Part shown: in pieces, positions 1 to 24,000 of the stretch | Layout of the letters: every line of letters starts with the position of its first letter | Numbering within the stretch: position 1 is the stretch's first letter | From: an uncultured Iamiaceae bacterium | GTDB lineage: Bacteria > Actinomycetota > Acidimicrobiia > Acidimicrobiales > Acidimicrobilacustridaceae | Reading direction: 5' to 3' | Assembly (NCBI GenBank): GCA_963712065.1 | Contig: CAVQGM010000002.1 | Span: forward strand, 437,222 to 461,221 | DNA length: 24,000 nucleotides | The notes under the pieces: model-generated | Told to the model about the DNA's origin: nothing | Database searches by the model: none | What the model saw: only the letters and a program-made list of their open reading frames with translations | Translations under genes and position numbers: made by a program

Positions 1-1985
1 GTGCCGTCGGGCGGCAGCGCGCTCACCGGGAGCAGGTCACCCTCGCCGGACAGCATGCGGGCGGTGACCCGGGCCACGAAGTCGGGCACGTCGTCGGGCA
101 CCGGGGGGCGGCGGCCGTGGTCGGCGGTGACGGTGCCCGGCACGGCCACCTCGTGCAGCTCGCCGACGGCCCGGTCGACGGCGAGGTTGTTGCGCTCGAC
201 GACGGCCCGGCCCCGTGAGCCGTACCGGCGCTCGAAGGACCGCTTGATCTCGGTGATGGCCTGCTCCTGGGGGAGCACCCCCGACAGGGCCATGAAGCAC
301 GGCATCATCACCGAGTTGAGCCGCCCGGCCAGGCCCACCTCGCGCGCCACCCGGTAGGCGTCGATGACGAACAGGCGGAGGCCTTTGTCGACGATCTGTC
401 GCTGCACCTCGAAGGGCAGCCGGTCCCACACCTCGTCCGGTCCGTAGGGGCTGTTGAGCAGGAACGTGGCGCCGGGCTCGGCCAGGGCGAGCACGTCGAG
501 GCGCTCGAGCAGGTGGAACTGGTGGCACGCCACGAACCCGGCCTGGTCGATGAGGTAGGTCGAGCGGATCGGCGTGTGCGAGAAGCGCAGGTGCGACACG
601 GTGATCGACCCGGACTTCTTGGAGTCGTAGACGAAGTAGCCCTGGGCCCAGAGGTCGGTGCCGTCGCCGACGATCTCGACGGTCGTCTTGTTGGCGCTCA
701 CGGTGCCGTCGCTGCCGAGCCCGTAGAACACGGCCCGCACGTCGCTGCGGTCGGTGCGGAACGACGGGTCGGCGGCCAGGCTCGTGTGCGACACGTCGTC
801 GACGATGCCGACGGTGAAGCGGCGCTTGGGGGCGTCGGCGTCGAGCTGGTCGAGGGACGCCTTGGCCATGGCCGGCGTGAACTCCTTGGAGGCCAGCCCG
901 TAGCGGCCGCCGAGGACGAGCGGCATCGAGGCCCGGTCGCCGGTCGAGACCGCCTCGGCGAGGGTGGTGATCACGTCGGTGAGCAGCGGCTCGCCGACGG
1001 CGCCGGGCTCCTTGGTGCGGTCGAGCACGGCCACGGCGCGAACGGTCGGGGGCAGGGCGGCGAGGAGGGCCTCGGTGGGGAAGGGCCGGTAGAGGCGGAT
1101 GGTGAGCAGGCCCACCTTCTCGCCGGCGGCGACCAGGGCCTCGACCGCTTCGCCGGCGGCCCCGGCCCCGCTGCCCATGAGCACCAGCACCCGCTCGGCG
1201 TCGGGCGCGCCGGTGTAGTCGACCAGTCCGTAGCGACGTCCGGTGCGGGCCTCGAGCTCGGCGAACACGTCGGCGACGATGTCGGGCACGGCGGCGTGGA
1301 ACGGGGTGGAGGCCTCCCGCGCCTGGAAGAAGACGTCGGGGTTCTGGGCCGAGCCCCGCAGCACGGGCCGGTCGGGGGTGAGGCCGCGGGCCCGGTGGGC
1401 GAGCAGGGCGTCGGTGTCGACGACGGCCCGGAGGTCGTCGTCGTCGAGCAGGGCGACCCGGCCGATCTCGTGGCTGGTGCGGAACCCGTCGAAGGCGTGG
1501 AGGAACGGCACCCGGGCCCGCAGGGTGGCGGCGTGGGCGACGGCGGCGAAGTCGTGGGCCTCCTGCACCGAGCTGGAGACGAGGATGGCGAACCCGGTGG
1601 TGCGGGCGGCCATGACGTCGCTGTGGTCGCCGAAGATCGACAGGGCATGGGTGGCCACCGCCCGGGCGGCGACGTGGATGACCGCCGGGGTGAGCTCGCC
1701 GGCGATCTTGTACATGTTGGGCAGCATCAGCAGCAGGCCCTGCGAGGAGGTGAACGTCGTGCCGAGGGCGCCCTCGAGCACGGCGCCGTGGAGGGTGCCG
1801 GCGGCCCCGGCCTCGCTCTGCATCTCGATGACGTCGGGCACGACGCCCCAGAGGTTCCGCCGCCCCCGGGCCGCCCACTCGTCGGCGTGCTCGCCCATCG
1901 CCGAGGCGGGGGTGATCGGATAGATGGCGATGACCTCGGCGAGGGCGTAGGCGACCCGGGCCGCCGCCTCGTTGCCGTCGATCAT
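1..1985 (-). CDS. nifJ: Pyruvate:ferredoxin (flavodoxin) oxidoreductase, N-terminal ~661 codons (C-terminal part lies beyond the window start)
   Basis: It is absent from the ORF track because it runs off the window edge. Reverse-strand translation from the ATG (reverse complement of 1983-1985) reads MIDGNEAAARVAYALAEVIAIYPITPASAMGEHADEWAARGRRNLWG..EMQSEAGAAGTLHGA..LPNMYKIAGEL..IFGDHSDVMAARTTGF..FDGFRTSHEI..YGLGSDGTVSANK. This is collinear with NifJ-type PFOR domains I, II and III as I recall them. GC3 is near 100% in this frame. The track ORFs 37..1992(-) and 971..1648(-) are off-frame shadows of it. Confidence 0.9.
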   Translation of the reverse strand, partial: MIDGNEAAARVAYALAEVIAIYPITPASAMGEHADEWAARGRRNLWGVVPDVIEMQSEAGAAGTLHGAVLEGALGTTFTSSQGLLLMLPNMYKIAGELTPAVIHVAARAVATHALSIFGDHSDVMAARTTGFAILVSSSVQEAHDFAAVAHAATLRARVPFLHAFDGFRTSHEIGRVALLDDDDLRAVVDTDALLAHRARGLTPDRPVLRGSAQNPDVFFQAREASTPFHAAVPDIVADVFAELEARTGRRYGLVDYTGAPDAERVLVLMGSGAGAAGEAVEALVAAGEKVGLLTIRLYRPFPTEALLAALPPTVRAVAVLDRTKEPGAVGEPLLTDVITTLAEAVSTGDRASMPLVLGGRYGLASKEFTPAMAKASLDQLDADAPKRRFTVGIVDDVSHTSLAADPSFRTDRSDVRAVFYGLGSDGTVSANKTTVEIVGDGTDLWAQGYFVYDSKKSGSITVSHLRFSHTPIRSTYLIDQAGFVACHQFHLLERLDVLALAEPGATFLLNSPYGPDEVWDRLPFEVQRQIVDKGLRLFVIDAYRVAREVGLAGRLNSVMMPCFMALSGVLPQEQAITEIKRSFERRYGSRGRAVVERNNLAVDRAVGELHEVAVPGTVTADHGRRPPVPDDVPDFVARVTARMLSGEGDLLPVSALPPDG

Positions 1986-2099
1986 CGCCCACGTCGGAGC
2001 CCGCCCACCTGGTGCGGTGGCCGTCGGGCGCGGGTCGGTGAGCGTCACGCGTGCATCATGGCGCTGCGCCGGCTCCCCCCGAAGGGACGAATGTCACCT

Positions 2100-3107
2100 T
2101 CACGGGCGGATGAGCACCTTGCACTCCTCGGTGGGGTGCTTGAGGGCGGCGAAGCGCTCGGGCGCCTCGTCGAGGCTCACCTCGTCGGTGACGAGCGGGC
2201 GGGCGTCGATCCGCTCCTGGTCGAGCAGGGCGATCGTCGTGTGCCAGTCGGCGGCGGTGTAGTAGAAGCTGAACCGCACGTCGAGCTCCTTCTGCACCGC
2301 GCCGAGCGGCGTCAGCGCGTCGGGTTGGAAGCAGACGCCGGCCACCACCACGGTGGCGTCCACGGCGGCCACGTCGACGGCGTGCTGGATGAGGCCGGGC
2401 ACGCCGACGCACTCGATCACCACCCGGGGCAGGTTGCCCACCAGGCGGGTGACCGCGCCGGCCACGTCCTCGGTGGTCGGGTCGACGGTGGCGGTGGCCC
2501 CGAGCTGCTCGGCCATGACCCGGCGGTGGGCCACGGGGTCGCTGACCACGATCTCGCCGGCGCCGAGGGCGCGCAGCCACAGGGCGACGGCGAGGCCGAC
2601 GGGGCCGCCACCGAGCACCACGACGTCGTCGCCGGGCTGCAGGCCGGCCCGCTCGACGGTGTGGAGGGCGACGGCCAGCGGCTCGACGAGGGCCCCGAGG
2701 GTGGCGTCGATCGACGGCGGCAGCCGGAAGGCGGTGAACGCCGGCTGGGCGACGTACTCGGCGAAGGCGCCCGGACGCTCGATGCCGACCATCGCCGCCG
2801 TGAGGCACTTGCGGGGGCGGCCGCCGAGGCACGCCGCGCACCGGCCGCAGGTGGCGAGGGGCATGCCGGCGGCGCGGTCGCCGGGGCTCCAGCCCTCGAC
2901 GGCCGGGCCGACGTCGACGACGGTGCCGGTGTACTCGTGGCCGAGGGTCAGCCCGGGGATCGGGAACGCATCGGAGAGGTGGAGGTCGGAGCCGCAGATC
3001 CCGCATGCGTCGACCCGCAGGATCAGCTCGCCCTCCGCGGGGGTGGGGTCGGGCTGTTCGACGACGGCGAGGGGCTGACCGAGATCCTGGAGCACGGCGG
3101 CACGCAT
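2100..3107 (-). CDS. Zinc-dependent alcohol dehydrogenase (MDR superfamily)
   Basis: I trimmed track ORF 2100..3176 to M24 (MRAAVLQD...) because residues 1-23 only translate the intergenic palindrome. Motifs: CGICGSDLH, GHEYTG, structural-zinc Cys cluster CGRCAACLGGRPRKC, and Rossmann VVVLGGGPVG. Confidence 0.85.
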   Translation of the reverse strand: MRAAVLQDLGQPLAVVEQPDPTPAEGELILRVDACGICGSDLHLSDAFPIPGLTLGHEYTGTVVDVGPAVEGWSPGDRAAGMPLATCGRCAACLGGRPRKCLTAAMVGIERPGAFAEYVAQPAFTAFRLPPSIDATLGALVEPLAVALHTVERAGLQPGDDVVVLGGGPVGLAVALWLRALGAGEIVVSDPVAHRRVMAEQLGATATVDPTTEDVAGAVTRLVGNLPRVVIECVGVPGLIQHAVDVAAVDATVVVAGVCFQPDALTPLGAVQKELDVRFSFYYTAADWHTTIALLDQERIDARPLVTDEVSLDEAPERFAALKHPTEECKVLIRP

Positions 3108-3132
3108 GGCGCCATGTTCGCACCCGCCACGG

Positions 3133-3182
3133 GTTCTGGTGTGGGTTCCGGTCGCTGGAGCGACCGGAACCCACACCAGAAC
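3133..3182. repeat. Perfect 23-bp-arm palindrome (copy A of an intergenic palindromic repeat family)
   Basis: GTTCTGGTGTGGGTTCCGGTCGC-tgga-GCGACCGGAACCCACACCAGAAC. It lies between the monooxygenase stop (3240) and the ADH start (3107). It shares its outer arms (GTTCTGGTGTG.G / C.CACACCAGAAC) and the inner GGTCGC / GACCGGA with copy B at 5284-5333. Confidence 0.9.
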
Positions 3183-3239
3183 GGCGGGGGGCGGGGTGGC
3201 GGGGCGATGGGGCGATGGGGTGGGGGCGGGGGCTGGCGG
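3183..3239 (+). repeat. G-run tract (potential G-quadruplex on the + strand) directly abutting palindrome copy A
   Basis: ggcggggggcggggtggcggggcgatggggcgatggggtgggggcgggggctggcgg contains at least 7 runs of G4-G6 with 1-5 nt spacers. A similar tract (gggagtgggggtggggtgggggtgg, 5336-5360) follows copy B. Confidence 0.7.
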
Positions 3240-5204
3240 TCAGCCGACGGGGGACCGCTGCGTGATCACGAAGTCGTCGGGGTCCGGGGCCTTGGTCCAG
3301 TCCCAGTAGTCGACGAGGCGCCACGGGCTGAGGATCCAGATCCGGCCCTCGTCGTTGCGGTACCAGGAGTGCTCGATGGCCGGGCTCGTCCACACGAACG
3401 TCGACAGCTCGGCCTGGAGCCGCTCGACGTAGTCGTCGTGGACGTCCTGGCGAGGCTCCATGGCCGTGTGCTCGCCGGCGAGCAGCAGGTCGAGGCATCC
3501 GGAGATGTACCGCATCTGGCACTCGGAGTGGAAGATGAGGCTGCCGCCGCTGGCGAGGTTCGTGCCCGGCCCGTACATGCAGAACAGGTTGGGGAAGCCC
3601 GGCACGGTGATGCCCAGGTAGGCCGACGGCTCGTCGCCCCACTGCTCGGCCAGCACGACGCCGTCGCGGCCCACGATCTCCATCGGCCACAGGAACCGGT
3701 TGGCCTGGAACCCGGTGGCGTAGACGATGAGGTCGACCTCGTGGCGCTCGCCCGACTCGGTGACGACGGCGTGGGGCTCGATGTGGGCGATGCCCTCGCG
3801 CACCAGGTCGACGTCGTCGCGGGTGAGGGTGCGCAGCCAGCTGCCGTTGTCCTGCAGGGTGCGCTTGCCGGTGGCGGGGTAGTCGGGGATGACCTTGGCC
3901 AGCAGCTCGGGGTCGTCGCCCACCTGGCTGGTGATCCAGTCGGTGAACATCTGCCGGGCGAAGTCGTTGGTGGCGCTGACCGAACGCTCCTGGTCGGGCC
4001 AGTCCGGGTCGATGCGGGCGGCCTCGATCCCGCCGTCGCAACCGGGCCAGAAGAGGAGGAACCGGTACCACCGCCCGTAGAAGGGGAGGTGGCGGATCGC
4101 CCACCCGACGCCCGGGCCGACGGCATCGTGGTAGCTCGGGTTGGGGAACATCCACTGGGCCGTCCGCTGGAAGACCGTGAGGTGGGCGACGTCGTCGGCG
4201 ATCGCCGGCGCGATCTGGAAGCCGCTGGCGCCGGCGCCGATGAGCGCCACCCGCTTGCCGCGGTGGTCGACGGCGTGGTCCCAGCGGGCCGAGTGGAACG
4301 ACGGGCCGGCGAAGGTGTCCATGCCCGGGATGTCGGGGAGGTGCGGGCGGTTCAGCTGCCCGACCGCCGAGATGACGGCCCGGGCCTCGAGCACCTCGTC
4401 GCGCGAGTCGTCGTCGGCGTCGGCCGGTCGCACGGTGACCTGCCAGGTGGCGGTGTCGTCGTCCCAGCGGGCGGCGACCACCTCGGTCTCCCAGCGCACC
4501 GACGGGCGGAGGCCGTGGCGGTCCATGACCTCGGAGAAGTAGGCCTGCAGCTCGGGCTGGCGGGCGAAGAACTCGGTCCAGTGGTCGCTCGGCTCGAACG
4601 AGTAGCAGTAGAAGTGGTTGCCCACGTCGACCCGGCAGCCCGGGTAGGAGTTCTCGTACCAGGTGCCGCCGGTGTCGGGGTTCTTCTCGATGATGGTGAA
4701 CGGGATGCCGGCCTCCTGCAGGCGGATGCCGGCCAGCAGGCCCGACTGGCCGCAGCCGATCACGACCACGGGGAAGGCGGCTCGGGCGTCGGGATCCGCG
4801 TGCACCTCGACGCGACGGGCGTCGGTGCCGTCGAGCTCCATCTCCTCGAGCACCATCGGGACGTACTCCTCGGGCACGTCGGCGCACACGAGCCAGCTCA
4901 TCATCTCGCGGATCAGCTCGGGTCCCGGCTGGTCGGGGAGCACGCACCCGCCGTCGCGGTAGGCGGTGATCACGTCCAGGGCGACGCGCCTGGCCTCGGC
5001 CTTCTCCTCGTCGGAGAGGTAGCCCTGCACCTCGTTGAGGAACAGCCCGTGGGGACGCAGCGGGCCCCGGATGAAGGACGGGTCGCCGGTCATGTGCACG
5101 AGCGACAGCAGCAGGGTCGGGATGCTGACGTCCTCGAGGGCGGCGGCGATGGTCGCGTCGTCGTCGGTGATCGGCTGGCCGGAGTGCGGGTTGCGTTCGG
5201 TCAC
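3240..5204 (-). CDS. Type I Baeyer-Villiger monooxygenase with N-terminal extension (4-hydroxyacetophenone monooxygenase-like, FAD/NADPH-dependent)
   Basis: This is track ORF 3240..5279. It has the BVMO fingerprint FAGPSFHSARW (FxGxxxHxxxW), two dinucleotide folds (VVVIGCGQSGLLAG and VALIGAGASGFQIA), and GGTWYENSYPGCRVD. The ~150-aa N-terminal extension with DDDATIAAALEDVSIPTLLLSLVHMTGD resembles HAPMO as I recall it. I prefer the GTG at 5204 (V26, VTERNPH...). The ATG at 5279 would add a (GT)n peptide encoded by a hexamer repeat and has no SD. Confidence 0.85.
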   Translation of the reverse strand: MTERNPHSGQPITDDDATIAAALEDVSIPTLLLSLVHMTGDPSFIRGPLRPHGLFLNEVQGYLSDEEKAEARRVALDVITAYRDGGCVLPDQPGPELIREMMSWLVCADVPEEYVPMVLEEMELDGTDARRVEVHADPDARAAFPVVVIGCGQSGLLAGIRLQEAGIPFTIIEKNPDTGGTWYENSYPGCRVDVGNHFYCYSFEPSDHWTEFFARQPELQAYFSEVMDRHGLRPSVRWETEVVAARWDDDTATWQVTVRPADADDDSRDEVLEARAVISAVGQLNRPHLPDIPGMDTFAGPSFHSARWDHAVDHRGKRVALIGAGASGFQIAPAIADDVAHLTVFQRTAQWMFPNPSYHDAVGPGVGWAIRHLPFYGRWYRFLLFWPGCDGGIEAARIDPDWPDQERSVSATNDFARQMFTDWITSQVGDDPELLAKVIPDYPATGKRTLQDNGSWLRTLTRDDVDLVREGIAHIEPHAVVTESGERHEVDLIVYATGFQANRFLWPMEIVGRDGVVLAEQWGDEPSAYLGITVPGFPNLFCMYGPGTNLASGGSLIFHSECQMRYISGCLDLLLAGEHTAMEPRQDVHDDYVERLQAELSTFVWTSPAIEHSWYRNDEGRIWILSPWRLVDYWDWTKAPDPDDFVITQRSPVG

Positions 5205-5235
5205 GGACCGATCATGCCGCGCTCCTGCCTCGATC

Positions 5236-5283
5236 GTGAGCGTGCCCGTGCCCGCGCCCGTGCCCGTGCTCGTACCCATGCTC
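5236..5283. repeat. Degenerate hexanucleotide tandem repeat (GTGCCC)n, about 8 units
   Basis: gtgagc gtgccc gtgccc gcgccc gtgccc gtgctc gtaccc atgctc. It sits between the likely monooxygenase start and palindrome copy B. Translated on the minus strand it gives GTSTGTGAGTGT. Confidence 0.8.
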
Positions 5284-5333
5284 GTTCTGGTGTGAGAAGT
5301 GGTCGCCCGACCGACCGGATCTCACACCAGAAC
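5284..5333. repeat. Palindromic repeat copy B (14-bp perfect outer arms, imperfect inner stem)
   Basis: GTTCTGGTGTGAGA-agtggtcgcccgaccgaccgga-TCTCACACCAGAAC. It has the same termini and the same inner GGTCGC..GACCGGA as copy A. It is followed by a G-run tract that abuts the tRNA-Gly 3' end. Confidence 0.85.
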
Positions 5334-5357
5334 CAGGGAGTGGGGGTGGGGTGGGGG

Positions 5358-5432
5358 TGGAGCGGGTGACGGGAATCGAACCCGCATCACCAGCTTGGAA
5401 GGCTGGGGCTCTAGCCATTGAGCTACACCCGC
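5358..5432 (-). tRNA. tRNA-Gly (anticodon UCC), CCA encoded
   Basis: The reverse complement is GCGGGTGTAGCTCAATGGCTAGAGCCCCAGCCTTCCAAGCTGGTGATGCGGGTTCGATTCCCGTCACCCGCTCCA. It folds as a cloverleaf: 7-bp acceptor GCGGGTG/CACCCGC, anticodon stem CCAGC/GCTGG with loop CTTCCAA, and T-arm GCGGG-TTCGATT-CCCGT. Confidence 0.93.
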
Positions 5433-5505
5433 GAGGGATCCTCACGGTAGGCGATCGTGCGGGCGGGGATCGACCCGCGGGGCCCTCGGGCGACCCCGTC
5501 GTGGG

Positions 5506-5895
5506 TCAGGTCGTCTGCAGGATGAGCACGCTGCAGGGAGCCTTGTGGGCGATCGAGTTGGGCACGCTGCCGAGCACCCGGCCCTTGCCCTTCATGCCCT
5601 TGTTGCCGACGATGATCAGGTCGGCGTCGACCGCCTCGGCGACCTCGAGGATGCCGTCGACCGGGTCGCCCGACAGCACGTGGGAATGGGTCTTGACCGA
5701 GGTCTCGGCACCCAGCGAGTCGAGCCACGCCTCGCCGTGGCGGAGTGCCTCGGCCTCGGTGAGGTTCCCCTCGGCCTCGGGGTGCAGGACGAGGTAGACC
5801 TCGGCCCCGAACGGCGCCGCCAGCTCGAAAGCGCTGTGGGCGATGCTCCGTCCTCGCTCGATCTTCACCACTCCGACGACGATCCGCTCGAACAT
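5506..5895 (-). CDS. Universal stress protein (UspA family)
   Basis: 129 aa. MFERIVVGV..., with the C-terminal ATP-binding-type motif DADLIIVGNKGMKGKGRVLGSVPNSIAHKAPCSVLI. A GGGAGG SD lies about 10 nt upstream. It is a paralogue of 22135..22533. Confidence 0.9.
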   Translation of the reverse strand: MFERIVVGVVKIERGRSIAHSAFELAAPFGAEVYLVLHPEAEGNLTEAEALRHGEAWLDSLGAETSVKTHSHVLSGDPVDGILEVAEAVDADLIIVGNKGMKGKGRVLGSVPNSIAHKAPCSVLILQTT

Positions 5896-6198
5896 CCCCT
5901 CGCCACCTCCCGTTCGCCCTCCGGCCCCGCCACCATAGGCGTCCGGCCGCGGGAGCTCCCGTCCAGCGGCAACGGCGGCTTCGCCACCTCGTGGGGACCG
6001 GGTGCGGCCCGCGACCTCGTCGTGCGGGGACGGGGCGGTGTGCCCCAGGACGCCGAGGCGGTCGTGCTCAACTTCGTGGCCGACGTCGTGGGCTGGTACG
6101 GCTGAGCGTCCCGCGCCGTGCCGGGCTCGAGCATCAAATAGGAATAAATCGCACTAAACGCGGTTGTCGCCGGTGTCGCCGATGAAAGGACGACCGCC

Positions 6199-6408
6199 AT
6201 GAACCCCTCGCTCCGAGCGAAGCTGCCCTTCCTGATCGCGGGCTTCGCCTCGTTCCTCTTCTCCGTCTACCTGTACTTCGTACAGGGGGCCACGACCGCC
6301 GGGATCTTCGTGGGCCTCTGGGTGCCCTCCATCCACTCCCTCGGAACCCTCCTGCTCACCCCCGTCGACGGTGTGCGTCGCGATGCCCGGATGGACGTGA
6401 ACCGATGA
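6199..6408 (+). CDS. Small integral membrane protein (69 aa, two predicted TM helices), function unknown
   Basis: GC3 is high in this frame. An AAGGA SD precedes the ATG, and a rare AT-rich island (atcaaataggaataaatcgcactaaa, ~6133-6158) lies upstream. The hydrophobic segments are LPFLIAGFASFLFSVYLYFV and GIFVGLWVPSIHSLGTLLL. Confidence 0.65.
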   Translation: MNPSLRAKLPFLIAGFASFLFSVYLYFVQGATTAGIFVGLWVPSIHSLGTLLLTPVDGVRRDARMDVNR

Positions 6409-6584
6409 GCCAGACCGTGGTCTTCATCGTGGGCGCGATCGTGTTCGCCATCACCGTCTACGGCGCCATCATGGCCGGTGGCCTCGCGTTGACCCGACGC
6501 GAGCTCGAAGGCGACGAGGAGCTCCGGAGGCGTGTGGATCCGGGCCACGACGAGCCCACCGTGCCCTTCAAGGCCAAGTACTGA
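6405..6584 (+). CDS. Small membrane protein (59 aa, one TM helix plus charged tail), function unknown
   Basis: It is not in the track (under 60 aa). ATGA start/stop overlap with the preceding ORF suggests translational coupling. The product is MSQTVVFIVGAIVFAITVYGAIMAGGLALTRRELEGDEELRRRVDPGHDEPTVPFKAKY, with high GC3. Confidence 0.6.
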   Translation: MSQTVVFIVGAIVFAITVYGAIMAGGLALTRRELEGDEELRRRVDPGHDEPTVPFKAKY

Positions 6585-6614
6585 CCGCCCCAAGGGCGGT
6601 GAGGACGACCGGCG

Positions 6615-6830
6615 ATGCCCGAGGGGCACACCGTCCACCGACTGGCACGTTCGGCTCGTACGCTGACCGGAGCGCAACTGGCGTCGCTGTGGTCGGACGC
6701 CGCGGCCCTCATGCGCCTCGGCGAGCGACTCGGCGGATCGTGACGGTCGACGGGCCGACGCGTGCCGTCGCGAACGGCTCGAGGTGTGAGGTGGCGGCGA
6801 GGCCTTTGGACTCACGCCGTGCCCGGCGAG
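6615..6830 (+). pseudogene. Relic of an Fpg/Nei-family DNA glycosylase (endonuclease VIII-like) with a large internal deletion and frameshifts
   Basis: A 42-codon ORF at 6615-6743 starts MPEGHTVHRLAR, the canonical catalytic N-terminus of actinobacterial Nei. It then jumps to ..LWSDAAALMRLGERLGG, a C-terminal-domain-like W.D...LM..G.R.G. Downstream in other frames are RIVTVDGP and ACRRERLEV*GGGEAFGLTPCPA, which resembles a degraded zinc finger C.RCG......GR..FWCP.CQ. Only about 220 nt remain of an expected ~800 nt. Confidence 0.55.
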
Positions 6831-6838
6831 ACCTCGGA

Positions 6839-7807
6839 TCATGACCAGTCGGACACCGAGTGACGCCACCGGAACGCCACCGCCGCGTCGAGGGTGGCCG
6901 GGATGCCGGTCAGGACGCTGGGGTACGTGGGCTCGAGTCCGAGCTCCTTCCACAGGCGGGTGCCGGTCACCGGCAGGTCGAGGTTCCAGCCCCGGACGGT
7001 GTCGACGCTCACGAGGGTCGGGCCCACCCGGCCGAGCAGGGCGCCGCCCACGGCGGCGGCCGCCGTCGCGAGCGAGGCCGGGACCCGAAGGACGTGGACG
7101 CGGGGTGCGTACGAGCTGAGGACGTCGAAGAACTCGTTCCAGGTCACGTTCCGCTGGTCGCCGATCGGGGCCGTGCCCGTCCAGCGCTGCTGCGCCGCGG
7201 CCACGAGCACCGCGGCGGCGTCGTCGACGTGGAGCTGGGCGAAACGGTTGGTGCCGTGGCCGGGGAAGACGACCAGTCGGCGCCGGACCAGCCCGAACAG
7301 GATGCTCTGCGGGCCGTACACGTGGGGCAGCCGCACCGAGGCCACGGTGGGGCCCCCGGCGGACGCGACCTCGTCGAGCGCCGACTCCGCCGCCAGCTTC
7401 GCCCGCCCGTAGCCGAGGCTCGGGCGAGCAGGCGTGTGGTCGTCCACCGGGGCGGAGCCGTCGTGGACGAACATGCTCGACCCGAACACGAGGTGGGCCA
7501 CGCCCGCGTCCGCAGCTGCCTGCGCCAGGCGAGCGGTGCCGTCCACCAGGGTCGGGCGGAGCCGGTCGTAGGGCTCGAACGTGGCCCGCCCGGCGAGGTG
7601 GATGATGGTGTCGACGCCTTCGACCGCCCGTCGCACCGAGGGCGCCGACAGCAGATCACCGTGGACGGGGTCCACGTCGAGCGGGGCGAGCAGCGGCGCC
7701 CGCCCCTCGCGTCGCACCATGACCCTCGGCCGCACGCCCTCGGCGTTGAGACGGCGCACGACCTCGATGCCGATGAAGCCGGTCGCGCCCGTCACGAGGA
7801 TCTGCAC
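6839..7807 (-). CDS. NAD-dependent epimerase/dehydratase family protein (extended SDR)
   Basis: I trimmed track ORF 6839..8011 to the GTG at 7807 (VQILVTGATGFIG...). Motifs: GxxGxxG (TGATGFIG) and the catalytic YxxxK (YGRAK). The longer N-terminus would overlap the divergent gene that starts at 7875. Confidence 0.85.
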   Translation of the reverse strand: MQILVTGATGFIGIEVVRRLNAEGVRPRVMVRREGRAPLLAPLDVDPVHGDLLSAPSVRRAVEGVDTIIHLAGRATFEPYDRLRPTLVDGTARLAQAAADAGVAHLVFGSSMFVHDGSAPVDDHTPARPSLGYGRAKLAAESALDEVASAGGPTVASVRLPHVYGPQSILFGLVRRRLVVFPGHGTNRFAQLHVDDAAAVLVAAAQQRWTGTAPIGDQRNVTWNEFFDVLSSYAPRVHVLRVPASLATAAAAVGGALLGRVGPTLVSVDTVRGWNLDLPVTGTRLWKELGLEPTYPSVLTGIPATLDAAVAFRWRHSVSDWS

Positions 7808-7874
7808 GACCCCAGGGTGGCACGGGTCCGGGCCGAGCGGGCACTCGACCGGGATGCGTGGAACGATGCCGTCG

Positions 7875-9284
7875 ATGGTCGACGCAGTCGTCATCGGGTC
7901 GGGACCGAACGGGCTGACCGCGGCCGTGACCCTGGCGCGACACGGGCGGTCCGTCACCGTGCTCGAGGCGGCCGACACGATCGGCGGGGGCTGCCGCTCT
8001 GCGGCGCTCACCCTGCCCGGCTACGTGCACGACGTCGGCGCCGCCATCCACGCGCTCGGCGCCGGCTCCCCGACGATGACCGCGCTGCCGCTCGAGCGCC
8101 ACGGCCTCGGTTGGATCCACCCCGAGATCCCGCTCGCCCACCCCCTCGACGGCGGGCGGGCGGCGGTGCTGCACCGGGCGCTCGAGCGCACGACGGCCGG
8201 ACTCGGCGACGACGGGGCCGCCTGGCGGCGCCTCTTCGAGCCTCTGGTCGCGGACTGGGACCGCCTCCTGCCGGGGGTGCTGGGCTCGGTGCTGTCGCGG
8301 CCCCGCCACCCGCTCGCCATGGCCCGGTTCGGGCTCGTCGCGGTGCCGCCGGCGTCGCTGGTGGTGCGCCGATTCGGCTCCGAGGAGGCCGCCGCGCTGT
8401 TCGGCGGCTGCGCCGCCCACGGGTTCCTCCCGCCGAGCCACCTGCTCACCTCGGCGTTCGGGACCCTCCTCGTCCTCAGCGCCCACGTGGTCGGCTGGCC
8501 CGTGGCCGCCGGCGGCTCCCAGGCCATCCCCGACGCGCTCGCCGCGCACCTGCGGGAGCTGGGGGGCACCATCGAGACCGGCCGACGCGTCGAGCGACTC
8601 TCGGAGTTGCCTCCCCACCGGGTCGTGCTGTTCGACACGAACCCGGCCCAGGTCGCCTCGATCGCCGCCGATCGGTTGCCGGCGCGCTTCCGGCGTCGCC
8701 TGCAGGAGTTCCGTCACGGCCCGGCGGCGTTCAAGCTCGACTACGCCCTCGACTCACCGGTGCCGTGGACCAACGAGGCGTGCCGACGAGCGGGGACCGT
8801 GCACGTGGGCGGCGGCGTCGCCGAGATGGCGTCTGCCGAGCGCGACGTGGCTCGTGGGCGCATGCCCGACCGTCCGTTCGTGCTGGTGGCCCAGCAGAGC
8901 CTCGCCGATCCCTCCCGTGCCCCCGCCGGGAAGCACACGTTGTGGGCCTACGCCCACGTGCCGCCCGGCTACTCGGGCGACGCCACCGATGCCATCGAAC
9001 GCCAGTTGGAGCGGTTCGCCCCCGGGTTCCGGGATGTCGTCCTGGCCCGACACGTCACCTCCCCGGCCGACTTCGCCGCCTCCAACCCGAACCTCGTCGG
9101 GGGCGACATCGCCGGAGGGGCGCACGACGGCCTCCAGTTGGTGCTCCGGCCGACCATCCGCACCCACGGGACGCCCGACCCGAGCCTGCTGCTGTGCTCG
9201 GCCTCGACGCCGCCGGGCGGAGGCGTCCACGGCGCGTGCGGTGAGGCGGCGGCACGACGGGCCCTCGCCGGGCCGCTGCGATGA
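7875..9284 (+). CDS. NAD(P)/FAD-dependent oxidoreductase, phytoene desaturase (CrtI)-related family
   Basis: I trimmed track ORF 7581..9284 to the ATG at 7875 (MVDAVVIGSGPNGLTAAVTLARHGRSVTVLEAADTIGGG, a dinucleotide-binding fold). The C-terminal ..STPPGGGVHGACG.. is typical of COG1233-type CrtI-like enzymes. It is divergent from the epimerase across a 67-bp spacer. Confidence 0.85.
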   Translation: MVDAVVIGSGPNGLTAAVTLARHGRSVTVLEAADTIGGGCRSAALTLPGYVHDVGAAIHALGAGSPTMTALPLERHGLGWIHPEIPLAHPLDGGRAAVLHRALERTTAGLGDDGAAWRRLFEPLVADWDRLLPGVLGSVLSRPRHPLAMARFGLVAVPPASLVVRRFGSEEAAALFGGCAAHGFLPPSHLLTSAFGTLLVLSAHVVGWPVAAGGSQAIPDALAAHLRELGGTIETGRRVERLSELPPHRVVLFDTNPAQVASIAADRLPARFRRRLQEFRHGPAAFKLDYALDSPVPWTNEACRRAGTVHVGGGVAEMASAERDVARGRMPDRPFVLVAQQSLADPSRAPAGKHTLWAYAHVPPGYSGDATDAIERQLERFAPGFRDVVLARHVTSPADFAASNPNLVGGDIAGGAHDGLQLVLRPTIRTHGTPDPSLLLCSASTPPGGGVHGACGEAAARRALAGPLR

Positions 9285-9309
9285 GCGGTCGGCGGCACCC
9301 CCGGCGGGG

Positions 9310-10071
9310 TCAGTCGGCCAGGGTGCCGGCGTAGACCTGCCAGGCGAGGGCGCTCTTGGCCACCAGACTGAGCACGAGATACACCTTCTCACCGAACAGG
9401 TAGTCGGCGAATCGTCCTCGGCGCCGGTACTGCAGCCACTGGTTGAGGGCGAAGCAGTTGAACAGCAGGAACAGCGAGACGAAGATCCCGTAGACGAACC
9501 CGGGAACGCCGTCGCCTTCCTGTTGCGAGGTGAGCAACGCGATCCCGATCGCGACCCATGGCACGATGCCGACGAGGCACCCGAACACGAACGGCCACCA
9601 GTCGACACGGCCGTCGCGGCCGTTGACCCGCTCCATCAGCAGCCCGAACAGGATCATCGCGGCGTTGACGGCGAACAGCCCGATGAGGGCGTAGAGGTTG
9701 GTGATGCCGGGCAGCATCGCGATGAGCACGATCATCACCGAGGCGCTGATCGAGTACTCGATCCATCGGGCGTAGTTGACGCCACGCCCGAGATGGCGCT
9801 CGTACCAGGAGACGATGCCCGGAGTGGCCATCAGCAGGTGGTCCACCGCCGCCAGGAACAGGAACAGGGCGATCGCCAGGGAGAACCGGACGTCGAAGAA
9901 GACCTTCTCGACGGTCAGCGCCGTGCCGGGCGGGCCGGTCTGGACCGGCGCCACCACGGGGATGGCGAAGTCGTTGCTGATCGCCACGATGACGACCGCC
10001 TGGACCAGGTGCACCACGCCGACACCGGTGTTCCAGCGGCGCAGCGACCTCAGCTGAGGGTCGTCGGACAC
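9310..10071 (-). CDS. Heliorhodopsin (7-TM retinal protein with inverted topology)
   Basis: 253 aa with a GTG start. Block-by-block similarity to heliorhodopsin 48C12 as I recall it: LRRWN..GVVHLVQ, NDFAIP, GPPGT, RWIEYSISASVMIVLIA, FAVNAAMILFG, GIVPW, VPGFVYGIFVSLFLLFNCFALNQWLQY, YLVLSLVAKSALAWQVYAGTL. The putative Schiff-base Lys is K239, the counterion is E105, and the conserved His residues are H21 and H78. Confidence 0.9.
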   Translation of the reverse strand: MSDDPQLRSLRRWNTGVGVVHLVQAVVIVAISNDFAIPVVAPVQTGPPGTALTVEKVFFDVRFSLAIALFLFLAAVDHLLMATPGIVSWYERHLGRGVNYARWIEYSISASVMIVLIAMLPGITNLYALIGLFAVNAAMILFGLLMERVNGRDGRVDWWPFVFGCLVGIVPWVAIGIALLTSQQEGDGVPGFVYGIFVSLFLLFNCFALNQWLQYRRRGRFADYLFGEKVYLVLSLVAKSALAWQVYAGTLAD

Positions 10072-10176
10072 GACGACGACGCTAGCCGAGGCGCCTCACC
10101 GGGATCGGAGCGCCGGGGTCGGTCCGGTGCCGTCGGGTGGGGTCGGCCGGAGCATCGCCGGTACGGTCCGCGCACG

Positions 10177-10932
10177 ATGATCGGCCCATCGGAGCTGCCC
10201 ATTCCCTCCCCGACGGGGGAGCCCGTCAGGCGTGCGGTCATGGTCCAGCACTGGGCCGATGTGGTCTTCGCCCACTGGCGCTACGACCCCGACGTCGTGC
10301 AGCGACTGCTCCCCCCGGGCGTGTCCGTCGACGTGCACGACGGCTCGGCCTGGGTGGCGCTGGTGCCGTTCCGCATGGAGCGTCTCGGGCTCCCCGGCCT
10401 GGCGCCGCTGCCGTTCGTCGGCCGGTTCCCCGAGATCAACGTACGGACCTACGTCCTCGCCGGAGGCCGGCGCGGGGTCTGGTTCTTCTCGCTCGACGTC
10501 GACCTGTTCCTGCCGACGATCGTGGCCCGCACCGTCTACCGCCTGCCGTACTGCTACGGGCGCACCGACCACGTCCGGGTCGCCGATGTCGTCACGACAC
10601 GGGTCGAGCGCCGCTGGCCCCGCTCGACGCTCCCGGCGGCGGCCGCGATGGTCGTGCGCACCGGCGCGGCGATCGAGCCCGACGACACCGTCCAGTTCCT
10701 GACCTCGCGATGGGGACTCGTGTCCGCCGGTCGGCGAGGCGGGCTCCGGTACGCCGCGGTGAGCCATCCGCGATGGCCCCTCCACCACGCCGAGGTGGTG
10801 CACCTCGACGAGGGGCTCGTCACCGCTGCCGGCCTTCCCGCGCCGCACGGCCCACCACATCTGTTGTGGTCGCCCGGCGTCGACGTGCGGGTCGGGCCGC
10901 CCCGGCGCATCGCCGGCCGCTCCGGGCGCTGA
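10177..10932 (+). CDS. DUF2071 (YqjF-like) domain protein
   Basis: These are the last 251 codons of track ORF 8854..10932, starting at the ATG at 10177 (MIGPSELPIPSPTGEPVRRAVMVQHWADVVFAHWRYDP..). The pattern W.D..F.HW......LLP.G...D...G.AWV.LVPF.M and ..FPE.NVRTYV.. is typical of DUF2071. It is divergent from the heliorhodopsin gene across a 105-bp spacer. Confidence 0.75.
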   Translation: MIGPSELPIPSPTGEPVRRAVMVQHWADVVFAHWRYDPDVVQRLLPPGVSVDVHDGSAWVALVPFRMERLGLPGLAPLPFVGRFPEINVRTYVLAGGRRGVWFFSLDVDLFLPTIVARTVYRLPYCYGRTDHVRVADVVTTRVERRWPRSTLPAAAAMVVRTGAAIEPDDTVQFLTSRWGLVSAGRRGGLRYAAVSHPRWPLHHAEVVHLDEGLVTAAGLPAPHGPPHLLWSPGVDVRVGPPRRIAGRSGR

Positions 10933-10958
10933 ACGACGCACGCGGGGCGGGACGCGGC

Positions 10959-11723
10959 TCAGCGCGCACGGGCGAGCCGCTGGAGCTCGTCGAGGGTGGC
11001 GCCGGGCCGACCGACGAGCGAGCGGACGCCTTCGCGCTCGAGGCGCGTCGCGGTCTCCGCCGCCGAGCGCGCCGCGTCGGTCGTGGTGACCGTGAGGACG
11101 GCGAGGTCGACGTCGTGCTCGTGGCAGAACCGGACGAACTCGTCGCCGGGCATGTCGGCGCCCAGGTGGTGCACCCGCCAGTTGTCCTCGCGCAGCGCGG
11201 CGGCGGCCATGGCGGTGGGGAGGGCATGGCGGTCGCCCGACATCGCGGCGACGACGGCGGTGCCCCGGCGTCGTCCCCGCGGCGTCGGGTGGTGGTCGCC
11301 GAGGATCTGCTGGACGATGGCCGAGGCGCGGTGCTCGACCCAGATGGGCAGTCGGCCGGCGTGCCACTCGGCGCCGATGTGGCGCAGCGCCGGGACCAGC
11401 AGCTCCTGGGCGACGGTCGTGAGCGGCACCCCGTCGTCGATCAGTGCGCCTGCCAGCCGTCGGGCGGTGCGCTCGTCACCGTCCACGAGCGCGTCGAGCA
11501 TCTGTCGGCCGAGCGGCTCGAACCCGCCGCGGGGCCGGCGCGGCCGGGGTCTGACGGGAGCCGAGCGGCGGGCTCCGAACGCGTCGACGGCGTTCGGGTC
11601 CAACAGGTAGCGACCCCCGACCATCTCGGCGGGGAGCCGTCCCGAGCGGACCCACTTGTAGGCGGTCTGGTAGTGGACGCCGAGCCGGTCGGCCGCCGTC
11701 TGCAGATCGATCCGAGGGTCCAC
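10959..11723 (-). CDS. CarH/LitR-like cobalamin-binding transcriptional regulator (excisionase/MerR-type HTH plus B12-binding domain)
   Basis: 254 aa. The N-terminal HTH is DLQTAADRLGVHYQTAYKWVRSGRLPAEMVGGRYLLD. The four-helix-bundle signature Wx9EH is present as W120-HAGRLPIWV-E130-H131. The lower-axial-ligand motif is VVAAMSGDRHALPTAMAAAALRE (H165), followed by a Rossmann-like HHLGADMP. Confidence 0.8.
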   Translation of the reverse strand: MDPRIDLQTAADRLGVHYQTAYKWVRSGRLPAEMVGGRYLLDPNAVDAFGARRSAPVRPRPRRPRGGFEPLGRQMLDALVDGDERTARRLAGALIDDGVPLTTVAQELLVPALRHIGAEWHAGRLPIWVEHRASAIVQQILGDHHPTPRGRRRGTAVVAAMSGDRHALPTAMAAAALREDNWRVHHLGADMPGDEFVRFCHEHDVDLAVLTVTTTDAARSAAETATRLEREGVRSLVGRPGATLDELQRLARAR

Positions 11724-11789
11724 GACCCGAGGATACGGCAGGACGCAAATGCGCGCTGAAGTGGGCTAAGGGCGCCCGGACGCGGCTTG

Positions 11790-11975
11790 CTCGGGGAGAC
11801 GTCTTCGTTCGTGGCCGACGGGCGGCCCTTCAACGAGGGCTACCGGTACGTGGACTGGCTCCTCACCGTGCTGCTGCTGCTCGCCGCGCTGGTGCTCGTG
11901 CTCAATCTGGCGAAGGCACCACCCGGAACCTGCTGGTCGAGCTGACCGTCGCCGTGCCCGCGCTAGGGTTCCGGG
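11790..11975 (+). pseudogene. Relic of a type-1 (xanthorhodopsin/actinorhodopsin-like) microbial rhodopsin: helix C and part of helix D only
   Basis: In nominally intergenic DNA, one frame (11817 onward) reads DGRPFNEGYRYVDWLLTVLLLLAALVLVLNLAK with ~100% GC3. This matches the helix-C hallmark FNDAYRYVDWLLTVPLL.VELVLV of xanthorhodopsin and Gloeobacter rhodopsin, but the Pro and the donor Glu are lost. It hits a stop at 11941-11943. After a frameshift it continues TRNLLVELTVAVPALGF, which resembles helix D (R.LL.KLTVA). Helices A, B and E-G, including the Schiff-base Lys, are missing. Confidence 0.6.
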
Positions 11976-11995
11976 ACTCCGTGGAAGGGACCCTC

Positions 11996-12757
11996 ATGCG
12001 TCGTGCCGTCATCGCGTTCTTCGCCGTTGCGCTGCTGGCGATCGGGCTCGCGCCCGCGGCGGGGGCGGGTGGCAGCAGCTTCAGCGTCACCCCGAACCCG
12101 GCGGCACCCGGCGACGAGATCACCTTCGTCGGCACCTGCCTCCCGGGCGACGAAGTGCTGTTCGGGTTCGGCACCACCGAGGCCCCCGAGGTGTCCGACG
12201 AGACGACGGCCGACGGGTCCGGCAACTGGACCGGGTCGCTGGTGATCCCCGCCGACACGGAGCCCGGTGACTACGTCGTCGGCGCGGAGTGCGAGTCCGA
12301 CGAGACCGTCTCGTTCCAGGACTTCCGGGTCGTCGCCGCAGGGCGCATCGTCCTCTTGAAGACGGTGAGCACCACGCCGGACGAGTGTGGCACCGAGCGT
12401 GAGATCGTCGTCCCCAAGGGCACGAAGGTCTACTACTGCTACGCGGTGACCAACGAGACCGAGTTCACGCTCGACGTCCACACCCTCACCGACGACGAGC
12501 TCGGCACCATCTTCACCGACCTCGAGTACGACCTGGCTCCCGGGGCGAGCGTCGACACGGTGGCCGCCGGCGTGGAGGCTTCCGCCGTGATCGACGAGAC
12601 CACCATCAACGGCGCGGTCTGGACGGCGGAGGGGGTCATCCCCGGTGGGCCGGCGGTCAGCTACGAGGCCGATGCCGGGGCCGTGGTGACGGTGGCCGCC
12701 ACCCCGACGACGGCCGCCGCGGCGGCCGCCGCGGTGACGCCCCGCTTCACCGGCTGA
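11996..12757 (+). CDS. Secreted protein with an Ig-like N-domain and a DUF11/TIGR01451-like conserved repeat domain
   Basis: I trimmed track ORF 11954..12757 to M15 (MRRAVIAFFAVALLAIGLAPAAGAGG, a signal peptide) with a GGAAGGG SD 6-7 nt upstream. The repeat-domain pattern is KVYYCYAVTNETEFTLDVHTLTDDELG...LAPGAS. The C-terminus is Ala/Thr-rich. Confidence 0.75.
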   Translation: MRRAVIAFFAVALLAIGLAPAAGAGGSSFSVTPNPAAPGDEITFVGTCLPGDEVLFGFGTTEAPEVSDETTADGSGNWTGSLVIPADTEPGDYVVGAECESDETVSFQDFRVVAAGRIVLLKTVSTTPDECGTEREIVVPKGTKVYYCYAVTNETEFTLDVHTLTDDELGTIFTDLEYDLAPGASVDTVAAGVEASAVIDETTINGAVWTAEGVIPGGPAVSYEADAGAVVTVAATPTTAAAAAAAVTPRFTG

Positions 12758-12815
12758 CCCGGGCCCGAGGGCCGATCGCCCCTACCGAGGCGCCGGGCCG
12801 CGCTCGTATCGTCGG

Positions 12816-14899
<2,084 letters not shown>

Positions 14900-14903
<4 letters not shown>

Positions 14904-16582
14904 GCGCGCCGATGCGGGCGCTCGGGGTCGACTACGACGGCACGCTGGCCACCGAGGGCCCGCCCGCCGCTGCGGTGCTGGCCACCCTCGACGTCGCCCG
15001 GCGACGGGGACTGCGCGTCGTGATCGTGACCGGGCGCATCCTCGACGAGCTGCGCGAGGTGTTCCCGGGCGTCGACGACCACGCCGACGCCATCGTGGCC
15101 GAGAACGGTGCCGTCGTCACCGACGGGGGCGACCACCGTCGGCTGGCCGAGCCGGTGGACCCCGAGCTCGACGCGGCGTTGGCCGCCGGGGGTGCGACGT
15201 TCCGGCGCGGCGAGGTGCTCATCGCCACCACCGCCGAGCACGAGGCCCTCCTGGCGTCGGCGATCCGACGGCTCGGGTTGGACCACCAGCTGGTCCGCAA
15301 CCGCGGTGAGCTGATGGTCCTGCCCGCCGGGGTGACCAAGGCCACCGGGTTGCTGGAGGCCCTGGCCGACCTGGGGGTGTCGCGCCACGACGTCGTGGCG
15401 GTGGGCGACGCCGAGAACGACCTCGCCCTCCTGGCCGTGGCCGAGGTGGGCGCCGCCGTGGCCAACGCGGTGGACAGCGTGCGGGCCCGGGCCGACGTCG
15501 TGCTGCGTTCCGCCGACGGTGAGGGGGTGCGCGAGCTGCTGGCCGAGCCGTTCTTCGGCCGCATCCGGGAGCGGCAGTCTCCTCGCCGCCAGGTCGTGGT
15601 GGGTCACGATCAGCGGGGCCACGCGGTGCGGATGCCGACGTCGGCCAACATCCTCGTGACCGGGCAGGCCGGCTCCGGCAAGTCCTACGTGGCCGGCCTG
15701 ATCGCCGAGCAGCTGATCCGGGCCGAGTACAGCCTGCTGATCGTCGATCCCGAGGGCGACTACCACGACCTGCGGTCGGTGCCGAACGTGGTGACCGTCG
15801 GGGGTGACGGGCCGCTGCCGTCGCCCGGTGAGCTGCTGGAGCTGTTCCATCGGCGCAGCACCAGCGTCGTCGTCGACCTGTCGAGCCACGACCACGCGGC
15901 GCGCCAGCGGTTCCTCGCCGACGTGCCCCCGGTCGTCCAGACGCACCGGATCGTCACCGGCGTCCCGCACTGGATCCTCGTCGACGAGGCCCACGAGGCA
16001 CTGGGATGGGAGGGGGCGGCGCTGCCGTTCTTCCGTCGCGAGGTCACCGGCTTCATCCTCGTCAGCTACGAGCCCCGCCGGCTGGCCGACGAGGTGCTCG
16101 GCTCGGTCCAGTTCGAGGTGCTGCTCCCCGGCACGGCGCGGGCGCCCGCCGAGGGCGAGGACCCTCGAGGAGCCGAGCCCCCGCGGGTGGTGGTGTTGCC
16201 CCGCGACGGCGAGCCGGTCCTCGTGCACCTGGTGCCCCGGCACACGGGCCACATCCGGCACTGGCACAAGTACCTGGCCGGGCAGATCCCTCCGGCGCAG
16301 CGCTTCTACTGGCGATCGGAGCCCGACGAGTCCCTCGGGTGGGCGGCCACCAACCTCACCGAGTTCCACCGCCAGCTCACCCGGGTCGACGCGTCCGCGG
16401 TACGGCACCATGCCTGCGGCCACGACTTCTCCCGCTGGTTCCGAGGTGTCCTCGGTGACGCGGTGCTGGCGGCGCGGGCGCTCGAGATCGAGAGCCGGCT
16501 CCATCCGTCCGATGCCGTCGAGGTGGTCGACGCGGCGCGGACGGCGCTGCTGAAGGCGATCGAGGACCGCTACCTGGATTGA
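14900..16582 (+). CDS. Fusion protein: HAD-IIB (Cof/SPP-like) phosphatase domain, HerA/DUF87-like P-loop ATPase domain, and an unassigned C-terminal domain
   Basis: These are the last 560 codons of track ORF 14258..16582. The GTG at 14900 overlaps the glgX stop (GTGA), and a GGGAGGG SD lies 8 nt upstream. HAD motif I is GVDYDGTL and motif IV is [11 protein letters not shown]. Walker A is [12 protein letters not shown], followed by [13 protein letters not shown], and Walker B is [11 protein letters not shown]. The ~130-aa C-terminus contains HIRHWHKY...[12 protein letters not shown]. Confidence 0.8.
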
Positions 16583-16700
16583 TCGGTTCGGTCTCGAGAT
16601 CCCGCCGTCCGGAGGCAGGGCGCGCTCCTGGCTTTGTGCTCTGGCGGTCACCAGGACGGCGGGGCCACGATCGGGGTGGTTCTCGTGCCCGGAGGTCGTG

Positions 16701-17891
16701 ATGGTTGGATGTGTTCGAGCGACGGTGGTGGGGCTGTTGGTGGTGGCGGCGGCCCTCGTCGGCCAACCGGCCGGCTCGGCATCGTTCCCGCGCGAGAACG
16801 GCAACATCGCTTTCAGCAGCACGCGCGACGGCAACGACGAGATCTACGTGATGGGCGCGGACGGGTCCGACCCGACCCGCCTCACCGACAACGACGACGC
16901 CAACGATCGCGAGCCGAGCTGGTCGCCGGACGGGACGAGGATCGCGTTCACCAGCAACCGGGACGACGGCAACTCCGAGATCTACGTGATGGGCGCGGAC
17001 GGGTCCGACCCGACCCGCCTCACCAGAGACACCGCGTACGACAGCGAGCCGAGCTGGTCGCCGGACGGAACCAGGATCGCGTTCACCAGCAACCGGGACG
17101 ATCCGAGGGGCGAGGTCTACGTGATGGGTGCGGACGGGTCCGACCCGACCCGCCTCACCGACAACGGCGACGCCTACGATCGCGAGCCGAGCTGGTCGCC
17201 GGACGGGACGAGGATCGCGTTCACCAGCAACCGGGACGACGGCAACTTCGAGATCTACGTGATGGGCGCGGACGGGTCCGACCCGACCCGCCTCACCGAC
17301 GACACTGGGTACGACAGCGAGCCGAGCTGGTCGCCGGACGGAACCAGGATCGCCTTCGCCACCTCCCGCGATGGGGTGTCGGCGATCTTCGTGATGGAAA
17401 CGGACGGCTCCGGTCAGACCCGCCTCACCCCGGCTGACGACGTTGCTTCCGTCCAGCCGACCTGGTCGCCGGACGGCACCAAGATCGCGTTCACCCGCTC
17501 CGCTGATGGCAGCGAGGACATCTATGTGATGGACGCGGACGGCTCCGACTCGATCCGACTCACCGCCGACGCGGCGAGCGACAGACAGCCGAGTTGGCAG
17601 ACGACCCCGGGGGACGAGGACGGCGACGGAGTGCCGGATGTGGGCGACCTGTGCCCGGGCACCGTGCTGCCCGATGCGCCCACCATCGGATTGACCGGTG
17701 CTCGCTTCGCGGCGGCGGCGGACGGATCGTTCGACTCGGCAGTCGACCGTTTCGACGGCAGGTACACGATCACCGACACCGCTGGGTGTTCTGGGAGCCA
17801 GATCATCGAGCGGCTCGGCCTCGGCGAGGGCCATACGAAGCACGGGATCAGCAAGGGCGCCCTCGATGCGTTCAGAGCCTCCATCTCGTAG
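16701..17891 (+). CDS. Secreted TolB-like beta-propeller protein (PD40/WD40-like repeats) with a thrombospondin-type-3-like Asp-rich motif and an unknown C-terminal domain
   Basis: This is track ORF 16698..17891. The ATG at 16701 is better spaced from the GGAGG SD than the GTG at 16698. The signal peptide is [18 protein letters not shown]. At least 6 PD40 blades carry [16 protein letters not shown]....[19 protein letters not shown]. Then come [17 protein letters not shown] and a ~90-aa tail. Confidence 0.85.
16839..17384 (+). repeat. Near-identical 273-bp tandem duplication (two propeller blades per unit) inside the TolB-like gene
   Basis: Blade starts (gagatctacgtgatgggcgcggacgggtccgacccgacccgcctcacc) recur at 16839, 16977, 17112 and 17250. 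Blades 1 and 3, and blades 2 and 4, pair up with long runs of identical nucleotides, including synonymous positions. Confidence 0.8.
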
Positions 17892-18011
17892 GCCGTCGTC
17901 GGCCCGCCCTCCCGCGTCCAGCCCCCGGGCGAAGACGACGAGGCCCTGGTACCTCGGCCGGCCTGAACCTTCGTGTTCGGCTCCGGGGCCAAGCTCCATG
18001 TGAGCGTGGAC

Positions 18012-18089
18012 TGGTCGGGGAGGGGAGATTCGAACTCCCGGCCTCCTGCTCCCAAAGCAGGCGCGCTAACCAAGCTGCGCCACTCCCCG
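18012..18089 (-). tRNA. tRNA-Pro (anticodon UGG), CCA encoded
   Basis: The reverse complement is CGGGGAGTGGCGCAGCTTGGTTAGCGCGCCTGCTTTGGGAGCAGGAGGCCGGGAGTTCGAATCTCCCCTCCCCGACCA. The acceptor is CGGGGAG/CTCCCCG, the anticodon stem is CCTGC/GCAGG with loop TTTGGGA, and the T-arm is GGGAG-TTCGAAT-CTCCC. Confidence 0.93.
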
Positions 18090-18112
18090 CGGCATCGACC
18101 CTACCGGGCCGA

Positions 18113-19066
18113 TCACACCGCCTGGACCGCCGTCGGAACAGAGGCCGGAGCGACGACGACCCGACGGAGCGGGCGCTGCTCGCTCAGCGGCTCAGCGCGT
18201 CGAAGACCTCGTAGACCATCCACGCCGGCCAGAACAGGCCCTGGATGACGGCGAGGACGTACTCCCAGAAGGAGTCGGCCTGCTGCCAGAACCAGACCCA
18301 GGCCCCGAAGATCCCCAAGGCGTAGATCGCACCCCCGCCCGCAGCCCCGCTGTTGCCGTTGCTCACCCCGGCTCACCCCTTCCCCTCGGCACACAGGCGC
18401 CGACCGACGGACCCGCCCGGCGCCCCGCGTCGTGGACGGCCCCATCATGGCGTGGGCGCGGCTCCCCGTGGGCCTTAAGACGTCGATCCCGTACGTGCCC
18501 GCGGGGAGCGGCCCGGCGATCTGCTCGCCGTAGGACACGGTGCCGACCGAGACGCCGACGGTCGTGTTGACCACGTCGACCTCGGGGGCGTTGGCCGCGT
18601 GGACCGCGACCGCCCGACCCGTGCCCGCCTCGACGCAGGAGAGGTCGAGCGGGACGACCAACAGCTCCGGCGCGAGCTCGGCACCGTTCGAGGTCGCCAC
18701 CAGGGCGGCGCTCGTCGCCTCGGGCACCGGCTGGTCGATCAGCGGAGCTGCGCCGGGGTCGGCGCAATCGACGTCGGCGCCGAGGTACACCTGCAGCGAC
18801 TCGTCGCCCCCGGAGCGCAGATCGACGGGACCGATCACGTCGCCGAACTGGAGGTCGCCCACGACCGTCTCCGAACCGGAGCACACCGTCACGCTCGTGC
18901 CTCGATCATCGGGTGAGGTCTGCCCGTCGAGGTTCAACCCGTGTACCACCCACGCACGCGTGGTGGGGATGGTGAACGGTGGGCCCGACTGCGCGCCCGC
19001 GGCGTCGAGGGGCAGGATCAACGTCGCCAACACGGCGATCAGCAACACACCGGACAGGCGTCTCAT
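18113..19066 (-). CDS. Secreted DUF4397-like protein, apparently 3'-truncated; only ~18479-19066 looks like native coding sequence
   Basis: I trimmed track ORF 18113..19135 to M24 (MRRLSGVLLIAVLATLILPLDAAGAQS, a signal peptide) with a GAAGGAGAGGG SD 6 nt upstream. The DUF4397-type pattern appears twice: AWVVHGLNLDG... and RAVAVHAANAPEVDVV..VSYGEQIAGPLPAGTYGIDV. The second unit breaks off at V219, beside an atypical cttaag at 18474-18479. The remaining ~120 codons are R/G/L-rich with poor GC3. Confidence 0.6.
   Translation of the reverse strand: MRRLSGVLLIAVLATLILPLDAAGAQSGPPFTIPTTRAWVVHGLNLDGQTSPDDRGTSVTVCSGSETVVGDLQFGDVIGPVDLRSGGDESLQVYLGADVDCADPGAAPLIDQPVPEATSAALVATSNGAELAPELLVVPLDLSCVEAGTGRAVAVHAANAPEVDVVNTTVGVSVGTVSYGEQIAGPLPAGTYGIDVLRPTGSRAHAMMGPSTTRGAGRVRRSAPVCRGEGVSRGEQRQQRGCGRGCDLRLGDLRGLGLVLAAGRLLLGVRPRRHPGPVLAGVDGLRGLRRAEPLSEQRPLRRVVVAPASVPTAVQAV
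18184..18366 (-). CDS. Small Trp-rich membrane protein (60 aa), function unknown
   Basis: It has a GTG start with GGAAGGGG upstream. 58 of 60 codons end in G or C, a very strong coding signature. The product is GAIYALGIFGAWVWFWQQADSFWEYVLAVIQGLFWPAWMVY. It lies entirely inside the out-of-frame tail of ORF 18113..19135, which looks non-coding there. Confidence 0.6.
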   Translation of the reverse strand: MSNGNSGAAGGGAIYALGIFGAWVWFWQQADSFWEYVLAVIQGLFWPAWMVYEVFDALSR

Positions 19067-19311
19067 GGTCCCTCTCCTTCGGCCGATGACCAGACCGGAG
19101 CCTGACATCGGCCGGTCGCGGCTCGGTCGCGGCACGGTTCCTCGACCCTCACGTTGCGCCCCGCCGTCTGGGCCGAGGTACGTCGAAGTCCGTCGCCGTC
19201 CGGCCCACCCTCCTGGTTCTGCCCCCGGTCCCGCCGGTCAGGACCGGCACCGCCGGGGTACCGCTCCGGGCCCCTCGCGTTCTTGTCGGACCCCCTGCGT
19301 ATGGTCGTCGC

Positions 19312-19983
19312 ATGGCGCTCGCGGTCGTTCCTCCACCTCCTCCACCCCCACCGCCTCTGTCGCCGGAGGTGCGGGTGGATGCGTTGTGTGGGGAGTTGGC
19401 GGAGTTGTGTGGGCAGCAGAACGTGATCGCGGGGCGGATCACCGAGATCCTGTCGGAGATCGACGGGTTGTTGGGGGTGACGGGGGCGCGGTCGTTGGAG
19501 CATTTCGCCACCTGGCAGCTGGGGGTGTCGCCGGCGCGGGCGCGGAACCTGGCCGCGATCGCCCGCCGTCGTGAGGCGTTGCCGACCACGACGGGGTTGT
19601 TGGGGGAGGGGGTGTTGTCGGAGGACCAGGCGGCGGTGATCGCCCGTCGGGCCCCGGACGGCACCGACGACCACTACGCCGATCTGGCCCGGTTCGCCAC
19701 CGTGTCCCAGCTCCAGACCGCCCTGCGGCTGGCTCCCACCCCGCCCCCACCTCCGGAGCCGGAAGTGGAACCGGGACCGCAGCCCGATCCGGGGGAGACC
19801 CGCCAGGCCGCCGCGCAGTGGACCGAGCTCGACGAGTGGCTCCTGCACGCCCGCCTGCCCAAGCTCGACGGGGCGGTGGTGGACACCGCGTTGCGGGCCC
19901 ATCTCGACGCGTTGGTGGCCGAATGGGAACGCGAACGCGGAGGCTGGTGGGGCACCGGCCCGGCCGTTCCCGACGCTGGGTGA
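19312..19983 (+). pseudogene. DUF222 domain fragment: N-terminal part of a frameshifted 13E12-type HNH endonuclease gene
   Basis: 223-aa ORF. It has a poly-Pro leader, then CGELAELCGQQNVIAGRITEILSEIDG..GARSLEHFATWQLGVSPARARNLAAIARRREALP, which is typical of DUF222. It ends ..AEWERERGGWWGTGPAVPDAG*. The expected continuation (RPFPTLGDALVRMA..) is in the +1 frame. Confidence 0.75.
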
Positions 19984-19990
19984 TGCGCTG

Positions 19991-20575
19991 GTGCGCATGG
20001 CCACCCTCAGCCTGAACGCCGAAGCGGCACTGCGCCCGCATGCCCATCGCACCACGGTGGTCCTCCACGTCGACGTCGACCGCCAGATCAGTGAGCTGCA
20101 CCTGGGTCCGGCGCTGTCCGACGGCGAGCGGCGGGAGTTGGGCTGTGACGCCCGGGTGGAGACCTGGTTCGAACGGGACGGGGTGCCCATCGGGGTCGGG
20201 CGGGACAGCCGGGAGATCCCCCGCCGGCTGCGCCGGGCGCTCGAGCACCGCGCCCGGGGCCGCTGCGAGGTGCCGGGCTGTGACGCCCGAGCCGGGTTGC
20301 ACGCCCACCACCTCGTCCACTGGGAAGACGGCGGCCCCACCGAGCTGACCAACCTCCTGCTGGTCTGCCCGTCTCACCATCGGGCCCATCACCGGGGGCT
20401 GATCACCATCCGCGGCCCCGCCCCCAGCCTCGAGGTGCTCGACCGGCGCGGCCGGCCGATGCACGGTGGGTCGCTCGCCCGGCCCCCCACCCGACCGCCC
20501 AGACCGGCCCGCTACGACCACCCCCTCGGCGAACGCTTCGACACCCGCTGGTACCACCCACCCACCCTGTCCTGA
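19991..20575 (+). pseudogene. HNH endonuclease domain fragment: C-terminal part of the same frameshifted gene
   Basis: 194-aa ORF in a different frame from 19312..19983. The HNH motif is CEVPGCDARAGLHAHHLVHWEDGGPTELTNLLLVCPSHHRAHH. The frame stays open upstream of its GTG and reads ..ARPFPTLGDALV, so the two ORFs were once a single gene. Confidence 0.75.
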
Positions 20576-20727
20576 CGCCGCGTCGGTCAGGTACGAGGCC
20601 GAACGGCACCCGGGTGTCGTCAGCCCGGATGCTCCCGCATCAGCTTGGCGTCGTCGCTCGTCATGGCGACGGGACGGACGAGCGGACGTCGGTGCGGCCC
20701 CGGCCTCTCCCGTCCGAGGGCGCAGCC

Positions 20728-21517
20728 ATGTCAGGGGCGTGGCGCCGGCAACTCCCCCTGTCCACCGCACGGTCGCCGTGCCAGGCTCGGGAGGTGCCGT
20801 CCCACGACGTACTCGTGCCCGCCGAGGAGGGGGCCGTCCCCACTTACCTGGCGGTCCCCGACGGCGGCGGTCCCCGCCCGGGCGTCGTCGTGGTCCCGAG
20901 CACGGGATGACGGCGACGCCGACAGGCCGACTGGCTGGCCGACGCCGGCTTCGTCGCCGCCGCCCCCGACCTGTACCACTGGGGCGGACGCATGCGGTGC
21001 CTGGTCACCTTCATGCGCGACGCCGCCGCCGGTCGGGACGGCCGCGCCTTCCGGGACCTCGACGCCGTGCGCCGCTGGCTCGCCGGGCGCGAGGACGGGA
21101 CGGGCCGGGTGGGGATCATCGGGTTCTGCATGGGTGGCGGCTTCGCCATGCTCCTCGCCCCGGGCGGCGATACCAGGCGGCGAGCGTCAACTACGGCGGG
21201 CTCCACCGACGCGCCCGAGGAACGCCTGGCCCGCGCGTGCCCGATCGTGGCCAGCTACGGCACCCTCGACCCGACCCTGCGGGGCACGGCGGCAGCGCCT
21301 CGACCGGATCCTGGCCGACGCCGGCGTTCCCCACGACGTTCGCGAGTACCGCTACGCCGGGCACGCCTTCATGAACGACCACGACCCCGACGAGGTCCCG
21401 GCGCTGTTCCGCCTCCTCGCCCGCCTCTCCCGGTCGGCGTACGAACCGCAGGCCGCAGCCGACGCCCGCCGGCGCATCGAGGCGTTCTTCGACGAGCACC
21501 TCGGCCACCCGGGGTGA
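20728..21517 (+). pseudogene. Dienelactone hydrolase family gene, heavily decayed (internal stop plus several frameshifts)
   Basis: Recognisable DLH segments are scattered over three frames. Frame 1: VLVPAEEGAVPTYLAVPDGGGPRPGVVVV, then TGA at 20908-20910. Frame 1: [43 protein letters not shown], to ~21168. Frame 3: [10 protein letters not shown], 21171-21200. Frame 1: [29 protein letters not shown], 21211-21297. Frame 2: [27 protein letters not shown]...[10 protein letters not shown], to 21517. The 5' boundary is uncertain. Confidence 0.7.
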
Positions 21518-21562
21518 CGGTCAGCGGTCGCGCCGTGTCCCGCGTCGACGCGGCCGGGAGGG

Positions 21563-21844
21563 TCAGCCGGCGGCGACCTGGCTGGTGGTCAGGGGCGCCC
21601 GCTCCCGGCCATGTGCAGCGTGCAGCCGAGGTGGACGGTGACGTCGCCGGTCGACGTGGGCAGCTGCTGTGGTCGCCGGGGGAGGTCGCGGGGGAGGTCG
21701 CCGGGGGAGGTCGCCGGGGGAGTAGGAGGGCGCCTCCGCGTCCATGTCGGCGCTGACCGCGGCCATCTCGTCCGCGTCGAACGCGCTCCGCAGGTGGAGG
21801 AAGCCGGCCGAGGCCAGGAGCCCGAGCATCTCGACGGGCTGCAC
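21563..21844 (-). pseudogene. Possible relic of a PhyH-like (phytanoyl-CoA dioxygenase family) gene with internal deletion and frameshifts
   Basis: Track ORF 21563..21844 starts (GTG) [35 protein letters not shown], which is N-terminal PhyH-like with 100% GC3. It then runs into a 13-nt tandem repeat. After that, the high-GC3 frame switches to ..[16 protein letters not shown] (C-terminal PhyH-like) and switches again to [13 protein letters not shown]. Only ~90 of an expected ~260 codons remain. Confidence 0.4.
21671..21721. repeat. Tandem repeat, 4 units of 12-13 nt (GGTCGCCGGGGGA)
   Basis: ggtcgccggggga ggtcgcggggga ggtcgccggggga ggtcgccggggga. The unit length is not a multiple of three, so each copy shifts the reading frame. 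Confidence 0.8.
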
Positions 21845-21851
21845 GGCGCCG

Positions 21852-22065
21852 TCAACGGATCGGACAGACGATGCGGGTGCGCCACGTGCTCGGATCGGGC
21901 TCGGCCGAGGGGTCCGACAGGTAGCACTCCCACATGGGCCCGACGCTCCAGGGCCGCGCGCAGGTCGACCAGCGGGCTGAAGGCATCACCGAGGGTCTGC
22001 GTCGGATGGACCCCGTCGATCCACTGGCCGGCGACGAAGCCGACGAACCGCTCGCTCGTACTCAT
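21852..22065 (-). pseudogene. GyrI-like (SHS2) small-molecule-binding domain fragment with a frameshift
   Basis: Frame A from the ATG at 22065 reads MSTSERFVGFVAGQWIDGVHPTQTLGDAFSPLVDLRAALERRAHVG with high GC3, then degenerates. The +1 frame continues GPMWECYLSDPSAEPDPSTWRTRIVCPIR* with its stop at 21852-21854. This is the classic GyrI-like C-terminal pattern (P.wE.Y..dP......p..w.T.i..Pi). It is about half the length of a normal GyrI-like protein. Confidence 0.5.
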
Positions 22066-22134
22066 GCGCGCACGCTGACCCGCGGCCTAGGGTGCAGCTC
22101 GCGAGGCCCACCTGGTCGTCCCACGGGAGGCGTG

Positions 22135-22533
22135 ATGTACGAACGGATCGTGGTCGGGGTGTCCCAGACCGAGACCGCCCGCCGGGCGGTGGACCACGCC
22201 GCCGCGCTGGCCGAGATGGTGGGGGCCGAGCTGCACCTCGTGCTGTCGTTCGACCCGTACTGGGACCGCATCGAGCCGACCACCCTGCCGGCGACGGCCA
22301 AGGCCAAGGCCTACCTCGAGGAGCTGGCCGCCGAGCTGCCGGTCGAGGCGGTGGCCCACCCGGTGCCCGGCGACCCCGACGAGGGGATCCTGCGCACCGC
22401 CGAGGAGCTCGACGCCGACCTCATCGTCGTCGGCAACAAGGGCATGAGGGGCGCCGGCCGCGTCCTCGGCAGCGTCCCCAACTCGATCGCCCACCACGCC
22501 CACTGCTCGGTGCTGATCGTCGCCACGACCTGA
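22135..22533 (+). CDS. Universal stress protein (UspA family)
   Basis: I trimmed track ORF 21934..22533 to M68 (MYERIVVGV...) with a GGGAGG SD 5 nt upstream. The C-terminal motif is DADLIVVGNKGMRGAGRVLGSVPNSIAHHAHCSVLIV. It is a paralogue of 5506..5895. Confidence 0.9.
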   Translation: MYERIVVGVSQTETARRAVDHAAALAEMVGAELHLVLSFDPYWDRIEPTTLPATAKAKAYLEELAAELPVEAVAHPVPGDPDEGILRTAEELDADLIVVGNKGMRGAGRVLGSVPNSIAHHAHCSVLIVATT

Positions 22534-22538
22534 CCGTC

Positions 22539-23687
22539 GTGGCCCCTCCCGTCGAGGTCGACGGAGACGCCGACCCGCGGTTCGGGCCGGTCGTCGACGC
22601 CTTCAGGGCCAACTTCACCGAGCGGGGCGACGTCGGCGCCGCCCTGTGCGTCTACGAGCGCGGACGGGAGGTCGTGGACACCTGGGGCGGGGTCGCCGAC
22701 GTCGCCACCGGGCGACCCTGGGCCGAGGACACCCTCGTGCTGGTGTTCTCGGCGACGAAGGGCATCACGTCGATCGTCGTCCATCACCTCGTCGAACGGG
22801 GCGCGCTCGCCCTCGACGAGCCGGTGGCCACCTGGTGGCCCGAGTTCGCCGCCGCCGGCAAGGAGGCCGTGACCGTCCGCCAGCTGCTCGCCCACCAGGC
22901 CGGGCTGGTGCTGATCGAGGGCGACATGACCTGGGACGAGGCCCTCGGGTGGCACCCGGTCACGACGGCGCTCGCCGCCCAGGCGCCCCAGTGGGAGCCG
23001 GGCACCGCCCACGGCTACCACCTCCGGTCGTTCGGCTGGCTGGTGGGCGAGCTGGTCCGGCGCGCCGACGGCCGCACCGTCGGGCAGGTGCTGGCCGACG
23101 ACGTCGCCGGCCCGCTCGGCGCCGAGGTCTGGATCGGTCTCCCCGAGCGGCTCGAGGGTCGGGTCGCCACCCTCGTGCCCCCGCCCCCGGTCGTGCAGCG
23201 CTTCCTCGACGACCTTCCCGACGACGTGCCGCTCGGTCGGGCCACGACCGGTCCGTCCGGGCAGTTCGGCTACGACGAGCGGTGGAACCGACGCGACGTC
23301 CACGCCGTCGAGCTGCCCTCCTCCAACGGCATCGCCTCGGCGCGTGGCCTGGCCCGGCTCTACGCGGCGACGATCGGCGAGGTCGACGGCGACCGGTTGC
23401 TCCGCGACGACACCCTGGCCGCCGCCACCGAGGTGCAGTCGTCGGGCCCCGACCGCACCCTGATGGTCGACACCACGTTCGGGTGCGGCTTCCTGCTGGG
23501 GGACAGCCTCAGCGGGGCCTGCCCCCGCACGGCGTTCGGCCACTCGGGTGCGGGCGGGTCGCTGGCCTACGCCGATCCGGAGACCGGCATCGCCTTCGCC
23601 TACGTGATGAACGAGATGCGCATGGAGCTCGGGCACGACGCCCGCCGCGAGGCCCTCGTCGAGGCGCTGAACGACGTCGTTGGCTAG
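22539..23687 (+). CDS. Serine hydrolase, beta-lactamase (class C / EstB-like esterase) family
   Basis: These are the last 382 codons of track ORF 22092..23687, starting at the GTG at 22539, 5 nt after the USP stop. Motifs: N-terminal DPRFGPVVDAFRANF, the catalytic SxxK as FSATKG, and GHSGAGGSLAYADP near the C-terminus. Confidence 0.85.
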   Translation: MAPPVEVDGDADPRFGPVVDAFRANFTERGDVGAALCVYERGREVVDTWGGVADVATGRPWAEDTLVLVFSATKGITSIVVHHLVERGALALDEPVATWWPEFAAAGKEAVTVRQLLAHQAGLVLIEGDMTWDEALGWHPVTTALAAQAPQWEPGTAHGYHLRSFGWLVGELVRRADGRTVGQVLADDVAGPLGAEVWIGLPERLEGRVATLVPPPPVVQRFLDDLPDDVPLGRATTGPSGQFGYDERWNRRDVHAVELPSSNGIASARGLARLYAATIGEVDGDRLLRDDTLAAATEVQSSGPDRTLMVDTTFGCGFLLGDSLSGACPRTAFGHSGAGGSLAYADPETGIAFAYVMNEMRMELGHDARREALVEALNDVVG

Positions 23688-23760
23688 GTTGTGCCGGTGC
23701 CGGCGAGGTCGTCACCGGCCACCATCGCCGTCGACGGCGGCTCGTGGGACAGGGGACGAG

Positions 23761-24000
23761 GTGACGGTGTCGCGAGCGGGGGAGCGGGGCCTGCGCCGGC
23801 CGATCGACGACGTCGAGATCGAGGCGTTCTGGCGCGACGGCGTCGTCTGCCTCCACGGGGTGCTCGACCCCGATGGGGTCGCGGCCATGGCCGGTCCGGT
23901 CGACGCCCTCCTCGCCGAGCCGGAGATGGCCGACCTGTCGGCCATGGGCGACGCCCTCGGCGCGGCAGCCGACGAGGCGACCACCGCGGCACGAGGCCGG
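23761..24000 (+). CDS. Phytanoyl-CoA dioxygenase (PhyH) family protein, N-terminal 80 codons (continues past the window end)
   Basis: It is not in the track because it is open-ended. From the GTG at 23761 (alternative GTG at 23767) it reads VTVSRAGERGLRRPIDDVEIEAFWRDGVVCLHGVLDPDGVAAMAGPVDALLAEP.. with high GC3. The pattern ..E.F.RDG.V.L.GVL is the usual PhyH N-terminus. Confidence 0.55.
   Translation, partial: MTVSRAGERGLRRPIDDVEIEAFWRDGVVCLHGVLDPDGVAAMAGPVDALLAEPEMADLSAMGDALGAAADEATTAARGR

Follow-up and report, generated by a model that had tools for sequence, protein, structure and literature searches.

The window analysed here, a stretch of 24,000 nucleotides from an uncultured Iamiaceae bacterium, contains the following genes and sites, given with the evidence on which each was called:

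6128 to 6171, reverse strand: operator-like site upstream of sm1, the best match of the whole window to the operator position weight matrix (PWM; score 19.7)
6199 to 6408, forward strand: sm1, 69 aa, two predicted transmembrane helices, no named family, conserved homologs
6405 to 6584, forward strand: sm2, 59 aa, one predicted transmembrane helix, with a 4-nt overlap with sm1
6839 to 7807, reverse strand: SDR of the NAD-dependent epimerase/dehydratase family, 322 aa (Pfam Epimerase, E=3.8e-30)
7866 to 9284, forward strand: flavoprotein of the CrtI/amine-oxidase superfamily (Pfam Amino_oxidase, E=6e-16)
9310 to 10071, reverse strand: heliorhodopsin (HeR), intact and, judging by its sequence, apparently functional (Pfam, NCBIfam, motifs)
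10177 to 10932, forward strand: DUF2071 protein, divergent from the HeR and convergent with the regulator (Pfam DUF2071, E=1.4e-63)
10959 to 11723, reverse strand: regulator with HTH_17 (excisionase-type) and B12-binding domains and a CarH-type photoreceptor signature (Pfam, NCBIfam, motifs)
11730 to 11773, reverse strand: truncated operator before the regulator (PWM 12.4, the second of two matches above the null)
11810 to 11954, forward strand: relic of a xanthorhodopsin-like proton pump, spanning helix C plus part of helix D (Pfam, DNA alignment)

The regulator ORF is intact and matches the Pfam domains HTH_17, B12-binding_2 and B12-binding. Its sequence carries the motifs GAEW(H), VEH, GDRH and GADMP, that is, the elements GxxW, EH, GxxH and GxxxP, together with Wx9EH and the lower axial His, as the original prediction had proposed; in fact, W120, E130, H131, H166, G117, G188 and P192 are invariant among 22 aligned members of the family. 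The nearest solved structures are 8j2w/8j2x (2e-20) and 8jbs (8e-12), and also CarH 5c8a; the B12 domains of 8j2w, 8jbs and CarH 5c8a were shown experimentally to be light-responsive (PMC11796333). At the N-terminus, the NCBIfam excisionase domain TIGR01764 was found at 43.5 bits (cut-off 28.8), no match to a MerR-type winged-helix domain was obtained with Pfam or NCBIfam, and the CarH equivalog NF052513 reached 58.1 bits against a cut-off of 400, covering residues 69-251 only, which is the B12 part. Compared with its closest relative (87% identical, locus L091), the gene has a dN/dS of 0.18, indicating purifying selection.

The regulator shares with the CarH/LitR proteins of Thermus, Myxococcus, Bacillus and Streptomyces the C-terminal B12 domain, Wx9EH, the lower-ligand His and the His adjacent to the Trp, as well as a tandem direct-repeat operator just before its own gene, common with a divergent light-induced gene, and a role as dark repressor, which for the regulator is predicted. 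It differs from them in the excisionase/HTH_17 N-terminus in place of MerR and in the candidate targets of its family, which comprise a rhodopsin pump along with small membrane proteins instead of carotenoid genes. By analogy with CarH/LitR, we infer that it binds B12, oligomerises, represses in the dark and derepresses in the light; as its HTH is not of the MerR type found in CarH, the way it sits on DNA is an assumption. The elements GxxW, EH, GxxH and GxxxP are also common to the B12 domains studied with SignatureFinder (CtMerR, photocobilins), in a work that lists 1561 candidate photoreceptors including HTH fusions (PMC11796333) and does not describe the HTH_17 family of the regulator, its operator or rhodopsin targets; the regulator itself has no biliverdin domain.

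Throughout the regulator family the operator consists of three to four tandem 10-bp repeats with the core TTAGY, located about 34 nt upstream of the regulator start codon and visible in the raw spacers, whereas the repeats of Thermus CarH are of 11 bp. The PWM detected it, at a fixed distance, upstream of 37 of the 55 regulators outside the training set, against 2 of 1364 control windows. Such an operator at the own and divergent promoter is a family-wide feature, of which the copy in the window keeps two repeats. With the null set by 200 Markov-1 (dinucleotide-frequency) randomisations of the window, whose maximum score was 8.6, exactly two sites exceed it, one before the regulator and one before sm1. 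The site of the regulator retains two canonical repeats (TTAGC and TCAGC) and a degenerate TTTGC, its score in the correct register being only 3.1. The site lines up collinearly with the operator of locus L089, its distal repeat or repeats being gone along with the 5' end of the pump. Given this reduction, and a degenerate operator in the nearest relatives L091 and L086 as well, the regulator of the window may no longer control its own gene.

The second site, a 10-bp-spaced series TTTAGT / TTTATT / TTTGAT within an AT-rich island, includes one canonical repeat only despite its high score. Of 28 related loci, about 19 have a site in the same place and orientation upstream of sm1, and sm1 keeps it in about two thirds of its relatives even kilobases away from the regulator, although paralogous regulators in the same genome may serve it instead. 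None of more than 1100 sm1 homologs has a Pfam domain and all are annotated as hypothetical; across related loci sm1 repeatedly adjoins the B12 regulator, the HeR or both, accompanied by sm2 in L088, L100, L111, L114, L115, L117, L153, L164 and L174. The sm1/sm2 pair was absent from the elements listed in the original prediction, yet it carries an operator.

The pump relic scores 24.3 bits with Pfam Bac_rhodopsin, just below the cut-off of 24.6, and covers profile positions 57-92 only. Its DNA aligns to 29 intact pump genes with 77-86% identity (E down to 7e-37) and a single 1-nt gap in nearly all alignments, and on account of this match we consider the relic real, at limits close to the 11790-11975 proposed before. 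The helix-C motif YRYVDWLLTV is retained. The damage includes a 1-nt deletion causing a frameshift, the change of TVPLLL to TVLLLL and, relative to L089, terminal losses of about 190 nt (5') and about 400 nt (3'). The helix-C D-T-E motif keeps its D and T but has Ala in place of the Glu (LLLAALV; L089 reads LLLAELV). The intact L089 ortholog matches members of the xanthorhodopsin family of DTE pumps, which includes acidirhodopsin, actinorhodopsin and Gloeobacter rhodopsin (psXR, 2.5e-76; GR, 2e-72; XR, 2e-63), whereas the window holds a frameshifted fragment of about 145 nt that lacks the donor Glu and, of the seven helices, the one with the retinal Schiff-base lysine.

An intact divergent pump occupies the exact position of the relic in L089 and in 24 of the 66 dereplicated relatives of the regulator; the relic is collinear with these pumps, and the regulator of the window nests within the pump-bearing clade. 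These observations support an ancestral divergent pair of regulator and xanthorhodopsin-like pump, from which the pump was lost while the B12 photoreceptor, under purifying selection, was kept, in agreement with the original prediction. The ancestral rhodopsin/carotenoid locus that it envisaged stands for the regulator-pump pair and fails for the carotenoid part, given that no crt or blh genes were found within the window or beside the intact pumps of relatives.

The HeR matches Pfam PF18761 over positions 1-242 of 242 (E=7.5e-97, 323.9 bits, cut-off 26.7) and NCBIfam NF038020 at 310 bits (cut-off 100). Its best solved relative is the 48C12 HeR (E=2.5e-70), with which it shares the RW(I/V)EYS and SLVAKSALAWQ motifs, and K239, E105, H21 and H78, aligned with the corresponding 48C12 motifs, are invariant in 20 relatives. 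According to the literature, these residues serve in heliorhodopsins as the Schiff-base Lys (TM7), the Glu counter-ion (TM3) and the two conserved His (TM1 and TM2). With a dN/dS of 0.19 against its closest relative (87% identical, locus L081), the protein is probably functional, as was first suggested. HeR and regulator do not occur together in L081, nor in L091.

Proximity between HeRs and B12 regulators goes beyond chance: in 16 of 80 species a regulator was found near the HeR, never more than 3.5 kb away (P=5e-7). This statistic had been reported before (Chazan et al., 2021, bioRxiv 10.1101/2021.02.16.431466). In that preprint, cobalamin-binding proteins are above-background neighbours of HeRs and DTE pumps, with PF02310 near 18 of 876 and HTH_17 near 9 of 876 actinobacterial HeRs; the HeR clade sampled here shows a roughly tenfold higher rate. 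The preprint offers statistics only, with neither operator nor regulon; its main text does not name sm1/sm2 or DUF2071 as notable neighbours, and the part of its table that was covered did not contain DUF2071.

We then considered whether the HeR belongs to the regulon of the regulator here, either through a site that the PWM misses or indirectly, via sm1/sm2 or a second regulator. Besides the enrichment, the regulators near HeRs are of the HTH_17 type in Acidimicrobiia and Chloroflexia and of the MerR type in Solirubrobacterales, which suggests independent recruitment; in L114 and L115 HeR and regulator diverge from an operator that lies between them; in L003, L006 and L023 sm1 lies on the same strand, 220-270 bp upstream of the HeR; and in L048, L076 and L080 the regulator is 30-80 bp behind the HeR. 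Against this, no operator motif precedes the HeR of the window, the best score in the HeR/DUF2071 spacer being an unremarkable -18.5 that 210 of 475 windows match; just 3 of 38 upstream regions of the HeRs of relatives score at least 10, two of them being the shared regulator site; and the HeR of the window is a transcription unit of its own that converges with the gene downstream. We therefore regard the tie as one of proximity and not of demonstrated control, and membership in the regulon as unlikely, although it is the alternative that fares best. The single functional unit originally proposed was not supported for the HeR; as the neighbourhood is real and recurrent but gives no sign of direct control, the locus alone reveals no partner for the HeR.

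The remaining genes bear on whether the neighbourhood has any meaning beyond the regulator and the dead pump, or a fluid, rearrangement-prone region merely brought the others together. The flavoprotein passes Pfam Amino_oxidase as its sole family model, stays below the cut-offs of crtI_fam (TIGR02734; 63.9 against 238.1 bits) and CrtO (102 against 1000), and matches solved structures in the N-terminal Rossmann fold only. A CrtI/phytoene desaturase identity was rejected, the match being at superfamily level. The gene is missing between HeR and SDR in L081, and no CrtI-like gene was found near HeR or regulator in the other loci compared; its distribution marks it as a passenger, inserted or deleted as a single gene in a lineage-specific way. 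The CrtI-like gene and the SDR exist and are arranged as described, and three of the four elements called light-related keep that label, but the flavoprotein loses it, not being linked to these genes elsewhere. The SDR, whose start codon was set by alignment, has an ortholog of 84% identity directly downstream of the HeR in L081-L085. The DUF2071 protein matches PF09844 over positions 2-212 of 212 (214.8 bits, cut-off 27), and its gene comes after the regulator, as in an operon, in L089, L100, L102, L111 and L117, and adjoins the HeR in L008, L149 and, reduced to a remnant, L081-L085.

The passenger gene fits a fluid region, and so does the gene order, which differs in every relative; L081 has a toxin-antitoxin pair, FUR and KatG in place of DUF2071 and the regulator, and L091 has a glutamate-receptor-like channel gene upstream of the regulator. 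But pump, HeR, DUF2071, sm1/sm2 and regulator re-associate in many orders, in Acidimicrobiia and beyond, and sm1 bears the operator of the regulator; chance is not expected to yield either, and the enrichment of regulators near HeRs over background appears already in Dataset S3 of Chazan et al. We hold an accidental neighbourhood to be improbable. Still harder to sustain is the idea that the B12 domain responds to cobalamin supply or redox state in place of light, or that the regulator is a decaying orphan that lost its target: many B12-binding domains are not photoreceptors (PMC11796333) and the operator before the regulator is wearing away in the window as in L091 and L086, but all four light-response elements and the His beside the Trp are present, the partners are light-driven proteins, and the dN/dS speaks against decay.

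Our preferred reading, to which we assign a probability of roughly 0.6, is that we see here an eroded version of a recurring light-response island of the Acidimicrobiia, built around an HTH_17-B12 repressor, which has lost its pump and has sm1/sm2 as a likely target. The core would be a repressor joining an excisionase-type HTH to a CarH-type adenosyl-B12 photoreceptor domain. Once loaded with B12, the protein would oligomerise in the dark, as CarH does, on the tandem repeats before its own start codon, silencing its own promoter and that of the divergent pump; light would break the Co-C bond, the oligomer would dissociate, and both genes would be expressed. In this genome the pump was destroyed by the 5' and 3' deletions, the frameshift and the loss of the proton-donor Glu, and the 5' deletion also removed the distal operator repeat or repeats. 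The regulator was likely retained because it still controls other targets, of which sm1/sm2, with its own operator, is the only one visible in the window; HeR, DUF2071 and SDR are recurrent neighbours of the module.

A broader idea, which we put forward as a long shot, is that the HTH_17-B12 photoreceptor defines a conserved light regulon of monoderms in which the very highly conserved sm1/sm2 and the ADC-fold DUF2071 enzyme are rhodopsin accessory factors, possibly in chromophore supply in lineages devoid of blh or as a membrane partner of the HeR. If so, the placement of HeRs beside the module would reflect a shared pathway and not a shared habitat. The analysis singles out the unannotated sm1/sm2 pair, and DUF2071, as light-regulon candidates. 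The proposed circuit offers a concrete account, with a predicted operator, of how non-phototrophic Actinomycetota may turn on a rhodopsin pump, a second and chemically unrelated photoreceptor (B12, green light) gating the gene of the first; and a B12 photoswitch with another DNA-binding domain and its operator could serve as an optogenetic part.

The N-terminus of the B12-binding regulator is an excisionase-type helix-turn-helix (passing the cut-offs of Pfam HTH_17 and NCBIfam TIGR01764), and no MerR domain was found there with Pfam or NCBIfam. Light-responsive B12 domains carry the signature GxxW, EH, GxxH and GxxxP (PMC11796333), all elements of which are present in the C-terminus of the regulator as GAEW, VEH, GDRH and GADMP. 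A His immediately follows the signature Trp, at the position of TtCarH H132 discussed in the same work, and the signature residues are invariant or nearly so among 22 family members. The best solved relatives are B12 domains with an experimental green-light response, and CarH itself comes next. Because the score against the CarH equivalog model is far under the cut-off, we class the protein, from its domains and motifs, as a CarH-like photoreceptor regulator whose DNA-binding head is of another type, rather than as CarH. The gene is under purifying selection (dN/dS 0.18 against the related locus L091). Its neighborhood is organized as follows.

Features around the regulator in the window (the strand is stated where it is minus)
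6128-6171: operator-like site
6199-6408: sm1, small membrane protein (69 aa)
6405-6584: sm2, small membrane protein (59 aa)
6839-7807, minus strand: SDR epimerase-family gene
7866-9284: flavoprotein, CrtI/amine-oxidase superfamily
9310-10071, minus strand: heliorhodopsin (HeR)
10177-10932: DUF2071 gene
10959-11723, minus strand: HTH_17 and B12-binding regulator
11730-11773: truncated operator
about 11810-11954: type-1 rhodopsin gene fragment

The window has a G+C content of ~72%, and the closest relatives of its proteins are in Acidimicrobiia, mainly Ilumatobacteraceae. Outside 6.1-12 kb, it contains no family tied to light or carotenoids; a Baeyer-Villiger-type monooxygenase, an alcohol dehydrogenase, two universal stress proteins (Usp; 5506-5895 and 21934-22533), GlgX, a HAD/HerA fusion, a PD40 propeller, a dienelactone hydrolase and a beta-lactamase-fold protein are encoded elsewhere. 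A promoter scan of the window found none, and a terminator scan gave a weak hairpin in the sm1 operator and one more within the DUF2071 gene, results that carry no information for actinobacterial DNA of 72% G+C. The DUF2071 product shows a weak MppR/ADC-fold hint and nothing more.

A metagenome scan with the regulator alignment recovered 80 loci which, together with loci from exact look-up and after dereplication at 97%, gave 74 regulators, that of the window included. Upstream sequence was long enough in 66 relatives, and the gene next to the regulator on that side is a rhodopsin pump, divergent and immediate, in 24, sm1 in seven and a divergent HeR in two; DUF2071 comes after the regulator in 6 of 68. 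The spacers between pump and regulator contain three to four direct repeats that recur every 10 bp and share the core TTAGY, as in the spacer of locus L095 (ACTTAGCGAC, TTTTAGTTCT, ATTTAGCTAC and CTTCAGTCTC). A position weight matrix was trained on 20 unique spacers and applied to 55 regulators with unique upstream sequences, none of them used in training; a score of at least 20 was reached within 200 nt upstream of 37 of these, vs. 2 of 1364 control windows drawn from those loci, and the operator ends at a median of 34 nt before the regulator start codon. The background of the matrix is the G+C of the window and it gives many false matches in low-G+C loci such as L070, so comparisons were restricted to those within a locus and relative to the regulator.

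Against a maximum of 8.6 over 200 Markov-1 randomizations of the window, only two sites on either strand exceed the null, 6128-6171 (19.7) and 11730-11773 (12.4). The second is the remnant of the regulator's own operator: by collinearity with L089, an Ilumatobacter locus, two proximal repeats (TTAGC and TCAGC) remain, and the distal ones are gone along with the 5' end of the pump gene. In the correct register, the site in front of the regulator scores only 3.1; the corresponding operator is degenerate in loci L091 and L086 too.

In L089, a 253-aa xanthorhodopsin-family pump (psXR, 2.5e-76; Gloeobacter rhodopsin, 2e-72) lies divergent at 47 bp from a regulator 69% identical to that of the window, which is then followed by DUF2071. 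When aligned to this locus, the window retains, besides pump codons about 64-120, the regulator 5' end and some of the spacer; about 190 nt at the 5' end and 400 nt at the 3' end of the pump gene are missing. The fragment matched 29 pump genes across all fetched loci (blastn) at 77-86% identity, nearly all with one 1-nt gap, and carries a frameshift, Leu for Pro in TVPLLL and Ala for the Glu of the DTE motif. By these alignments, it is a genuine pump remnant. An additional stretch at 11774-11804 aligned loosely to pump helix A/B and was not trusted, the DNA being G+C-rich. Past its frameshift, the relic shares its reading frame with the following gene, encoding a secreted DUF7507-like protein (11954-12757), whose listed GTG start falls within the relic in that post-frameshift frame. 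The ATG at 11996 is directly followed by a signal-peptide-like stretch (MRRAVIAFFAVALLAIGLAPAAG) and is more likely to be the start of this gene than the listed GTG.

In a neighbor-joining tree, the regulator of the window nests in a clade of mostly pump-linked members, and its sister is that of L091 (87% identical), which has no pump; there, a gene for a glutamate-receptor-like ligand-gated potassium channel (L091:100-1194) replaces it, 33 bp before the regulator on the same strand. The simplest reading is that this small lineage lost its pump. The original prediction that the pump was lost and the regulator kept is borne out; intact-pump synteny, the relic and the regulator dN/dS support it.

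The stronger of the two operator-like sites is placed 28-70 nt before sm1 and oriented as in relatives; such a site precedes sm1 in about 19 of 28 related loci, among them some with 1-4 kb between sm1 and the regulator. The sm1 and sm2 genes overlap by 4 nt and the pair is without annotation; sm1 has >1100 homologs at 70-90% identity with no Pfam family, and both proteins returned only noise from Pfam at E up to 10. The Usp gene at 5506-5895 and sm1 diverge, and the operator-like site is 233-276 nt upstream of the Usp gene.

The HeR looks functional from its sequence: it reaches 324 bits with the Pfam PF18761 model and 310 bits with the NCBIfam HeR equivalog, matches the solved 48C12 protein (2.5e-70), retains the lysine, glutamate and two histidines invariant in 20 relatives, and has a dN/dS of 0.19 against an 87%-identical relative. 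In 80 species-level genomes sampled with 10-kb flanks around HeR, a regulator homolog was present in 16, all 16 within 3.5 kb, whereas 60% of the flanking DNA is farther away than this (binomial P=4.8e-7). Most of these homologs have Wx9EH. They include HTH_17-type proteins in Acidimicrobiia and Chloroflexia and, in Solirubrobacterales and relatives (L023, L034, L035 and L045), classical MerR-type B12 regulators, CarH/LitR-like; therefore, two DNA-binding heads occur beside HeR in different lineages. In three Chloroflexia loci (L048, L076 and L080; about 10760-11500), an HTH_17-B12 regulator with Wx9EH lies 30-80 bp past the HeR stop on the same strand, in what looks like a HeR-regulator operon. 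This proximity agrees with, and was largely anticipated by, Chazan et al. (2021), where cobalamin-binding proteins are above-background neighbors of HeRs and of DTE pumps. A second, distant HeR (49% identical to that of the window) lies 0.7-2 kb from an intact pump-regulator pair in L172 (=L094), L097 and L099; therefore, all three light proteins can share one locus.

The operator is absent from the upstream spacer of the window's HeR (score -18.5), and only 3 of 38 relatives' HeR genes have a site reaching 10 upstream, two of the three being HeR divergent from the regulator. The closest HeR relative for which context is available (87% identical) lacks a regulator in its vicinity, and has a DUF2071 remnant upstream of HeR and the SDR immediately downstream. 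In L081-L085, this remnant (about 250 bp, 75% identical, beside HeR; about 3530-3870 in L081) has a PhdYeFM/PIN toxin-antitoxin pair, FUR and catalase-peroxidase at its flanks, and is one more decayed member of the same island.

In that closest relative, HeR and SDR are separated by 63 bp (L081:4634-4695). In the window, exactly this gap (7808-9309) is occupied by the flavoprotein gene (1.45 kb), which runs the opposite way and begins just about 58 bp from the opposite-strand SDR start; the 50 bp upstream of the SDR are conserved between the two. The difference is a clean single-gene insertion or deletion. The flavoprotein scored under the cut-offs of both the crtI_fam and CrtO models, solved structures matched its Rossmann fold alone, and about 170 loci yielded no comparable flavoprotein in the vicinity of HeR or the regulator, their CrtI-like matches being short and Rossmann-level. 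Neither crt nor blh families were found in the 24-kb window or within 10 kb of intact pumps. We rejected the carotenoid link on all these grounds; the gene fails these models, which leaves a superfamily-level match, and has no counterpart near HeR or the regulator. Of the single light-regulated locus originally proposed, the HeR, the regulator and the relic hold as observations, but the CrtI-like gene does not as a carotenoid element; HeR is supported by proximity but not by an operator, and its membership of the same functional unit is unproven.

By analogy with CarH/LitR, a B12-loaded oligomer of the regulator would sit on the repeats in the dark and repress transcription, and light would release it. 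The genome studied here no longer has the regulator's main target or all of the regulator's own operator; the protein has probably been retained since it continues to serve sm1/sm2 and, perhaps, other targets that lie out of view. The proximity of HeR and B12 proteins is already in the literature (Chazan et al., 2021); what is new is this family of regulators, together with its operator and targets, a variation on CarH/LitR.

Follow-up and report, generated by a model that had tools for sequence, protein, structure and literature searches.

The spacer between a CarH/LitR-like regulator gene and a gene for a secreted protein in the window (the whole 24,000-nucleotide stretch of DNA analysed here; G+C content, 72.5%) holds the remains of a xanthorhodopsin-type proton pump gene. 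With high probability the remains arose in situ, by flanking deletions and a frameshift in a pump gene linked to the CarH-like gene, and are a non-functional remnant. They represent a pseudogene derived from the type-1 rhodopsin family and not a functional member of it, because they lack seven helices and the helix-G lysine and their D-T-E motif is no longer intact. The death of the pump gene is recent, and the heliorhodopsin and photoregulator genes alongside are intact. The features of the locus and the loci of relatives used for comparison are listed in Table 1.

Table 1. Features of the window and comparison loci in relatives (positions are those of the window unless a locus is named)
Feature	Position	Strand	Remarks
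Heliorhodopsin gene, intact	9310..10071	-	PF18761, E=7.5e-97, profile positions 1-242 of 242
DUF2071 gene	~10180-10932	+	
CarH/LitR-like regulator gene, intact	10959..11723	-	MerR-type HTH and B12-binding domains; divergent partner of the rhodopsin gene in relatives
Spacer	between the CarH-like gene and the secreted-protein gene		273 bp
Surviving CarH-proximal half of the divergent control region	11724..11770	.	alignment to intact intergenic regions
Decayed stretch of ambiguous origin	11771..11807	.	37 nt; holds the 5' deletion junction
52-aa ORF	11787..11945	+	TTG start, MLGETSSFVADGRPFNEGYRYVDWLLTVLLLLAALVLVLNLAKAPPGTCWSS; product of relic and frameshift
Relic part 1	11808..11916	+	codons 80-116, end of B-C loop and helix C: FVADGRPFNEGYRYVDWLLTVLLLLAALVLVLNLAK
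1-nt deletion in codon 116	11916..11917	+	AAG G-C ACC ACC vs intact AAR GMN ACN ACC
Relic part 2	11918..11965	+	codons 117-132 read in the shifted frame, C-D loop with the first half of helix D: TTRNLLVELTVAVPAL
Last remnant (tentative)	11966..11977	+	manual codon alignment with a 9-nt gap, codons ~136-140
Secreted-protein gene	11997..12757	+	signal-peptide-like N-terminus MRRAVIAFFAVALLAIGLAPAAGAGG; weak DUF7507 match
Isoamylase gene			after the secreted-protein gene in the local gene order
Intact rhodopsin, seven genome loci	L002, L011-13, L023, L025, L027		
Intact rhodopsin, at least 16 metagenome loci	L059-L068, L078-79, L083-85, L093, L110		
Repeat-bearing intergenic regions	L059:1380-1502, L063, L110, L061, L002:5876-6000, L062:4891-5000, L027, others		

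Homology of the spacer to xanthorhodopsin-type pumps

One frame of the spacer encodes GRPFNEGYRYVDWLLTVLLLLAALVLVLNLAK with a high G+C content at the third codon position, as the first-pass annotation had claimed; the values for the three codon positions of the ORF are 0.64/0.46/0.90. In a phmmer search of PDB, the 52-aa product matched helix C of Kin4B8 xanthorhodopsin (residues 78-115) at E=4e-10, and the further top matches (Thermus TR, Salinibacter xanthorhodopsin, psXR, an actinorhodopsin-like entry and Gloeobacter rhodopsin) were all xanthorhodopsin-clade pumps. An HMM made from seven syntenic intact orthologues matched the spacer at E=1.6e-14. Chance similarity was ruled out by these E-values, in agreement with the earlier statement that the helix-C resemblance lies far beyond chance.

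The score against the Pfam profile of type-1 rhodopsins (PF01036) was 24.3 bits for the raw ORF, slightly below the gathering cut-off of 24.6 bits, and 28.1 bits for the frameshift-corrected relic, which covers profile positions 59-107 of 224; a significant match to the family profile was therefore obtained after correction of the frameshift. Similarly, the tblastn E-value against the intact gene of locus L002 improved from 3e-16 to 2e-21 once the frameshifted continuation TTRNLLVELTVAV was added, which supports the assignment of this continuation to helix D.

The xanthorhodopsin-clade pumps of Acidimicrobiales have been named 'acidirhodopsins' (PMC4337565). The relic was compared with psXR (9wfa), Gloeobacter rhodopsin (6nwd), Kin4B8 (7ytb), Thermus TR (5azd) and Salinibacter XR (3ddl), and its helix C-D sequence (PFNEGYRYVDWLLTV...LV.VL.LAK.TTR.L) is homologous to theirs. 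Unlike these pumps, it comprises about 55-60 of about 268 codons without a start codon and without helices A, B and E-G, its frame is shifted, and Leu and Ala stand in the places of Pro101 and of the proton donor Glu106.

Anatomy and lesions of the relic

The region 11808-11965, probably extending to about 11977, is homologous to codons 80-132 (probably to about 140) of the 268-aa pump and runs from the last part of the B-C loop through helix C to the middle of helix D. Part 1 aligned without gaps over 109 nt to positions 5638-5530 of L002 with 84% identity, and it retains Asp and Thr from the D-T-E motif. The window reads D-T-A at the motif (E106A, codon GCG), whereas Glu is present in all 23 intact orthologues. 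The replacements of the helix-C Pro by Leu and of Glu by Ala, both noted in the first reading of the sequence, were upheld by codon comparison with the intact orthologues.

At codon 116 a single nucleotide has been deleted, and the blastn alignments of the window to L062 and L067 need one gap at this place. As a consequence of the deletion, the frame runs into a stop codon at 11943-11945, 2 bases away from the position given earlier (11941-11943). Downstream of part 2, a manual alignment of 11963-11977 (CTA GGG TTC CGG GAC) with the intact sequence CTG GGG TAC CCG GGC (LGYPG) matched at 13 of 15 nt, and 11966-11977 may tentatively be regarded as the last bit of the relic. Next come the ribosome-binding region of the secreted-protein gene, where GGAAGGGA sits 5-12 nt 5' of the ATG, and the ATG itself (11997). 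On the other side, the sequence 5' of 11808 aligned no better to codons 69-79 of intact rhodopsin genes than to their 5'-UTR, and poorly to both.

Accordingly, about 55-60 of the 268 codons are left. The 5' loss covers the final part of the 5'-UTR, the start codon and about 79 codons that encode helices A-B; the 3' loss covers about 130 codons from the rest of helix D through helix G, including the codon of the retinal-binding lysine, which intact orthologues carry in helix G (ADIVAKP or ADVLAKP). In place of seven helices in one frame there are helix C and half of helix D, interrupted by the frameshift at codon 116. Searches of the 24 kb with a full-length intact orthologue and with the orthologue HMM found no further remnants of helices A, B or E-G, as had been supposed. 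The disabling lesions of the gene thus comprise truncation, a frameshift and loss of the start codon.

Intact orthologues in relatives

The adjacent CarH-like protein served as the anchor for collecting related loci, of which 58 came from species-representative genomes and 52 from metagenomes. The anchor gene encodes a MerR-type HTH together with a B12-binding module (HTH_17, 1.5e-9; B12-binding_2, 7.9e-13; B12-binding, 4.1e-11). Its orthologues were 50-73% identical in 80+ loci, and the closest (68-73% identity) belonged to Acidimicrobiales of the Microthrixaceae, Iamiaceae and Ilumatobacteraceae.

An intact rhodopsin gene of 268-272 aa was found divergent from the CarH orthologue in at least 23 Acidimicrobiia/Actinomycetota loci, starting 100-125 bp upstream of carH in the opposite direction. 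These orthologues have the D-T-E motif in helix C and the lysine in helix G. The L002 protein matched PF01036 at E=1e-39 and the solved xanthorhodopsin-clade pumps at 1e-66 to 1e-80 (1e-80 for psXR). An intact xanthorhodopsin-type homologue therefore occupies, in syntenic relatives, the same position as the relic in the window.

In three loci (L062:2660-3412, L065:1273-2025 and L067:1667-2419) a heliorhodopsin gene, whose product is 49% identical to that of the window, lies directly beside the xanthorhodopsin gene, so that heliorhodopsin, xanthorhodopsin and CarH form a three-gene light cluster. The lineage-specific residues A82, L109 and N120 of the relic are best matched by this group. Because heliorhodopsin adjoins the pump in these loci, a cluster of heliorhodopsin, pump and CarH is plausibly the ancestral state.

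No similar relic was found upstream of CarH in the 24 rhodopsin-less loci searched; weak relic matches in L006, L007, L017 and L020 were located in an unrelated gene or were noise. In a large protein search with the relic, the ORF itself was the sole match, and the closest intact orthologues are therefore those of the collected loci. Among the loci collected, L014 and L016 are freshwater-type contigs that carry a CarH orthologue and the label 'MAG: Bifidobacterium breve', which, judged by the neighbouring genes, looks like a taxonomic mislabel.

The gene order around the relic is unlike that of every relative, with heliorhodopsin on the other side, which indicates that the history of the locus included rearrangements. 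A single inversion of the arrangements found in relatives was considered as the source of the present order and rejected, as no one event fits. In the window and in contig L100 (see below), the DUF2071 gene converges on carH with a gap of 26 bp, and in L002, L003, L004 and L069 it is co-directional with carH and placed after it. No homologue of the secreted-protein gene was found in any related locus examined; this gene lies outside the ancestral cluster and sets the 3' limit of the relic.

Relaxed constraint on the relic

Constraint was assessed over 53 aligned columns of 23 intact orthologues, 31 of which were invariant, using a leave-one-out procedure. The relic was changed at 4 of the 31 invariant columns (P101L, E106A, K112N and M132L). 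When each intact sequence was left out in turn, 22 showed no change at the invariant columns and one showed a single change, and thus the excess in the relic indicates relaxed constraint. The changes are not spread evenly. Between codons 80 and 100 the relic departs from L002 by six synonymous substitutions and a single conservative one, whereas replacements prevail from codon 101 on. The near-synonymous pattern of codons 80-100 is the inherited footprint of past purifying selection.

Independent contig L100

A contig from a different metagenome, L100 (1,710 bp), was 97.7% identical to positions 10181-11905 of the window and shares with it the convergent DUF2071/carH arrangement, the spacer and the 5' junction. 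Since the 5' junction is also present in L100, a mis-assembly specific to the window is excluded on that side. L100 ends at window position 11905, so the frameshift and the 3' junction rest on one assembly.

The two copies differ in their lesions. P101L is common to both, whereas the proton-donor codon 106 is GAA (Glu) in L100 and GCG (Ala) in the window, and codon 112, at the very last base of L100, is AAG (Lys) as against AAT (Asn). As Glu is present in L100 and P101L in both, the change of Glu to Ala postdates the truncation; and as L100 still encodes Glu at codon 106, the decay is ongoing. Mismatches to L100 numbered 10 in the 180 aligned sites of spacer plus relic, compared with 13 in the 1504 sites of the two flanking genes (Fisher p=5e-5). 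L100 is error-prone, with 15 gap openings, many of a single base, and its individual differences are to be read with caution. The relic alone had 2 mismatches in 97 nt, which is not significantly faster than coding DNA (p=0.23).

Control region shared with the CarH-like gene

In the intact loci, 3-4 direct repeats with the core CTRAA and an exact 10-nt period lie between carH and the rhodopsin gene, for example at positions -81/-71/-61/-51 in L059 and -79/-69/-59/-49 in L063. A conserved -10-like hexamer, TAAGTT/TAACTT, overlaps whichever repeat is closest to the rhodopsin gene. The array is likely to be the operator of CarH and would predict that transcription of the pump depends on B12 and light. 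At least 23 loci, from Acidimicrobiia and Pengzhenrongella, have kept the divergent CarH/xanthorhodopsin pair. In one subgroup of the intact rhodopsin genes (L059:~1395-1420, L110, L061, L063, L060 and L068), an inverted repeat that could form a GGGGCACGTGGAGTGCCCC-like hairpin is also conserved between the array and the AAGGAG ribosome-binding site; it is absent in the L062/L065/L067 subgroup.

CarH of Thermus binds three tandem 11-bp repeats. The locus studied here resembles the CarH/LitR photoregulators in that the neighbour of the relic has a MerR-type HTH and B12-binding domains and in that the intact loci have 3-4 tandem repeats between the divergent genes; it differs in the 10-nt period and CTRAA core of the repeats, two of which are left in the window, and in its putative target, which would be a rhodopsin gene and not carotenoid genes.

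From the start of carH to the end of repeat 2, the spacer of the window is collinear with the intergenic region of the ancestral carH-rhodopsin pair. Two of the four repeats are kept, both on the carH side (cores CTGAA at 11756 and CTAAG at 11766), and this part is identical in L100; the repeats would overlap the presumed carH promoter. In contrast, repeats 3-4 and the -10-like TAAGTT on the rhodopsin side are degraded in the window (GGCTTGCT) and differ from L100. For the stretch that follows the kept repeats, two weak alignments were obtained, one to codons 69-79 and one to operator repeats 3-4 together with the rhodopsin 5'-UTR; neither added meaningful score, so the exact 5' junction is ambiguous within it. 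It is also the fastest-diverging part between the window and L100. In the simplest reading, carH has kept the half of the control region on which it depends, and the pump half is decaying with the pump gene.

These features bear on regulatory exaptation, in which the relic and the half-operator would have been kept as a promoter or 5' leader that places the secreted-protein gene, perhaps with the isoamylase gene, under CarH/light control, or that serves carH autoregulation. The intact and shared carH-side repeats would agree with such a role, as would the position of the relic directly upstream of the secreted-protein gene on the same strand, with no terminator-like site between them and with the helix-D remnant in frame with that gene. 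However, the retained repeats account for the spacer and not for the relic, the elements on the rhodopsin side are degraded and differ between the two copies, and an in-frame arrangement has a 1-in-3 chance of arising. A sigma-70-type scan of 11600-12100, the consensus of which is of limited value for actinobacterial promoters, found neither a promoter nor a terminator. Exaptation of this kind is accordingly considered improbable.

The 52-aa open reading frame

The 52-aa ORF that spans part 1 and the frameshift is most likely not a real gene. Its product is identical in sequence to an unnamed predicted protein (P0001; NCBI and ENA sources), which forms a cluster with a single member among 15 billion proteins. 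The earlier description as unannotated therefore does not hold entirely, since the identical product had already been predicted in NCBI/ENA-derived collections. For annotators, this is a warning that a 52-aa 'hypothetical protein' is a piece of a pseudogene.

The possibility that the ORF is translated into a functional micropeptide, derived from helix C and crossing the membrane once, was also weighed. In its favour are an open, hydrophobic frame that a gene finder has called and a GC3 of 0.90, but such a value is expected of a young pseudogene in a genome of 72.5% GC. No Shine-Dalgarno sequence is visible upstream of the TTG start, which is TTA in L100, where an in-frame ATG is found two codons upstream; L100 also has a 1-nt gap inside the ORF. 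Moreover, the substitutions hit the most conserved residues, and the protein cluster is a singleton. A micropeptide is thus very improbable. Taken together, co-option of the relic and half-operator as a CarH-controlled light-responsive leader, or production of the helix-C ORF as a membrane micropeptide, is improbable; if true, it would constitute regulatory or coding exaptation of a dead rhodopsin gene.

The least probable explanation, an assembly or binning artefact in which a rhodopsin piece from another organism or locus was joined chimerically, could draw on a source that is probably a metagenome-assembled or draft genome and on the single assembly behind the 3' junction, but the carH-spacer-relic join recurs in L100, which comes from another data set, the fragment keeps the collinearity with the ancestral intergenic region, its composition fits the host, and a frameshift with substitutions at invariant sites is not expected from the chimeric joining of an intact gene.

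Proposed course of the decay

In the preferred explanation, in-situ pseudogenisation, the ancestor would have carried an acidirhodopsin-like (D-T-E) pump gene divergent from a CarH-like B12/light regulator gene, as in related Acidimicrobiia. A 5' deletion of roughly 260 bp would have taken away helices A-B together with the start codon and the final part of the 5'-UTR, and a 3' deletion or rearrangement would have removed helices E-G with the retinal-binding lysine and brought in the unrelated secreted-protein gene. The 1-nt deletion in codon 116 caused the frameshift. The remnant is unable to bind retinal or to form a 7-TM protein and drifts neutrally, and the CarH-proximal half of the control region was probably retained because carH still needs it. 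The analysis shows directly the homology, the synteny, the lesions, the surplus of changes at invariant sites and the occurrence in a second assembly; from these we infer the order and mechanism of the deletions, the loss of the rhodopsin promoter and the lack of expression.

Gene remnants are commonplace in bacteria. Like other bacterial pseudogene remnants, the relic has a functional homologue, sits at a syntenic position, is truncated at both ends and frameshifted, and shows an excess of replacements at conserved sites. Nothing in this is unusual; what is notable is the identity of the decayed gene, a light-driven pump, and the intact state of the photoregulator and heliorhodopsin genes beside it. 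It is a case of ordinary gene decay and not a new kind of system. In the limited literature corpus searched, no paper on a microbial xanthorhodopsin relic or rhodopsin pseudogene was found, nor any report of a CarH-xanthorhodopsin pair with 10-nt repeats.

The locus records a clean, datable loss of a light-driven proton pump in an Acidimicrobiia-like actinobacterial genome that retained a B12/light regulator and a full-length heliorhodopsin. The earlier characterisation as a molecular fossil of pump loss beside a retained heliorhodopsin is borne out for this locus within the 24-kb window; a statement about the whole organism would reach beyond that length. The retention pattern shows that there is no functional redundancy between xanthorhodopsin and heliorhodopsin of a sort that would require joint retention or joint loss. 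Of wider use than the relic is the conserved divergent CarH-xanthorhodopsin pair with its 10-nt repeat array.

Other observations in the window

Two further observations concern other genes of the window. A DUF222/HNH endonuclease gene is apparently split into adjacent ORFs on the + strand, 19312-19983 (DUF222 profile positions 3-121) and 19991-20575 (positions 215-305 and HNH), and may be a second disrupted gene. An amine-oxidase/desaturase-like flavoprotein gene (7581-9284, + strand) adjoins the heliorhodopsin gene; in some Solirubrobacteraceae loci (L058:4634-5881 and L009:3917-5161), a flavoprotein gene whose product has a dinucleotide-binding N-terminus lies divergent from CarH, in the place that the rhodopsin gene takes in other loci. 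The flavoprotein genes of the window and of the Solirubrobacteraceae loci may encode light-regulated carotenoid-type enzymes.
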